DNA of 64,000 nt from an uncultured delta proteobacterium. GTDB taxonomy: Bacteria > Myxococcota > Myxococcia > Myxococcales > Myxococcaceae. Of the stretch, positions 1 through 64,000 are shown piece by piece. Made by a program: the position numbers and the translations under genes. Under the pieces are notes generated by a model. It had not been told where the DNA came from and searched no databases. It saw only the letters and a list, made by a program, of their open reading frames with translations. Position 1 is the stretch's first letter, and each line of letters starts with the position of its first letter. Location of the stretch: NCBI GenBank assembly GCA_963776345.1, contig CAVZMH010000015.1:416001-480000 (forward strand), written 5' to 3'.

Positions 1-1
1 T

Positions 2-337
2 GCCCTTGCCGTTCTCGGGCGCGCCGCCCTCGCCGAGCCCACCGGCGCCGAGGAGCTCGCCCAGCGGAGGGAGGCTGCCCGCGAGGCGCTCAGGCCGTCC
101 TGCGGGCGATGTCACGACCACGGACAGCCGACCGCCCGTCCCGCGGCGCTTCGGGTCTTCGACCTCCAGGACGCGGACTGGTCGGCGCACGTGACCGACG
201 TGCAGATGGACCACATGGTGGGCCGCTTCGAGAGCTTCAAGATGCCCCAGGCGGACCGGGTCACCGTGCAGCGCTTCCTCGACGCCGAGCGCGCCCGGCG
301 CGCCTCCGCCCCGCCGGCCGCCGAGCCGGGGCACTGA
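2..337 (+). CDS. Partial (5'-truncated) small protein with CxxCH motif, putative monoheme c-type cytochrome
   Basis: Manual translation of frame 2 (not in ORF track): ...ALAVLGRAALAEPTGAEELAQRREAAREALRPSCGRCHDHG...AEPGH*; CGRCH at 101-115; GC-rich third positions; stop 11 nt before the next ATG. Confidence 0.6.
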   Translation, partial: ALAVLGRAALAEPTGAEELAQRREAAREALRPSCGRCHDHGQPTARPAALRVFDLQDADWSAHVTDVQMDHMVGRFESFKMPQADRVTVQRFLDAERARRASAPPAAEPGH

Positions 338-348
338 GGGCGGAGACG

Positions 349-1194
349 ATGGGCGCCTCGGGCCCCGCGACACTCTGGCGGAGCATCGTCACCGAGACCG
401 CCGAGCGGGCCGACGCCGGCGCGCGGCTGGCGCTCGAGCGCGAGGGGCATCGGCGGCTCGACCGCGACGCGGGCATCGTGCTGGTCACCGCGGTGCTCTG
501 CCTCACCCTCATCCAGTTCTTCGGCCGGCCCGGCGCGCTCGAGACCTGGCGGCAGCTCTGCGCGGCGCTCCACCTCGAGCCCCTCTTCCGCTGGATCGAG
601 GCCTACGTCTTCGAAGGGCCGCAGGCCCGCTTCCATGCCCGGGTGTTCTGGGCCGCGGCCCGCGCGCTCACGCTCCTCGTCCTCCCGGCGGTGGTGGTGG
701 TGACGGTGCTCCGGCGCCCGCTCGGCGACTTCGGGCTCCGCGTCCGGGGCATCCTTCCGCACGGCTGGCTCTACCTCGCAATGCTGCTCCTCATCGCCCC
801 GGCGGTGATCATCGCCTCCTACACCCAGCCGTTCCAGGCCACCTACCCGTTCTACCGTCTGGATCCAGGAGAGCGGCTCTGGCCCAACTTCTGGCTCTGG
901 GAGCTGCTCTACGCCACGCAGTTCGTGGGCATCGAGTTCTTCTTCCGCGGCTTCCTGCTCCACGGGCTCAAGCAGCGGATGGGCTACGCCGCGGTCTGGG
1001 CCTCGGTGGTCCCGTACACCATGATCCACTTCGAGAAGCCGCTGGCCGAGTGCCTCGGCGCCATCGTCGCCGGGTGGGTGCTCGGCACGCTCAGCCTGAA
1101 GACCGGGTCCATGTGGTGGGGCGCGGCGATCCACACCGCCGTCGCCTGGGGCATGGACCTGCTCTCGCTCGGGCACCAGGGTCGGCTCGGCTGA
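349..1194 (+). CDS. CPBP family intramembrane glutamic endopeptidase (type II CAAX protease/Abi)
   Basis: Multiple TM segments; motifs EFFFRG, YTMIH, AAIH; start at MGASG. Confidence 0.85.
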   Translation: MGASGPATLWRSIVTETAERADAGARLALEREGHRRLDRDAGIVLVTAVLCLTLIQFFGRPGALETWRQLCAALHLEPLFRWIEAYVFEGPQARFHARVFWAAARALTLLVLPAVVVVTVLRRPLGDFGLRVRGILPHGWLYLAMLLLIAPAVIIASYTQPFQATYPFYRLDPGERLWPNFWLWELLYATQFVGIEFFFRGFLLHGLKQRMGYAAVWASVVPYTMIHFEKPLAECLGAIVAGWVLGTLSLKTGSMWWGAAIHTAVAWGMDLLSLGHQGRLG

Positions 1195-1204
1195 CGCCGC
1201 ATCT

Positions 1205-2665
1205 CTAGAGGGCGCTGGCGGGAACGCAGAGCAGGGCCGCGCCCTCGCCCGAGAGCTCCACCGCCGGCGCGGGCGTGCCCTCCGGGCCCTCCCAGCCGAG
1301 CGCCACCACCCGCGGGCTGAGCTGACCCTGCCAGCCCACCCAGTGCTGCAGCGGCACCGTCACCGGGGCGTCGTGCCGCACCTCGGTGGAACGCAGGGGC
1401 CCGGGGAGCGCGAGCAGCACCTGCCCCACGCCACTCAGGTGCACCAGGTCCAGGTCCGGCGCCACCTCGCTCGGCACGCGCCCGTTCTCGAACATCACCG
1501 GCTCCTCGAAGCCGAAGACCCAGTCCTCGCGCAGGTAGACGCTCTCGTCGCCGAGGTCGATCGCCAGGAAGGTGCGGCCCATCACCCCGAGCCACGCCGT
1601 CCCCGTGCCCACCAGGCGGTGCATGCGCGCCGGTCCCCAGCCGAATGGCTTGTCCGTCACCCGTCCGCGGAAGCGCTTGAACTCCGCGCGGGCCTCGATG
1701 ACCCCGGTCCACCCGAGCAGCCCCGAGGTGCGGACCAGCACCTCGCCGCGGACCTCCACCCGCACCGCCTCCGGCGTCACGGTGAAGGTGCGGCTTCCGT
1801 CGCCAGGCAGCTTCCCGGCCACGCTGGAGAGCTCGGTGGGGCGGATCACCGGATGCGAGGAGTCGGCCAGCGTGGTGCGGGCCGCCTCGCGGAGCGATCG
1901 CATCGGCGCGGGAGGAGCCGGAGGAGCGGCGACCTCGGCTTGCGCAGGCGGAGCCGCCGGGCGCGCGGACCCGGGCTGGGGCGGCTTGGCGAGGGCGGCC
2001 GACGCCGGCTCGCCGCCGCTCCCGAACGTGGGCAGGGGGGCCGCGGGGACGGGCGCGGGCGGCGCCGCCGCCTCGGTGAGCGGGATGGGCGCCGGCTCCC
2101 CGCCGAGCTGCGCCACCGAGACCACCGGCAGCTCCTGCGTCAGCCCGGAGATCTTCTGGTCGGGCGGAGCAGGCCTGGGCGGCACGGGCACCGGCCGCGC
2201 CTCGGCGGCGAGCGCCTTGGCCATCTTCTCGGCCATCACGTCCGAGCCGGCCTTGACGAAGTGCTCGCGGGCCCGGCCGTACTCGCCGGCCTGGGCGAGC
2301 GCGAGCCCGAGGTAGTTGTGCGCCTTGAGGTGCCCGGGCTGCAGCTCCACCGCGGTCTCGAACTCGCGCACCGCACGGGTCAGCTGGTTCGACTTGAGGT
2401 AGACCAGCCCGAGGTTGACCCGCAGCGTCGGATCGGCGCCGTTCTCGCGGACCAGCGCCTCGTAGACCTCGGCCGCGCGCACGAAGTCGCCGAGCTTGAA
2501 GTACGCCAGGCCGAGCAGGTTCTTCGCCTTCTCGTCGCCCGGGCGCATCTGGTAGGCGCGCTCGAGGTGGTCGCGGGCCTCGGTCAGCTGCCCCTGCTGG
2601 AGCAGCTCGCCCCCGCGGTAGAGGGCCTCGAGGAAGACCGCGTCGGTGGCTTCCGCCGCGTTCAC
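1205..2665 (-). CDS. TPR repeat protein with Pro/Ala linker and C-terminal AIM24-like domain
   Basis: TPRs ([35 protein letters not shown]); C-terminal [11 protein letters not shown]...[12 protein letters not shown]24-like; GTG start overlaps upstream stop (GTGA). Confidence 0.75.
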
Positions 2666-3297
2666 CGCCACGCCGCCGGCTCCACCTGCGAGGTCATCGA
2701 CCCGTCCTGCTTGTACTGGAAGTACAGCGCCAGGACCTTCTGCACGTAGGTCCGGGTCTCGTCGAACGGAGGCACCTGGTTCCCGTACTTCCGGACCGCA
2801 TCCGGACCGGCGTTGTACGCGGCGACGATGGTCTCCATCTGGCCGTCGAACTCGTTGGCCAGCACCCGCAGGTAGCGCACGCCGCCGAAGATGTTCTGCC
2901 GGGCGTCGAAGATGTCCCGCACGTACATGTCCGACGCGGTGCCGGGCATCAGCTGCATCAGCCCCGAGGCGCCCTTCCGCGAGAGCGCGTGTGGATCGAA
3001 GTTGCTCTCGGCATGGGCCACCGCCCGCACCAGCGCCAGCGGGATGTTGTACCGGCGCGCCGCCTCGGTCATCCACTCGAGGTAGAGCGACGGCGCGATC
3101 ACCGAGCGCACCGGAGCCTCGGAAGGACGCGGGGCCTGGCGGAACGACGAGCCTCCGAGCCGGCGCGCCTTCACTCCGGCAGGAGGAACGTTGGTGTAGA
3201 CGATGGTCCCGTCCTTCTCGCGATAGGTGTAGATGGCGCTCGCGCGCGCGGGCAGAGCGGAGAACAGCGCGAGCAGGAGCACGGGCAGGAGACGCAT
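2662..3297 (-). CDS. Lytic transglycosylase (SLT domain) with N-terminal DUF4124-like segment and signal peptide
   Basis: Signal [47 protein letters not shown] motifs. Confidence 0.9.
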
Positions 3298-3396
3298 CGG
3301 CAGGGGGTCGGCCTGCGACTCTACTGAACCCGCCGCGCAAACCTCAAGAAATGGCCCTTGTTTCCGCCGGGTTGGACCGCTACACGGGACGACAAG

Positions 3397-4980
3397 ATGC
3401 CCCGGCGGTTCGACTTCCTGGTGCTCGGCGGCGGCGTGGCTGGCCTGTCCTTCGCGCTCGAGGCCGCCCAGCGCGGGACGGTGGCGGTGCTCACCAAGCG
3501 CAGCCGGTCCGAGAGCAACACCATGTATGCGCAAGGGGGAGTGGCCGCGGTCCTCTCCGGGCGCGACAGCTTCGAGCAGCACATCGCCGACACGGTGGAT
3601 GCCGGGGCGGGTCTGAACAACCCCGAGGCGGTGGAGATCACCGTCCGGGATGCCCCGGAGCGAATCCACGAGCTGGCGGCGCTGGGCGCACATTTCGACA
3701 CCCGACCCGACGGCGAGTTCGACCTCGGGCGGGAGGGCGGGCACACCCGGCGGCGCATCGTCCACTCCGGGGACATCACCGGCCGGGAGATCGAGCGCGC
3801 CCTGCTGGCCGCCTGCGACGACCGGCCCAACATCCAGTTCTTCTCCGAGGCCGCGGCGATCGACCTGATCCTCGACCGCCGCAGCCCGCACGGGCAGCCG
3901 CGGTGCCTCGGAGCCTACGTGCTGCTCTCCACCGGGGAGATCGAGACCCTGCTCGGCAGGGTGACCGTGCTCGCCACCGGAGGCGCGGGAAAGGTGTACC
4001 TGTACACCACCAACCCCGACGTGGCGACCGGCGACGGGGTGGCCATGGCGTACCGGGCGGGCGCGCGCATCGCCAACATGGAGTTCTACCAGTTCCACCC
4101 CACCTGCCTGTTCAGCCCGGAGGCGAAGAACTTCCTCATCTCCGAGGCGCTGCGCGGCGAGGGGGGCAAGCTGCGGTTGCGCAGCGGCGCGCCCTTCATG
4201 CAGCGCTACGACCCGCGCGCCGAGCTCGCCCCGCGCGACATCGTGGCCCGGGCCATCGACTCGGAGCTGAAGCGGACCGGCGACGACTACGTGCTCCTCG
4301 ACATGACGCACCTCGGGCGGGCGTTCCTCATCGAGCGGTTCCCGAACATCTACGAGACCTGCAAGGCGTTCGGCGTGGACATGGCGGTGCAGCCCATCCC
4401 GGTCGTGCCCGCGGCGCACTACCAGTGCGGCGGCGTGTCCACCGACATGGGCGGCCGCACCAGCGTCCCCGGGCTGTTCGCGGTGGGCGAGGTGGCGCAC
4501 ACGGGGCTGCACGGCGCCAACCGGCTGGCCTCCAACTCGCTGCTCGAGGGGCTGGTGTTCGGTCACCGGGCGGCGCGGGCCGCGGCGGAGGAGCTGGGTC
4601 CGACGGCGCAGGGCGAGGACGTGCCGCCGTGGGACCCGGGCGCCGCGGTGGACCCGAACGAGGCGGTGCTGGTCACCCACAACTGGGAGGAGGTCCGCCG
4701 CCTGATGTGGAATTACGTGGGCATCGTCCGGACCGACAAGCGGCTGATGCGTGCCCGCCGGCGGCTGGACCTGCTCCGCGAGGAGATCCGCGACTACTAC
4801 TGGCGGTTCAAGGTGACCCGCGACGTCATCGAGCTGCGGAACATCGCCGACGTGGCGCACCTCATCGTCGAATGCGCCAGCCGGCGGAAGGAGAGCCGGG
4901 GCCTGCACTACACGCTCGACTACCCGAACCGCGACGACCACAACTGGAACAAGGACACGGTCGTCCAGCGCGAGCCCTGA
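3397..4980 (+). CDS. nadB: L-aspartate oxidase
   Basis: GGGVAG FAD motif, [41 protein letters not shown]. Confidence 0.95.
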
Positions 4981-4983
4981 TCG

Positions 4984-5670
4984 GTGGAACCCACGCCGAC
5001 GCCTCCCCCGCAACCGGTGCCCCGGCTGCCGCCGCCCCTGGTCTCCTGGACCTTCCTGGGGCTCTGCGTCCTCATCTTCCTCCCGCACGCCCTCGAGAAC
5101 GAGCCGCCGCTCCGCTTCATCCTCTACGGGCCGGCCGTGGCCGCGGGCGAGTGGTGGCGCGTGCTCAGCTCCAGCCTCGAGCACGTCACGCCGATGCACA
5201 TCCTGATGAACGGGCTGAGCATCTTCAGCTTCGGCCCCGTGGTGGAGCGGCAGATCGGCTCGAAGCGATTCCTCCTCGTCTCGCTGATCGCCGCCCTGAC
5301 CTCCTCGGCGGCCGCGCTGGCCTTCATGTGGTTCTATCCGAGCGCCGGCGCCTCCGGCGTCATCGCCGGATGGCTCGGGCTCGCGCTGCCCATCTCCGAC
5401 GGCCGGGCACGCAAGGTCCTGGTGCAGTGGACCATCCTCCTGGTGCTGGTCAGCCTCGTGCCGCGCGTGAGCTGGGCTGCGCACCTCGGCGGCTTCGTCG
5501 GGGGGCTGGCCGCCGGGCTGCTCATCCGCGCCTCGGCCCGGAGGAATCCCACCGAGCCGTTTCGCCTCCTCGACCGGCTCGCGCTGCCGCTCCTGGTCCT
5601 GGCCGTCCTGGCAGTGGTCCTCGTGGTGCGCTTGCACGCCGGCGCGACCCCGGAGACCCTGCCCGCATGA
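4984..5670 (+). CDS. Rhomboid family intramembrane serine protease
   Basis: WWR, H-x4-HILMN, GASG, AHLGG motifs. Confidence 0.9.
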
Positions 5671-6221
5671 GCCGGCCGTTCCACGTCTGCGTCTTCTGCG
5701 GCGCGCGGAGCGGCGGCGCCCCGGCGTACGCCCGCGCCGCGGCGGCGCTGGGCCGGCGCCTCGGCGAGCGGGGCCTGGGGCTGGTCTACGGCGGCGGCCG
5801 GGTGGGGCTGATGGGCGCGCTGGCCGACGCGGCGCTGGCCGCGGGAGCGCCGGTGCTCGGCGTGCTGCCCCGGGCGCTGTCCAGCGTCGAGGTCGCCCAC
5901 GGGGGCCTGACCGAGCTCGTCCTGGTGGACGGGCTCCACGCGCGGAAGGCGCGGATGACCGCCGAGAGCGACGCCTTCGTCGCCCTCCCCGGCGGCTTCG
6001 GGACGCTCGACGAGCTGTTCGAGGCGCTCACCTGGGCCCAGCTCGGCCTGCACACCCGCCCCCTGGGGCTGCTCAACGTCGACGGCTTCTGGGACCCCCT
6101 GGTGGCCACCATCGAGCGCCAGGTCGCCGACGGCTTCGTCACCCCGGCGGACCGCGCTCGCCTGTCGGTGGAGGTCGAGCCCGATGCGCTGCTGGACGCG
6201 CTCGGGGCTCCGCGGCGCTAG
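5667..6221 (+). CDS. LOG family nucleotide phosphoribohydrolase (TIGR00730-type)
   Basis: [27 protein letters not shown] overlap with rhomboid stop. Confidence 0.92.
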
Positions 6222-6381
6222 GATCCGCCCTGGGGGCGTTCCCCGGCCGAGCGCGCCGGAGTGGCGACTTCCCCCCGATGTGGAAGATTCGGGTGCAGCC
6301 CACCGTTCTGCCCCGGCGAGGGCCGGAGGCGAGCGGAGCGGGGCCCCACGTCCGGGCGACCCGGGGAGGAGCGAGGAAGCC

Positions 6382-7461
6382 GTGCTGACGCCACGGAGGC
6401 CCGCGCATCAGCGGCCCTTTGTCCGGGCGCTGATCCTCTCGCTCGCGCTGCACGCGGCGCTGGTGGTCTGGCTCCTCCGGTCCGAGCGCACCCGGGCCCC
6501 TCCCCCGCCGCGGCCGGCGATGCGCGTGTCCATCCGCCCGTTGCCTCCGCGCCCGACCCGGCCCGAGCGGCCCACCTCTCCCCCGGCCCCGGCTCATCCG
6601 CACGCCTCCGTGTCCTCCGCGCCGCCGGTCCCCGCGTCCCGTCCCGGCGCCGCCGCTGGAGCTCCGGCCCCGGGAGCTCCCCCATCGCCGGACACCGCGG
6701 CCGTGCGGACACCCGGGGCCGACGCGCCCATCCAGCTCTTCCCCGGCGGGGCGGTGGCCCGGGGCGCGGGGCCGGTCCCGCCCGGCGACGGCGCGTCGAC
6801 CTCGCGCGACGTCCCCGAGAGCCGCGAGGCGGAGGGCCGCCGGGTCCAGCAGCGGGTGGAGGCCTGGCGCTGGGACTCGCTCGCCGAGCGCCGGGTGGCC
6901 ACCGGCGTCGACGACTACTTCAAGGACTTCCGGCGGGCGATGCAGGCCAACATGGGGCCACCTCCGCCAGGGGGCGGGCCGAAGCACGGGGACCTCACCG
7001 CCGGCCAGCGGTGGATCAACGCCTGGCTCGACGCGCTGGAGGACGCCAATCCGTCGAAGCAGCCTCCGCCGCCGGGAGAGCGCATGCCCGCCCGGGACGT
7101 GCAGGACGTCACCGGCCGGATGGACGAGCTCATCGGCAACCACCTCGGGCCCATGGCCGTGCAGCCGAGCTTCGCCGCGCAGCGGCTGCTGCGGCGCGCC
7201 GCCGCGGTGGGGGTGCCGGTGGCCGTGCTGCGCATCGTCCAGCGCGCGGACGGCTCCATCGCCTCGACGGAGCTGGTCGCCTCCAGCGGAGACAAGACCT
7301 TCGACGCATACGTCGTGGAGCATGCGGCGCTGGCGCTCGCCGCCGTGCCGCCGCCTCCTGCGCGGCAGGGCGCCGGTCTGCACCCCGACGGCACCCGGAC
7401 CGAGTGGGCGTTCTACCGGGCGGGGGGAAGCTGCGGCGTGCTCCTCCTCCGCGCGTACTGA
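6382..7461 (+). CDS. Single-TM Pro-rich protein with TonB C-terminal-like domain
   Basis: TM SLALHAALVV (SxxxH), Pro-rich linker, C-terminal ADGSI...SSGDKTFD; start uncertain. Confidence 0.6.
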   Translation: MLTPRRPAHQRPFVRALILSLALHAALVVWLLRSERTRAPPPPRPAMRVSIRPLPPRPTRPERPTSPPAPAHPHASVSSAPPVPASRPGAAAGAPAPGAPPSPDTAAVRTPGADAPIQLFPGGAVARGAGPVPPGDGASTSRDVPESREAEGRRVQQRVEAWRWDSLAERRVATGVDDYFKDFRRAMQANMGPPPPGGGPKHGDLTAGQRWINAWLDALEDANPSKQPPPPGERMPARDVQDVTGRMDELIGNHLGPMAVQPSFAAQRLLRRAAAVGVPVAVLRIVQRADGSIASTELVASSGDKTFDAYVVEHAALALAAVPPPPARQGAGLHPDGTRTEWAFYRAGGSCGVLLLRAY

Positions 7462-7500
7462 TCGAACGGCCCGAGATCTCCCGCTCCTCGCGGGTGGCGG

Positions 7501-8184
7501 TCAGCGGCTCACTGGAGGCGACGGCGGTGACACCGGCGCGGTCGGCCCGGCGGGCGTCCCCCCGGACGCGAGGGGGAACTTCATCTCCACCTGCCCCTGC
7601 GTCGACGACATCCGGAAGAGGAGCGTCTGCGTGGCCGGGCCGACGAGCGGCTTGCCTGCCACGTCCGTCGGGAAGCGCACCGTGTACATGGTCCAGAACT
7701 CCCCCAGGTACGGGTAGTAGGCGCGCAGGTCCTGGTTGGCACGCCCCACCCGGCGAATGGCCAGCGGCGTGACCTCGCCCTGGTCCGTCACCAGGCTGAG
7801 CCTCCAGATGGTGTTCTTGGAGTCGAGGTCGTCGAAGCGCCGGTCGACCAGGCTCAGCCCCAGCACCACCTCGTGTCCCTGGGTGGCCTCGGCGCGCTCG
7901 CGGGCGAGCGCCTGCTCCAGCTTCGCCTCCGGCCAGGTCTGGAACTGGGCCTGCCGCCGGACGCGGGCCTCGCGGAACTCCGGGCTCTGGTAGGTGGCCG
8001 CGCAGTACAGCTGGGTGTCGAGGCCCGAGTAGACCTCGCGGTGCTCGGTGACCCGGTTCAGCGCAGCCTGGTAGCTCGCCTCGGCCCGGGAATCCGAGAG
8101 CTCGGCGCCCGGATCGCCGATCGTGGGCGGAGCCCCGGCACAGCCCGCGAAGCCGAGCAGGAGCAGCAGCGCCGCGGCCCTCAC
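7501..8184 (-). CDS. Hypothetical lipoprotein
   Basis: MRAAALLLLLGFAGC lipobox; GTG overlaps pyrE stop. Confidence 0.7.
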   Translation of the reverse strand: MRAAALLLLLGFAGCAGAPPTIGDPGAELSDSRAEASYQAALNRVTEHREVYSGLDTQLYCAATYQSPEFREARVRRQAQFQTWPEAKLEQALARERAEATQGHEVVLGLSLVDRRFDDLDSKNTIWRLSLVTDQGEVTPLAIRRVGRANQDLRAYYPYLGEFWTMYTVRFPTDVAGKPLVGPATQTLLFRMSSTQGQVEMKFPLASGGTPAGPTAPVSPPSPPVSR

Positions 8185-8741
8185 GGGAGGAAGTCGCTCC
8201 GGGTGAACAGCGTGGACAGCCCGTAGCCCTTCTGGGTCACCGCCTCGCGCCCACCCTCCAGCCGGTCGACGAGCGCGAAGGCGCAGCGGACGCGGAGCCC
8301 GGCGGCCTCCACCCGCTCGATGGCCTTCAGCGTGCTGGCCCCGGTGGTGACCACGTCCTCCACCACCGCCACCTCGGCGCGATCGGCGATGAGGCTGCGC
8401 CCCTCGATCCACTCCCCGGTCCCGTGGCCCTTGGCCTCCTTGCGCACGATGAACGCGGGGATCGGCGAGCCGGCGAGGTAGCTGGTGAAGCTCACCGCGG
8501 AGGCGAGCGGGTCGGCTCCGAGCGTCAACCCGCCCACCGCCGCGGCGGCCGGCGCGAGCCGCTGGATGTCGCGCCACAGGAGCCGCCCCACCAGGAAGTG
8601 TCCCTCGGCGGTGAGCACCGTGCGCTTGCAGTCGATGTAGAAGTCGCTCTCCTTGCCCGAGGAGAGCGTCACCCGTCGCTTCTCGAACGACAGCTGGGTC
8701 AGCAACTCCAGGAGCCGTGCGCGATCCCGATCGAGCGCCAT
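8181..8741 (-). CDS. pyrE: Orotate phosphoribosyltransferase
   Basis: LSSGKESDFYID, RKEAKGHG, VVEDVVTTGAS. Confidence 0.95.
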   Translation of the reverse strand: MALDRDRARLLELLTQLSFEKRRVTLSSGKESDFYIDCKRTVLTAEGHFLVGRLLWRDIQRLAPAAAAVGGLTLGADPLASAVSFTSYLAGSPIPAFIVRKEAKGHGTGEWIEGRSLIADRAEVAVVEDVVTTGASTLKAIERVEAAGLRVRCAFALVDRLEGGREAVTQKGYGLSTLFTRSDFLP

Positions 8742-8745
8742 GGGG

Positions 8746-9555
8746 TCAGGATTCCTCCTCGAAGTAGGCCACCAGCTCGGCCGCGTAGCGCAGCTGCTGC
8801 AGTAGCTCGGCCCGGCGCCCCGGCTCGAGCGCGTCGAACACCGGCGCCAGCAGCGCCAGGTCCTGGTTCACTTCGCCCATGCGGGCGGTGAGCTCGGAGG
8901 CCAGCTCGTCGGCGTCGACCTCCTCCTCGCCGTCGCTCCCCACCGACTCGGGGGCGAGCCCGTCGTCGGTCGCCCGGGCGCGCAGGAGCATGTCGCGGGC
9001 TGCCGCCGGGAGCCGGCCCTCCTGCTCCAGCCGTCCCTCGAGCTCCGCGAGCTGCTCGTGGGTGGGCGCGGCTCCGTGGAGAATGCCGGCGAGCGCGAGC
9101 AGCAGCGCGTCCTCGTCCGACAGCCGCGCGTGCACCCGCGCCAGCACCGTGGTGCGCTGGAGGAAGCGGAGCGCCGCCACCCGGCGGAACCCGGCCACCA
9201 GCTGGAAGCGGTCCGTGCCCTCGCGCCGGCGCACGTCCACCGGGAACGCCTGCCCCAGCCGCGCGAGGTCCATCGCCAGCCGCCCCACGTCTCCCGCCGG
9301 ACGGAGCTGGAAGGTGTCGTCCTGGTCCAGCGCCTCGAGGGAAATCGGCCGCTCCTCCACTGCCGGCGGGCGCTCGGGGCGCGGGGCCGGCACGGGCTCC
9401 ACCCGCGGAGGCAGCGACGGCATCGCCGTGTCGGCCGCCGCCTCTCCGGCATCGACCGGAGCGGAGCTGGACGGCGCATCGCCCGGCGCGGCCCCGGCCC
9501 CGGGGCGCTCCTCGAGGGGATCCGAGGTCATCTCGTGTGGCTCGGGCGTCTCCAT
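8746..9555 (-). CDS. padC: ParB/Srx-domain bactofilin-associated protein (PadC-like)
   Basis: Disordered N-terminus, ParB-like LVAGFRR motif, no HTH; directly downstream of three bactofilins as in M. xanthus bacNOP-padC. Confidence 0.8.
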
Positions 9556-9611
9556 TGGACCGTCCCGGACACGCTACCGCGGGCGGGGGCCCGCGGGAAC
9601 GTGCCCGCCGG

Positions 9612-10223
9612 TCACTTCTTCTTCTTCAGCACGACCTTCTTCTTGGCCCCGGCGGCGACCACCGGCGGCGTGGGAGGCGCAGGCGGAGGCGTCCGGGCCT
9701 CGGTGCGGACGATGCCCGGCATGCCTCCCGGCTTGCGGGCGGCCGCGGTCGCGCCGGCGCCGCCGGGACGCGCGGCAGTGGCGGAAGCCGTCGCCGGACG
9801 CGGCGGCGGAGGCGGCAGGCTCCGGACCGTGGGCCGGAGCTGGGTGCGCGGAGTGCTCCGCTCGGGGAGGCTGCGGCCCGGCGGCAGCTCGCCCATGTCG
9901 ACCCGGCCGCGGAAGCTGGCCCCGTCGACGATGATCACCCGGGGCGCGCGGATGTCACCGACCATCCGGCCCTCCTGGGTCAGCTCCACGCTCTCGCTGG
10001 CCTGGATGTTCCCCACCACCACGCCGCTGACCACCGCGTTCTTCACCGTGACGTTGGCTTTCACCACGCCCGACGGCTCGACGATGAGGGTCTTGGTGAG
10101 GGACAGCTCGCCCTCCACGCGCCCGCGGACCGTGAGGTCCTCGTCACCGGTGAGCTTCCCGTTGATGAGGATGGAGGGACCGATGACCGTGTTGCCGCTC
10201 GCGACCAGATCCTTGGCGGCCAT
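9612..10223 (-). CDS. bacP: Bactofilin with Pro-rich/basic C-terminal extension (BacP-like)
   Basis: TVIGPSILINGKL...GASFRGRVDM bactofilin domain; tail ending KKKVVLKKKK. Confidence 0.85.
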   Translation of the reverse strand: MAAKDLVASGNTVIGPSILINGKLTGDEDLTVRGRVEGELSLTKTLIVEPSGVVKANVTVKNAVVSGVVVGNIQASESVELTQEGRMVGDIRAPRVIIVDGASFRGRVDMGELPPGRSLPERSTPRTQLRPTVRSLPPPPPRPATASATAARPGGAGATAAARKPGGMPGIVRTEARTPPPAPPTPPVVAAGAKKKVVLKKKK

Positions 10224-10226
10224 GGG

Positions 10227-10550
10227 TCAGCGTTCCTTCACGTCCATGTCCACGTTGCCCTTGAAGCTCGCGCCGTCGGCGATGAGGATCCGCGGCGCCT
10301 TCACGTCGCCCACCACCCGGCAGTCGGCCTTGAGCTCGACCTTGTCGCTGGCCTGGATGTTCCCCGTGACGCGGCCGGCGATCTCCACGTTCTGGGTCTC
10401 GATGTCCGCCTCCACCACACCCGAGCCCTCGACGAAGAGACTCTCGCGCAGCGAGATCTTCCCCTTCACCGTGCCCTGGATGACGAGGTCCTCGTCGCCC
10501 GAGATCTCTCCGTCGATGACGATGCTGGATCCGATGACCGTGTTCGCCAC
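10227..10550 (-). CDS. bacO: Bactofilin (BacO-like)
   Basis: TVIGSSIVIDGEI...GASFKGNVDM; middle gene of the triplet. Confidence 0.85.
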   Translation of the reverse strand: MANTVIGSSIVIDGEISGDEDLVIQGTVKGKISLRESLFVEGSGVVEADIETQNVEIAGRVTGNIQASDKVELKADCRVVGDVKAPRILIADGASFKGNVDMDVKER

Positions 10551-10681
10551 GTGCGTTCCGTCCTTCCCGTGTCAGTCCCGACGGCGACGGGAGCGCGGGA
10601 CGCACCCGCGGAGTCCCCTCGCGCCGGAGAAGCTTCGTGAACCTGTCCGAATGTCGCTCCGCCCTCGCCGCCCAGACCGCG

Positions 10682-11026
10682 CTAGATGTCCTCGGGCAGC
10701 TTGACGTCCATCTCGATGGAGCCGTTGAACACCGCGCCGTCCTCGATCACCACCCGGGGCGCCTTGATGTCACCCGCCACCTTCGCCGAGGCGGAGATGG
10801 CCACGCGCGAGCTCGCGTCGATGTTGCCGCTCGCCTCGCCGTTGATGGTCAGCTCCTCGGCCCGGATGTCGGCCTGCACGCGCCCGGTGCTCTCGATGGT
10901 CAGGTGGTTCTTGAGGGCGATCTGCCCCTCCACCCTGCCCTCGATGACCAGATTGCCGCCGCCGGTGAGGTTGCCCCGGATGACGATGCCCTTCCCGATG
11001 ATTCCGACCTGATCGGCCTGTGCCAT
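10682..11026 (-). CDS. bacN: Bactofilin (BacN-like)
   Basis: GIIGKGIVIRGNL...GAVFNGSIEM; first gene of the triplet. Confidence 0.85.
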   Translation of the reverse strand: MAQADQVGIIGKGIVIRGNLTGGGNLVIEGRVEGQIALKNHLTIESTGRVQADIRAEELTINGEASGNIDASSRVAISASAKVAGDIKAPRVVIEDGAVFNGSIEMDVKLPEDI

Positions 11027-11055
11027 CCTCACCCCTGTCGCGTGAAAACGGTACG

Positions 11056-11907
11056 CTAGAGATGCTCTGAGATCCAGCGAGAGGTTGCCGCGTACACCTC
11101 CTCCTTGCCGATCTCGTTGAAGATCTCGTGTCGCATGGACGGCCACTCCCGGAGCCGCTTGTCGGAGATGGTCAGCGTCTCGAACCAGCGGCGCGACACC
11201 GGCGCGGACGCGACGCGATCCTCTCCGGGCAGCATCAGCAGCACTGGAATCCGGAGCCGGGCCCCGGCGCCCAGCACCTCGCGCTGCATCCGGGTGTGCT
11301 CGGTGTACCAGCGTGGGGTCGCCTTGCGGCCGTAGAGCGGGTCCTCGTCCGTGGCCCGCTGCCAGGCCGGATCCCGGCTCAGGTCGGCCGAGGCGATACC
11401 GGTGGGGATGGGGAGCGAGGGGGAGAGGCGCGAGAGCAGCACCGCGGGCGCCGTCTTCCACGCCGGCGGGGCGACGGCCAGGCCGAGGTAGGGCGCGGAG
11501 AGGACCAGCCCGCGCAGATCGAACGTCCGCGGAGCATCGGCGCCCCGACCCAGCAGCCAGCTCAGCGCGATGAGGCCGCCGTGGCTGTGCGCCACGATGA
11601 AGAGCGGCAGACCCGCGGCGAGCGGGTGGACCGACCGGACGAAGGCCTCGAGCTCGTCGGTGTACTCGCCGAAGGTGCCGACCCCGCCGCGTGGCCCGTC
11701 GCTGCGGCCGTGCCCGCGGGTGTCGTAGGCGTGCACCGCGAAGTGCTCGGCGAGCATCGCGTCACGGAACGTGCGGTATCGGCCCAGGTGGTCGCCGTAG
11801 CCGTGCACCAGGACGAGGTGCGCCCGGGCGCCATCGGGGACGTCGCGCTCGAACCACAGGCGCGTCCCGTCCGGCGCCGAGAGGTGACCTTCCTGGTGGT
11901 GGTTCAT
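11056..11907 (-). CDS. Alpha/beta hydrolase, lysophospholipase family (position of M. xanthus agmH)
   Basis: VHGYGDH, RGHGRS, AHSHGG nucleophile motif, ED, RHEIFNE. Confidence 0.88.
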   Translation of the reverse strand: MNHHQEGHLSAPDGTRLWFERDVPDGARAHLVLVHGYGDHLGRYRTFRDAMLAEHFAVHAYDTRGHGRSDGPRGGVGTFGEYTDELEAFVRSVHPLAAGLPLFIVAHSHGGLIALSWLLGRGADAPRTFDLRGLVLSAPYLGLAVAPPAWKTAPAVLLSRLSPSLPIPTGIASADLSRDPAWQRATDEDPLYGRKATPRWYTEHTRMQREVLGAGARLRIPVLLMLPGEDRVASAPVSRRWFETLTISDKRLREWPSMRHEIFNEIGKEEVYAATSRWISEHL

Positions 11908-12091
11908 CGGGGACCGGCCCCCGGAGAAGCGAGGCGGGCGGAGCATGCCCGGCGCATCTGACGCGGGTCCACCCGAAGTCACATCGCTCGTGACAGTGAG
12001 GGCATGCGCCGAGCCGTCCCCGTCACGCCGGGGGGTGCTCCCCGCCCTCGCTCGAGGCCCGCCGGGACGGCGGCACTGCCCGCCGGGGGGC

Positions 12092-13918
12092 TCAGCGATC
12101 CGCGACCGGCGAGGTGAGCGCCTTCAGCTTCCGCTCCACCGCCGCGGTGCGCTCGCGGGCCTGCGGGTCGTCCGCGGTCCGGATCGCCTCCAGCGCCCGG
12201 CGGTACGCGCCCACCGCGTCGTCCCTCCGGCTCGCGCCGCCGTACGCATCCCCGAGGTGCTCGAGGATGGTGGGCTCGTCCGGCTCGAGCTCGGCCGCGC
12301 GCTCCAGTGTGCCTGCGGCGTGCGTCACGTCGCCCCGCCGGAACTGCACCCACCCCAGCGAGTCGAGGTAGGCGCCGCTGTCCGGCTGGATCGCGAGGGC
12401 GCGGCGCACCAGCCGCTCCGCCTCCTCGAGCTGCTCGCCATGGTCCGCCAGCGTGTAGCCGATGAAGTTCAGCGCCGCGGCGTTGCGTGGATTCACCTCC
12501 AGCAGCTGGCGCATCCGGGCCAGCGCCTCGCCCGTGGCGCCGCCGCGCTCGAGGACGGTCCCCAGCGCGTACAGGAGCTCCTCGTCGCGCGGGTGCGCCT
12601 GGAGCGCCTCGGTGAGGACCGAGACCGCCTCGGCGTGAGCCCCGGTGCGGGAGAAGATCTGCGCCAGTGCTGTCACCAGCCCGGTGCTGCCCGACGCCCG
12701 GATGCGCACTTCCAGGAATCGCTCGGCCCGGCCCGGAGCGCCGATGGCCTCGAGCACCGCGGCGTGTCCGGCCTCGAGCGCCACGTCGCCCGGAGCCTGC
12801 CGGAGCCCGTCGGCCGTGGCCTGCTCGGCGGCGGCCGGCTCCCCGGCGCGGGCCAGCGCGAGGCCCCGCTGCACCACCGCGTCCTTCCACCCCGGCGCGC
12901 CGGGAGGCACCTGGCCGTAGGCCCGGGCCGCGTCTGCCCAGCGGCCCACCTTCCCCTGCACCAGGCCCAGCGCGAGCAGCAGGCGCGGATCCTCGCTGCC
13001 CGAGCGCGCCTGCTCGAGGACCCGGACCGCGCGCGCCGGCTTCCCCGCCGACAGCCAGGTCAGGGCGATCCTGAGGGACTGCTCCGGGCCGCCATCCAGC
13101 GAGGCCAGCCGGTCCAGGTAGGCGCGCGCCCGCGGCTCCGAGCCCGACCTGAGCGCCAGCCGGCCGGCCCGCAGCAGCACCTCGCGCGAATCCGGATCGC
13201 GCTCCAGCGCCCGGCCGTACGCGGCCTCGGCGTCCGCGGAGCGGCCGAGCGACTCCAGCGCCTCGCCCAGCGCGCCCTGGGCCTCGGCGTCGCCCGGATC
13301 GATCTGCACCGTCTTCGCCAGGAGCGCACGCGCGGTCTCGGGCTCGCCACGGTCGAGCAGCGCCACGCCCAGCCGCTTGAGGCCGGTGGTGTCCCGGTTG
13401 AGGTCGGCGAGCGCCTGCACCGTGTGCACCGCCTCGTCGGGGTGGCCCGCCTCGAGCGCCATCTCCGCGAGGAGGAGGTACGGCTCCTGCTCGCGCGGGG
13501 CGAGCTTCCGGACCCGCTCCAGCACCTCGCGCGCTCGCTGTGGCCGGTCGGTCTCGAAGAGCAGCCGTCCGAGGAAGAGGAGCGCCGGGACATGGTCCGG
13601 CCGTCTCTCCAGCAGCCCCCGGGCGGTGGCCTCGGCGCGCGCCGGCGCCCCGGCCCGGGCCTGCGCCTCGGCGAGCGCGAGCAGCAGCTCGGCACGGCCA
13701 GGGTCCGAGGCCAGCGCGAGCCGGAGCTGCTCCACGCTGCGCGCCTGCTCCCCCTGGAGCGCCAGCAGCCGCGCGCGGAGGAAGTGGGCGTACGCCGAGG
13801 CCGACGAGTAGTCGTCGCTCGGCGCCTCCATCGCCTCCTTCATCGCCGACACGTCCACGCGGGGGTGCGCCGGCGAGGCGCCGAGGAGGACGAAGGCGGC
13901 GAGGACTGGAGCGACCAC
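12092..13918 (-). CDS. Exported TPR repeat protein
   Basis: Signal-like N-terminus, many TPRs incl. ALNFIGYTLAD and YLDSLGW; start approximate. Confidence 0.82.
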   Translation of the reverse strand: MVAPVLAAFVLLGASPAHPRVDVSAMKEAMEAPSDDYSSASAYAHFLRARLLALQGEQARSVEQLRLALASDPGRAELLLALAEAQARAGAPARAEATARGLLERRPDHVPALLFLGRLLFETDRPQRAREVLERVRKLAPREQEPYLLLAEMALEAGHPDEAVHTVQALADLNRDTTGLKRLGVALLDRGEPETARALLAKTVQIDPGDAEAQGALGEALESLGRSADAEAAYGRALERDPDSREVLLRAGRLALRSGSEPRARAYLDRLASLDGGPEQSLRIALTWLSAGKPARAVRVLEQARSGSEDPRLLLALGLVQGKVGRWADAARAYGQVPPGAPGWKDAVVQRGLALARAGEPAAAEQATADGLRQAPGDVALEAGHAAVLEAIGAPGRAERFLEVRIRASGSTGLVTALAQIFSRTGAHAEAVSVLTEALQAHPRDEELLYALGTVLERGGATGEALARMRQLLEVNPRNAAALNFIGYTLADHGEQLEEAERLVRRALAIQPDSGAYLDSLGWVQFRRGDVTHAAGTLERAAELEPDEPTILEHLGDAYGGASRRDDAVGAYRRALEAIRTADDPQARERTAAVERKLKALTSPVADR

Positions 13919-13988
13919 GGCAGGGTTCCCTGGGCAGGAGCCTAGCAGGGGGCCCTGGAGGGGTGCGCGGCACCCCGGGCCGGGAACG

Positions 13989-16160
13989 TCAGCGCTCCTT
14001 CCGGCCCTCGAGCAGGTGGTCCAGCACCGCCTCGGGGAGCTCCCGGCCCGGCACCTCGGCCACCTCCACCTGGCAACGGAGGCTGGTGGAGGCGCGGAGG
14101 TCGGACTCCACGCGAGCGAAGACCGCCATCGCCTGCTCCCTGGTGCACTCCGGGAGCAGCGCGGCGAAGGTCCCCTGCCCCAGGTGGGCGAGCACGTCCG
14201 GGTGGCGGAGGCGCTCGCGCATCCGGGCGGCGGCGGTCCGGAGCAGCTCCGGGTTGACCGCGTCGGTCCGGGCCACCGCGAGGGAGAGCGGCCGCCCGTA
14301 GCGCCGGGCGCGGGCCGCCTCCTGGGTGAGCCGGGCCACGAGCCCGCGCCGGTCGAGGAGCCCGGTCTCGGCGTCCGCCACCCCGACCGTGGGCGCATCC
14401 GAATCGCCGGGAGCCGCCGCGGGGCGGCGGTTGACCGACAGGGCGCGCTCGGCCCGCTGCAGCAGCTCGGAGGCGTGGAACGGCTTCGCCAGGTAGTCCA
14501 CCGCCCCGAGGTTCAGGGCCCGCACCCGGTCGGCGACTCCCACCTGCGCCGACACGAGGATGACCGGGATGTCGGCGGTGTCGCTCGAGGCCTTGAGCGA
14601 GATGACGGCGTCGAGCCCATCCAGGTGGGGCAGGAAGACGTCCATCACCACCAGATCCGGATGGAGCGCGTGCACCTTCGCCACGCCCTCGCGCCCGTCG
14701 CGGGCCACCTCCACCCGGTAGCGCTTTCGAAGGATGCCCTCCAGGACGGCGGCGATGTCCGGCTCGTCCTCGACGATGAGCACCCGGGGCTGCTCGCCGA
14801 CCACGGCCTGAAGCTTGGGGACGGCCTTCCGGTCCTCCTGGGCGAGCGGCAGGGTGAAGACGAAGGCGCATCCGCCCTCCGCGGGCCGCTCGGCCCAGAT
14901 CTCCCCACCGTGCAGCTCGACGAACTCCTTGCAGATGGCGAGGCCCAGGCCCGTCCCGCCCGGCCCGTGCCGGTAGCGGTCGAAGACCAGGTGCATCTGC
15001 TCTTCGGGCATGCCGGGCCCGTCGTCGTGGACGACCACCTTCACCACCGGACCGTCCGGGCGGTGCAGTACCTCGCCCTCGACCAGCACCGTGCCCTTCT
15101 TGGCTGCGTGCTCGAGCCCGTTGGTGATGAGGTTCTGGAGCACCTCGCGGAGCTTCAGCTCGTCGCCCATCACCGGCAGCCGCTCGGGGGCGTGGGCGCT
15201 GAGCGCCACCCCGCGCTCGGCGGCGAGGATCTCCAGCTCGAACGCGCAGTCGCGCGCCACGCGCCCCACGTCGAGCAGCTGCACGTCGAGCGCCACCCGC
15301 GCCTGCTCCCCCTTCCCCCGGTCGAGGAGCGACTCGACCATCTTCAGGATCTTCCGGGACTGCCGGACGATGGCCTCGGCGGAGGTCCGGAGGTCCCCGG
15401 GGAGGTTGGCGTCCTCCAGCATCCGGCCGTGGCCGAGCGTCACTTGCAGCGGAGCCCGGAGGTCATGGCTGATGATGGCGATCAGCTCGTCCTTGAAGCG
15501 GGCCATCTCGCGCAGCCGGCGGTTGGCCTCGCCCAGCTCGCGGTAACGCTCCACGTAGGCCAGCTCGAGGTCGTCGCGCTTCTTCTGGACCGAGGCGTGC
15601 AGCTTGGCGTTGCGGACCGAGTTGGCCAGCGCCGCGGCCACCGCCTTGGCGAACTCCTGCTCCTCGGGCCCGAAGGCCCCTCGCTTCCTCGACAGGCGGA
15701 GGAACAGCGCCCCCACCAGGTCATCCTGGCTGATGAGCGGCTGGACCAGGATGCTCGCCACCCCGAGGGGGGCGATGGCCGGCATCACGTCCGCCATCAG
15801 CGGGTCCTCGAGCGCGTCCTCGATGTAGGTCGCCTCGCGGGTCTGGAGCGAGCGGCGGAGCTCCGGGTACTTGGAGAGGTCGATTGTGATGGGGCGGTAG
15901 TCGTCCCGCTCGCGGGTCGCCATCACCACGGCCTCGGTGGAGCTCGGCGAATCCACCAGGACGACCGAGCAGCGGTCGGTGGGGAGCACCTGGCTCACCT
16001 TCTCCACCGCAATCTTGAGGATTCTCTCCAGCTCCAGGGACGAGGTGGCCGCCTGGGTGATGTCCAGGAGCATCGCCATGCGCGCGGCGATGCGCCCTTC
16101 ACGGTCGCCTGCCGCCTCCGGCGGGCGCACCAGCGCCGACGTGGAACTCTCCCCGCTCAT
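13989..16160 (-). CDS. sgmT: Hybrid histidine kinase GAF-HisKA-HATPase-REC-degenerate GGDEF (SgmT-like)
   Basis: GAF; H-box SHDLRAPL; NLITNG, DDGPG, GTGLGL; REC (VEDE, MDV, KPF); GGDEF replaced by GQGTF with I-site RHPD; synteny. Confidence 0.85.
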   Translation of the reverse strand: MSGESSTSALVRPPEAAGDREGRIAARMAMLLDITQAATSSLELERILKIAVEKVSQVLPTDRCSVVLVDSPSSTEAVVMATRERDDYRPITIDLSKYPELRRSLQTREATYIEDALEDPLMADVMPAIAPLGVASILVQPLISQDDLVGALFLRLSRKRGAFGPEEQEFAKAVAAALANSVRNAKLHASVQKKRDDLELAYVERYRELGEANRRLREMARFKDELIAIISHDLRAPLQVTLGHGRMLEDANLPGDLRTSAEAIVRQSRKILKMVESLLDRGKGEQARVALDVQLLDVGRVARDCAFELEILAAERGVALSAHAPERLPVMGDELKLREVLQNLITNGLEHAAKKGTVLVEGEVLHRPDGPVVKVVVHDDGPGMPEEQMHLVFDRYRHGPGGTGLGLAICKEFVELHGGEIWAERPAEGGCAFVFTLPLAQEDRKAVPKLQAVVGEQPRVLIVEDEPDIAAVLEGILRKRYRVEVARDGREGVAKVHALHPDLVVMDVFLPHLDGLDAVISLKASSDTADIPVILVSAQVGVADRVRALNLGAVDYLAKPFHASELLQRAERALSVNRRPAAAPGDSDAPTVGVADAETGLLDRRGLVARLTQEAARARRYGRPLSLAVARTDAVNPELLRTAAARMRERLRHPDVLAHLGQGTFAALLPECTREQAMAVFARVESDLRASTSLRCQVEVAEVPGRELPEAVLDHLLEGRKER

Positions 16161-16248
16161 CCGCGCTCCAATTTTCCTAGATTTTCCAGGGACTGGCCAG
16201 CGCCCCCGTCAAGGAGTCGGCATCGACCCCATTCGGCGGTCGGGGGTG

Positions 16249-16995
16249 TCACGGACGGCGTGCCACCAGGAGGACCTCGCGGTTCCCGGCAGGCCCATGG
16301 ACGGGAGAATCCATCGTCCCCACGGGGGTGAGGCCAAGCTGCTCCAGGCACGCCCTGACCCGCGCCACCGCCTCCGCCCGCACTGCGTCATCCCGCACCA
16401 CCCCACCCTTGCCAACCTGGTCCCGCCCCGCCTCGAACTGTGGCTTCACCAGCGCGACCGCCACCCCGCCCGGGCGAAGAAGCCGGACCGTCGCCGGCAG
16501 GACCTGGGTGAGCGAGATGAAGCTCACGTCGAGGACCAGAACCGAGACCGGCTCGGGCAGCTCCGACGGGCCCAGGTGCCGAGCATTCACCCCCTCCCGG
16601 AGCACCACCCGGGGGTCGCTCCGCAGCCGGGCGTGCAGCTGACCGCGCCCGACGTCGAGCGCGTACACCCTGGCCGCGCCGGCCTGGAGCAGGCAGTCGG
16701 TGAACCCGCCGGTGCTCGCCCCGATGTCGGCGCAGACGGCGCCCCGGACGTCGAGCTGGAAGTGGCGCAGCGCGGCCTCGAGCTTCAGCCCGCCGCGGGA
16801 CACGTAGGGCATCGGCTCGCCCTTGAGCCGCACCGCGGCCTCCACCGGGACGCGGGTGCCGGACTTGTCCACCCGCTGGTCGTCGACCACCACCTGGCCG
16901 GCGAGCACCAGCGCCTGGGCCTTCGCGCGAGTGGGCGCGAGCCCGAGCTCGACCAGCAGGACGTCCAGCCGCTCCTTCTTCAGGCGCTCGCTCAC
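16249..16995 (-). CDS. tlyA: TlyA family rRNA 2'-O-methyltransferase
   Basis: S4 domain KERLDVLL; YVSRGGLKL, DIGASTGGFTD, DVSFIS, KPQFE, GNRE. Confidence 0.95.
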   Translation of the reverse strand: MSERLKKERLDVLLVELGLAPTRAKAQALVLAGQVVVDDQRVDKSGTRVPVEAAVRLKGEPMPYVSRGGLKLEAALRHFQLDVRGAVCADIGASTGGFTDCLLQAGAARVYALDVGRGQLHARLRSDPRVVLREGVNARHLGPSELPEPVSVLVLDVSFISLTQVLPATVRLLRPGGVAVALVKPQFEAGRDQVGKGGVVRDDAVRAEAVARVRACLEQLGLTPVGTMDSPVHGPAGNREVLLVARRP

Positions 16996-17197
16996 GGCAA
17001 GGGGATGTTCGCTGTCGCGGGCCTGGAAGTCTCGGCCGAATGCGCTCGCGAGACAGCGCGAGGGGCCGCCCCGAGAGGAAGCCCGGGCTCCGGATGCGTG
17101 GTCGCGGCGACGTTCTCGACGCTGGCCTCGATGTCGAGCCCTGGCGGGCTGCAACGGTCCGGGCGGCGCGGGGAGCGTTCGCCTACCGAACCTCTTG

Positions 17198-17274
17198 GGG
17201 GGTCAACTGGACAGGAAACGCACCTGACGATTTCTGGGAAATAGACAGGTGACTTACCTGAATAGTCAGACCCC
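17198..17274. repeat. 77-bp imperfect inverted repeat (two 38-bp arms) flanked by TCTTG direct repeats
   Basis: Ungapped dyad centred on 17236: ACT/AGT, CAGG/CCTG, CACCTG/CAGGTG, ATTTC/GAAAT, terminal GGGG/CCCC; TCTTG at 17193-17197 and 17275-17279. Confidence 0.7.
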
Positions 17275-17484
17275 TCTTGTTGATGCCGCTGGACGCGGAT
17301 GGCGTCGCCTGCGCCGGGCCGGGCCGGCTCCGCGCCCAACCTGAGGGTTCGAGATCGCGGAGGCCGTGCTGGACCGCCCCCGAGCCAGCCCACCGTTCCC
17401 CTCCTTCCTCGGGGCGACCGGGGCGAGTCGCGTCGGTCCCCTCCATTCCAGGGCGCAGGCTGAGCCTGCCTCGCCCCTCCCGGG

Positions 17485-19261
17485 TCAGCCCCTCGGCCGC
17501 GCTGGGCTGGCTCCGACCGGAGGCTGCGCGAGCACTCCCCGGACCGCCGCCGCGATGCCCTCGGCCGACAGGCCGATCGCCCGCCGCTGGGTCCGCGCAT
17601 CCCCGTGGGGCACCGGCGCGTCGGGGAGCCCGAGCGTCCGCACGCGCAGCAGGAGCCCGCGCGTCGCGGCCAGCTCGAGGACCGCGCTCCCGAGCCCCCC
17701 GTGCAGGGTCCCCTCCTCCACCGTGACCACGTGCCCCGTGGCGCAGGCCTCCAGCACTCGCGCGGCGTCCAGCGGGAGGACGCGCGCATCGAGCACCGCG
17801 GTCGGGATCTCGAGCGCCTCGGCGGCCTCCAGCGCGGCGAGCCCCAGCGGTCCGAGCGAGACGATCGCCGCGACGGCGCCCTCGGGCCGCCGCAGCCAGC
17901 GCGCGCCGGCGACCGGTCCGGACTCGACCTCGATCCGCGCCGGCGTGGTGGGCAGCGTTCCGCGCGGGAAGCGGAACGCCGCGGGGCCGGGACCCGCGAG
18001 CGCCGTCTCCAGCACCGGGTCCACGTCCTCGCCAACGGTGGGGGCGTACAGCCGCAGGCCGGGCAACGGCCGGAGCAGGGCCAGGTCGTACGTCCCCTGG
18101 TGCGTCGCCCCGTCGGCGCCCACCAGCCCCGCCCGGTCGACGGCGAAGGTGACCGGCAGCCCGGGCAGCACCACGTCGTGGATGAGCTGGTCCACCGCGC
18201 GCTGGAGGAAGGTGCTGTAGATGCAGACCACCGGCCGCAGCCCGCGGGCGGCGAGCCCCGCGGCGAGCGTCACCGCGTGCTGCTCGGCGATGCCCGCGTC
18301 GTGCACCCTGGACCCGAAGCGCGCCGCGAGCCCGGTCAGCGAGGAGCCCTCGAGCATCGCCGGGGTCACCACCACCACCCGCCCGTCGCGCTCCATCGCC
18401 CGGCCGAGCGCCGCGGCCACCGCATCGGACCAGGTGGGCTGGCCGTGCCGGCTGCGGACCAGCTTGCCGTCGCGCATCTCGTACGGGCCCATGGCGTGGC
18501 CGCGGGTGGCGACGTCCGCCTCCGCCTCGGCGAGCCCGCGCCCCTTCTCCGTCCGCACGTGGACCACGACGGGCCGGCGGCTCCGGCGCGCCTCGACCAA
18601 GCGCCGCCGCGAGCTCGCCGAGCGCGTGCCCGTTCACCGGCCCGAGGTAGGTGAAGCCCAGCGCCTCGAAGAAGGCGCCGGCCCCGCCCCCGGCCAGCAT
18701 CCGCGGCACCGCCCCGACGTTCTCCGAGATGGACATCCCGTTGTCGTTCAGCACCACCACCAGGGGGAGCCCGCTCGCGCCGGCGTCGTTCAGCCCCTCG
18801 AAGGTGAGCCCGCCGGTGAGCGCGCCGTCCCCCACGATGGCCACCGCCCGGCCCCCTGCCCCGGTGTGCGCCCGGGCGAGCGCCATCCCCAGCGCCACGC
18901 TCACCGCGGTGCAGGCATGCCCGGCCGGGAAGGCGTCGAACGGGCTCTCGCGCGGGTCGAGGAACGGCGCCACCCCGGCCTCCTGCCGGAGGGTGTGCAT
19001 CCGCGGGCCGCGGCCGGTGAGGAGCTTGTGCGCGTACGCCTGGTGGCCCACGTCGAAGACCAGGTCGTCGTCGGGCGCGTGGAAGACGCGATGGAGCGCG
19101 ACGATGAGCTCCACTGCCCCCAGCGACGCGCCGAGGTGCCCGCCCACCCGGCCGCAGATGGAGATGATCTCCTGGCGCAGCTCGGCACAGAGGCGCGGGA
19201 GCTCGTCCTCGGGCAGCGCGCGCACGTCCCTCGGCGACAGGACGCGCCCGAGCAGGGTCAC
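17485..19261 (-). CDS. dxs: 1-deoxy-D-xylulose-5-phosphate synthase, split by a +1 frameshift near 18600 (probable sequencing indel)
   Basis: N-half GGHLGASLG, DVGHQAYAHK, GDGALTGG, NDN; C-half TEKGRG, GIAEQHAV, YSTFLQRA, DRAGLVGADGATH in the other frame. Confidence 0.9.
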
Positions 19262-20142
19262 GTGCTGCGCTCCACGCTGTAGCGGGCCAGCGCGGCCAGC
19301 GGGCCCGGTCTGGGCTCGAGCCCGCGCACCGCGGCCAGCGCCTCGTCCACCAGCGCCCGGGCACGCGCACGGGAGGCCTCGAGACCGAGCACCGCGGGGT
19401 AGGTGTGGCGCCCGGCAGCGGCGTCCGCACCGGTCGGCTTACCCATCGCCTCCGCCGAGGACGTCACGTCGAGCAGGTCGTCGGCGATCTGGAAGGCGAG
19501 CCCCACCGCGTCTCCGTAGCGTTCGGCCGCGGCCACCTGGTCGGGCGTGCCCCCCTCGGCGACGACGCCCAGCGTGCACGCCGCCCGGAGCAGCGCTCCG
19601 GTCTTCGCCCGGTGAAGCCGGGTCAGGTACGCCTCCTCGGCCGGGCGGTCCTCGGCGATGTCCAGCACCTGGCCGCCGACCATGCCCACCGCGCCGGCGG
19701 CCTGCGCGAGCCGCGACACCAGCTCCGCCCGCCGCGGCTCGGGCCCGGTGGCGAGCAGGGTGAAGGCCTCGGTGAGCAGCGCGTCGCCGGCGAGGATGGC
19801 CATCGCCTCGCCGAATACCTTGTGGCTGGTGGGCCGGCCGCGGCGGAGGTCGTCGTCGTCCATCGCCGGGAGGTCGTCGTGCACCAGGCTGTAGGTGTGG
19901 ACGTACTCGAGCGCGCAGGCCGCGTCCTCCGCCGCGGCGCCGGGCGCGCCGCCCCGGACCGCCTCGGCGAAGGCGAGGCAGAGCAGCGGGCGCAGCCGCT
20001 TCCCGCCGGCGAGCAGCGAGTACTCCATCGCCTCGACCAGCCGCCGGGGCGCGGCCTCCAGCCGCCGCAGCCGATCGGCGAGCAGCGACTCGACGCGCGC
20101 CCCGCGCGCCTGGAGCCATGCCTCGAGCTGGAAACCGCTCAT
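19258..20142 (-). CDS. ispA: Geranyltranstransferase / polyprenyl diphosphate synthase
   Basis: GGKRLRP, SLVHDDLPAMDDDDLRRG, GQ, KTG, FQIADDLLD. Confidence 0.93.
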   Translation of the reverse strand: MSGFQLEAWLQARGARVESLLADRLRRLEAAPRRLVEAMEYSLLAGGKRLRPLLCLAFAEAVRGGAPGAAAEDAACALEYVHTYSLVHDDLPAMDDDDLRRGRPTSHKVFGEAMAILAGDALLTEAFTLLATGPEPRRAELVSRLAQAAGAVGMVGGQVLDIAEDRPAEEAYLTRLHRAKTGALLRAACTLGVVAEGGTPDQVAAAERYGDAVGLAFQIADDLLDVTSSAEAMGKPTGADAAAGRHTYPAVLGLEASRARARALVDEALAAVRGLEPRPGPLAALARYSVERST

Positions 20143-20555
20143 GGCCGCAGCCCTCCCGACCGTCGCTCGACCAGCTCGCGCATCCGTCCGAGAAGCGCGT
20201 CGAGGTCGATGGGCTTGGTGAAGTAGCCGTCCGCGCCGGAGGCCAGCCCGGCCTCCACGTCCGCCCGGCCCTTCCGCGAGGAGACGAAGAGCACCGGCAG
20301 CTCGTGCAGCTGCTCGTTCCGCCGAAGCGCGCGGCAGAGCTCGAACCCGTCGATCCACGACATGTTGACGTCGAGCAGCAGGATGTCCGGCCGGTGCAGG
20401 TGGAGGCTGGAGATGAGCTTCACCCCGTTGGCGGCCTGGGAGACGTCGTAACCCTCGATCTCCAGGGCCATCGCCAGCATCTCCCGGGTGTCGCGATCGT
20501 CGTCGACGATGATCGCCGAGCGGCGAGGAGAGCCGTCAGAACGGGATGTCGTCAT
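20139..20555 (-). CDS. Single-domain response regulator
   Basis: IVDDD, LLDVNM, DGFEL, VSS, TKP. Confidence 0.9.
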   Translation of the reverse strand: MTTSRSDGSPRRSAIIVDDDRDTREMLAMALEIEGYDVSQAANGVKLISSLHLHRPDILLLDVNMSWIDGFELCRALRRNEQLHELPVLFVSSRKGRADVEAGLASGADGYFTKPIDLDALLGRMRELVERRSGGLRP

Positions 20556-20832
20556 CGTCGGTGCCCGTCGGAGCGGGCTTCGACGGCCCGCCCCGGGTGG
20601 GCTCGAGAGGGACGGTCCGGTCCCCGCCCTTGTGCTCCAGCAATTCCTGGACGCGGAGCTCGGCCTGCTGCAGCAGCGCCTCGCCCCGCTTCACCAGCTG
20701 GATGCCCTTCTCGAACTCCTCCAGCGAGTCCTCGAGGCTCAGCTGGCCCCCTTCGAGCTTCTTGACCACCTCCTCGAGGCGGTCCACGACGTCGCTGTAG
20801 CGCTCGCTGGGCTGCTCTTCTCGGGTGGCCAC
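20536..20832 (-). CDS. xseB: Exodeoxyribonuclease VII small subunit with C-terminal DDDDIPF tail
   Basis: LEEVVKKLEGGQLSLEDSLEEFEKGIQL...AELRV core; adjacent to xseA. Confidence 0.93.
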   Translation of the reverse strand: MATREEQPSERYSDVVDRLEEVVKKLEGGQLSLEDSLEEFEKGIQLVKRGEALLQQAELRVQELLEHKGGDRTVPLEPTRGGPSKPAPTGTDDDDIPF

Positions 20833-20893
20833 GGGAGACTGCCTCTACCGCCCGGCCGGGCGAGGCGCAACCGCCGCGGGCCGGCCCGTGTTC

Positions 20894-22699
20894 TCAGTCT
20901 CCCGCTGCGGGTTCGACCCGGGTGATGGTGGCCTCGGCCTCGTCGCACTCCCCGAGCGAGGCGCGCCCGGGCGGCGCCCAGCGGAGCCGAACCGTCGCCC
21001 CGGGCTGCAGCTCGCCGGCGCGGCGGACCAGGTGTCCGTCGTCCGTGCGGTGGACGACAGCGTATCCGCGGGCCATCACCCGGAGCGGGCTCAGCCCGTC
21101 GAGCCGGCCGGCGTGCATCTGCACCGCCCCCTTCGCCTGGGCGAGGCGGGCCCGCGCCACCCGCTCGAGCCGGTGCCGCGCCGAGACCAGGGCCGCGCCC
21201 TCGAGCCCGAGCCGCGCCCTCTGGACCTCGGCCAGCCGCCAGCGCAGCCGCTCCAGCCGCGCCCGGCGCTCGCCGAGCAGAGCCTCGGGGCGGAAGCGCT
21301 CCAGCCGGCCGCGCAGCTCCATCAGCCGCCCGCGCTCGCCCCGGAGCCGCTCGGTCCACAGCCGGCCGAGCGTCCGCTCCTGCTCGATGAGCCCGTGGCG
21401 GCAGCGGGTGACCTCCTGGCGCGGGTCGCGCAGCCGCCGCTCGTGCTGCCGGAGGCGCTCGCGAGCTCGCGCCACGGCGCCGCCGACCGCCTGCCGGAGC
21501 CGGGTACGTGCAGTCCGGAGGTCGTCGAGCAGCGCCTCCCGCTCCGGCGCGAGCAGCTCGGCGGCTGCGCTGGGAGTCGGCGCGCGCGCGTCGGCGACGA
21601 AGTCGGCGATGGTGAAGTCCACCTCGTGGCCCACCGCCGAGACCACTGGCACCGGGCTGGCGGCGATCGCCCGCGCCACGGCCTCCTCGTTGAACGTCCA
21701 GAGGTCCTCGGCGCTGCCTCCTCCGCGCGTGACGACGATGACGTCCACGTCGGTGCGCGCGAGCCGCTGGAGCGCCCGGACCACCTCGTCCGTCGCCCCG
21801 GGGCCCTGGACCCGGGCGTGGCAGAGAAGCACGGAGAGTCGCGGGTTGCGCCGGTGGAGCACGTGGAGGAAGTCTTGGAGCGCCGCACCCGAGCGGCTGG
21901 TCACCACGCCGATGCGCCGGGGCAGGAACGGCAGCGGCCGCGGAGGTCGGAGCCGGTTCTCGCCCATCAGCCCCTCGGCGATGAGCCGGTCCCGGAGCTG
22001 GGCGAAGGCGATCGCCAGGGCGCCGGCGCCGGACGGCTCGATGCGCTGGACGATGAGGTTGTACTGGCCAGCCTTCTCGTACACGTCGAGGTTGCCCTCG
22101 GCGACGACCTCCATCCCCTCTTCCAGGCGGAACCGGAGGCGCTGGACGACGCTGGCCCAGATCTTCACGTCGATGGAGGCGCCGGCGTCCTTGAGCTTGA
22201 AGAACAGGTGGCCGCTGGCGTGAGGCCCCCGGAAGTTGCTGACCTCCCCGCGGACCAGCACCCGGCGGAACCCCTCGACCAGCACGCCCTTCACCGCCTG
22301 GGTGAGCTCGGTGACGGTGAGCACGATTCGCTCGGGCGGCCGCGCGGCCGGGGTGGCGGCGGGCGTCTCGATGCGCACCACCTCGGTGGTGGAGGTCCAC
22401 CGGACGGCCGCTCCCCGCTCCCGCGGTCGCGACGGCGTGAGGTCGACGCGGACGGTCTCGCGGCTGACGGCGAGCTCGGTGCGGGGCTCGGGCTCGAGCG
22501 GCTCGACCTGGCCCCTCGACCGCGCGAGCCGCGGCGGCGGACCGACCGCGGGCGGCTCGACGTCCGGCGGCGGACCGGGAGCTCGCGGCGCTGCGGCCGG
22601 CGTCGCGGGCCTGCGCTCGACCCGGGCCTCGGGCTGACCGAAGAGGTCCCCCTGCTGCGTCGAGGGCGCGGACGGGACGAGGCTCTTGACCTTCTTCAT
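20894..22699 (-). CDS. xseA: Exodeoxyribonuclease VII large subunit with Pro-rich N-terminal extension
   Basis: OB fold (VRGEVSN, SGHLFFKLKD), IGVVTS, RGGGSAEDLW, SAVGHEVDFT, PTPSAAAE, LSPLRVMARGY. Confidence 0.93.
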   Translation of the reverse strand: MKKVKSLVPSAPSTQQGDLFGQPEARVERRPATPAAAPRAPGPPPDVEPPAVGPPPRLARSRGQVEPLEPEPRTELAVSRETVRVDLTPSRPRERGAAVRWTSTTEVVRIETPAATPAARPPERIVLTVTELTQAVKGVLVEGFRRVLVRGEVSNFRGPHASGHLFFKLKDAGASIDVKIWASVVQRLRFRLEEGMEVVAEGNLDVYEKAGQYNLIVQRIEPSGAGALAIAFAQLRDRLIAEGLMGENRLRPPRPLPFLPRRIGVVTSRSGAALQDFLHVLHRRNPRLSVLLCHARVQGPGATDEVVRALQRLARTDVDVIVVTRGGGSAEDLWTFNEEAVARAIAASPVPVVSAVGHEVDFTIADFVADARAPTPSAAAELLAPEREALLDDLRTARTRLRQAVGGAVARARERLRQHERRLRDPRQEVTRCRHGLIEQERTLGRLWTERLRGERGRLMELRGRLERFRPEALLGERRARLERLRWRLAEVQRARLGLEGAALVSARHRLERVARARLAQAKGAVQMHAGRLDGLSPLRVMARGYAVVHRTDDGHLVRRAGELQPGATVRLRWAPPGRASLGECDEAEATITRVEPAAGD

Positions 22700-22770
22700 G
22701 GACACGGGCGTCGGGCTCCAGCGCTGGAGTATGCCGTGGGACTGACGCTCGCCGCTCCCCCCTCGGGCGT

Positions 22771-23979
22771 TCAGCGCTCCGGCGCGTCGGACGGCAGCTG
22801 GAGGGAGAACCCCCGGGCGATCTCCGCGGCCCGCTTCGCCTCCGGGGTACCGGGGAACTCCCGGGTCACCTTGGAGCAGCTGAGCACCGCGTCCGGCCCG
22901 CGCTGGAGCGACGCCTCGAGCTCGCACTGCTCCATGAGCAGCGCCTTCCGCTCGTCACCACGGGCAGTCTCGAGCTTGCGGAGGATCTCGGCGTGCCGGG
23001 CCTCCTGCTCGGGGGTGCCCATCCCCACGCGGGCGGACTGCATCGGAATGGACTGTAGCGTTCCCTTTCCACCTGCGGCCACCGGCGACGCCTTCGCGAG
23101 TGGCTTGCTCGGCAGGGAGGCCTTGCTCGACAACTCGCTCGGTGTGCGCTCGGCGCTGGCGACGGCATCGGAGGCCGCGGCGACCTTCGCGGCGTCCTTC
23201 GGCGACGCCGGGGCTCCTGCTCCCGCCAGGGCGCCTGCCCCGGCAACGGCGCTCGACGCACCGGTGAGGCCCGACACATTCGCGCGGGCAGCGGGACGAT
23301 CCGCGGGCGCGGCTTCGGCATGACGCTGCGCCGGAGCCTCCGCGACCGCCATGCGCTCGGCGGGCGCATCGAGCTTCGCCACGTCCTTCCGCCGGGCCTC
23401 GGCCTCGAAACGGGTCTCCGGGGCACGCCGCCCGGGAGCGGTCTGCTCCTCGACCACCGCCCGCTCCTTCTTCGCCACGAGCGGCTCGGCGGCCGGCGCC
23501 GCGGGCTTCATCGCCGCCGGCCCGGTCGCCCCCTTCTCCTCGTCGCGGGCGCGGTCGCCCTGGACTGGTGCACGCGGCAGCTCGGCCTGGGCCAGCGTGT
23601 CCGGGGCGCTCGGCGCGGTCACCCGGGCCACGCTCTCGGCCTGCTTCTGCGGAGCGGGGAGGACGAGCCAGGCGACGGCGAGCGCCGCGGCCGCCGAGAG
23701 GATTCCGAGGATCCGCAGGCCGCCCCGCCGGGACCGGGCGCGCGCCGCCGCCTGCTCTCCGTAGGCGAGGAGCGACTCCAGGCCGCGCTCGGGGGCCGGT
23801 TCGGTCGGAGCGGACCGGAACGCGCTCCGGACCTTGGCGATGCCATCGAGCGTGCCGCGACACCGGGCGCAGCCGTCGACGTGCTCCCGCAGCGCGCGCG
23901 CCTCGGAGGCAGGCACCTCGCCGTACGCCAGCTCGAGCAGCCGGTCGTCCTCGGGGTGGGCCGGGACCTGGGGCCTCAT
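22771..23979 (-). CDS. Zinc-binding (ZAS/zf-HC2) membrane-anchored anti-sigma factor
   Basis: HVDGCARC (HxxxCxxC), one TM, Ala/Pro-rich periplasmic part; ATGA overlap with sigma gene. Confidence 0.82.
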   Translation of the reverse strand: MRPQVPAHPEDDRLLELAYGEVPASEARALREHVDGCARCRGTLDGIAKVRSAFRSAPTEPAPERGLESLLAYGEQAAARARSRRGGLRILGILSAAAALAVAWLVLPAPQKQAESVARVTAPSAPDTLAQAELPRAPVQGDRARDEEKGATGPAAMKPAAPAAEPLVAKKERAVVEEQTAPGRRAPETRFEAEARRKDVAKLDAPAERMAVAEAPAQRHAEAAPADRPAARANVSGLTGASSAVAGAGALAGAGAPASPKDAAKVAAASDAVASAERTPSELSSKASLPSKPLAKASPVAAGGKGTLQSIPMQSARVGMGTPEQEARHAEILRKLETARGDERKALLMEQCELEASLQRGPDAVLSCSKVTREFPGTPEAKRAAEIARGFSLQLPSDAPER

Positions 23980-24521
23980 GCCACCTGCCCTCCCGCGGGC
24001 GCGTCGATGCCCGCCTCGGTCAGCCGCGTCCGCAGCGCCTCGAGCGCGTAGCGCATCCGGCTCTTCACCGTGGGCTCGGGTGCGCCGGTCATCCGGGCGA
24101 TCTCCTGGAAGGGGATGCCGGCCATCTCACGGAGAAGGAACACCTCACGCTGCGCCTCGGGGAGCGCGGCGATGGCGGACTCGAGTACCGGGCGCAGCTC
24201 GGACGCCGCGGCGGCACGCTCCGGGTCCGCTCCCTCGGCGGACATCCGCTCGGCCTCCAGCGGCTCGGCCGCCCGGGCTCGCTCTCGTCGTGCTCCGTCC
24301 ACGCAGGCATTCCTCGCGATGGTGTACAGCCAGGTGGTGAAGCGTGCACGCGGGCTCCAGTCCGACGACGCCCGCACCACCTTCAGCCAGGTCTCCTGGA
24401 GGATGTCCTCCGCCCGCGCCCGGTCCTGCGTCCACCGCAGGACGAACGCGAACACCGCCGCCCGGTGCCGCCGCACCAGCTCCGGAAAGGCCCGGGCGTC
24501 GCCCCGCTGGAACCTCCGCAT
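23976..24521 (-). CDS. ECF sigma-70 family RNA polymerase sigma factor
   Basis: AEDILQETW, FTTWLYTIARN, LPEAQREVFLL, TVKSRMRYA; true start may lie upstream. Confidence 0.9.
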   Translation of the reverse strand: MRRFQRGDARAFPELVRRHRAAVFAFVLRWTQDRARAEDILQETWLKVVRASSDWSPRARFTTWLYTIARNACVDGARRERARAAEPLEAERMSAEGADPERAAAASELRPVLESAIAALPEAQREVFLLREMAGIPFQEIARMTGAPEPTVKSRMRYALEALRTRLTEAGIDAPAGGQVA

Positions 24522-24660
24522 CAGGACCTCGTCGGGGGTCGTGTCGTCGGGCGTGTCGATGCGGCCTCCGCCGGTGCTCCGTCCATGCGCCCTGGAACGC
24601 GAGAGCCCGGCCGATGGATCTACGGCTCGGGGAGAGTGTGTCAGCCCGCCTGGTGGGCTG

Positions 24661-25431
24661 TCATGGGAGGGAGCCCGGGGGGGCCACCTCCTCCACGGGC
24701 ACACCCGGCGGGGGCTCGGGGGTGAAGAGCGAGACATCCGGCTGCTCGCCCAGGTGAAGGTCGGTGTACTGGAGCGCCACCGAGCCCTCGCCCGAGAAGG
24801 TGATGCTGCGCGGAAACGGCGCGCCCCGGACGTCCTCGAAGCCCTCGAAGGTCAGCGTGTACCCGCCCGGGCCGTCCAGGTGGCTCCGCACCACCCGGCG
24901 GCGCCACGGATCCACCCAGAGGTCCTGGGTCCGTCCCCCGGCGCGGAGCGTCACCCGGAAGGCGTTCGCCTCGGCGTCGACGGCGAGCGTGGGCGCCGGG
25001 TCGGCCAGGCGCGGCGCGCGGCCGAGGAGCATCGAGACCAGCTGCTCGGGCGGGAGCGAGACCGGAAGCACGCGGGACACGTTCCCCGCGCTCGCCGCTC
25101 CACGCTGCCACACCCCGGCGTCCGAGGCGTACATCACGAACCGCTGTCCGTCCGAGATGAGGATGCCCGACGGCTTGCCGAAGAAATCGAGCACCTCCAG
25201 GTGGACGGAGGCGGGGGCGGCGGCGGCGACGAAGAGCTGGACGTTGCCCTTCTTCCCGCGAGCGTCTACACGGGCCTTCGCCTGGCTCTGCAGCCGGGCA
25301 ACGTGGGCGTCGACCGCGTCCACCTCGGAGAGCAACGCCGTGGCGTCCGGTGGAGGGACGCTGCGCACGTCCACCCGGGGAGGACAACCAGTGAGCAGGA
25401 GGAGGAACAATGGCCAGCCGCGCCTGTTCAT
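24661..25431 (-). CDS. LolB/DUF4292-like outer-membrane lipoprotein
   Basis: MNRRGWPLFLLLLTGC lipobox; HLEVLDFFG and FPRSITF segments. Confidence 0.65.
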   Translation of the reverse strand: MNRRGWPLFLLLLTGCPPRVDVRSVPPPDATALLSEVDAVDAHVARLQSQAKARVDARGKKGNVQLFVAAAAPASVHLEVLDFFGKPSGILISDGQRFVMYASDAGVWQRGAASAGNVSRVLPVSLPPEQLVSMLLGRAPRLADPAPTLAVDAEANAFRVTLRAGGRTQDLWVDPWRRRVVRSHLDGPGGYTLTFEGFEDVRGAPFPRSITFSGEGSVALQYTDLHLGEQPDVSLFTPEPPPGVPVEEVAPPGSLP

Positions 25432-25482
25432 GGACAGCGAAAACCACGTAACGTCGGTAAAGCTCAAGGATTTGAGGGCGGA

Positions 25483-26205
25483 ATGACCTTGGAAGAGCTG
25501 TCCCACTACCTGCACCTCGGGGGCGCGACCCTGGCGGTGATCCTCGCCTCCTCGGTGCTCGCCATTGGCGTGGCCGTGGAGCGGTGGATCGCGCTCTGGA
25601 ACATGTCCGCCGACTCCCGGGCGCTGACCGACGCCGTGGGCAGGCACCTCCTGCGGGGCGACCTCTCGGCCGCCCGGGGGACCGTGGAGCGATCGGACAG
25701 CCTGCTGTCCGACGTGTACCGGGTGGCATTCGAGCGGCTGGAGCGGAGCCGGACGGTGACCCCCGGGGTCGAGGCCGCGGTGGAGCGCGAGCGGGCGCAG
25801 CTCGGGCTCCGGATGAAGAAGAACCTCTGGATCCTCGGCACCATCGGCGCGACCACGCCCTTCGTCGGCCTCTTCGGCACCGTGGCCGGCATCATGCGGA
25901 GCTTCCGGGAGCTGGGCCTGGACGTGGAGGCCGGCGGCACCGGCGGCACCGCGGCGGTGATGACCGGCATCTCCGAGGCGCTGGTGGCCACGGCGGCGGG
26001 CATCCTGGTGGCGGTCGAGGCGGTCATCCTCTTCAACTACTTCCAGTCGCGCATCGCCCGGCTGATCATCGAGATGCGGCTGCAGATCGAGGAGTTCGTG
26101 GAGCTCCTGCGCGAGCGCCCCCCCGGCCCGCCCCATCCCGAGCTGGCCCCGGTGACCAGCCCCGCCGCCCCGCTGCCCGCCGTCACCACGGCCGGGGCGA
26201 ACTAG
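25483..26205 (+). CDS. MotA/TolQ/ExbB proton channel protein
   Basis: PFVGLFGTVAGIM, GISEALVATAAG; 3 TM. Confidence 0.92.
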   Translation: MTLEELSHYLHLGGATLAVILASSVLAIGVAVERWIALWNMSADSRALTDAVGRHLLRGDLSAARGTVERSDSLLSDVYRVAFERLERSRTVTPGVEAAVERERAQLGLRMKKNLWILGTIGATTPFVGLFGTVAGIMRSFRELGLDVEAGGTGGTAAVMTGISEALVATAAGILVAVEAVILFNYFQSRIARLIIEMRLQIEEFVELLRERPPGPPHPELAPVTSPAAPLPAVTTAGAN

Positions 26206-26214
26206 GAACCACGG

Positions 26215-26673
26215 ATGGCGCTCGGACACGTTCCCGGGGCGGAGGACGATGCGGATGACTCGGTCTTCTCCGACATCAACATCACCCCGCTGACCGACAT
26301 CTTCCTGGTGCTGCTCATCATCTTCATGGTGACCAGCTCGGTCATCGTGAACCAGGGCGCCGGCGCGGCGAAGGCGGGGCTCAAAGTCAATCTCCCCAAG
26401 GGCAGCTCGGCGGACGTGATGCCCGCCTCGACGGACCTCTCGGTCGCGGTGCTGAGCGACGGCCGGTTGGTGCTCTCCGGCAACGTGGTGTCGAGCGACG
26501 AGCTGAAGAAGGCGCTCGACGACGCCCGGCAGAAGAACCCCAACACCCTGGTGGTCATCCAGGCCGACGAGGGCGTCCCCCACGGCAGGGTGGTGGAGGT
26601 GATGGAGATGGCGAAGGGCGCGGGCCTCGGCCAGCTCGCCATCGGGGTCCGCGAGGCGCCCGGCGCCAAGTAG
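26215..26673 (+). CDS. ExbD/TolR family protein
   Basis: DINITPLTDIFLVLLIIFMV, IQADEGV. Confidence 0.92.
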   Translation: MALGHVPGAEDDADDSVFSDINITPLTDIFLVLLIIFMVTSSVIVNQGAGAAKAGLKVNLPKGSSADVMPASTDLSVAVLSDGRLVLSGNVVSSDELKKALDDARQKNPNTLVVIQADEGVPHGRVVEVMEMAKGAGLGQLAIGVREAPGAK

Positions 26674-26695
26674 CTCCGGGCACCCCCTGTCGTGC

Positions 26696-28537
26696 TCAGG
26701 CCGTTCCGAGCGCCGCGTCGGGAATCTCGAGCGGCGAGGCGTCCTCGGTCGCGAGCGAGCGCGCCGACGCCTCAACTTGAGGAAGCACGTTGCGCGCGAA
26801 CCACAGGGCCGACTGCACCTTGCCGGTGTAGAACGCCTTCTCTTGCTCGGACAGGCCGCCCGCGGCGAGCGCCTTCTGCGCCACCGCGGCCGCATCGAGC
26901 AGCACCCAGGCCACCGCCACCTGCGACATCATGGTCAGGAAGCGGTTCGCCGACAGCCCGATGAGCCCGAGCCCGTTCGACTGGCTCCAGCCGAGCAGGG
27001 TCATCGCGCTCGACATCAGCGCCTCCTGCCCGGCCGCGAGCAGCTCCATCGCCTTGCCCAGCGTGGCGTCGCCCCGGTGCGCCTCGACGAAGCCGGCCAC
27101 GTCCTGGAGGAACGCCTGGAAGTTGACCCCGCCGGCCTGGCCCATCTTCCGGCCCACCAGATCCATCGCCTGGATGTGATTGGTGCCCTCGTAGATGCTG
27201 TAGATCTTCGCGTCGCGGGCGTACTGCTCCACCGGGTGGTCCTTCAGGTAGCCGGCGCCGCCGTACACCTGGATCGCCACGCCGGCGAGCCGGAACGCCT
27301 CGTCCGAGGCGAACGACTTCACCAGCGGGGTCAGGAGGTCCACCTGGCCCTTGTGGTAGGTGGCCTTCTGGTCGTCCTTCCCCGCCAGCGCCCGCGCCTG
27401 GTCGCTGTGCCAGGCGAGCTTCACGATCAGCGCGCGGATCCCCTCGGTGTGCGACTTGAGGTCGAGCAGCATCCGCCGCACGTCCGGGTGCTCGATGATC
27501 GCCACCCGCGGCACCGTGGGGTCCTTCCAGTGCGTGTAGTGTGGCCCCTGCTTCCGGTCGCGCGCGTAGTCCACCGCGTTCTGGTACGCCGCCGCCGCCG
27601 TCGCCAGGCCCTGGATGCCGACGGCGATGCGCGCGCCGTTCATCATCCGGAACATCTGGGACATGCCCAGGTTCTCCACCGTCCCGACCAGCTCGCCCTC
27701 GCAGCCGTCGTTCTCGCCGAAGGCCAGAACCGCAGTGGCAGAGCCGTTGATGCCCATCTTGTGCTCGATGGACGCCACCGCCACGTCGTTGCTCCCGCCG
27801 ACCTTGCCGCTCGCGTCGATGCGCTTCTTCGGCACGATGAACAGCGACAGGCCCTTGGTGCCCGGGGGCGCGCCCTCCACCCGCGCGAGGACGAGGTGGA
27901 CGATGTTCTCGGCGAGATCGTGGTCACCGCCGGAGATGAAGACCTTGGTTCCCTTGATGGCGTACTTGCCGTTGCCCACCCGCTTCGCGCTGGTCTTCGC
28001 CGAGCCCACGTCGCTGCCGGCGTGCGGCTCGGTGAGGCACATCGTCCCGCCCCAGGTGCCGTCGAGCATCTTCTCGGCGTAGCGCTTGGTCTGCTCCGGC
28101 GTGCCGCACTCGACGATGGTCTCCGCCGCGCCGAACGCCAGCCCCGGGTACATGTTGAAGGCCGGGTTGGCGCCGGAGAGGATCTCCTCCACCAGCGCCA
28201 CCAGCGCCTGCGGCGCGCCCTGGCCGCCGTGCTCCGCCGCGACGCCCAGCGCCTTGAACCCGTTCTCGTAGAGCTGCTTCCAGGCCTCGCGGAAGCCCTT
28301 CGGCGTCCGGACCTCTCCGGCCTCGATCCGGCAGCCTTCCCGGTCACCCGAGGCGTTGAGGGGCCCGAGCACCTCGCGGGCGAAGCGGTACGCGGCGTCC
28401 AGCACCGCCTTGGCCTCGTCCTCGCCCCAGGCGTCGTACGGCGCCTTCCCCAGCAGCTCGCCCAGGCGGAACTGCTCCAGCAGAACGAAGGAGAGCTCCC
28501 GGAGGTCCGCCTTGTACCAGTTCAGTCCAGCCGCCAT
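26696..28537 (-). CDS. Acyl-CoA dehydrogenase (long, C-terminal domain type)
   Basis: TMCLTEPHAGSD, GTKVFIS, EHKMGI, MNGARI, GGAGY, IYEGTNHIQA. Confidence 0.92.
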   Translation of the reverse strand: MAAGLNWYKADLRELSFVLLEQFRLGELLGKAPYDAWGEDEAKAVLDAAYRFAREVLGPLNASGDREGCRIEAGEVRTPKGFREAWKQLYENGFKALGVAAEHGGQGAPQALVALVEEILSGANPAFNMYPGLAFGAAETIVECGTPEQTKRYAEKMLDGTWGGTMCLTEPHAGSDVGSAKTSAKRVGNGKYAIKGTKVFISGGDHDLAENIVHLVLARVEGAPPGTKGLSLFIVPKKRIDASGKVGGSNDVAVASIEHKMGINGSATAVLAFGENDGCEGELVGTVENLGMSQMFRMMNGARIAVGIQGLATAAAAYQNAVDYARDRKQGPHYTHWKDPTVPRVAIIEHPDVRRMLLDLKSHTEGIRALIVKLAWHSDQARALAGKDDQKATYHKGQVDLLTPLVKSFASDEAFRLAGVAIQVYGGAGYLKDHPVEQYARDAKIYSIYEGTNHIQAMDLVGRKMGQAGGVNFQAFLQDVAGFVEAHRGDATLGKAMELLAAGQEALMSSAMTLLGWSQSNGLGLIGLSANRFLTMMSQVAVAWVLLDAAAVAQKALAAGGLSEQEKAFYTGKVQSALWFARNVLPQVEASARSLATEDASPLEIPDAALGTA

Positions 28538-28570
28538 CGGTCGACTCCAGAATCAACGGGACGTGGGGGA

Positions 28571-28599
28571 AGGATGTCCCCGGCTGATTCCCGAGTCAA
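28571..28599 (-). promoter_or_regulatory. Putative sigma70-type promoter for the acyl-CoA dehydrogenase
   Basis: Minus strand TTGACT-N17-CATCCT, 33 nt upstream of the ATG. Confidence 0.35.
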
Positions 28600-28647
28600 T
28601 CCGAAATGACGCCCCGCGTCGCCAGGGCCTGCAGGGGGGCGACAGCC

Positions 28648-29286
28648 CTACTTCTTGCGCGGCTTCCTGGTCGCCCCGGGGGCCTTCCGGAGGGCCGGAG
28701 ACTCCCGGGGGGAGGCCTTCTTGACCCCGGAGACGGGGGTGGCCGCCGGCTCCTTCCGCGCCGGAGCGGGCGGTGAAGGCGGTGGGAGGATGCTCTCCTT
28801 GGGCGCGGGGATCATCACCGGGGGCTGCCCCGAGCGCTGGCGGTTCTCGTCCTCGAGCGAGTGGAAGAGCTGGATCTGCGCGCCGCCGCGGAGCACCAGC
28901 TCGCCCTTCTGGTTCTCCACCCAGACGTCCAGCTCGGCGAAGTAGCGGCCCTCGTCGCCCCAGCGCTCGGTCACCCGGCCCTTGCAGACCACGGTGTCGC
29001 CCGGCCAGACGATCTTCGAGAACTTCACCGAGTACCGCCGGAGCTGCGCGCCCCGCGCCCAGTCGGACACCAGCTGGCCGAGGAAGCCCATGATCAGCAT
29101 GCCCGGGGCGTAGACGCTGGGCATGCCCAGGCTCCGGGCGTACGTCTCATCGACGTGCACCGGGTTGAAGTCCCCCGAGGCACCGGCGTAGCGCGCCAGC
29201 TGCACCCGGTCCAGCGGAGGCTTGGAGAGCGCGGGGAGCTCCTCTCCAACCCGCACCGCTTCGAAGTAGAGCTTGCGAGAGGCCAT
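28648..29286 (-). CDS. MaoC family (hot-dog) dehydratase with Pro/Lys-rich tail
   Basis: Hydratase motif YAGASGDFNPVH, APGM, VWPGD. Confidence 0.88.
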   Translation of the reverse strand: MASRKLYFEAVRVGEELPALSKPPLDRVQLARYAGASGDFNPVHVDETYARSLGMPSVYAPGMLIMGFLGQLVSDWARGAQLRRYSVKFSKIVWPGDTVVCKGRVTERWGDEGRYFAELDVWVENQKGELVLRGGAQIQLFHSLEDENRQRSGQPPVMIPAPKESILPPPSPPAPARKEPAATPVSGVKKASPRESPALRKAPGATRKPRKK

Positions 29287-29293
29287 GGACGGG

Positions 29294-29740
29294 TCAGCTC
29301 TCCTTGCTGGCGCGCACCACCAGCGTGCGCCGGGCCTTGAAGACGAGGTTGCCCTCCTCGTCGCGCCCCTCGTCCTCGATGACCGCGACGTCCATCTTCC
29401 CCGAAGGCCCGGTGCGCTCGAGCACCTCGGCCACCCGGGTGGAGACGTAGATGCGGTCCCCGGCGAAGATGGGGCGGTCGTACTCGAACGCCTGCTCGGC
29501 GTGCAGCAGGCTCTTGATGCCGACGCCGAGGAGCTCGCGCAGGTCGGCCGCCGACTGGAAGCTGGCCGGGAACGTGGGCGGGGCGACGATGGTTGGGTAA
29601 CCGGCCGCCCGGGCGTACTCCTCGTCGTAGTACATGGGGTTGAAGTCGCCGAGCGCCTCCGCGAACCGGCGGATCGCCCCCTTCTCGACCTCGTTCAGGG
29701 TCGGCGGGGAGGAGCGACCGATGGCGTTCTTGTCCAGCAT
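29294..29740 (-). CDS. MaoC N-terminal/FAS1-like dehydratase subunit (HadA-like)
   Basis: IRRFAEALGD, APPTF, LLHAEQAFEY. Confidence 0.85.
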   Translation of the reverse strand: MLDKNAIGRSSPPTLNEVEKGAIRRFAEALGDFNPMYYDEEYARAAGYPTIVAPPTFPASFQSAADLRELLGVGIKSLLHAEQAFEYDRPIFAGDRIYVSTRVAEVLERTGPSGKMDVAVIEDEGRDEEGNLVFKARRTLVVRASKES

Positions 29741-29758
29741 GTCAGGTCCTCTTCTGGA

Positions 29759-30754
29759 TCAACGTCCCGCCGGGAGATCGAGCACGGTGAGGAGGCCCGA
29801 CTCCGCGGAGGCGACGCGTGGGGCGGCGTGTACCACGAGCTCCGCGGTGGCCGAGTCCCCCGGGATGCCACCGGTGATGTCGACGGTGAGCCGGGTGTCC
29901 GACTCGATGACGATCCGGTCCCCGGGGGGTTCCGCGCCCAGGGCGAGCATCAGCTCGAGGCGCACCCTCTCCTGCCCGTCCTCGAGGCCAACCACCGTCT
30001 GGCTCACCCCCGCCACCCGGCCGCGCGGGACGACGAACGCGCCCCCGGGGATGTCCTCCTCGGCGATGACCGGGGCGACCTCCTCCTCGTACTCCTCGAC
30101 GTCGAGCCCGAGCCCCAGCGCGCACAGCGCCGCCGACTCCAGCAGGCCCACGTGGCCCACGGCTCCCTCCGCGGCGAGCGCGTCGAACTCCTCCTCGGTG
30201 AGGCCGGCGCCGATCTTCCGCTGCAGCGCCTCGCGGCGCCCCCGCGCGTCCACCACCCGCCGGGCCAGCACGTGGCGCACCGGCCCGAGCGTCTGGCCGA
30301 GGGTGGCGACGAGCCGGTCGAGGACGAAGCCGGGATTCACCCCCGTCCCGAGGACCGAGACGCCGCCGCGCTGGGCGGCCCGCTCCAGCTTCTCGGCCAG
30401 CTGGGGGTGCCGGACCCAGGGGAACGCCAGCTCCTCGCAGGTCGACACCACCGGGTGACCCTCCTTCACCGCCGCCAGCAGCTGCTCGGCGATGGCGGGG
30501 AACGACGACCCGGTGGCGTGCAGCACCACCGGACGGCGACCTTTTCCGGTCCCCCGCCGCAGCGCGGGCTCGACCTCGATCGATGACGACACCCCGAGCA
30601 GGTCCAGTCGCTTGCCCACCAGCGCTGGATGGGTGTCCACGGCGCCGACCAGCATCACCTCCTCGGACCGGAGGGCCGCGCGTGCGATCTCCCGCCCGAT
30701 GGCCCCGAGCCCCATCACCACCACGGGCACCGGACCCGAGTTCGCCCTGGCCAT
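29759..30754 (-). CDS. NAD(P)H-dependent amine dehydrogenase / 2,4-diaminopentanoate dehydrogenase-like (DapB-fold)
   Basis: GLGAIG, HATGS, STCEEL, GTGVNPGF, GDSAT. Confidence 0.75.
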   Translation of the reverse strand: MARANSGPVPVVVMGLGAIGREIARAALRSEEVMLVGAVDTHPALVGKRLDLLGVSSSIEVEPALRRGTGKGRRPVVLHATGSSFPAIAEQLLAAVKEGHPVVSTCEELAFPWVRHPQLAEKLERAAQRGGVSVLGTGVNPGFVLDRLVATLGQTLGPVRHVLARRVVDARGRREALQRKIGAGLTEEEFDALAAEGAVGHVGLLESAALCALGLGLDVEEYEEEVAPVIAEEDIPGGAFVVPRGRVAGVSQTVVGLEDGQERVRLELMLALGAEPPGDRIVIESDTRLTVDITGGIPGDSATAELVVHAAPRVASAESGLLTVLDLPAGR

Positions 30755-30835
30755 GAAGACCGAATCTCCCGCCGTTTCGAGGGGTTGTGGTTTTACGTCC
30801 GGGGGCTCGGGCCGGGCAACGAAAAGTGGAGCCTC

Positions 30836-32932
30836 TCAGGGCGTGAAGAGAACCCAGTCGACGAGTCGATCCCCCTCAACCAGACCATCGAGCGCTTCCA
30901 TTCCGGAGACCACGGTTCCAATGATGGTGTAACGGCCATCCAGGTGCGGCTGGGGCGAGAGCGCGACGAAGAGCTGGCTCCCGCCGGTGTCCTTCCCGGC
31001 CAGGGCCATCCCAACGGTTCCGCGGAGATAGGTGCGCGGGGAGACCTCGCAGGGGATGGTGAAGCCTGGGCCCCCCTCGCCGTCACCGCGCGGGTCGCCC
31101 CCCTGGACCACGAAGTCCGGGACGACGCGGTGGAAGGTGAGCCCGTGGAAGAAGCCCTCCCGCGCGAGGCGGGAGAGCTGGGCCACCGTGGCGGGGGCCG
31201 CGTCGAGCTCGGGGGCGATGACCACCGGCCCCAGCGCGGTCTCGATGCGCCACAGCGTCCCGGCCGGCACCGGGGACGCGGACGGCGCCTCGGCCCGCGC
31301 GGGGACCGAGGGCGCGCGCACCGGCGTCCCCTCGAGGGCGGTGAGCGCGCGTGCCGCCTCGTGGCGGATGTGCGCGTGCGGTGAGCCGAGCCACTGGCGG
31401 AGCAACCCCGAGGCGCCGTCGGGCCTCAGCTTCACCAGCGCGTCGGCGTAGGTCGTGACGACGTCCACCGGGGCCGCGCGGGCCCACGCGAAGATGGCCG
31501 GACCCGACACCTTGTCCCCCAGCGTCGCCAGGGCATCGACGGCCGCCGCCCGGACGATGAGGTCGGGGTCGTCGAGCAGCGGCCGGAGCGCCGGGGTGAG
31601 CTCGGGCGCCTTCGCCGCGGGGACGACGGCCGCCGCGGCCGCGCGGACCTGCGGGGAGGAATGGCGGAGGAAGGGCAGCAGCGCCTTCTGGATCCGCGCC
31701 TCGGCCACGCGGGGGCTGGCCGCGACCGCCTCCAGACCGAGGCGCAGCCGCCGCGGCTCGGGGATCCGATCGTGGCCGCACCGGAGCGTCTCGTCCAGCC
31801 AGCCCCGCTGGCGATCCTCGGCGGCGGCCATGCGGCAGTCGAGCCAGGCGGCGGTGTCGCGGACCGACTCGGGCGCGGTCTCGGCCGCGGAGCGCAAGGT
31901 CGTCCGCAGCCGGACCAGGACCCGGCGCGCGGACTCGGGTACCGGCGCCTGGGCGAGCGCGAGGAGCGGCGGGACGGTCTGCCCCAGCGTCGACGGCCCG
32001 AGCCCGGCCGTTCGGGTCTCGAGCTCGCCCAGCGCCTCCGCCGCCGTGCACGGCCCCGGGGCGCACCGCGTGGCGAGGGTGACGAGGCCGCGAACGGACT
32101 CCGCAGCCACCCGACCGTCCAGGTCCCGGAGCAGGGCCCTCAGCGCCCGCGTGTCCTCGGGGAGGACGACCTCCGCCAGACCCTTGGTCGCCACGGCGCG
32201 GACCTCGGGGTCGTCGTCGCGGAGGGCCCCGAGGAGCACCGGCCGGCTCGCCGGGGTCTTCAGCTGCGCGAGTGCGTACACCCCGGCCCAGCGGTAGGCC
32301 GGCAGCAGGGCCGTCGCCAGCCGCTCCAGCCCGGGCCGGGCGGACTCGGGGACGGGTGCCGCGGCCCGCGCGGCGACACCGAGGGCGATGGCGGCGCGGA
32401 CGGGGACCTCCGAGCGCGGGTCGTTCTCCTCGACCCGCTGGCCGGTCGGAACGGCGAGCAGGAGCGCCAGCCGCGCAAGCGCCGCGGGGGTCCGCACGTG
32501 CCCCAGGGCGTCCACCTCCGCCAGGCGCGCAGCGCCGTCGGTCTCCTTCGCCTCGGCCTCGAGGAGCGCCCTCCCCAGGAGGTCCCGGGTCTCGTCCGGC
32601 ACGGGCTCCCAGGCGAGTGCGAGCTCCCCGGCCGCGAACGCGGCGGCGGCGCGGACGGGGGCCGACGCGTCGCCGAGCGCCTCGGCGACGGTGGGGCCGG
32701 TGCGGAGGTCCTGGACGCGGGCGAGCGCCAGGAGCGCCCGCGCGCGCACCGAGGGGTCGGCGTGCAGCCGGGCCCGCGAGACGAGGACGTCGCCCCGGGT
32801 GTCGCGGGCGAGCTCCAGCTCGGCGATGCGCGCACGCTCGAGCGCGGCGAAGTCGGTGGACGGCTGCCTGGCGGGCGCGGTGGCGCAGCCGAGCACGAAG
32901 GAGACGAGCACCCCCCAGCCACGGACCCGCAT
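30836..32932 (-). CDS. Lipoprotein with HEAT repeats and C-terminal cyclophilin PPIase
   Basis: VLGC lipobox; HEAT repeats (DDDPEVR, DDPDLIVR); FHRVVPDFVVQGGDP, GKDTGGSQ, HLDGRYT. Confidence 0.88.
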   Translation of the reverse strand: MRVRGWGVLVSFVLGCATAPARQPSTDFAALERARIAELELARDTRGDVLVSRARLHADPSVRARALLALARVQDLRTGPTVAEALGDASAPVRAAAAFAAGELALAWEPVPDETRDLLGRALLEAEAKETDGAARLAEVDALGHVRTPAALARLALLLAVPTGQRVEENDPRSEVPVRAAIALGVAARAAAPVPESARPGLERLATALLPAYRWAGVYALAQLKTPASRPVLLGALRDDDPEVRAVATKGLAEVVLPEDTRALRALLRDLDGRVAAESVRGLVTLATRCAPGPCTAAEALGELETRTAGLGPSTLGQTVPPLLALAQAPVPESARRVLVRLRTTLRSAAETAPESVRDTAAWLDCRMAAAEDRQRGWLDETLRCGHDRIPEPRRLRLGLEAVAASPRVAEARIQKALLPFLRHSSPQVRAAAAAVVPAAKAPELTPALRPLLDDPDLIVRAAAVDALATLGDKVSGPAIFAWARAAPVDVVTTYADALVKLRPDGASGLLRQWLGSPHAHIRHEAARALTALEGTPVRAPSVPARAEAPSASPVPAGTLWRIETALGPVVIAPELDAAPATVAQLSRLAREGFFHGLTFHRVVPDFVVQGGDPRGDGEGGPGFTIPCEVSPRTYLRGTVGMALAGKDTGGSQLFVALSPQPHLDGRYTIIGTVVSGMEALDGLVEGDRLVDWVLFTP

Positions 32933-33097
32933 GGGACAGACGTTTGCACGCGGCACGGCCCCGCGTCAGCTTCCTTTCCGCCGGCTGGGCAGACTCGACG
33001 ATGGTTCGGTTCCCGAACGAACCTTCTCCCGCTCCCCGGGGGTCGACACGTGGACCACGCGCCGGCTCCGCTGCGAGGCGCGGTAGACTCGTTCCTC

Positions 33098-35812
33098 ATG
33101 AGGGGTGGAGTGGCAGAGCCGGCACGGGAGAAGGCCGCGGGGGAGGCCCCGCTCACGCGGTTTCATCAGCGGCTGCTGGCCGAGGAGCTGGCGCTCAAGG
33201 GAGGGCGGGCCACCGACCGGCTCGCCTCGGCGCTCTCCGAGGCCCGGGTGGACCTCAATCCGCACCAGGTGGAGGCGGCGGCCTTCGCGCTGGAGTCGCT
33301 GCCCCGGGGCGGCTGCATGCTCGCCGACGAGGTGGGGCTCGGAAAGACCATCGAGGCCGGCATCGTCCTCGCCCAGCTGGTGGCCGAGGGGAAGGGCCGG
33401 ATCCTCGTCCTCACCCCGGCCACGCTCCGCGCCCAGTGGCAGGCCGAGATGCAGGACAAGTTCGACCTCCAGACGGTGGTGGTCGACGGGCGCGCCGTGC
33501 GGGCCGGCCACAACCCGTTCCAGCAGCCCGTGCCGGTCATCTCCAGCCACCCCTTCGCCGCCGGCCGCGCCGAGCTGGTCCGCCAGCTCCCCTGGGACCT
33601 GGTGGTCATCGACGAGGCGCACCGGCTCCGCAACGCCCACCGGACCGGGAACAAGATCGCCCGCGCGCTCCGGGACGCGCTGCGCGACCGCCCGAAGCTG
33701 CTCCTCACCGCCACCCCGCTCCAGAACGAGCTGATGGAGCTCTTCGGGCTGCTCTCGTTCCTCGACGAGCAGATCCTCGGCCCCGAGCACGCCTTCAAGA
33801 GCCGCTACCAGGTCGACCCCGAGGCCGGCGCCATCCCCGACGGGCCGGCCCAGGATCTGCGCGAGCGCCTGTCCCCGGTGGTGCACCGGACGCTGCGCCG
33901 GCAGGTCCGCGAGTACGTCCGCTTCACCAACCGCCGGAGCATGGTGGAGGACTTCGCGCCCTCCGAGGACGAGCAGTCGCTCTACGACGAGGTCTCCGAG
34001 TACCTCCGGCGCACGGAGGCCGCGGCCATCGAGCCCGGGAAGAGGACCCTGCTCACGCTGGTCTACCGGAAGCTCCTCGCCTCCTCGACCTACGCCATCG
34101 CCCCCACGCTGCGGCGCCTGGCGGAGAGCCTTCGCAAGCGCATCGACGCGGGGAGGCGCGGGGCGGAGGCACTGGGGCCTGGGCTCCTCGAGCCCGAGGA
34201 GGCCAGCGACTGGGCCGAGGAGGCCGAGGCCTGGGGAGACGAGCCGGGCCGCCCCACCCCGCCCCACCTGGCCACGCTCGAGGCCGAGGCCTTCGACCTC
34301 GAGCGCTACGCCGCGCGCGCCGAGTCCATCCGGGTCAACGCCAAGGGCGAGGCGCTGAAGCGCGCCCTGGACCGGCTCTTCACCGTGGCCCGCGCGCACC
34401 AGTGGCCGGAGAAGGCGGTGGTCTTCACCGAGTCGCGGCGGACGCAGGCGTACCTCGCCGAGCTGCTCGCCGCACACGGCTGGGCGGGGCGTATCTCGCT
34501 CCTCTCGGGGGACGCCGGCACGCCCGAGGAGCGGCAGGCGCTGGTGGACGAGTTCCGCGAGCGCACGCAGATCCTCCTCTCCACCGAGGCCGGCGCAGAG
34601 GGTCTCAACCTCCAGTTCTGCAACCTGGTCGTCAACTACGACCTGCCCTGGAACCCGCAGCGCATCGAGCAGCGCATCGGCCGCTGCCACCGCTACGGGC
34701 AGCAGCGCGACGTCCTGGTGCTCAACTTCCTCAACCGGCAGAACGCCGCCGACGCCCGGCTCTACGAGCTGCTGGAGCGAAAGCTGCACCTCTTCGACGG
34801 CGTGTTCGGCGCCTCGGACGAGATCCTCGGCGCGCTGGAGACCGGCATCGACTTCGAGCGCCGGGTGCTGGACATCTACCAGTCCTGCCGGTCGACCGAG
34901 GAGATCACCCGGGCCTTCGACGCGCTCCGCGAAGATCTGGAATTCCGCATCGACGCACGGATGACGCAGGCCCGATCGCTCCTGCTGGAGCGGTTCGACG
35001 GCGAGGTGCGGCGGCGGCTCCGGCTCGCCGGCGAGGAGGCCGAGGCGGCGGTGGACCGGCACCGCCGCAACGCGCGCACCTTCGCCCGGCAGGTGCTGGG
35101 GAAGGACGCCCGCGGGCGCCGGGTGAGCGAGGCCGCGAGCGCGGTGCGCTCCAGCCCCCCGGACGGGGTGCACTGGCTCCAGCTCGATGCCTCGGCGCTG
35201 CCGTCCCGGCTGGCCCGGCTCGCCGGCGGCGAGGGCTGGTGGTTCGTCTACCGCTTCGAGGCGACCGGGCTGCTCCCCGGGGAGCGGCTTCTCCACGTGG
35301 TCCTGCTCCGCGAGCGCGACGGCTTCCGGCCGCTCCCGCCCGAGGACGGGGCGCTGCTGGCCCGGGTGCCGGCGCGCGACGGACAGCCTCGGCCCCCGGC
35401 GCCGGTGTCGGTCGCCCAGGCCCAGGAGCAGGCGCTGGCCGCCGCCCGCGAGACACTGCTCCGCGAGGCCGAGCGGAGGAACCAGCTCGAGCTGGACCGG
35501 CTCCGCGAGCAGGCCGACCGCTACGCCGAGGACTGCCTCCTCGAGGCCCGCGAGGCGCTGGCCCGGTCGCGGGCGGCGTGGGAGGAGGCGCGGACGCGGC
35601 TCGCCGGGCTCGAGGACGGGACCGAGCGGGCGCGGGCCCGCGCGGCCATCGAGCGGGCCGAGCGCGACCATCGCCGCCGCCTGGCCGCGCTGCGCAGCGA
35701 GGAGGAAACGCGCTACGGGCTCAAGGACCGAAGCCTGGCCGAGCTCGCCGCGCGGGCCAAGGTGGTGGACCGGCGGGCCCTGGTCGGCACCGCGTACTTC
35801 TGGTTGAGCTGA
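33098..35812 (+). CDS. SNF2-family helicase/ATPase
   Basis: LADEVGLGKT, DEAH, LTATP, EGLNLQ, WNPQRIEQRIGR; coiled-coil C-terminus. Confidence 0.92.
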   Translation: MRGGVAEPAREKAAGEAPLTRFHQRLLAEELALKGGRATDRLASALSEARVDLNPHQVEAAAFALESLPRGGCMLADEVGLGKTIEAGIVLAQLVAEGKGRILVLTPATLRAQWQAEMQDKFDLQTVVVDGRAVRAGHNPFQQPVPVISSHPFAAGRAELVRQLPWDLVVIDEAHRLRNAHRTGNKIARALRDALRDRPKLLLTATPLQNELMELFGLLSFLDEQILGPEHAFKSRYQVDPEAGAIPDGPAQDLRERLSPVVHRTLRRQVREYVRFTNRRSMVEDFAPSEDEQSLYDEVSEYLRRTEAAAIEPGKRTLLTLVYRKLLASSTYAIAPTLRRLAESLRKRIDAGRRGAEALGPGLLEPEEASDWAEEAEAWGDEPGRPTPPHLATLEAEAFDLERYAARAESIRVNAKGEALKRALDRLFTVARAHQWPEKAVVFTESRRTQAYLAELLAAHGWAGRISLLSGDAGTPEERQALVDEFRERTQILLSTEAGAEGLNLQFCNLVVNYDLPWNPQRIEQRIGRCHRYGQQRDVLVLNFLNRQNAADARLYELLERKLHLFDGVFGASDEILGALETGIDFERRVLDIYQSCRSTEEITRAFDALREDLEFRIDARMTQARSLLLERFDGEVRRRLRLAGEEAEAAVDRHRRNARTFARQVLGKDARGRRVSEAASAVRSSPPDGVHWLQLDASALPSRLARLAGGEGWWFVYRFEATGLLPGERLLHVVLLRERDGFRPLPPEDGALLARVPARDGQPRPPAPVSVAQAQEQALAAARETLLREAERRNQLELDRLREQADRYAEDCLLEAREALARSRAAWEEARTRLAGLEDGTERARARAAIERAERDHRRRLAALRSEEETRYGLKDRSLAELAARAKVVDRRALVGTAYFWLS

Positions 35813-35855
35813 CGCCTTCGACGGGTGGCCCGCGGGTGGGCCTCGGCCTGGCCGC

Positions 35856-36773
35856 CTAGATCTGCAGCCGGAGCGCGCCGGGGAGCAGCTCGAAGGTGGC
35901 GGGGAGTCGGCCCGGCTGCTCGCCGTCGACGTCGAGGAGGACCTCCTCGTCGCTCGTCGCCTCGAGCCGGCGGCACCTCAGGGTCCGGGTCCCCGCCCAG
36001 CGGACGTGGCGCCCGTCGTAGACCGAGGCCGACTTCAGGGCGAAGTCCTTCAGGTGGTAGCCGCTCCAGATGGTCACGTCGAACTGGCCGTCGAACGGAT
36101 CCGCCTCCGGGGCGACCCGCATCCCGCCGCCGAAGTATTGCCCGTTGGCGACGGCGAGGGTGGTGATGGCCAGCGACTCCTCGGGTCCTCCGTCCACGCG
36201 GATGCGGACCCTCTGGTCGTGCCAGCCGACGAGGGTGCGCACGCTGGCGACGAAGAAGCTGACCTTCCCGCCGAGGAGCTTGCTGCCGGAGTTGACCGCC
36301 CGATCCACCCGACCGCTCACCCCGAAGCTGGCCACGTTGACGAAGTGGCGCTCGCCGGGCGTGCCGTCGGGCCGGGTGAAGTGGACGCGGCCGATGTCGA
36401 GCGGCCGGACCTCGCCCCGGAGTCGGGCGCACGTTTCCCGGAGCGAGCCGTCCAGGCCGAAGGTCCGGCGGAAGTCCCCGCCGGTCCCGCGGGGCACCAG
36501 GGCGATGCAGGCGTCGGCTGGGACCCCGCCCTCGGCCTGGAAGAACCCGTTCACCACCTCGTTGAGCGTGCCATCCCCGCCCACGGCCACGATGCGGCGG
36601 AAGCCCTTTCGGAGCGCCTCCGCGGTGAGCGCGGCGGCGTGCATCGGTCGCTCGGTGAAGGCGTGCTCCGCCCCATCTCCGATGGCCCGCAGCACCTCGG
36701 CGCGGATCTCCGGCCACCGACGACCGGTCGCGCCGCCGGCGCTCTCGGGATTGACCACCAGGAAGGTGCGCAT
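35856..36773 (-). CDS. Diacylglycerol kinase family lipid kinase (YegS/DagK-like)
   Basis: VNP, GGDGTLNEVVNG, GTGGDF, NGQYFGGG, VDGE. Confidence 0.92.
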   Translation of the reverse strand: MRTFLVVNPESAGGATGRRWPEIRAEVLRAIGDGAEHAFTERPMHAAALTAEALRKGFRRIVAVGGDGTLNEVVNGFFQAEGGVPADACIALVPRGTGGDFRRTFGLDGSLRETCARLRGEVRPLDIGRVHFTRPDGTPGERHFVNVASFGVSGRVDRAVNSGSKLLGGKVSFFVASVRTLVGWHDQRVRIRVDGGPEESLAITTLAVANGQYFGGGMRVAPEADPFDGQFDVTIWSGYHLKDFALKSASVYDGRHVRWAGTRTLRCRRLEATSDEEVLLDVDGEQPGRLPATFELLPGALRLQI

Positions 36774-36903
36774 CGCCCCTGTGGCCGACTGTGGCACGCG
36801 GTCGGATAGGCGCTGGCAAGAAAGTGCGGTTGACGCTGCGCGCCACCCCGGCCCGCCTCAGGGAGGGCGCCTGTTCCTTCGACTCTCAGCCCACCGCGTT
36901 AGC

Positions 36904-37356
36904 ATGCGACCCCGCGTGGAAGCTGGAGACGACGAGCGCTGGGTGCTCCTGGCCGAGGACGACGGCGCGCTCCGCTTCCTCCTCGCCTCGGTGCTCCGCA
37001 AGGACGGTCACCGGGTGCTCGAGGTTCCCGATGGTGAGCAGCTGGTGGTGGCCCACGCCGCGCTCCCGCCGGGCCGGAGCGGACGGACGGTGGTGCTGAG
37101 CGACATGTCGATGCCGGTCCGGAGCGGGCTCGAGGCGGTGGAGGAGATCCAGCGCCGCGAGCCCGGGCTGGGCATCATCCTCATGGGCGCCTTCCTCGAG
37201 CCGGCGGATGCGCCGCGGGCGGCCGCGCTCGGCGCGGCGTTCCTCACCAAGCCGTTCGAGCTGGCGAGGATGCGCGCGCTCGTCCGGCGGCTGGTGGCCA
37301 CGCCCGGGGCCCGGGCGGTCGACCTGGTCGACGCGCCGGACGAGTCCCGGGCCTGA
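36904..37356 (+). CDS. Single-domain response regulator
   Basis: LAEDD, SDMSMP, SGLE, TKPF. Confidence 0.8.
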   Translation: MRPRVEAGDDERWVLLAEDDGALRFLLASVLRKDGHRVLEVPDGEQLVVAHAALPPGRSGRTVVLSDMSMPVRSGLEAVEEIQRREPGLGIILMGAFLEPADAPRAAALGAAFLTKPFELARMRALVRRLVATPGARAVDLVDAPDESRA

Positions 37357-37365
37357 CTCCCGCGC

Positions 37366-39186
37366 TCAGGACTTCGTCGGGGGCACCGAGCGGACGTGGA
37401 CCTCGCGGAGCTGCTGCTCGTCCACCTCGCCCGGGGCGCCGGTCATGCTGTCGGTGCCGGTCTTGGTCTTGGGGAAGGGGATGACCTCCCGGAGCGACTC
37501 GGCGCCGGTGAGGAGCATCGCCAGCCGGTCCATGCCCAGGGCGATGCCCCCGTGCGGCGGGGCGCCGTAGCGGAGGGCGTCCAGGAGGAACCCGAACTTG
37601 TTCCGGGCCTCCTCCTCGCCGATGCCCAGCGCGGCGAAGACCTCGGCCTGCACCCGCGGGTCGTGGAGCCGGATGCTGCCGCCGCCGATCTCGAAGCCGT
37701 TGAGCACCACGTCGTAGCGCCAGCACTTCACCCGTCCCGGGTCGGTACGGAGGTACTGCACGTCGGCGTCGTGCGGGCGGGTGAAGGCGTGGTGCGCGGC
37801 CACCCAGGTCCGGCGCTCCTCGTCGTACTCGAAGAGCGGCGGGTCCACGACCCAGAGGAACTCCCACTTGCCGCCGGAGCCGACCTCCGGAATCAGCCCC
37901 AGCTTCTTGGCGACGTGCACCCGGAGGTTGGCCATCACCGTGTGGACCAGCGAGGCCCGCCCGAACTGGAAGACGAGGAGGTCGCCCGGCTTCGCTCCGC
38001 AGGCCTCGTTGATCGCCGCCCGGAGCGCCGGGGAGATGGTCTTCGCCAGGGGCGACTGGGTCCACTCGCCGCCCTCCCCCATCTTGGCCCGGGCGAGGCC
38101 GCGGGCGCCGCTGCCCTTGGCGAACTCCTCCAGCTTGTCGGCCTCGGCGCGCGAGAGGGGGTGCGCGGCCGGGATGACCATCGCCTTGACGATGCCGCCC
38201 TGCTGCACCGCCTCGAGGAGCATCGGGACGCCGCCCTCGCCGCCGTGGGCGGTGACCAGGTCGGTGAGCACCACGTGCTCCAGCCCGAAGCGCAGGTCCG
38301 GCTTGTCGTTGCCGTACCTGGCCATCGACTCGTCGAACGGCATCCGGCGGAACGGCGCGGGGATGTCGACCCCGAGGATCTCCTTCCACAGCCGGACGAT
38401 GAGCTTCTCGACGACGGCAAACACGTCGTCCTGGCTGACGAAGCTCATCTCGAGGTCCACCTGTGTGAACTCGGGCTGCCGGTCGAGCCGGAGGTCCTCG
38501 TCGCGGAAGCACTTGACGATCTGGAAGTACCGGTCGAACCCCGCGACCATGAACAGCTGCTTGTAGAGCTGGGGGCTCTCGGCCAGGGCGTAGAACTTCC
38601 CGGGGTTGAGCCGGCTGGGAACGAGGAAGTTCCGCGCGCCGCCGGGCGTGTACTTGCCCATGAACGGAGTCTCGAGCTCGAGGAAGCCCTGCTCCACCAG
38701 CGTGCTCCGGGTGATGGCGTTCATCCGCGAGCGGGTGACCAGCGACTGCTGGAGCGGCCGGCGGCGCAGGTCGAGGTAGCGGTGGATGAGCCGCTTCTCC
38801 TCGGCGGTGTCGATCTTGTCCTCGATGGGGAACGGGGTGGGCTCGCTCCGGTTGAAGACGGTGAGGGCGGTGGCCTTCACCTCGATCTCCCCGGTCTTCA
38901 TCTTGGGGTTCACGTTGGCGCCGCGGCTGGCCACGGTGCCTTGCACGCCCATGCACCACTCGAGGCGCAGGGTCCCGGCGAGCGCGTGGGCCTCGGGGTC
39001 GATGTCCGGCTCGAAGACCACCTGGGTGAGCCCGTGCCGGTCGCGCAGGTCGATGAACACCGCCCCGCCGTGGTCGCGGCGGTTCTGGACCCAGCCGAAC
39101 AGGACGACGGACTTCCCCACGTCCTTGCCGGAGAGCTCTCCGCAGGAATGGGTGCGCTTGACCTCGGTGATGAAGGGAACGGACAT
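37366..39186 (-). CDS. aspS: Aspartate--tRNA ligase (likely non-discriminating Asp/Asn type)
   Basis: RTHSCG, RRDHGG, FRDEDLR, QPEFTQ, GGGSIR, PPHGGIALG. Confidence 0.96.
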   Translation of the reverse strand: MSVPFITEVKRTHSCGELSGKDVGKSVVLFGWVQNRRDHGGAVFIDLRDRHGLTQVVFEPDIDPEAHALAGTLRLEWCMGVQGTVASRGANVNPKMKTGEIEVKATALTVFNRSEPTPFPIEDKIDTAEEKRLIHRYLDLRRRPLQQSLVTRSRMNAITRSTLVEQGFLELETPFMGKYTPGGARNFLVPSRLNPGKFYALAESPQLYKQLFMVAGFDRYFQIVKCFRDEDLRLDRQPEFTQVDLEMSFVSQDDVFAVVEKLIVRLWKEILGVDIPAPFRRMPFDESMARYGNDKPDLRFGLEHVVLTDLVTAHGGEGGVPMLLEAVQQGGIVKAMVIPAAHPLSRAEADKLEEFAKGSGARGLARAKMGEGGEWTQSPLAKTISPALRAAINEACGAKPGDLLVFQFGRASLVHTVMANLRVHVAKKLGLIPEVGSGGKWEFLWVVDPPLFEYDEERRTWVAAHHAFTRPHDADVQYLRTDPGRVKCWRYDVVLNGFEIGGGSIRLHDPRVQAEVFAALGIGEEEARNKFGFLLDALRYGAPPHGGIALGMDRLAMLLTGAESLREVIPFPKTKTGTDSMTGAPGEVDEQQLREVHVRSVPPTKS

Positions 39187-39238
39187 GGAAGCGACGCAAC
39201 CTAGCGCGACGCCTGTGCTGCCGCTACGCGTCATCGGG

Positions 39239-40993
39239 TCAGGACCCGGTGGGAGAGAGCACGGCCGCTTCCGAGGCCCGGAGGTCGCGCAGCTTGAGCG
39301 AGACGCGGGTCCGTCCGTTCCAGGTCTCGACCGAGGGCTGGAAGGCGAGGTCCACCGGGCCGTCCACCTCGGGCAGCCGGGGCCCCATCCCGAAGCCGAT
39401 CGCGTCGAGCGCCGGCGCGGAGGGGAGGACCAGCTTGAGGTGTGCCACCCCGCCGTTCTTCGCGGTGACGATGCGGCCCTGGGCCCGGAGCGACGCGGCG
39501 ACGAAGGTGGGCTCGGGGTTGCCCGCGCCGAAGGGCCCGAGGGCGGCCAGCGCCCCCACCGCGCGCTCGGTGAGCTCCTCCGGCTGAACGACCACGTCGA
39601 CCCGGCAGCGGGGCTCGAGATCCTCCTCGCGGAGCTGCCGGGCGGCGACGGCCTCGAACGCCCGGCGGAAGTCGAGCAGCCGCTGCGCCTCGAGCGTGAC
39701 CCCGGCCGCGTGCCGGTGGCCGCCGAAGCGCGAGAGGTGCTCGGCGCACTCCTTCAGCGCCTCGACCAGGTGGAAGCCCTCGACGCTGCGGGCGCTCCCC
39801 TTCCCCACCCCGCCCTGGACCCCGATGATCAGCGTGGGCTTGTGGAAGCGCTCGACGACGCGGGCGGCGACGATGCCCACCACGCCGGGGTGCCAGCCTT
39901 CGGCCCACAGCACGAGCCCGCGCGCCCCGTGTCGCTCCTCGGCCTGCGCGACGGCCTCGACCAGCATCTGCCGCTCGATCTTCTGGCGGGCCTCGTTCTC
40001 CCGGTCGAGCTTCTCCGCGAGGTCGCGTGCCTCGGTCAGGTTCCGGGTCCGGAGGAGCTGCAGACCCACCGACGCGTCATCGAGGCGTCCGGCGGCGTTG
40101 ATCCGGGGGCCGAGGCGGAAGCCCACCTGGCCGGCGCTCACCGAGCCCTCCGGCTCGAGCCCGGCGACCTCCTTGAGGGCACGGATGCCCGGGCGCTCGG
40201 CCTTGCCCAGCGCGTCGAGCCCGTGCCGGACGAGGATCCGGTTGACGCCGGTGAGCGGGACCACGTCGCACACCGTGGCGAGTGCGACCAGGTCCATCAG
40301 CGGCTTGAGGGCGGGCTCCGGGCGACGCTCGAACCAGCCCAGGGTCCGGAGCGAGCGCCGGAGCGCCATCACCAGGTTGAAGGCGACGCCGGCGGCGCAC
40401 AGCACCCGGGTGGGGTACTCGCAGCCGGGCTGGTGCGGATTCAGGACGGCGGTCGCCTCGGGCAGCGTCTCGGGGACGGTGTGGTGGTCGACGATGACCA
40501 CCTCCATCCCCAGGTCCCGCGCGCGGGCGACCTCGGCGACGCTGGTGATGCCGCAGTCCAGCGAGACCAGGAGCCGGGTGCCCTCCTGCGCGATGCGTTC
40601 CACCGCCCGGATGTTGAGGCCGTAGCCCTCGTCGATCCGGTGCGGGATGTACGTCTGGGGCGAGGCGCCCACCGCGTCGAGGAAGAGCGAGAGGAGCGCG
40701 GTGGAGCAGACGCCGTCCACGTCGTAGTCGCCGTAGAGCGTCACCTTCTCCTGCTGCACGACCGCGCGGGTGAGCCGCTCGACGGCGGCGGACATGCCCT
40801 TCATCCGGAAGGGATCCGGAAGGTCGGTCAGCTCGTGCGAGAGGAAGCGCGCAGCATCCTGCGGCTCCGAGACGCCGCGGGCGACGAGGACGCGAGCGGC
40901 GAGCGGATCCAGCCCGAGCTCGATGGCGAGCCGGCGGGCAGCACGGCGCTGCACCTCGACATCCCGATCTCCACCTGGAAACACCCAGCGCAA
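39239..40993 (-). CDS. recJ: Single-stranded DNA exonuclease RecJ
   Basis: GDYDVDG, DCG, VDHH, GPRINAAGR, GSARS, GGHRHAAG; TTG start with GAGGAG upstream. Confidence 0.95.
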   Translation of the reverse strand: MRWVFPGGDRDVEVQRRAARRLAIELGLDPLAARVLVARGVSEPQDAARFLSHELTDLPDPFRMKGMSAAVERLTRAVVQQEKVTLYGDYDVDGVCSTALLSLFLDAVGASPQTYIPHRIDEGYGLNIRAVERIAQEGTRLLVSLDCGITSVAEVARARDLGMEVVIVDHHTVPETLPEATAVLNPHQPGCEYPTRVLCAAGVAFNLVMALRRSLRTLGWFERRPEPALKPLMDLVALATVCDVVPLTGVNRILVRHGLDALGKAERPGIRALKEVAGLEPEGSVSAGQVGFRLGPRINAAGRLDDASVGLQLLRTRNLTEARDLAEKLDRENEARQKIERQMLVEAVAQAEERHGARGLVLWAEGWHPGVVGIVAARVVERFHKPTLIIGVQGGVGKGSARSVEGFHLVEALKECAEHLSRFGGHRHAAGVTLEAQRLLDFRRAFEAVAARQLREEDLEPRCRVDVVVQPEELTERAVGALAALGPFGAGNPEPTFVAASLRAQGRIVTAKNGGVAHLKLVLPSAPALDAIGFGMGPRLPEVDGPVDLAFQPSVETWNGRTRVSLKLRDLRASEAAVLSPTGS

Positions 40994-41168
40994 CGTGATT
41001 CCGCTCCTCGTCTGGCAAACGCCCGTCGTTCCAGGAGGTCGTACCGGAGCGGTCTGACAGCGAACGCGGCCTGCGACCGCCTGGATCAGGCGAAGCAACG
41101 AAGCGCCGCGAGATGCGGGCGAATGCACGACCGCGGCGATCAGCCGGATCGATCGACGAGGTCGCGGC

Positions 41169-41480
41169 TCAGAACACGACGTCATCGGGGTGAAACGGTG
41201 CGACGCGCGGGAGGAGCCCCTGACGGATCCGGCGGCGCATGACGAGGTACCAAGGAAACGTGACGGGCCAGAGCTGCCCGATGGCCGCGGCGAGGATGAC
41301 CGGATGAAAGGCCTCGCAGTGCCGGTGCTGGCGGAACCGGATGCGTGTCGAGTCGAAGCCAGCCCAACCCGCGGTGCCGATGCGCAGGGCGCACACGGCC
41401 GGGAGCCCGGTGAGGGCCTCGAGCGCCATGGCGGCGGCGAATGCGAGCCAGGACAGCCCCACCACCGCAAGCCAGTGCAT
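41169..41480 (-). CDS. Small hypothetical membrane protein
   Basis: GGAGG RBS before ATG; hydrophobic segments; ...LWPVTFPWYL motif. Confidence 0.5.
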   Translation of the reverse strand: MHWLAVVGLSWLAFAAAMALEALTGLPAVCALRIGTAGWAGFDSTRIRFRQHRHCEAFHPVILAAAIGQLWPVTFPWYLVMRRRIRQGLLPRVAPFHPDDVVF

Positions 41481-41652
41481 GCCTCCCCCGCGCCCACGCC
41501 GCGGCGGCAACGGTGGACGCACGCCTGGTTCGAGGCGCCGCCGAGCCACGCAGCTCCAGCTTCCTACCGGATCGATCTGACCGCTGACGCCAGTCCCCAT
41601 TCCGATGAGCGGAGTGGCGTGCCAGGGCCCCGAGCCGAGCTCGCCCGGCGGC

Positions 41653-42391
41653 TCACGCTCTCTGGATCTCGCCCACGCGGACCCCCAGGACGATCTCCCC
41701 CCGGTACCCCGCGGTGGGGCTGCCTTCGAGGGGGACCAGGAGCGCGCCGTGGCCGCGGTAGACGGGATCCACCGCGTTTCGCGTGTCGCGCGGCGCGCGG
41801 TCGGCATACGGGGCCGTGGCCAGCACTCCGTCCGTGACCTCGTCGTCGAAGAAGAGCTGGGTGCTCAGCTCGGTCGTGACCTCGGCGAACGGGTCGAACA
41901 GCCGCACCTTGGCGTGGATGTGCACGGCTCGGCCCGGGTACCAGCCTGGATAGATCGTGGTGAAGGTGGCGGTGCCCCCGGCATCGGTGACCTGGTACCC
42001 GCGGAGAAAGTCCTGCCCCGCGGTCCCGGTCCCGGGCACGTCCGAGTAGATCCCGAGCGCGTCGCAGTGCCAGAGGTCCACCTGCGCCCCGCGCAGTGGC
42101 CGGCAGTCCTGATCGGAGGGCGCCAGTAGCCGGATGTCGAGCGTGAGCGGGACTCCGGGCCGTGGATCGGGCGCGGCGATCCGGCGCGTGTCCCACCGGA
42201 GATCGGAACGGTCGAGCCGCTCGTCGACCCAGTACGGGCCGGCGGTCAGCCCAGGAGCCATCGCGCAGGCCGGGCCCTGCGGAGCACTCCCGCAGCCGAC
42301 GACCAGCGCTGCGCCCAGCCGCCCCAGCGCGGCCAGGGCCTGCCGGCGGTCGAGCGAGGCTGGTCGGGACCTGGGGGCGTCTCGGCGGCAT
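41653..42391 (-). CDS. Intradiol ring-cleavage dioxygenase-like protein, putative Tat lipoprotein (start uncertain; possible +1 indel at 42373-42377)
   Basis: GPYW, VDLWHCDALGIY, FLRGYQVTD, TIYPGWY, HIH, TQLFF; LDRRQAL...VVGC. Confidence 0.8.
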
Positions 42392-42634
42392 GCCCGGAGG
42401 ACACCGGGCTGCCCCGATCGATGCGGACCCCCACCTCGCCGAGCACCCGCTGGCGCTCCAGGGCCGCACCGGACGCCGACGTCGACCGCCCGGGCGTGCA
42501 GCCCTGCGACGACCGTGGCGCGAGCGTTGTCCGGCATGGAGCCGCACGTTCCGGAACCGCCGTCAAGACGGCGCGCGGCAGGCGGTGGCGCTGCCGCCCG
42601 GGACGCCACGACGCGTCCCGGGTGGCGGCGCCGC

Positions 42635-43792
42635 TCACGCCGGCCGGATCTTCATCGCCCCGCCGGCGGCCTTCTTCCGCGCGGCGCGCTCGTCCAGCCA
42701 GATGGTCAGCGGGCTGGCGATGTACACGCTGGAGTATGTCCCGACGATGATGCCCACCAGCATCGCCATCGCGAAGTCCCAGATCTCCCCCACCCCGAAG
42801 ATGAGGAGGCCGATGAGGGAAAGCGCGGTCACGCCCGAGGTGAGGATGGTGCGCGACAGCGTGTCGTTCACCGCGATGTTGATGATCTCCGGCAAGGGCT
42901 TGCCCTTGTAGCGGGCCATCTCCTCGCGGATCCGGTCGTAGATCACGATGGTGTCGTTGATCGAGTAGCCGGTGATGGTGAGCAGCACCGCGATCGAGGT
43001 GAGGTTGAACTCCCGGCGGGACACCAGGTAATAGCCGCTGACCATGATCACGTCGTGGACCATGGCCACCAGCGCGCCCGGGCCGAACTTGAAGTCGAAC
43101 CGGAAGGCCACGTACACCAGGATCGCCAGCATCGCGTAGAGCAGCGCGGCGATGCCCTTGTTCCGCAGCTGGTTTCCGACCTGCGGACCCACGTAGTCCA
43201 CCCGCTGCACCTTGAAGTCCGGCTGCGCCAGCCCCTTGGCCATGGCGGCCGTGATCCGGTCCGCCATGCCCGAGGCGACGATTTGGTAGTCCTGTCCCCC
43301 GCCCTGGGCAGCGCCGAGGTCGCGGACCTCCTTCACCCCGGTCCCAGACGCCGAGACGGCCTGGCGTACCCGGTCGGCGTCCAGCTTCTGCGCCGAGCGG
43401 AAGTTGATCAGCCCGTTCTGCACGTCGGCGTGGAGGTTGCTGATGCCGCCCAGCGCCTCCAGCGCCTGGCGCGCGGTGACCGCGCTCTCCGCCGTCAGCT
43501 GGGTCACGCCGCCGAGTCGGAGCAGGTAGCTGTTGTCGCTGGCCGAGCCGATGCCCTGGACGCTCACCTCGTGCAGCCCCGAGGCCTGGGCCCGGGACCT
43601 CACCTCGTCGGCGCGGATGGAATGGTCGAACTTGAGCTCGACCACGGTGCCGCCGGCGAAGTCGACGCCAAAGTTGAACCCGAAGATGGCGATGCCCACC
43701 ACGATGGCGAGGTTCAGCACCGAGGAGATGAACAGTGCCGGCTTCCGCTTCCCGATGAAGTCGATGTTGGTCTTGTGCTTGAGGATCTGCAT
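42635..43792 (-). CDS. secF: Protein translocase subunit SecF
   Basis: GVDFAGG, VGPQVG, GYSINDTIVIYDRIRE. Confidence 0.95.
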   Translation of the reverse strand: MQILKHKTNIDFIGKRKPALFISSVLNLAIVVGIAIFGFNFGVDFAGGTVVELKFDHSIRADEVRSRAQASGLHEVSVQGIGSASDNSYLLRLGGVTQLTAESAVTARQALEALGGISNLHADVQNGLINFRSAQKLDADRVRQAVSASGTGVKEVRDLGAAQGGGQDYQIVASGMADRITAAMAKGLAQPDFKVQRVDYVGPQVGNQLRNKGIAALLYAMLAILVYVAFRFDFKFGPGALVAMVHDVIMVSGYYLVSRREFNLTSIAVLLTITGYSINDTIVIYDRIREEMARYKGKPLPEIINIAVNDTLSRTILTSGVTALSLIGLLIFGVGEIWDFAMAMLVGIIVGTYSSVYIASPLTIWLDERAARKKAAGGAMKIRPA

Positions 43793-43794
43793 CG

Positions 43795-45564
43795 TCAGAC
43801 CGAGACCGTCTGGGCGCCGCGCCCGTGGACGAAGTAGGTGGTGATCGCCCGGGTGACGACGATCGAGGTGAAGAGCGAGGCCACCAGCCCGATGATCAGC
43901 GAGGTGGCGAACCCGCGCACCGGACCCGTCCCGGTGGAGAGCAGGATGAAGCCGGCGATCAGCGTGGTGACGTGGGCGTCGAAGATGGTCCAGAAGGCCC
44001 GGTCGTAGCCCTGGTCGACCGCGGCCCGGGCGCTCTTGCCGTTGGCCAGCTCCTCACGGACGCGCTCGTTGATCAGCACGTTGGCGTCCACCGCGATGCC
44101 CAGGGTGAGCACGAAGCCGGCGATGCCCGGCAGGGTGAGGGTGGCGTTGAACAGCGCCAGCCCGGCGAGGATGAGGACGCCGTTGAGGATCAGCGCCACG
44201 TCCGCGATGAACCCGGACTTCCGGTAGTAGACCGCCATGAAGGCGACCACCAGGGCCAGGCCGACGATGGCGGCCAGGCTGCCCTTCCTGATCAGCTCGT
44301 CCCCGAGGCTCGCCCCGACCTGCCGGATCTCACCGGTGGTCACCGGCGCGGGCAGCGCACCGGCCCGGAGCACCAGCACGAGATTCTGGGCCTCCTGCAG
44401 CATCTGCTCGTCGGTCTTGCCCAGCGAGTGGCCGAGGGTGATGCGGGCCCGCCCGTTGGGGATGCGCTCGTTGATCCGCGGCGCGGAGTTGACGTTCTCG
44501 TCGAGGACGATGGCCATGTAGCGGCCCACGTTGTCGCCGGTGAGCTTCCCGAACTCGACGCCGCCCTGGGTGTCGAACGAGAGGTTCACCTCGAAGTCGT
44601 TGCTGGTCTGGCTCCGGTTGTAGTCCGCCGTGGCCAGGCTCTCGCCGGTGAGCGGGACGGCCTTGTCCACCAGGTAGGCGAGGTAGCTGTCGCAGGTGCC
44701 CTTCTGGGCCTGGGCGCTCACGCACTGGAGCAGGACCTGGCGGTCGGCCGGGACGTCCTGGTGGGCGTAGGCGAGCAGCGCCTCCCGGTCCTTGCCCTCG
44801 AGCTGCTCGTACCCGTTGGGCTTCACCAGTCGGATGCCCGAGTCCACCGGGGGCGGGTGCTTGGCCACCAGCTGGCCGAAGAAGGTGCTCTTCTCGTCCA
44901 CCATCCGGAACTCGAGCTGGGCGGTGGTGCCGATCAGCTCCTTGGCCTGCTCCGGATCCTGCTGGCCGGGGAGCGAGATCTGGATCGAGTCGGTGCCCAT
45001 CTTCCGGACGTCCACCTCGGCCACGCCCCACTTGTCGATGCGCCGGCGGATGACGAGCATCGCCTGGTCCACCGCGTCGTCGCGGAACCGGGACACCTGG
45101 GTGTCCCTGAGCTGATAGGTGATCGCCTCGGCGGTCCGGCCCACCCGGGAGAAGTCGTCGAAGCCCTTCAGCTCCTTCTCCACCTTGTCCAGGGTGGCGG
45201 CGTCGGGCGCCTTCAGGGTGAGCTCGAGCTTCTCGGGCTCGGTGGTGTAGGTGACGCCCTCGACCTTCTGGTCCTTGAGGTAGTTGACGATCTGCAGGCC
45301 CCGGCGCTCGACCCGCTTCTGGAGCGCGGTCTGGGTGTCGACCCGCATCACCATGTGGATGCCGCCCTGCAGGTCGAGGCCGAGGTTGAGCCGGTGGTTC
45401 GCGCCCGGCGCCCACCGGGGCAGCTTGGACTGGAGCAGCTTGAGGTCGTTCCGCTGCGCCTTGGGCAACACGAAGAACGAGTAGTACGTCGGGATGAGGT
45501 ACCAGATGGCGCCGAGGGTGACCCCGAGGATGATCGCCCACCGGCCCCAGTTCCCGCGGCCCAT
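43795..45564 (-). CDS. secD: Protein translocase subunit SecD
   Basis: LGLDLQGG, LRAGALPAP, AVDANVLINERVRE. Confidence 0.95.
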   Translation of the reverse strand: MGRGNWGRWAIILGVTLGAIWYLIPTYYSFFVLPKAQRNDLKLLQSKLPRWAPGANHRLNLGLDLQGGIHMVMRVDTQTALQKRVERRGLQIVNYLKDQKVEGVTYTTEPEKLELTLKAPDAATLDKVEKELKGFDDFSRVGRTAEAITYQLRDTQVSRFRDDAVDQAMLVIRRRIDKWGVAEVDVRKMGTDSIQISLPGQQDPEQAKELIGTTAQLEFRMVDEKSTFFGQLVAKHPPPVDSGIRLVKPNGYEQLEGKDREALLAYAHQDVPADRQVLLQCVSAQAQKGTCDSYLAYLVDKAVPLTGESLATADYNRSQTSNDFEVNLSFDTQGGVEFGKLTGDNVGRYMAIVLDENVNSAPRINERIPNGRARITLGHSLGKTDEQMLQEAQNLVLVLRAGALPAPVTTGEIRQVGASLGDELIRKGSLAAIVGLALVVAFMAVYYRKSGFIADVALILNGVLILAGLALFNATLTLPGIAGFVLTLGIAVDANVLINERVREELANGKSARAAVDQGYDRAFWTIFDAHVTTLIAGFILLSTGTGPVRGFATSLIIGLVASLFTSIVVTRAITTYFVHGRGAQTVSV

Positions 45565-45914
45565 CACTTGGACTCCTTCTCCGCCTTGCTCTCCTCGGGC
45601 TTCGCCGGCTCGGCCGGGTCCTTGAGGACCGTCTGCACCGAGGTCTTCAGCACCCGGAGCTTCACGTTGGTCGCGACCTCGATCTGAACCTCACGGTCGG
45701 CGATCAGGAAGATGCGGCCGATGATCCCGCCCTGGGTCACCACCACGTCGCCCTTCTTGAGGTTGGCGAGGAGCGCCTTGTGCTCCTTGAGCTGCTTCTG
45801 CTGGGGCCGGATCATGAGGAAGTACATGATCGCGAACATCCCGGCGATGAAGATGAAGAGCGACGATCCGCTTCCGCCGGCCACCTGGGCCAGCAGGACT
45901 TGGTGAGTGAGCAC
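45564..45914 (-). CDS. yajC: Preprotein translocase subunit YajC
   Basis: YFLMIRPQQK, GDVVVTQGGI; upstream of secD. Confidence 0.92.
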   Translation of the reverse strand: MLTHQVLLAQVAGGSGSSLFIFIAGMFAIMYFLMIRPQQKQLKEHKALLANLKKGDVVVTQGGIIGRIFLIADREVQIEVATNVKLRVLKTSVQTVLKDPAEPAKPEESKAEKESK

Positions 45915-46157
45915 GGGGATGGACTCCGTAGAGACCTCTCGAAACAGGGGAATCTTGAGAGGGCGCGCATCCTTAGCAAGAGGGCGCACCGGACGACAAG
46001 AAGCGGGGCCAGGATCAGAACCGGATCAGAATTGCCCCGCTGAACGGACGTTCAACACGCTGCACGGGCCCGGGATTCCTGGGGAGTTCCGACGCCACGG
46101 ATCAGCCGCGCCCCCCGAGCCCCGCTGCTCGTCCGGCCATGGATCAGCCGCGGGCCC

Positions 46158-47282
46158 TCACCCGGTCGGCGCCCGTCCTGACTCGCGCCGCCGCACGTCC
46201 TCGGCGTACGCGCCGAACCGGTCCTCCTCGATGGCGGCGCGCGCCCCGCGCATGAGCTCCAGGAAATGGTGCAGGTTGTGGAGCGTGGCCAGCCGGAGCG
46301 CGAGCAGCTCGTCGGCGGCGAAGAGATGGCGGAGGTAGGCGCGCGAGTGCGTCCGGCAGGTGTAGCAGGCGCAGCCCGGGTCGGGTGGGCGCTCGTCGCG
46401 CGCGTGCACCCTGTTGCGGAGGTTGAGCCGCCCCTGGGTGGCGAAGAGCAGGCCGTTGCGGGCGCACCGGGTCGGGAGCACGCAGTCGAACATGTCGACG
46501 CCCGCCGCCACCGCGGTGACGAGGTCCACCGGCGTCCCCACCCCCATCAGGTACCGGGGCTTGTCCTCGGGAAGCAGCGGCGCCACCTCGGCCACCGAGG
46601 CGTGCATCTCCTCCGGGCGCTCGCCGACGGAGTACCCGCCGAGCGCGTACCCCGGGAGCTCCACCGCGCAGACCTCCTCGAGATGCCGGCGACGGAGCTC
46701 GAGGTCCAGGCCGCCCTGGACGATGCCGAAGAGCGCGCTCCGGCCACGGCTCCAGGCCGCCGCGCAGCGCTGCAGCCAGCGCGTGGTTCGGGCGAGGCTC
46801 TCCTCGAGGTACGCGCGTTCGGCGTTCGAGGGCGGACACTCGTCGAAGGCCATGATGATGTCCGCGCCGAGTGTCTCCTGGATCTGGACCGACCGCTCCG
46901 GGGTCAGGAGCCAGCGGCTCCCGTCGAGGTGCGACTGGAAGCTCGCGCCCTCCTCGGTGATCTTCCGGCTCTGGGCCAGGCTGTAGACCTGGAAGCCGCC
47001 GGAGTCGGTGAGGAGGGCCCGGTCCCAGGCCATGAAGCGGTGGAGCCCGCCGAGCGCGCCGATGAGCTCCTCTCCGGGCCGCAGCATCAGGTGGTAGGTG
47101 TTGCCGAGGAGGATCTCCGCCCCGAGCGCGCGGAGGTCGTCCTGCCCCACCGCCTTCACCGTCGCCTGGGTGCCCACCGGCATGAAGACCGGCGTCTCCA
47201 CCGTCCCGTGCGGGGTGTGCAGCCGGCCGCGGCGCGCGTGGGTGCTCGCATCGCGGTGAAGGCGCTCGAACCGGAGGCTCAC
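46158..47282 (-). CDS. tgt: tRNA-guanine transglycosylase
   Basis: TPVFMPVGT, NTYHL, DSGGFQ, FDCVLPTR, CACYTC Zn site. Confidence 0.96.
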   Translation of the reverse strand: MSLRFERLHRDASTHARRGRLHTPHGTVETPVFMPVGTQATVKAVGQDDLRALGAEILLGNTYHLMLRPGEELIGALGGLHRFMAWDRALLTDSGGFQVYSLAQSRKITEEGASFQSHLDGSRWLLTPERSVQIQETLGADIIMAFDECPPSNAERAYLEESLARTTRWLQRCAAAWSRGRSALFGIVQGGLDLELRRRHLEEVCAVELPGYALGGYSVGERPEEMHASVAEVAPLLPEDKPRYLMGVGTPVDLVTAVAAGVDMFDCVLPTRCARNGLLFATQGRLNLRNRVHARDERPPDPGCACYTCRTHSRAYLRHLFAADELLALRLATLHNLHHFLELMRGARAAIEEDRFGAYAEDVRRRESGRAPTG

Positions 47283-48355
47283 CGGACCGCTCCCGCCGCG
47301 ACGAAGGTCGCATCCCCGTAGCTGAAGAACCGGTAGCGCTCGGCGACGGCCGCCCGGTAGGCCGCGAGCACCGCCTCCCGCCCGGCGAAGGCGGAGACCA
47401 GCATCAGCAAGGTCGAGCGGGGGAGGTGGAAGTTGGTGAGCAGCGCCTCCACGACCTGGAACCGGTACGGCGGGCGGATGAACAGCTGTGAGGCCCCCGG
47501 CCCGGCGCGCACGCTCCCTCCCTGGACCGCGCTCTCCAGCGTCCGGACCACGGTGGTCCCGACCGCGACGATGCGCCTGCCCTGGCTCCGCGCCCGGTTC
47601 ACCGCCGCGGCCGTCTCCTCGGGCACGTGGTACCGCTCGGAATGCATCCGGTGCGTCGACTCGTCCTCACCGCGTACGGGGAGGAACGTTCCCGGGCCCA
47701 CGTCGAGGGTGACGAACCGGCGCTCCACCCCCAGGGCCTCCAGCTCGGCGAAGGTCTCCGCGGTGAGGTGGAGCCCGGCGGTGGGCGCGGCGACCGAGCC
47801 GTCGGCCCGCGCGTAGACGGTCTGGTAGCGGGTCCGGTCCTCCGCCGTGGGCTCGCGCGCCACGTAGGGCGGGAGCGGCACCCGGCCCGCCCGCTCCAGG
47901 AGGTCGGCGACGGAGCCCTCGGCCTGGAAGCGCACCCGGAGCTCGCCCTCCCCCCGCGCCTCCACCAGCGTGGCCGAGCCGCCGTCGAGCTCGACCACCG
48001 TTCCCGCCCGGAGCCCCTTGCTGGCCTGACCGAGACAGACCCAGTCGAGCGCCTCCGCGGGGCCGGTGAGCGCGCCGGCGGCGTCGACCTCGGCGTCGGG
48101 GCGGACCAGCAGCAGCTCCACCCGCCCGCCGCTCCCTCGCTTCCGGCCGAGAAGCCGCGCCGGAATCACCCGGGTGTCGTTGAGCACCACCAGGTCGCCC
48201 CGGCGGAGCAGCCCCGGCCACTCCCGGAAGCTCCGGTGGGCGATTGCGCCGGAGGCCCGGTCGAGCACCAGCAGGCGCGAGGCGTCCCGCCGCTCGAGGG
48301 GAGCCCGGGCGATGAGCGCATCGGGGAGGTTGAAGTCGTAGTCGGAGAGGGCCAA
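47279..48355 (-). CDS. queA: S-adenosylmethionine:tRNA ribosyltransferase-isomerase
   Basis: NDTRVIPARL, PLPPY, YQTVYA, AAPTAGLH, VGTT, TNFHLP, SYGDA. Confidence 0.95.
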   Translation of the reverse strand: MALSDYDFNLPDALIARAPLERRDASRLLVLDRASGAIAHRSFREWPGLLRRGDLVVLNDTRVIPARLLGRKRGSGGRVELLLVRPDAEVDAAGALTGPAEALDWVCLGQASKGLRAGTVVELDGGSATLVEARGEGELRVRFQAEGSVADLLERAGRVPLPPYVAREPTAEDRTRYQTVYARADGSVAAPTAGLHLTAETFAELEALGVERRFVTLDVGPGTFLPVRGEDESTHRMHSERYHVPEETAAAVNRARSQGRRIVAVGTTVVRTLESAVQGGSVRAGPGASQLFIRPPYRFQVVEALLTNFHLPRSTLLMLVSAFAGREAVLAAYRAAVAERYRFFSYGDATFVAAGAVR

Positions 48356-48491
48356 CGCGGAGCAGGGACCTCCCTTCTCGTTTGCCGACGCCTCCCGGTC
48401 AAGTGACGGGGGGGCGCGCACCGCACGGGTCGACACGCCGGCAGCATCGATGTTGACCCACCGGCGCCGGCGACCGTCTGCTGCTGCGCCC

Positions 48492-50297
48492 GTGAGCGCT
48501 CCCGCCTCCGCCCTCGTCGCTCTGCTCTCCCTGGTCCTCGCCTGCAGCCACGGACCTCCTTCGGAGCCAGTCGCGGCGCCGCCCCCCGCGCCCAGCGATT
48601 CCCAGGCTGCGGCTCGGCTCCGCGCGCTCGCGGAGGACTACTTCGAGGGCACGCTCAGGCTCGACCCGCTCCAGGCCACCGCGATCGGCGACCCGCGGTA
48701 TGACGACCGGCTACCGGACACGCTCACCGACGCGGGCCGGGAGGCCATCCGCGGCCTCGCGCTCCGCACCCGGACCACCCTGGAGGCGCTTCCCCGCGCC
48801 TCGCTGCGCGGCGAGGACGCGCTCACCTCGGCGGTGCTCGACGACCTCACCCGGACCACCCTCGAGGGTCAGGAGCTCGACGACCATCTGATGCCGCTCG
48901 AGCAGATGAGCTCGCTGGCGGTGGAGTTCCCGGTGTTGGGCTCTGGCGCGGGCCGGCACCCGTTCCGGACCGTGGCCGACTACGAGCATTTCCTCGCCCG
49001 CATCCAGGCCTTCCCCCGGTGGGTCGACTCGGCGATCGCCCGCATGGGCGAGGGCATCGCCCGCGGCTTCACCCGCCCGCGCCCGGTGGTGCTCCGCACC
49101 TTGCCCCAGCTCGTGGCCCAGGTGGTCGCTCGCCCCGAGGACAGCACCTTCTGGGGCCCGGTGGCCCGGATGCCAGCGTCCTTCTCCGCTGGAGACCGCA
49201 CGCGCCTCACCGACGCGTACCGGACCGCCATCCTGGAGACCGTCGTTCCGACCTACCGCCGGCTCGCGGCGTTCGTCCGGGACACCTATCTCCCCGCGTC
49301 GCGAACCACCACCGCCTTGGAGGCGCTGCCGGACGGACCAGCCCGCTACGCGTTCGTGGTTCGCCAGCAGACCACCACCGCGCTGGATCCGCACGCCATT
49401 CACCAGCTCGGGCTGGACGAGGTGGCGCGCATCCGGGGCGACGTCGAGCAGCTCCGGATCGCCAGCCGATTCGAGGGCACGCCGGAACAGTTCCTCGAGG
49501 CGATGTTCACCGATGCCACCGGAGCGGTGGAGACCGAGGAGGCGCTGGTCGCGGCGTACCGGGCGATCAAGGAGCGGGTCCGGCCGAGGCTCCCCGAGCT
49601 GTTCGGCAGGCTCCCGGCGGCCGACTTCGAGGTCCGCCCGGTGGAGCGCTTCCGCGAGAACGCCGCGTCCAGTCAGTACGTCCCGGCCACCCCGGACGGG
49701 ACGCGGCCGGGGGTCTTCTACGTCAACGCCGGCAACCTCCGGTCGCGGCCGGTGCGCGCCTCGGAGTCGCTGTTCCTCCACGAGGCGCTCCCCGGCCATC
49801 ACTTGCAGGTCGCCCTGGCCAGCGAGAACCAGGCGCTGCCGCGGGTGCGGCGCTTCGCCCTGTACAACGCGTACGTCGAGGGCTGGGCGCTCTACGCCGA
49901 GCGGCTCGGGCCCCGGCTCGGGCTGTACCAGGACGTCCGCCAGCGCGCAGGCCAGCTGAGGAGCGAGCTGTTCCGCGCGGTGCGGCTGGTGGTGGACACC
50001 GGCCTCCACCACGAGGGCTGGTCACGGCAGCGGGCCATCGACTACGCCCACGCCACGGTGGGCGTGAGCCCGGAGGGGGTGGCCATGGAGATCGACCGCT
50101 ACCTCGCCGCTCCCGGCCAGGCGCTGGGCTACAAGGTGGGAGAGCTCGCCATTCGCCGGATGCGCGACGACGCCGAGCGGAGGCTCGGCCCCGCGTTCGA
50201 CCTTCGGGCCTTTCACGACGCGGTGCTGGAGTCCGGCCCGCTTCCTCTCGGCGTGCTCGAGGAGAAGATGCGGGCCTGGACTCCCGGCCGGCGCTAG
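48492..50297 (+). CDS. DUF885 family lipoprotein (putative metallopeptidase)
   Basis: VLAC lipobox; HEALPGHH, EGWALYAE, RLVVDTGLH, PGQALGYKVG. Confidence 0.88.
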   Translation: MSAPASALVALLSLVLACSHGPPSEPVAAPPPAPSDSQAAARLRALAEDYFEGTLRLDPLQATAIGDPRYDDRLPDTLTDAGREAIRGLALRTRTTLEALPRASLRGEDALTSAVLDDLTRTTLEGQELDDHLMPLEQMSSLAVEFPVLGSGAGRHPFRTVADYEHFLARIQAFPRWVDSAIARMGEGIARGFTRPRPVVLRTLPQLVAQVVARPEDSTFWGPVARMPASFSAGDRTRLTDAYRTAILETVVPTYRRLAAFVRDTYLPASRTTTALEALPDGPARYAFVVRQQTTTALDPHAIHQLGLDEVARIRGDVEQLRIASRFEGTPEQFLEAMFTDATGAVETEEALVAAYRAIKERVRPRLPELFGRLPAADFEVRPVERFRENAASSQYVPATPDGTRPGVFYVNAGNLRSRPVRASESLFLHEALPGHHLQVALASENQALPRVRRFALYNAYVEGWALYAERLGPRLGLYQDVRQRAGQLRSELFRAVRLVVDTGLHHEGWSRQRAIDYAHATVGVSPEGVAMEIDRYLAAPGQALGYKVGELAIRRMRDDAERRLGPAFDLRAFHDAVLESGPLPLGVLEEKMRAWTPGRR

Positions 50298-51195
50298 GCG
50301 TTTCCCCTCAAACGCTGCACCTCGACCACCCCCCAGAGCATCGAGCGATCGTCGCCCGCGAGGTTGGTCGGGCTGGGGGCCGGGGGCTCGCCGAAGCTCC
50401 TGAGAACCCGGACGGCGCCTGGCCGTGCCGCGCGCACGACGGCCGCGAGCAGCCGGTCCCGGTACTCGGCGGGGGCGCCGTCCAGCACGTTGGACAGGGT
50501 GAAGCCTCCGTAGCTGCCCGGCTCGCAGGACTCGAGGTAGGCGGCGGCGTCGGCGCAGGCGAGGTCGATGGGGTGACGGGACGGAGGCGCCCGCGGGAGG
50601 CGTCTCGCCGAGGAGCAGCGCGCGGGCGTAGGGGTTGGCCGCGTTGGGGTGCCGGGCGAAGCACCGCTCCATCCGGCCCCGCATCACCCGTCCGAAGTGG
50701 CTGGGCAATACTTGAAGAAACGGCGACGCGTAGACCGAGCGCAACCCAGTGACGGAGAGCAGGAGATCTAGCCCCGCCCGGAAGCGCCGGGTGTCCAGCC
50801 GTTCCCTCCAGAAGGCGAGCTGCGCGTCGACCGAGTCGAAGGCAAGAAAGGTCTCGAGGTCACGCCGGCGCCACCCAGCGAGCGGCAGCAGCGCACGCCC
50901 CAGCCCGAGCAGCCGCTCGGCGCTGCCGACCCGCGCCGGCCTCCCCGGCGAGGCGCTGGCGGGCGTAGTCGAGCTGCACCGGGTTGATGTCCACCGCGGT
51001 GACCGGGTGCCGCGCGGCGAGCGCGAGCGCGGTGTCCCCGGCCGAGGCGATGCAGAACACGGGGGCGCCCTCGGGAAAGGCGCGGAGCTCGACCTCGGGG
51101 TCCTCGTACATCTGGCCAAAGAGCACCCGGCGCGGTCCCCTGCGCTGGTCGAACCGGCCGCCGGCCCACGGGGTGTCGCTGGCACTGGCGGTCAC
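50294..51195 (-). CDS. DUF3419/BtaA-like SAM-dependent transferase, with two +1 frameshifts (~50940 and ~50570)
   Basis: MYEDPEVE, CIASAGD, AVDINPVQL; NPY; FTLSNVLD...VLRS; three frames join by removing one base at each junction. Confidence 0.65.
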
Positions 51196-51587
51196 GGAGC
51201 CGCTCGCCCCTGCGCCGCGGCGACCCACATGAGGACCACCAGCGCGGCGTTCTTCACCACCATCCCCGCGGGGTCGTGGATGAGCTTCCGGGCGAAGAGC
51301 AGCCCGTTGGCGTTCATCCCCACCAGGAGCGCGGTCTGCACCGCCGCCGCCCAGACGGGCTCCCAGCCGGAGAGCACCCAGACGCCGAGCAGCGACTCGA
51401 CGACCCCCAGCGCGCGGAGGAAGACCGGACCGGCCTTCGGACCGAGGAACGGGACCGCCTCGACGATCCGCTCCTGCGAGGGCAGGCGGCCCAGCACCTT
51501 GCACCACAGCCCTTCGTACAGCCACACCGCGGCGATGGCCGAGCGAACCAGCACCGGGGGCGGCATCAGCTCCATGGGGAGAGTCAT
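51192..51587 (-). CDS. DoxX-like family membrane protein
   Basis: AVWLYEGLWCK, GVVE, DPAGMVVKN; 4 TM; GTGA overlap with downstream gene. Confidence 0.75.
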   Translation of the reverse strand: MTLPMELMPPPVLVRSAIAAVWLYEGLWCKVLGRLPSQERIVEAVPFLGPKAGPVFLRALGVVESLLGVWVLSGWEPVWAAAVQTALLVGMNANGLLFARKLIHDPAGMVVKNAALVVLMWVAAAQGRAAP

Positions 51588-51649
51588 CGTGGGCCGGAGG
51601 TGAGCACGCCTGGTGCCGACTTTCACCCCGGCCGTGCGAGGGCCGCGGA

Positions 51650-52723
51650 CTAGTACAGGGTTTGCAGCTCGGTCCCTGGATAGAAGTGCGCGAGGATGGC
51701 CCGGTAGTCCTGGCCCGAGTCGGCCATCTCCTTGGCTCCCCACTGGGACAGCCCGGCGCCGTGTCCCAGCCCGCGGCCGGTGAGCCGGGCACCTCCGTCC
51801 GAAGTGGGCGCCACGTCGAAGGCGAGGGAGCGCACGCGGTCGTAGCCGAGCCGCTGCCGGAACTCGACCCCGCTGAGGCTCCGTCCCCCGAGCTCGAGGC
51901 GCCGGACGCGTCCGGTGGGCGTCCGGGCGGCGACCCGGAGCTTCCCGCGCCCGCCGAACGCCCGCTCGAGCGCGCCGGCATCGAGGTCGGCCTTCCAGCG
52001 GGTGGCGGGCCCCGGGCGGCACTCGCAGGCGACGCTCCGGAGGTACGGGAGGTCGCGGCCGAGCGCGTCGAGCCCGGTCTCGGTGTTCCCCTCGCAGGAG
52101 GCGTGGAAGTAGGCCTCGATGGGCGCGAGCTGGAAGGTGAGGATCTGCCCCGCGGTGGCCAGGGTGGCGGCGCGGGTCCGGGGATTCTCGCGGTTCACGC
52201 CGCCGTAGACCTGGGCGAGCACGCTGCTTCCGAGGTGGACGGGCTGGCCGAGCGCCTCGATCTTCCGCTGGAGCGCGTAGGTGCGCGCGGCGACGGCCTG
52301 GGCCTTGAGCGCCTCCTCCGGGAAGCTGACCGGCATCTCGCCGCCGAGGACGGCGGCCACGTAGTCCTCGAGCGGGAGCACGTTGACCAGGAGCACCTTG
52401 CTGCCCCTCGGCAGGGCGACGACCTCGCCGCGGACCTCGGTGTTGCCGGCGCGGAGCACGTGCGAGGTGTCCGAGGTGCGGAACCGGACCGCGCCCTCGA
52501 CGCGCTCGCCCTCGACCTCCATCGCGTCGCCGACGTGGCGGACCCGGACCTCGTCGCGGTCGAGCGGGTGGAACGGGCCGTCCTCGGAGTCGGGCCCGAG
52601 CTGGAGGCCCTTGCCGCGGACGACGACCTCGCGCTCCGGGCGCTCGCCCATCGCGATCCGGACGGTCTCCGCGGCGTGCGCGGTGGTGGTGGCGAGGAGG
52701 GCGAGAAGGAGGACCGGGCGCAT
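51650..52723 (-). CDS. SpoIID/LytB domain protein
   Basis: Signal peptide; LEDYV..V..EM, EALKAQAVAARTY, QVY, GHGAGLSQWGA, ILAHFY. Confidence 0.9.
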   Translation of the reverse strand: MRPVLLLALLATTTAHAAETVRIAMGERPEREVVVRGKGLQLGPDSEDGPFHPLDRDEVRVRHVGDAMEVEGERVEGAVRFRTSDTSHVLRAGNTEVRGEVVALPRGSKVLLVNVLPLEDYVAAVLGGEMPVSFPEEALKAQAVAARTYALQRKIEALGQPVHLGSSVLAQVYGGVNRENPRTRAATLATAGQILTFQLAPIEAYFHASCEGNTETGLDALGRDLPYLRSVACECRPGPATRWKADLDAGALERAFGGRGKLRVAARTPTGRVRRLELGGRSLSGVEFRQRLGYDRVRSLAFDVAPTSDGGARLTGRGLGHGAGLSQWGAKEMADSGQDYRAILAHFYPGTELQTLY

Positions 52724-52898
52724 CTCGACCCCGGAGGATCTCCGGACACACCCGCTCACGCCAGTTCAACCTCCTGCATCACCCGTGAGATGGGTCGGAG
52801 GTGGGCACGTGAGCCGTCCCACGCCCGGAGGTCCCACCTCTTCCGGTGAGCACCCGTCGGAGCGCCCTCGCGCGGCCCCTTCTCTCCGTCTCCGAGGA

Positions 52899-52917
52899 CA
52901 TACGACCAAGGACCTAG
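52899..52917 (+). promoter_or_regulatory. Candidate regulatory motif CATACGACCAAGGACCTAG upstream of asparaginase
   Basis: Both halves recur upstream of the aspT operon on the minus strand. Confidence 0.35.
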
Positions 52918-52974
52918 TGGCTCGAGGACGCGGATTTGGCAAACCTGGGGACCCTGGAGCCTGAGGAGGGTGAC

Positions 52975-54072
52975 ATGAACCACGCGACCCGCAGGACGGC
53001 AGTGTCTCTCGCCGTCGTGCTTGCACTGGCGGCCGGGAGTGCCGCCGCCCAGGCGCCGAAGCTGGCCCCCGTTCCTGAGCCGGCGAAGCCGCGGATCATC
53101 ATCCTCGCGACGGGGGGCACGATCGCCGGGGCGCAGCCGAAGCCAGGAGAGGCCGGGTACAAGTCCGGATCGTTCTCGGTCGACTCGCTGATCCAGGCAG
53201 TGCCCGGGATGCGGGACATCGCCAACGTGAGCGGCGAGCAGATCGCCAACATCGGCAGCCAGAACATGAACGATGCGGTGTGGATCAAGCTCGCCCGCCG
53301 GGTGAACGAGCTCCAGGGCAGCCCGGAGGTCGACGGGATCGTCATCACCCACGGGACGGACACCATGGAGGAGACCGGCTACTTCCTCGACCTGGTGGTC
53401 AAGGGAGACAAGCCGGTGGTGCTGGTCGGCTCGATGCGTCCGGCGACGGCGACCAGCGCCGACGGACCGATGAACCTCTACAACGCCACCGCGGTGGCTG
53501 CGGACCGGACCGCCCGCGGTCGAGGCGTCCTGGTGGTGATGAACGACCAGATCCACTTCGCGCGCGAGACGACGAAGACCAACAGCACCTCGCTCCAGAC
53601 CTTCGCCTCGCCAAACCGGGGGCTGGCGGGGATCGTCAACTTCGGCAAGGCTCGCTTCTACTCTCCGTCCGTGACCAAGCACACGAGCGGCAGCGCCTTC
53701 GCCGGCTCGGTGCCCAATGCCTTGCCGACGGTGTTCATCGTCTACGCCCACGCCAACGTGGGCAAAGAGGAGGTGGACGCTGCGCTCGCCGCCGGAGCCA
53801 AGGGCATCGTCCTTGCCGGGGTGGGCGATGGCAACGCCACCGACCCGATGATCGACGCCCTCGCCGCGGCGGCGAAGAAGGGCGTGGTCGTCGTCCGCAG
53901 CTCGCGCGTGGGCTCGGGCACGGTGGCCCGCAACGTCGAGCTGGACGACGACAAGCTCGGCTTCGTCGCCGCACTCGAGCTGAACCCCCAGAAGGCCCGG
54001 ATCCTCCTGCAGCAGGCGCTCACCCGGACCAAGGACGTGAAGGCCATCCAGAAGTACTTCGAGGAGTACTGA
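52975..54072 (+). CDS. ansB: Type II (secreted/periplasmic) L-asparaginase
   Basis: Signal peptide; ATGGTIAG, IGSQ, HGTDTMEET, SMRP, SADGP, NPQKARILL; GAGGAGG RBS. Confidence 0.92.
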   Translation: MNHATRRTAVSLAVVLALAAGSAAAQAPKLAPVPEPAKPRIIILATGGTIAGAQPKPGEAGYKSGSFSVDSLIQAVPGMRDIANVSGEQIANIGSQNMNDAVWIKLARRVNELQGSPEVDGIVITHGTDTMEETGYFLDLVVKGDKPVVLVGSMRPATATSADGPMNLYNATAVAADRTARGRGVLVVMNDQIHFARETTKTNSTSLQTFASPNRGLAGIVNFGKARFYSPSVTKHTSGSAFAGSVPNALPTVFIVYAHANVGKEEVDAALAAGAKGIVLAGVGDGNATDPMIDALAAAAKKGVVVVRSSRVGSGTVARNVELDDDKLGFVAALELNPQKARILLQQALTRTKDVKAIQKYFEEY

Positions 54073-54073
54073 C

Positions 54074-55270
54074 GTGAACCGGCGAAACGTCCCGGCGTTC
54101 GTGGTGGCCGCGCTGCTCCTCCCCGCGTCGATCCGGGCGGAGGAGGCTCCGCACAAGCCCACCTTCGAGATCTACGGCTTCGCCCAGGTGGACTACATCC
54201 AGGACTTCAAGCGGATGCCGTCCGACTGGGATGCCACCCTCCGCCCCTCGCGGATCCCCACCACCGATGGAGCCGCCGGGGGAGACGGGCAGGCCATCCT
54301 CAGCGCCCGGCAGAGCCGGCTCGGGGCTCGCGGGTCGATCCCGGTCGGAGACTCGGACCTCTTCGGACGGGTGGAGTTCGACTTCTTCGGACGGGGCACC
54401 GGTCAGCCCGACTCCGCGGGGCAGAACACCCTCCGGCTCCGGCAGGCGTACGGATCCTGGGGGCCCATCCTCGGCGGGCTCACCGCCAGCCTTTTCATGG
54501 ACGACGACTTCTGGCCCAACATCGTCGACTACTGGGGGCCCGCGGGGATGGCGTTCTACCGGAACGTCCAGGTTCGCTACACCTTCTTCACCGGAACGCA
54601 CACCCTGGCCATCGCCATCGAGCGGCCGGGGGCCGATCTCCAGAACTACCCCAACGTGGCGGCGCTCCAGGATCTCGCCTCCGACAACAAGCTTCCCGAC
54701 CTCACCGCCCAGTACCGGCTCAGCCAGAAGTGGGGCTACATCCAGGCCTCGGGAATCCTCCGCCGCCTCGGCTACGACACCGGAACCGGCGGGATCAAGG
54801 GCAGCAAGCTCGGGTGGGGCCTCAACGGCAGCTCGACCATCCGCATCCTCCCCGACCGGCTGAAGGTGCTGGTGGAGGTCGTCGGAGGCGCGGGGATCGA
54901 GAACTACATGAACGACGCCACCCCCGACCTCGCCATCGACGGCACAGTCATCGCGCCGACGGCCGCGGCCGTGCCCATGCTCGGGCTCACCGGGTACCTG
55001 GACATCACCTGGACCAAGATGCTCAGCACCGCCATCGGCTACAGCACGGTGTTCATCTTCAACACCAGCCTTCAGCCCACGAGCGCCCTGAAGCGGGGCC
55101 AGTACGCCTCGGTCAACTTCCTGGTCAGCCCCTTCAAGAACTTCCTCGCCGGCCCCGAGTTCCTCTGGGGCCGGCGCAACGACCTGGGAGGCGCGTACGG
55201 CGACGACTTCCGCCTCCAGGTCTCGTTGAAGTACTCGTTCTCCAGCCTGGACTTCTGGAAGCCGAGTTAG
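54074..55270 (+). CDS. DcaP-like outer-membrane porin
   Basis: Signal peptide; IYGFAQVD, ARQSRLG, RLRQAYG, PDLTAQY, RLQVSLKYSF. Confidence 0.78.
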   Translation: MNRRNVPAFVVAALLLPASIRAEEAPHKPTFEIYGFAQVDYIQDFKRMPSDWDATLRPSRIPTTDGAAGGDGQAILSARQSRLGARGSIPVGDSDLFGRVEFDFFGRGTGQPDSAGQNTLRLRQAYGSWGPILGGLTASLFMDDDFWPNIVDYWGPAGMAFYRNVQVRYTFFTGTHTLAIAIERPGADLQNYPNVAALQDLASDNKLPDLTAQYRLSQKWGYIQASGILRRLGYDTGTGGIKGSKLGWGLNGSSTIRILPDRLKVLVEVVGGAGIENYMNDATPDLAIDGTVIAPTAAAVPMLGLTGYLDITWTKMLSTAIGYSTVFIFNTSLQPTSALKRGQYASVNFLVSPFKNFLAGPEFLWGRRNDLGGAYGDDFRLQVSLKYSFSSLDFWKPS

Positions 55271-56928
55271 CTCCGCCCTTTCCGGGGGGCCTTCTTTCCA
55301 CTCTTCCAGGCCTCCACGTACTCGGCGGCGGCCTCCCTGATGAACGCGCCGATGCTCTGGTACTCCTCGTCGCTCAGGTTGGCGAGGGAGACCCGCACCG
55401 ACCAGGGAGGACCGCCGAAGCCGCCCCCGTCCATCAGCACCACCGAGGACTTCTCTGCAACCCGGAACAGGAGGTCCACCGGCTCGTAGTTCGATTTCAG
55501 GTATTCGAAGAATTCGTCGCCGTACATCTTCCGCGCCCACACCTCGAGATCGAGCTCCACGTAGTACCAGGCCCGGTAGGGATCATCCGGCGGCAACGGC
55601 AGGCCCAGGCCCTTCCAGAGCAGATCCCGCCGCTCGTGGCAGATCCGCATCGTGAGGTGCTTGTAGGCGTCCTCCGGGTCGAGGAGGTGGGTCAGGGCGA
55701 AGAGGACCATCTGCACCTGCTGGGGGAGCGAGAGGCCCGCGGTGTGGTTCAGGGCGACGCTCCGGCTGTCGGCCACCATCCGGTCGATGAACTTGATCTT
55801 CTCCGGCTCGAGGGTGAGCGTGCCGTAGCGCTGGTTCAGACGCTTCTTCCAGCTCGCCGGTAGCCTGGCGAGCGACTGGTCCATCACGTTCTTCTCGTGC
55901 ACCGCGACCACCCCCAGCCGCCATCCGGTGCAACCGAAGTTCTTGGAGAAGGAGTAGACGAAGATGGTGTTCTGAGGCAGCTCGGCCATCAGGGAGCGGA
56001 AGCCGGTGACGAAGGTGCCGTAGACGTCGTCGGTGACGATGATCAGCTTCGGATTCTTGCGCCTCACCGTGTTGACGATGGTCTTGATCTCCGTCGGATC
56101 CAGCGCCACCGACGGTGGGTTGCTCGGATTGACGCAGACCGCGAGCTTGATGCGCTTGTCCCCGAGCTTCTCCAGCTGCTTCTTGCTGTAGTGCCAGGAG
56201 TGTGCGCCGTCGGCGCGAACGTCGTCGGCATGCACCGGGACGATCTTGAAGGAGAAGCGCTCCAGATGCGCGACCTCGATGTACGGAGTAAAGGTCGGCA
56301 GCATGAGGGCGATCGTGTCACCCTTGGCCAGGATCCCGTTCTGGAGGAGCGAGTCGAAGATGTAGCACATGGCCGCAGTGCCGCCCTCGACGGCGAAGAG
56401 ATCGAAGCGACCCTTCGGCGGTCGGCCGTCGCACATCTCCTTGATCAGGTAGTCGTGAACCACCTTCTCGCAGTGCACCAGCATTCGATCGGGAGTCGGG
56501 TAGTTGTCGCCGATGATCGAATCGGTGAGCTCGTGCACCCAGGCGTCGGCGTCGAAGCCTCGCTTCTGGCCGTACTCCAGGACCTTCCCCAGGAACTCCG
56601 CGCCCGGCTTGTCGCGGTTGGTGATCAAGAACTTCTTGAGTCGGTCGCCGATGCCCGGCCGGTCGGGCATCCCGGCAAGGATGCGCCGGTCCTGGGTGCG
56701 CCGGCACTCGCCCAGCGCGAAGCTCCCCAGGAGGAAGAACGCCTCCCGCGGCTCGGTGGCGATCCAGTTGGGATTGCCTCGGCCGGCGTTCAACATCATC
56801 GCCGTGCTCTGCTGCTCGTTCGCCTTGGCGAGCTTGATCAGGTGGTCCTTCAGCTCGAACGGCGAGAGCTGCTTGAGCGCCCGTTGCTGAGCACGGGCGG
56901 TCTTCAGTCCAGGTGCGAGTCCGTTCAT
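55267..56928 (-). CDS. aspD: Aspartate 4-decarboxylase (bifunctional aminotransferase, PLP)
   Basis: LSPFELKD, LNAGRGNPNW, EGGTAAM, NPSNP, DDVY, SFSK, TGWRLG, NHTAGLS. Confidence 0.94.
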   Translation of the reverse strand: MNGLAPGLKTARAQQRALKQLSPFELKDHLIKLAKANEQQSTAMMLNAGRGNPNWIATEPREAFFLLGSFALGECRRTQDRRILAGMPDRPGIGDRLKKFLITNRDKPGAEFLGKVLEYGQKRGFDADAWVHELTDSIIGDNYPTPDRMLVHCEKVVHDYLIKEMCDGRPPKGRFDLFAVEGGTAAMCYIFDSLLQNGILAKGDTIALMLPTFTPYIEVAHLERFSFKIVPVHADDVRADGAHSWHYSKKQLEKLGDKRIKLAVCVNPSNPPSVALDPTEIKTIVNTVRRKNPKLIIVTDDVYGTFVTGFRSLMAELPQNTIFVYSFSKNFGCTGWRLGVVAVHEKNVMDQSLARLPASWKKRLNQRYGTLTLEPEKIKFIDRMVADSRSVALNHTAGLSLPQQVQMVLFALTHLLDPEDAYKHLTMRICHERRDLLWKGLGLPLPPDDPYRAWYYVELDLEVWARKMYGDEFFEYLKSNYEPVDLLFRVAEKSSVVLMDGGGFGGPPWSVRVSLANLSDEEYQSIGAFIREAAAEYVEAWKSGKKAPRKGRS

Positions 56929-56993
56929 GGTCCTTCTCCACTGACGTCAGGTGATGCGGTGATGACCGCAGGCCGACTCGAGGCCGGCGTGGC

Positions 56994-58691
56994 TCAACGA
57001 GTGAGAAGCACGATGACGATTCCCCAGATGATGAGCAGGGTATTGCTGACTGCGTAGGGAATCGTGTAGCCGAGCGCCGGAACCTGGCTCTTGGCCACGT
57101 CGGTGATCTGACCGAGCGCAGCGGTGGTGACCCGTGCGCCGGCGTTCACCCCGAGGTTGATCCCGGGGTGAAACTTGAAGAGGTACTTTCCGATCAGTAC
57201 CCCGAGGATCATCGGCAGGGAGGTGGCGACGACACCGGCGATGAAGAGGGACACGCCCAGGGCCTTGAGCCCGGCGACGAATCCGGGCCCCGAGGTGATT
57301 CCCACCACCGCGATGAAGGTCGTCAGGCCCACCGAGTTCATGAACCAGAGGGCGGCGGCTGGGATCCGGCCGAAGGTTGGGCGGACCGAGCGAAGCCACC
57401 CGAAGACCAGCCCCATGATCAGCGCCCCTCCGGAGGTGGACAGGGAGATGGGGACCCCGCCCACCTTGATGGTGAGCAGGCCGATCACGCCTCCGATGAC
57501 GATCCCCGCGCCGACGAAGATCATGTCGGTCTGCGTGGTGGGACGATCGGGATAGCCGATGCGATCTGCGACTCTCCCCACGTCGTGCTTGGTTCCGACC
57601 AGCGTCAAGACGTCGCCGCGATCGAGCTCGAGACCCGGAACGAGTGGCATCTCCTGGCCGCCACGGACCACCTTTCGCAGAAACACCCCCCGCCCGAACT
57701 CGCGGGCGAGGTTGCTCGCCGCAAACTCGGCGATCGTCTTGCCGGCGATGGCCTTGCTGGTCAGGACCACCTCCAGGACCTCGACCGGGATGCTCAGGAG
57801 CTCCGGATCCTCGACCTCGTGGCCGGCGGCTACCTTGCTCACCTCGACCAGGACCTCGCGCCGACCGGCAAGCGCGACCACGTCTCCCTTCTCCAGTCTC
57901 GTCTCCGGATCCGCATCGAGGACCTCTCCGGCTCGCCGCAGTCGCTGAACGAACATCCGGCGATCCTTGAACATCGCCTCGAGACTGCCCACGGTCCCCC
58001 CGAGCCGGGCGGGATCGTCGATCCGGTAGGCGCGGACCGAGAACATCCGGTATGCGGTGAGGCCCTCGGGGCCTCCGCCACCCATCTTCGCTTCGTACTC
58101 CCTGCAGGCCTTGGCCAGGTCCACCCGGAGCAACTTGGGTCCCAGCGCGGCCAGGACCCAGGCGGTGCCCGCGGTTCCGAAGATGTACGTCACCGCGTAG
58201 GCCACCGGGATGTGGTCGACCAGGATCTTCTTCTGGTCCGGGGCGAGGTCGAGGCCGTTGATCGTGTCCGTTGCCACTCCGATCACCGCGGAGATCGTCT
58301 GGGCGCCGGAGAGCAGCCCGGCGGCGGTCCCGGCGTCGAACCCGGCGACCACCGCACAGGCCCAGGTGACCAGGAGACAGAGCACGCAGATGACCACCGC
58401 GAAGAGGACTTGCGGCAGCCCGTCGCTCTTCAGGCCGCGGAAGAACTGCGGCCCGACGCCATATCCGACCGCGAAGAGGAACATCAGGAAGAAGACCGAC
58501 TTGACGGTCGGGGAGATGGTGATGCCCAGCTGTCCGATCAGGACCCCGACCAGCAGGGTCCCGGTCACGGCGCCGAGGCTGAAGCTGCCCAGCTTCAGGG
58601 CTCCCACCCAGTAGCCCAGACCGAGAGTGAGGAAGATGGCGAGCTCGGGATAGTGGCGAAGCGAGTCGGCAAACCATTCCATCAGCATCAC
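56994..58691 (-). CDS. aspT: Aspartate:alanine antiporter (AAE family), copy 2
   Basis: YPELAIFLTL, GYGVGPQFF, two TrkA-C domains, GYTIPYAVSN; true start may be ATG 58688 or 58682. Confidence 0.9.
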   Translation of the reverse strand: MMLMEWFADSLRHYPELAIFLTLGLGYWVGALKLGSFSLGAVTGTLLVGVLIGQLGITISPTVKSVFFLMFLFAVGYGVGPQFFRGLKSDGLPQVLFAVVICVLCLLVTWACAVVAGFDAGTAAGLLSGAQTISAVIGVATDTINGLDLAPDQKKILVDHIPVAYAVTYIFGTAGTAWVLAALGPKLLRVDLAKACREYEAKMGGGGPEGLTAYRMFSVRAYRIDDPARLGGTVGSLEAMFKDRRMFVQRLRRAGEVLDADPETRLEKGDVVALAGRREVLVEVSKVAAGHEVEDPELLSIPVEVLEVVLTSKAIAGKTIAEFAASNLAREFGRGVFLRKVVRGGQEMPLVPGLELDRGDVLTLVGTKHDVGRVADRIGYPDRPTTQTDMIFVGAGIVIGGVIGLLTIKVGGVPISLSTSGGALIMGLVFGWLRSVRPTFGRIPAAALWFMNSVGLTTFIAVVGITSGPGFVAGLKALGVSLFIAGVVATSLPMILGVLIGKYLFKFHPGINLGVNAGARVTTAALGQITDVAKSQVPALGYTIPYAVSNTLLIIWGIVIVLLTR

Positions 58692-58694
58692 CTC

Positions 58695-60389
58695 TCAACG
58701 AACCAGTGCCACGATCACCGAGCCCCACAGCGCCAGGAGGACGTTCCCCACCGCGTAGGTGACGCCGTAGCCCAGCGTCGGGATCTTGCTCCGGGCCACC
58801 TCCTGCACCGCCGCCAGGGCTGGGGCGGTCGTCCCTGCCCCACAGCACACCCCGAGCAGAATGCCGGGGTGCATCCGGAAGACGAACTTGCCCGCCAGCA
58901 AGGTGATGAGCTGAGGCACGATGACGATGGCGATCCCCGCCAGGAGCAGGCTCGGTCCGGAGTGCCGCAGCCCGCGAATGAAGTCCGGACCTGCGGCGAG
59001 CGCCGTCACCGACAGGAACGCGGTAAGGCCGAGCGAATCGAAGAGCGCCACCACCGCCTCGGGTAGACGCGGAATACGCCGGTTCACCGAGCGCAACCAG
59101 CCGAGGACCAGGCCACCCAGCAACACCCCCACGCTCTGGCTCAGCCCCAGCTCGAGTCCGCCGAGGCGGAGCGCGGGGATCCCGACCAGGCCTCCGACGA
59201 AGATCGCGGCCGCGACCAGCGCCATCTCGGTGGTGTTGGTTGCCCGATCGACGTAGCCGATGCTCCCCGCGACACGGGCGATGTCCTGGGGGATTCCCGC
59301 CAGGGTGAGCACGTCTCCCCTCGCCAGCCGGGTTCCTCCGGTCAGCGGCAGTTCGGCTCCGGCGCGGAGAATCCTCCGCAGGCCCACTCCGCGGATGAAG
59401 TCGGTTCCGGCTTGGCTGACGAACGCGCCCAGGGTGGCGCCGACGATCGACTTTTCGGTGAGCACCACGTCGACCGAGTCGACCCCGAAGTCGAGGAGTT
59501 CCTTGTCGTCGAGCTCCGGGCCGATCGCGCCTTGCGCGGCGATCACCCCGGCGCGACGGCCGGCGACGGCGAGGACGTCGCCCCGCTGGATGACAGTCTC
59601 GGGCGCGGTCTCGGAGATTCCCTCGCTGCGCCGGAGCCGAGGAATCAGCAGGCGTTGACCGCGCTCGAAGGATGCCTGCTCGACGGAGCGCACGGTCTTC
59701 CCGACGAAGCCCTCGCCCTCGGCGCGATAGGCGCGGAATGAAAAAGCCCGGTATCCGGTCGCGGTGGCAGCTTCACTGACCACGCCCATGCTCTTCTCAA
59801 GCGCCGAGCATTCCGCTGCGAGATCCACTCCCAGGATCCGCGGGGCGACGCGGGAGAGGAAGGCGATGTTGGTCAGCACCGCGAGGAAGTAGGTGACCGC
59901 GAAGGCCACCGCGATGTTGGTCAGCAACGACTGGGTCTGGGCAGGCTCGAGCCCGAGCCGATTGATCGCGTCGGTCGCGGTCCCGATGGTGGCCGATTCG
60001 GTCGTCGCCCCGCCCATGAGCCCGCCCGCGGTTCCCGCGTCGTACCCGAAGAATTTCGCTGCGCCGTAGGTCAGCCCGAGTGCGGTAAGACAGAAAACGA
60101 AGGTCAACGCGATCTGCGGGAGGCCGCTGGCCTTCAGCCCGCTGAAGAACTGCGGACCCGTGCGGTACCCGATGGAGAAGAGGAAGAGGAGAAAGAAAGT
60201 GGTCTTGAGGTCCGACGACACTGTGACCCCGACCTGCCCGATCACCGTTCCGGCAACGAGCACCCCGACCACAGGCCCCAGCACCACCGAGCCGATCCTG
60301 ATCCTTCCAATCCAGTAGCCGAAGGCGAGCGTCAAGAGGAGCGCCATCTCCGGATGGTGGCGAAGGACGTCCAGGATCCAGCTCCACAT
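58695..60389 (-). CDS. aspT: Aspartate:alanine antiporter (AAE family), copy 1
   Basis: HPEMALLLTL, GYRTGPQFF, TrkA-C domains, GYGVTYAVGN. Confidence 0.88.
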   Translation of the reverse strand: MWSWILDVLRHHPEMALLLTLAFGYWIGRIRIGSVVLGPVVGVLVAGTVIGQVGVTVSSDLKTTFFLLFLFSIGYRTGPQFFSGLKASGLPQIALTFVFCLTALGLTYGAAKFFGYDAGTAGGLMGGATTESATIGTATDAINRLGLEPAQTQSLLTNIAVAFAVTYFLAVLTNIAFLSRVAPRILGVDLAAECSALEKSMGVVSEAATATGYRAFSFRAYRAEGEGFVGKTVRSVEQASFERGQRLLIPRLRRSEGISETAPETVIQRGDVLAVAGRRAGVIAAQGAIGPELDDKELLDFGVDSVDVVLTEKSIVGATLGAFVSQAGTDFIRGVGLRRILRAGAELPLTGGTRLARGDVLTLAGIPQDIARVAGSIGYVDRATNTTEMALVAAAIFVGGLVGIPALRLGGLELGLSQSVGVLLGGLVLGWLRSVNRRIPRLPEAVVALFDSLGLTAFLSVTALAAGPDFIRGLRHSGPSLLLAGIAIVIVPQLITLLAGKFVFRMHPGILLGVCCGAGTTAPALAAVQEVARSKIPTLGYGVTYAVGNVLLALWGSVIVALVR

Positions 60390-60452
60390 CGGATGTCCCC
60401 CTCGGCTCTCGAGCGCTCGCCGGGGCCGGTCGAGATCTGACGTGGATGGTGC

Positions 60453-60496
60453 CTAGTCCTTGCTCCCTCGCCCCGGTATGGGGCGAAGGTCGTATG
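60453..60496 (-). promoter_or_regulatory. Candidate regulatory region upstream of aspT operon (CATACGACC...hairpin...CAAGGACTAG)
   Basis: Shares motifs with the ansB upstream region; 7-bp stem TCGCCCC/GGGGCGA at 60468-60486. Confidence 0.35.
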
Positions 60497-60659
60497 CCCT
60501 CCTCCTCGAGGCTGAATCCCCGGGTCAGGCATGCGATTTCTCGGGCGGCCTTCTACGAAGCCTGCTCGCCACCGCGCTCCACCGCGTACCAGGGCTGGTG
60601 CGTCACCTTCCACCATCCACGCGCAGACCCCACGGGTCGATCGGAGCCGGGCAAGCAGG

Positions 60660-61568
60660 TCAGGAGGCCGCCCCGACCAGACCTTTGAGGAACGCGTCGA
60701 CCAGGTCGAAGTAGGTCTTGATCGCCGGCGTCGCTCCGACGTCCGACGGTGAAGGCACGACCTTCGCCCCCGCCTTCTCGGCCACGCTCTCGGCGATCGA
60801 ACGGTTGTAGAAGTCCTCGACCAGGATCACCCTCACTCCCTCGCTACGCATGGTCTGGATGAGCTGCGCGAGGTGGGCCGGCGAGGGCGGAATCCCCGGG
60901 CGATTCTCGATGTAACCGACCTCTTCCAGGCGCAGCCACCTCGAGACGTAGCTCCAGCTCTGGTGATAGGTCACGACCTTCAGGCCGGAGAGCGGTCTGG
61001 CGAGCGCCTCCCACCTCGACGCGCTCGCCTTGAGCTCGTCGATGAATTGCTTGAACTGCGCCTCGAAGTACGCCTTGTCCTGCGGCCGCAATTGCTCGAG
61101 TCGGTCGCGGATTCCTTTCGCACAGCGCGCCGCGTTCACCGGCGGCAACCAGTAGTGCGGGTTCCCCATCGGGTGGATGTCGCCCTGGGAACGGTCGACC
61201 TTCGTCGCCGGCACGTCGAGCGGATCGATGACCGTCGAGAGGTCGAGGTCGCCCTGTTGCCCACGCTGGATCTTCTCGTTGCGCGAGCCCACCACCAGCG
61301 GGGGCAGCCAGCCGATCTCCAGCTCCAGCCCCACCCGGATCAAGAGATCCGCCCGGTTGAGCACCACCATGAGGTTCGGCTTCGCCTCCACGAAGTGCGG
61401 GTCCTGGTAGCCGTGCGACAGGCTCTGGACCTCCACCCGGTCGCCGCCCACCCGACGCGCGAGGTCGGCGAAGGTCTCGATGGTGGTGACCACCTTGAGC
61501 TTCTCCTCCGCCGCGGCTGGGGAGGCAATCTCCAGCGAGAGCAAGATCAGCGAGGCCGTACGAAGCAT
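60660..61568 (-). CDS. Zn/Mn ABC transporter substrate-binding protein (ZnuA/TroA family)
   Basis: DPH, GNPHYWL, YHQSW, PSPAHL. Confidence 0.9.
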   Translation of the reverse strand: MLRTASLILLSLEIASPAAAEEKLKVVTTIETFADLARRVGGDRVEVQSLSHGYQDPHFVEAKPNLMVVLNRADLLIRVGLELEIGWLPPLVVGSRNEKIQRGQQGDLDLSTVIDPLDVPATKVDRSQGDIHPMGNPHYWLPPVNAARCAKGIRDRLEQLRPQDKAYFEAQFKQFIDELKASASRWEALARPLSGLKVVTYHQSWSYVSRWLRLEEVGYIENRPGIPPSPAHLAQLIQTMRSEGVRVILVEDFYNRSIAESVAEKAGAKVVPSPSDVGATPAIKTYFDLVDAFLKGLVGAAS

Positions 61569-61593
61569 GATGGATCGCCCAGTGCCCGGGTGC

Positions 61594-62860
61594 TCAGAAC
61601 GGGTGCGCCCCATGCGCGCCGATCGCGACTTCCAGCTGAAGATACGTCGCATAAGCCTCCGGTCCGGAGAAGATCGATTGCCCGGCCGCCGGGGTCGTCT
61701 CGCGCTCCCCGTAGAGCCGGAGCCGCGCGAACTCGCTGAAGACGAAGGTGAGGCTCAGGCTCGTGCGCTGGACTCGCGGCTGCAACGTCGACTCGGGGAC
61801 ACCGAGGAAGTCCTGCCGCACGCCCAGGAGCCACCGCCGCGCCAGCTGGAAGACCAGCTGGGTGTAGAGGCCTCCATCCTGGGCAACCGCCTCCCCCGCG
61901 GTCAGCGGCTGCACCTGGCGCAGGAAGTATTCCGTCGTCCACGCCAGGCTGAAGTAGCCGTCCACGACGTTGGGCGGCTTGTACTTGAGATAGAGGTCGA
62001 CGCCCTCGATCGAGGTCGACGCGCCGTCACGCGGATAGGTGCTCTTTCCGAACGCTGCGTTGAGCCCACCGTAGAGGCTCAGCGCCTCGGTCACCGGCAC
62101 GAAGACCTTCAGCTCGGTGGTGTAGGTGAGGTCGGTTCGCTTGCCGCCGCCGAAGCTCGTCAGGTGACCGGTGTCCTCGGGGCGGCCAACGCTGAACGAC
62201 CTCCGCGCTGAGCTGCAGGAAGAACGAGGTGGGAAACAACCACGACACCTGGACCCCGGGAGAGCGCAGACCGTCGATCCCCAGGAAGGCCTCGTTGATC
62301 AACGGGCGGCGGGTGAAATCCTGGAGGTGCAGGTGCTGACCGTTCTGCCGGCCGAAGGCCGAACGAAAGACGCCTGCGCGCACCTGGAAGCCGGCCGGCA
62401 AGCTGGTGGTCGTCACCACCGCCTCCTCGACCTCGAGCCCCTCGAGATTGGGAATGGTGAGGAAGACGTCGGCGCGAAAGAACGGATCCACCACCGCCTG
62501 GAACGCGATCTCCAGCTCCTGCAGCGTGAAGCCGGCTGGTCGGTCGGAGGAGCCGCCTTTGAGGTCGGGGTCATCACCGGCGAGGCTGTAGCTGCGCTTG
62601 GTGGCGTAGCCGGCCGTCCCGTCGATGATGACCGAGAGGTCGGGATTGAAGCTCTGGAAGGCCCGCGCCGTCGGGCTGCTCGGGGCCGCCGGGGCGGCGC
62701 GCGGCCCCGTGGTGTCGCTCGCCGCGGCATCGATCTCCTCGAGAAGCGAGGGTCCGGTGCCGCCGTCGACCTGCCCACCGGCTCCCGCGTCCTGCGCACG
62801 AACAGGGACGGCGAGCGCGCCGAGCAGGAGCGCCACCGCCTGGAAGAGACCACCTCTCAT
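61594..62860 (-). CDS. Metal-associated outer-membrane beta-barrel protein ending GAHGAHPF, with +1 frameshift near 62197
   Basis: Signal peptide; FNPDLS, QELE, VDPFFRAD, EEA, FGRQNGQHLH; C-half ends QLEVAIGAHGAHPF. Confidence 0.72.
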
Positions 62861-62895
62861 GCGTTCGAGTCCCTCGCCTCTCATGCCCCCCGGGC

Positions 62896-63765
62896 TCACG
62901 ACTGTCGACCGACCCGGGTCTCCACCAGCCGCTTGAGACCCGCGATGCCCCAGATGCCCACCCCCAGCGCCACCATCACCGAGCCGGTGGGGAGAGACAG
63001 CGTCCATGACAGCGCGTACCCGCCGGCGGCGGAAGACACCGCGATCAGCACCGCGAGGAGGAGCACGGTCCGGAGCCGTTCGGAGAGGAGCAGCGCTGCT
63101 CCACCGGGAAGCACCAGGAGCGAGAAGACCGGCAACGCCCCGAGCGCACGCGTCGCCACCGCCACCGCCACCGCCAGGGAGAGGTGGAGCACCAGCTCCA
63201 CCGTCCGCACCGGCACTCCGGACACCCGCGCAGTGTCGGGATCGAACGAGGCAAAGAGGAAGGAACGAAAGAGAACGCCGTGCACCAGGAGGATGAGGAG
63301 CGCGGCGAAGCCGAGGTTCCAGAGGTCCTGCCGTCGGACCACCACCGCGTTGCCGAAGAGGAGGTCGCCGATCTCGTGCGCTTCCTGCGCGATCCGCGGG
63401 CTGGCGAGCACCAGCAGCACGAAGGCGCTCGCCCCCAGGTAGGCGAGCGCGACGGCGCTCTCGGGGGTCACCCGCCGCGAACGGGCCGGCATGGCCATCG
63501 CCGCGGCCCCCAGGCAGGCGAAGACCAGCGCCCACAGCGACGGGTCGAGCCAGAGAGGGGTCTCGCCGTGAGGCATGATGCCGGCGAAGCTGCCGACGAG
63601 AAAGGCGACCGCGACGCCAAGGCCCGACACCTGGCTCAGGGCTGCGCTCATGAAGACGATCCGGCGCAGCACCACGAAGAAGCTCAGGTAGCCCAGCATC
63701 GCCGAGGCGAGCACCGCGGCGAGCATCGGCTCTTCCCAGAGGAAGCGGGCATCCCAGAAGCTCAA
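62896..63765 (-). CDS. Metal ABC transporter permease
   Basis: VVLRRIVFMSAALSQ, LLFGN, SFDPDTA, LPTG; multi-TM. Confidence 0.9.
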   Translation of the reverse strand: MSFWDARFLWEEPMLAAVLASAMLGYLSFFVVLRRIVFMSAALSQVSGLGVAVAFLVGSFAGIMPHGETPLWLDPSLWALVFACLGAAAMAMPARSRRVTPESAVALAYLGASAFVLLVLASPRIAQEAHEIGDLLFGNAVVVRRQDLWNLGFAALLILLVHGVLFRSFLFASFDPDTARVSGVPVRTVELVLHLSLAVAVAVATRALGALPVFSLLVLPGGAALLLSERLRTVLLLAVLIAVSSAAGGYALSWTLSLPTGSVMVALGVGIWGIAGLKRLVETRVGRQS

Positions 63766-64000
63766 ACGGCGGTGCCTCCATCACCGTTGGCCGAGAGCCA
63801 GACGAACACCCGCCCGTTCTCGTGGCGCACCTCGACCGGGCGACCGTAGAGCGCGGTCATCCCCTGGGAGGTCACCACCTCGTGCGACGGACCGAGGGCG
63901 AAGTACCCCTTCGCGCCGTCGAGCAACACCACGGTCCTCGCGAACTCGGCGGCGGCGGAGATCTCATGGGTGACGAAGACCACCCCCATGTTTCTCCTGG
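63762..64000 (-). CDS. Metal ABC transporter ATP-binding protein, C-terminal fragment
   Basis: VVFVTHEI H-loop, LYG tail; runs off the window; upstream of the permease. Confidence 0.75.
   Translation of the reverse strand, partial: RRNMGVVFVTHEISAAAEFARTVVLLDGAKGYFALGPSHEVVTSQGMTALYGRPVEVRHENGRVFVWLSANGDGGTAV

Follow-up and report, generated by a model that had tools for sequence, protein, structure and literature searches.

The C-terminal tip of SSB is usually regarded as SSB's own hub signal. Its partners read the terminal Phe, the carboxyl group of this residue and the upstream Asp (PMC10164576), and tip peptides alone are reported to bind RecO, PriA, PriC and chi (PMC7145534). The published copies of the tip that were found are confined to ssDNA-binding proteins, including those of phages and prophages. 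They include the ssDNA-binding prophage DUF669 proteins, which carry DDDIPF and are proposed to be mimics of the SSB C-terminus (PMC13687109), and Deinococcus DdrB, for which SSB-like behaviour was suggested from an acidic C-terminal patch (PMC2879517). Exonuclease VII (ExoVII) has been described for E. coli as an XseA4–XseB24 complex (8TXR; PMC10835039); according to this work, the C-termini of XseB are disordered and the length of the ExoVII arm changes by whole XseB sites. Binding to the beta clamp follows the consensus QL(S/D)LF, in which a Gly at position 2 reduces the affinity without abolishing it (PMC11139829).

No publication on an SSB-type XseB tail or on a clamp motif in XseA was found in the full-text literature, a scope outside which most subscription journals and supplements lie; within it, the statement of an earlier sequence-only reading of this DNA, that no description of such a tail was known, holds. 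The main text of the clamp-motif review (PMC11139829) mentions neither 'XseA' nor 'exonuclease VII', the string 'Xse' does not occur in an SSB-tail survey (PMC13490951), and 'Myxo' does not occur in the available text of an XseA family analysis (PMC3439923). Such tails could be visible in the supplementary alignments of PMC10835039 and PMC3439923.

An SSB-type tip at the end of XseB

The genes at the locus are arranged in the order xseA, xseB, receiver, polyprenyl synthase, dxs and tlyA. The dxs gene (approx. 17485–19261 of the window, i.e. of the whole 64,000-nucleotide stretch analysed; minus strand) is split by a frameshift near position 18599. As the contigs of all four other sequencing runs are one base shorter there, this is probably an assembly error in the window. 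The features around xseB are as follows.

20536–20832, minus strand: xseB, encoding XseB of 98 residues (PF02609 over residues 13–62, and TIGR01280)
20635–20832, minus strand: XseB N-terminus and helical hairpin core (PF02609; E. coli XseB of 8txr, E 8e-14)
20560–20634, minus strand: XseB residues 67–91, VPL followed by a Gly/Pro/Ala linker (alignment and AF2 model)
20536–20559, minus strand: SSB-Ct-type tip DDDDIPF and stop codon (sequence; the host SSB ends in EDDIPF)
20139–20555, minus strand: single-domain receiver gene, with its ATG at 20555 inside the tip codons and a 20-nt overlap with xseB

The open reading frame at 20536–20832 is the sole XseB match of the host genome and scores 58.9 bits with PF02609 (cut-off 24) and 63.5 with TIGR01280 (cut-off 35). 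Judged by its profiles, the tail-bearing protein is a genuine XseB and not an SSB, with PF02609 as its sole Pfam match and no match to the OB-fold domain PF00436. An AF2 model based on 37 sequences contains a two-helix hairpin (helices 12–28 and 33–66), beyond which no secondary structure is predicted; pLDDT values are 53–60 across residues 71–98. The protein ends in ...PSKPAPTGTDDDDIPF-stop. Since the VPL that follows the hairpin aligns as the counterpart of the E. coli TPF, the tip represents an addition and not a displaced canonical motif. The linker after helix 2 varies between 26 and 64 residues among the XseB proteins of tail-bearing relatives, and the tail region is covered by contigs from all four other sequencing runs, with no indel listed. 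By sequence, the tail thus has every attribute of an SSB tip, i.e. an acidic run, I/L/V-Pro-Phe, a free C-terminus and a disordered linker of variable length. The sequence, the XseB profiles and the comparison with SSB bear out the original observation that XseB ends, after a linker, in an SSB-tail-like DDDDIPF.

The host contains a single SSB, which ends in ...GAAEDDIPF and shares its last five residues with XseB; the last 17 nt of xseB and ssb are also identical in this genome (G000). Among its 40,335 stop-to-stop frames of at least 60 aa, six end in [ILVP]PF, and acidic residues precede IPF only in SSB and XseB. A separate DNA pattern search for [DE][DE][IV]PF-stop retrieved exactly two places, again SSB and XseB, and the composition-based chance of such an end is about 2e-6 per gene. 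IPF is the SSB ending in 29/30 relatives. Both ends were read in 23 tail-bearing genomes, and 13 of these have an XseB that ends in VPF. The presence of VPF in XseB where SSB has IPF may reflect a different or weaker partner.

Distribution of the tip in Myxococcota

When the tip is defined as an acidic residue within three residues, followed by [IVL][PA]F and a stop, it is present on XseB in 48 of the 84 Myxococcales genomes scored, including the host, versus 1/41 elsewhere in the phylum. By family, the counts are 33/34 (f1), 1/1 (f2), 4/5 (f3), 6/12 (f4), 3/3 (f5) and 1/1 (f9, with DIAF), and the tip is absent from f6 (0/1), f7 (0/14) and f8 (0/13). In these counts, G112 (DDEDLPF) is tail-bearing, and G116 (GDFEPPF) and G027 (KDAPFYR) are tail-less, though perhaps with decayed tips; G130, where the contig ends, and G011, which has no XseB match, were left out. 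The sample includes all members of a first set of relatives with a match, and two further draws only in part. Named carriers are proteins of Myxococcus qinghaiensis, Pyxidicoccus, Archangium and Vulgatibacter. The tail is also found in 116 of the best 120 matches to an XseB profile, a proportion biased by the tail being part of the query profile, and it is absent from the XseB ends at the 17 non-myxobacterial loci examined. A quick tree built from 102 XseA cores requires eight changes of the trait, at least five of them forced by well-supported branches; thus, the tip was lost or gained repeatedly. The 2.7 Mb genome G089, nested in the host's family, combines an XseB without tip with a short XseA arm. 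The comparison of XseB C-termini across Myxococcota, which had been suggested together with a comparison to SSB, reveals a tip that is kept in many Myxococcales and that, in the host, matches the end of SSB.

The sequence-only reading had also named what would speak against it, a tail that is not conserved in relatives and arises from the overlap with the receiver gene. A related explanation, considered in the present analysis, derives the tail from a sequence copied from ssb. The 20-nt overlap itself is real. The receiver ATG lies within the GAT-GAC codons of the tip in all 12 genomes of the host's genus, which, like the 17 nt shared with ssb, favours a neutral by-product; elsewhere, the receiver starts downstream. 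The tip nevertheless persists in seven tail-bearing genomes in which no receiver follows xseB, and on one contig the receiver is deleted (joint 20144–20533) and the XseB tail kept. At 38 tail-bearing loci, the stop codon is TGA (23), TAG (12) or TAA (3), seven different codons are used at the I/V position, and Pro is likewise encoded by several codons. This variation in linker, codons and stop, together with persistence of the tip where the receiver is missing, shows that the tip is not an artefact of the overlap. The difference between the VPF of XseB and the IPF of SSB, together with the variable codons, indicates that the peptide is kept rather than the DNA, and that the tip is not a simple copy of ssb. 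The neutral explanation is thus largely refuted by the receiver-less genomes and the codon variation and is scarcely credible. The receiver gene is, to judge from these sequences, a neighbour of xseB and not the cause of its tail. Selection for the tip can be regarded as nearly certain, and the tail is a real, selected and lineage-wide feature. Many genomes of the order carry a receiver gene at this position, flanked by xseB and the polyprenyl synthase gene. Several others lack it or have it deleted, among them G003 and G007 from the host's own genus.

Further proteins with such ends were retrieved by a search for [DE][DE][IV]PF-stop in 20 genomes. An unannotated Myxococcota protein of approx. 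150 aa with a PxYGRSKG motif (L339:1483–1947, G000:C1; L330–L343) has no Pfam match, and the Atlas clusters closest to it comprise hypothetical proteins; it occurs in 14/30 genomes searched and carries an SSB-like tip in nine of these, but ends in EEEQF in the host. A UvrD/Rep-family helicase (L323:804–2999, G094) ends in GGGDDVPF in a genome whose XseB is tail-less. D-[DE]-I-P-F ends are present on a NYN/LOTUS-domain protein (L320:752–2041, G039), an unannotated protein (L325:2033–3022, G024) and an SSB-like protein without Pfam match (L327:761–1426, G031).

A clamp-type motif and a longer arm in XseA

The large subunit encoded next to XseB contains the OB fold, the catalytic residues, the helical arm and the C-terminal domain. 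Its features are as follows.

20894–22699, minus strand: xseA, ExoVII large subunit of 601 aa, likely start ATG at 22699 (profile and alignment)
22640–22654, minus strand: QGDLF, a sequence resembling the beta-clamp-binding motif in the N-terminal part of XseA (consensus from PMC11139829)
21092–21556, minus strand: XseA helical arm, 155 residues between anchors (alignment to E. coli)

XseA scores 435.9 with TIGR00237 (cut-off 180) and retains the equivalents of the catalytic residues D155, R205, H238 and D241 in an alignment to 8TXR (residues as given in PMC3439923). A single-sequence AF2 model of XseA has a mean pLDDT of 40.8, too low to be informative.

QGDLF is separated from the OB fold by a 104-residue spacer rich in Pro, Arg, Ala and Glu. 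A Q.[DESG]LF motif is present on XseA in 40/41 tail-bearing versus 15/29 tail-less Myxococcales and in 2/15 genomes outside the order, while a [DE]LF core is kept in 25/29 of the tail-less Myxococcales; for Q.[DS]LF, only about 0.003 matches are expected by background per 200 residues. The spacer between motif and OB fold has a median of 60 residues in tail-bearing and 8 in tail-less genomes. As far as the sequences tell, the clamp-type motif is older than the XseB tail. In the host, and in most members of its family, position 2 is Gly; other genomes have Leu, Ile, Phe, Ala or Val there, with QLDLF, QIDLF, QFDLF and QADLF among the variants of the relatives. The host beta clamp retains the pocket segments ETRYIL, ATDGHRL, FPEYQRV and VMPMRV. 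QGDLF fits the clamp-binding consensus and is considered a putative clamp motif. In Geobacteraceae (L133, L134, L137, L138, L142), outside Myxococcota, XseA begins with x-ELF directly ahead of the OB fold, which may be a truncated motif of the clamp type.

Compared to E. coli, the host XseA arm contains a 22-residue insertion. Arm lengths in the relatives are stepwise, near 133, 155, 178, 200 and 264 residues, and exceed that of E. coli by up to 131 residues. The additional 22 residues of the host arm would correspond to one more XseB site, i.e. seven per XseA. By the same measure, the 264-residue arm of G017 (L085), about twice as long as that of E. coli, would hold approx. 12 XseB per XseA. 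Arms of at least 150 residues are found in 42/43 tail-bearing genomes (39/40 plus three f5 genomes measured separately, with arms of 157 residues each) versus 2/29 tail-less Myxococcales. Six genomes have long arms despite the lack of a tail (2/29 in the order and 4/25 outside). On supported branches, five independent pairs relate tail and arm; on average 3.3 of them agree and none opposes (median p 0.25), and such independent contrasts are too few for significance. Both the clamp-type motif and the longer arm accompany the tail, and both had been missed by the sequence-only reading.

Possible functions and relation to known systems

The SSB-type tip on XseB, combined with a longer arm and a motif of the clamp type on XseA, suggests that this ExoVII is likely a clamp-tethered, tip-displaying nuclease. 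QGDLF, on a flexible leash of approx. 100 residues, would bind the beta clamp at nicks, gaps or forks. If the E. coli assembly holds, an arm coated by seven XseB per XseA would bring the number of tips to 14 in a DNA-bound dimer and to 28 in a tetramer. These tips may capture SSB-interacting enzymes, with RecJ, PriA, RecO and RarA as candidates, and take them over from SSB, which would couple single-strand resection to downstream repair or restart. In these bacteria, the XseA arm would then not only stiffen the complex but also hold the tips on display. Taken as a whole, this model of a clamp-tethered rod that displays many tips for SSB-partner repair proteins could go either way; for the tip itself, the likeliest function is to recruit SSB partners, with evenly balanced confidence.

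Several observations are consistent with such recruitment. The terminal Phe, the penultimate Pro and the free C-terminus, which SSB partners require (PMC10164576), are kept in the XseB tips, and a free, flexible tip that equals the last five residues of the host SSB should be read by the readers of this SSB. As the XseB C-termini are described as disordered on a rod with six XseB per XseA (PMC10835039), the tips would form a multivalent array if this assembly is conserved. The earlier proposal of such an array is thereby strengthened in its premises, namely the conservation of the tail, its SSB-tip architecture and the disordered ends on the rod, the last of these only under conserved assembly.

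The choice of partners proposed at that time has to be revised. RecJ, PriA, RecG and MutL are present in 5/5 genomes tested, RecO and RarA in the host, and RecJ, PriA, RecO and RarA are candidate partners of the tip. ExoI and RecQ had also been named, but ExoI was found in 0/5 genomes and canonical RecQ was not found in the host, where the RecQ-like helicase lacks a matched RQC domain. G000 contains a stand-alone 205-aa RQC-matching reading frame (L205:1450–2067, G000:C2), possibly frameshifted near its end, and among five genomes only G089 (L231, L204) has a full-length helicase frame that includes a strong RQC match. Chi was found in 0/26 genomes, orthologues of RadD and RNase HI were not found in the host with E. 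coli queries, and for the tip-binding C-terminal domain of DnaG as described in PMC10238739 and PMC5872125 no alignment was obtained. In a set of 13 tail-bearing and 13 tail-less genomes, RecQ_Zn_bind, RecC, SbcD_C and chi follow no pattern with the tail. At the PriA tip-pocket positions Trp82, Tyr86, Lys370, Arg697 and Gln701 (as listed in PMC5531588), the host PriA has Phe, Tyr, Arg, His and Gly, so that three of five are kept (alignment to 4NL4). The host RecG pocket retains two of four positions (R467 and R484), with R474 replaced by Ala and R614 by Glu, and RecO keeps some pocket positions (taken from PMC3152348) in a weak alignment. The recJ gene lies where it had been placed, about 19 kb away (approx. 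39.2–41.6 kb of the window), but a distance of this size is uninformative, and proximity was rejected as evidence.

In place of recruitment, the tails could act in cis: by occupying a tip pocket or the OB fold of XseA, they would hold the nuclease inactive, or free it from dependence on SSB, as long as DNA has not displaced them. Such regulation would agree with findings in B. subtilis, in which XseA and SSB co-purify and the SSB C-terminus is required for XseA foci, with direct binding left undetermined there (PMC3000357); with the binding of SSB's tip to unoccupied OB folds (PMC7145534); and with the proposal that E. coli ExoVII is autoinhibited via its OB folds (PMC10835039). Each XseA, however, offers one OB fold for 7–12 tails, most of which would be far from the head (the E. 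coli helical domain exceeds 20 nm), and neither the longer arm of tail-bearing genomes nor the same tip on unrelated myxobacterial proteins is explained. A co-fold of the 30-residue tail with the OB, catalytic and neck regions of XseA and two XseB cores scored 0.03 (mark 0.32) and carries no weight in either direction. Cis regulation is considered unlikely. The competition between tip and OB fold documented within SSB (PMC7145534) suggests another target, SSB itself: a brush of acidic-Phe tails could engage the SSB OB folds and either loosen SSB from ssDNA or draw ExoVII into SSB assemblies, rendering SSB-coated DNA digestible. A weak interaction of this kind would profit from multivalency and longer arms, and it would accommodate that several classical E. 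coli partners were not found in the host. Yet the documented contact is transient and lost on DNA binding (PMC7145534), and the strict conservation of Pro-Phe would be more readily explained by a defined pocket than by diffuse contacts, which makes this explanation quite unlikely.

The tip could finally be a general myxobacterial address tag that is read on SSB, XseB and other proteins by one lineage-specific receptor (a replisome factor, an adaptor or a protease), without recruitment of classical repair enzymes. The D-x-[IVLA]-P-F ends of the approx. 150-aa protein in nine of the 14 genomes that hold it and the DDVPF end of the G094 helicase favour this possibility, as does the result that chi, the link between SSB and polymerase in E. 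coli, was not found in any of the 26 genomes searched. We know of no lineage-specific receptor for such a tip. None was found in this analysis, and a tag equal to the tip of the host SSB would be expected to be read by ordinary SSB partners too; an address tag of this kind is accordingly judged very unlikely. Recruitment of SSB partners thus stays the preferred reading. Its furthest extension, offered tentatively and with the balance leaning against it, is that myxobacterial ExoVII constitutes a second genome-maintenance hub: a clamp-riding rod tens of nm long with 14–48 tips, their number tuned by XseB sites, that takes over the partners of SSB at resected sites. This would be the first known case of a chromosomal housekeeping enzyme that imitates the SSB hub of its own cell, and part of a phylum-wide use of the tip as a portable tag. 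A chromosomal nuclease with many tips would mean a different division of the SSB-partner network in a large order of bacteria, and the array is, for this lineage, a possible answer to the question left open in the ExoVII structure paper (PMC10835039), why the enzyme has a long XseB-coated arm.

E. coli ExoVII is the closest described system: both subunits match, and the catalytic residues, the XseB hairpin, the disordered XseB C-terminus and arm steps of one XseB site are common to both. E. coli XseB has 80 aa, while the host protein continues into a linker and an SSB-type tip; E. coli XseA has no long N-terminal extension (the match begins at its residue 8), where host XseA carries QGDLF and a spacer of approx. 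100 residues; and the host arm is longer by the 22 residues described above. In B. subtilis, ExoVII is likewise linked to the network around the SSB tail and directed to forks, but it is described as a client dependent on the tail of SSB (PMC3000357), whereas the host ExoVII bears the tail itself, together with a clamp-type motif. With respect to the clamp consensus (PMC11139829), XseA has Gln1, Asp3, Leu4 and Phe5 in a disordered N-terminus, comparable to the location of the motif in Hda, and differs in that the host family has Gly as the second residue.

The bacterial SSB tail (MDFDDDIPF in E. coli) shares with the XseB tail the disordered linker, the acidic run, I/V-P-F and the free C-terminus. 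The XseB tip sits on the structural subunit of a nuclease, however, and not on an OB-fold DNA-binding tetramer, it would be present in 14–28 copies versus four, it has no counterpart of the upstream Phe in the E. coli SSB tip, and it often reads VPF where the host SSB has IPF. DUF669 and DdrB are, like XseB, proteins other than canonical SSB that are proposed to mimic the SSB C-terminus. Both bind ssDNA, and DUF669 is prophage-borne, while XseB is a chromosomal housekeeping subunit without a DNA-binding fold.
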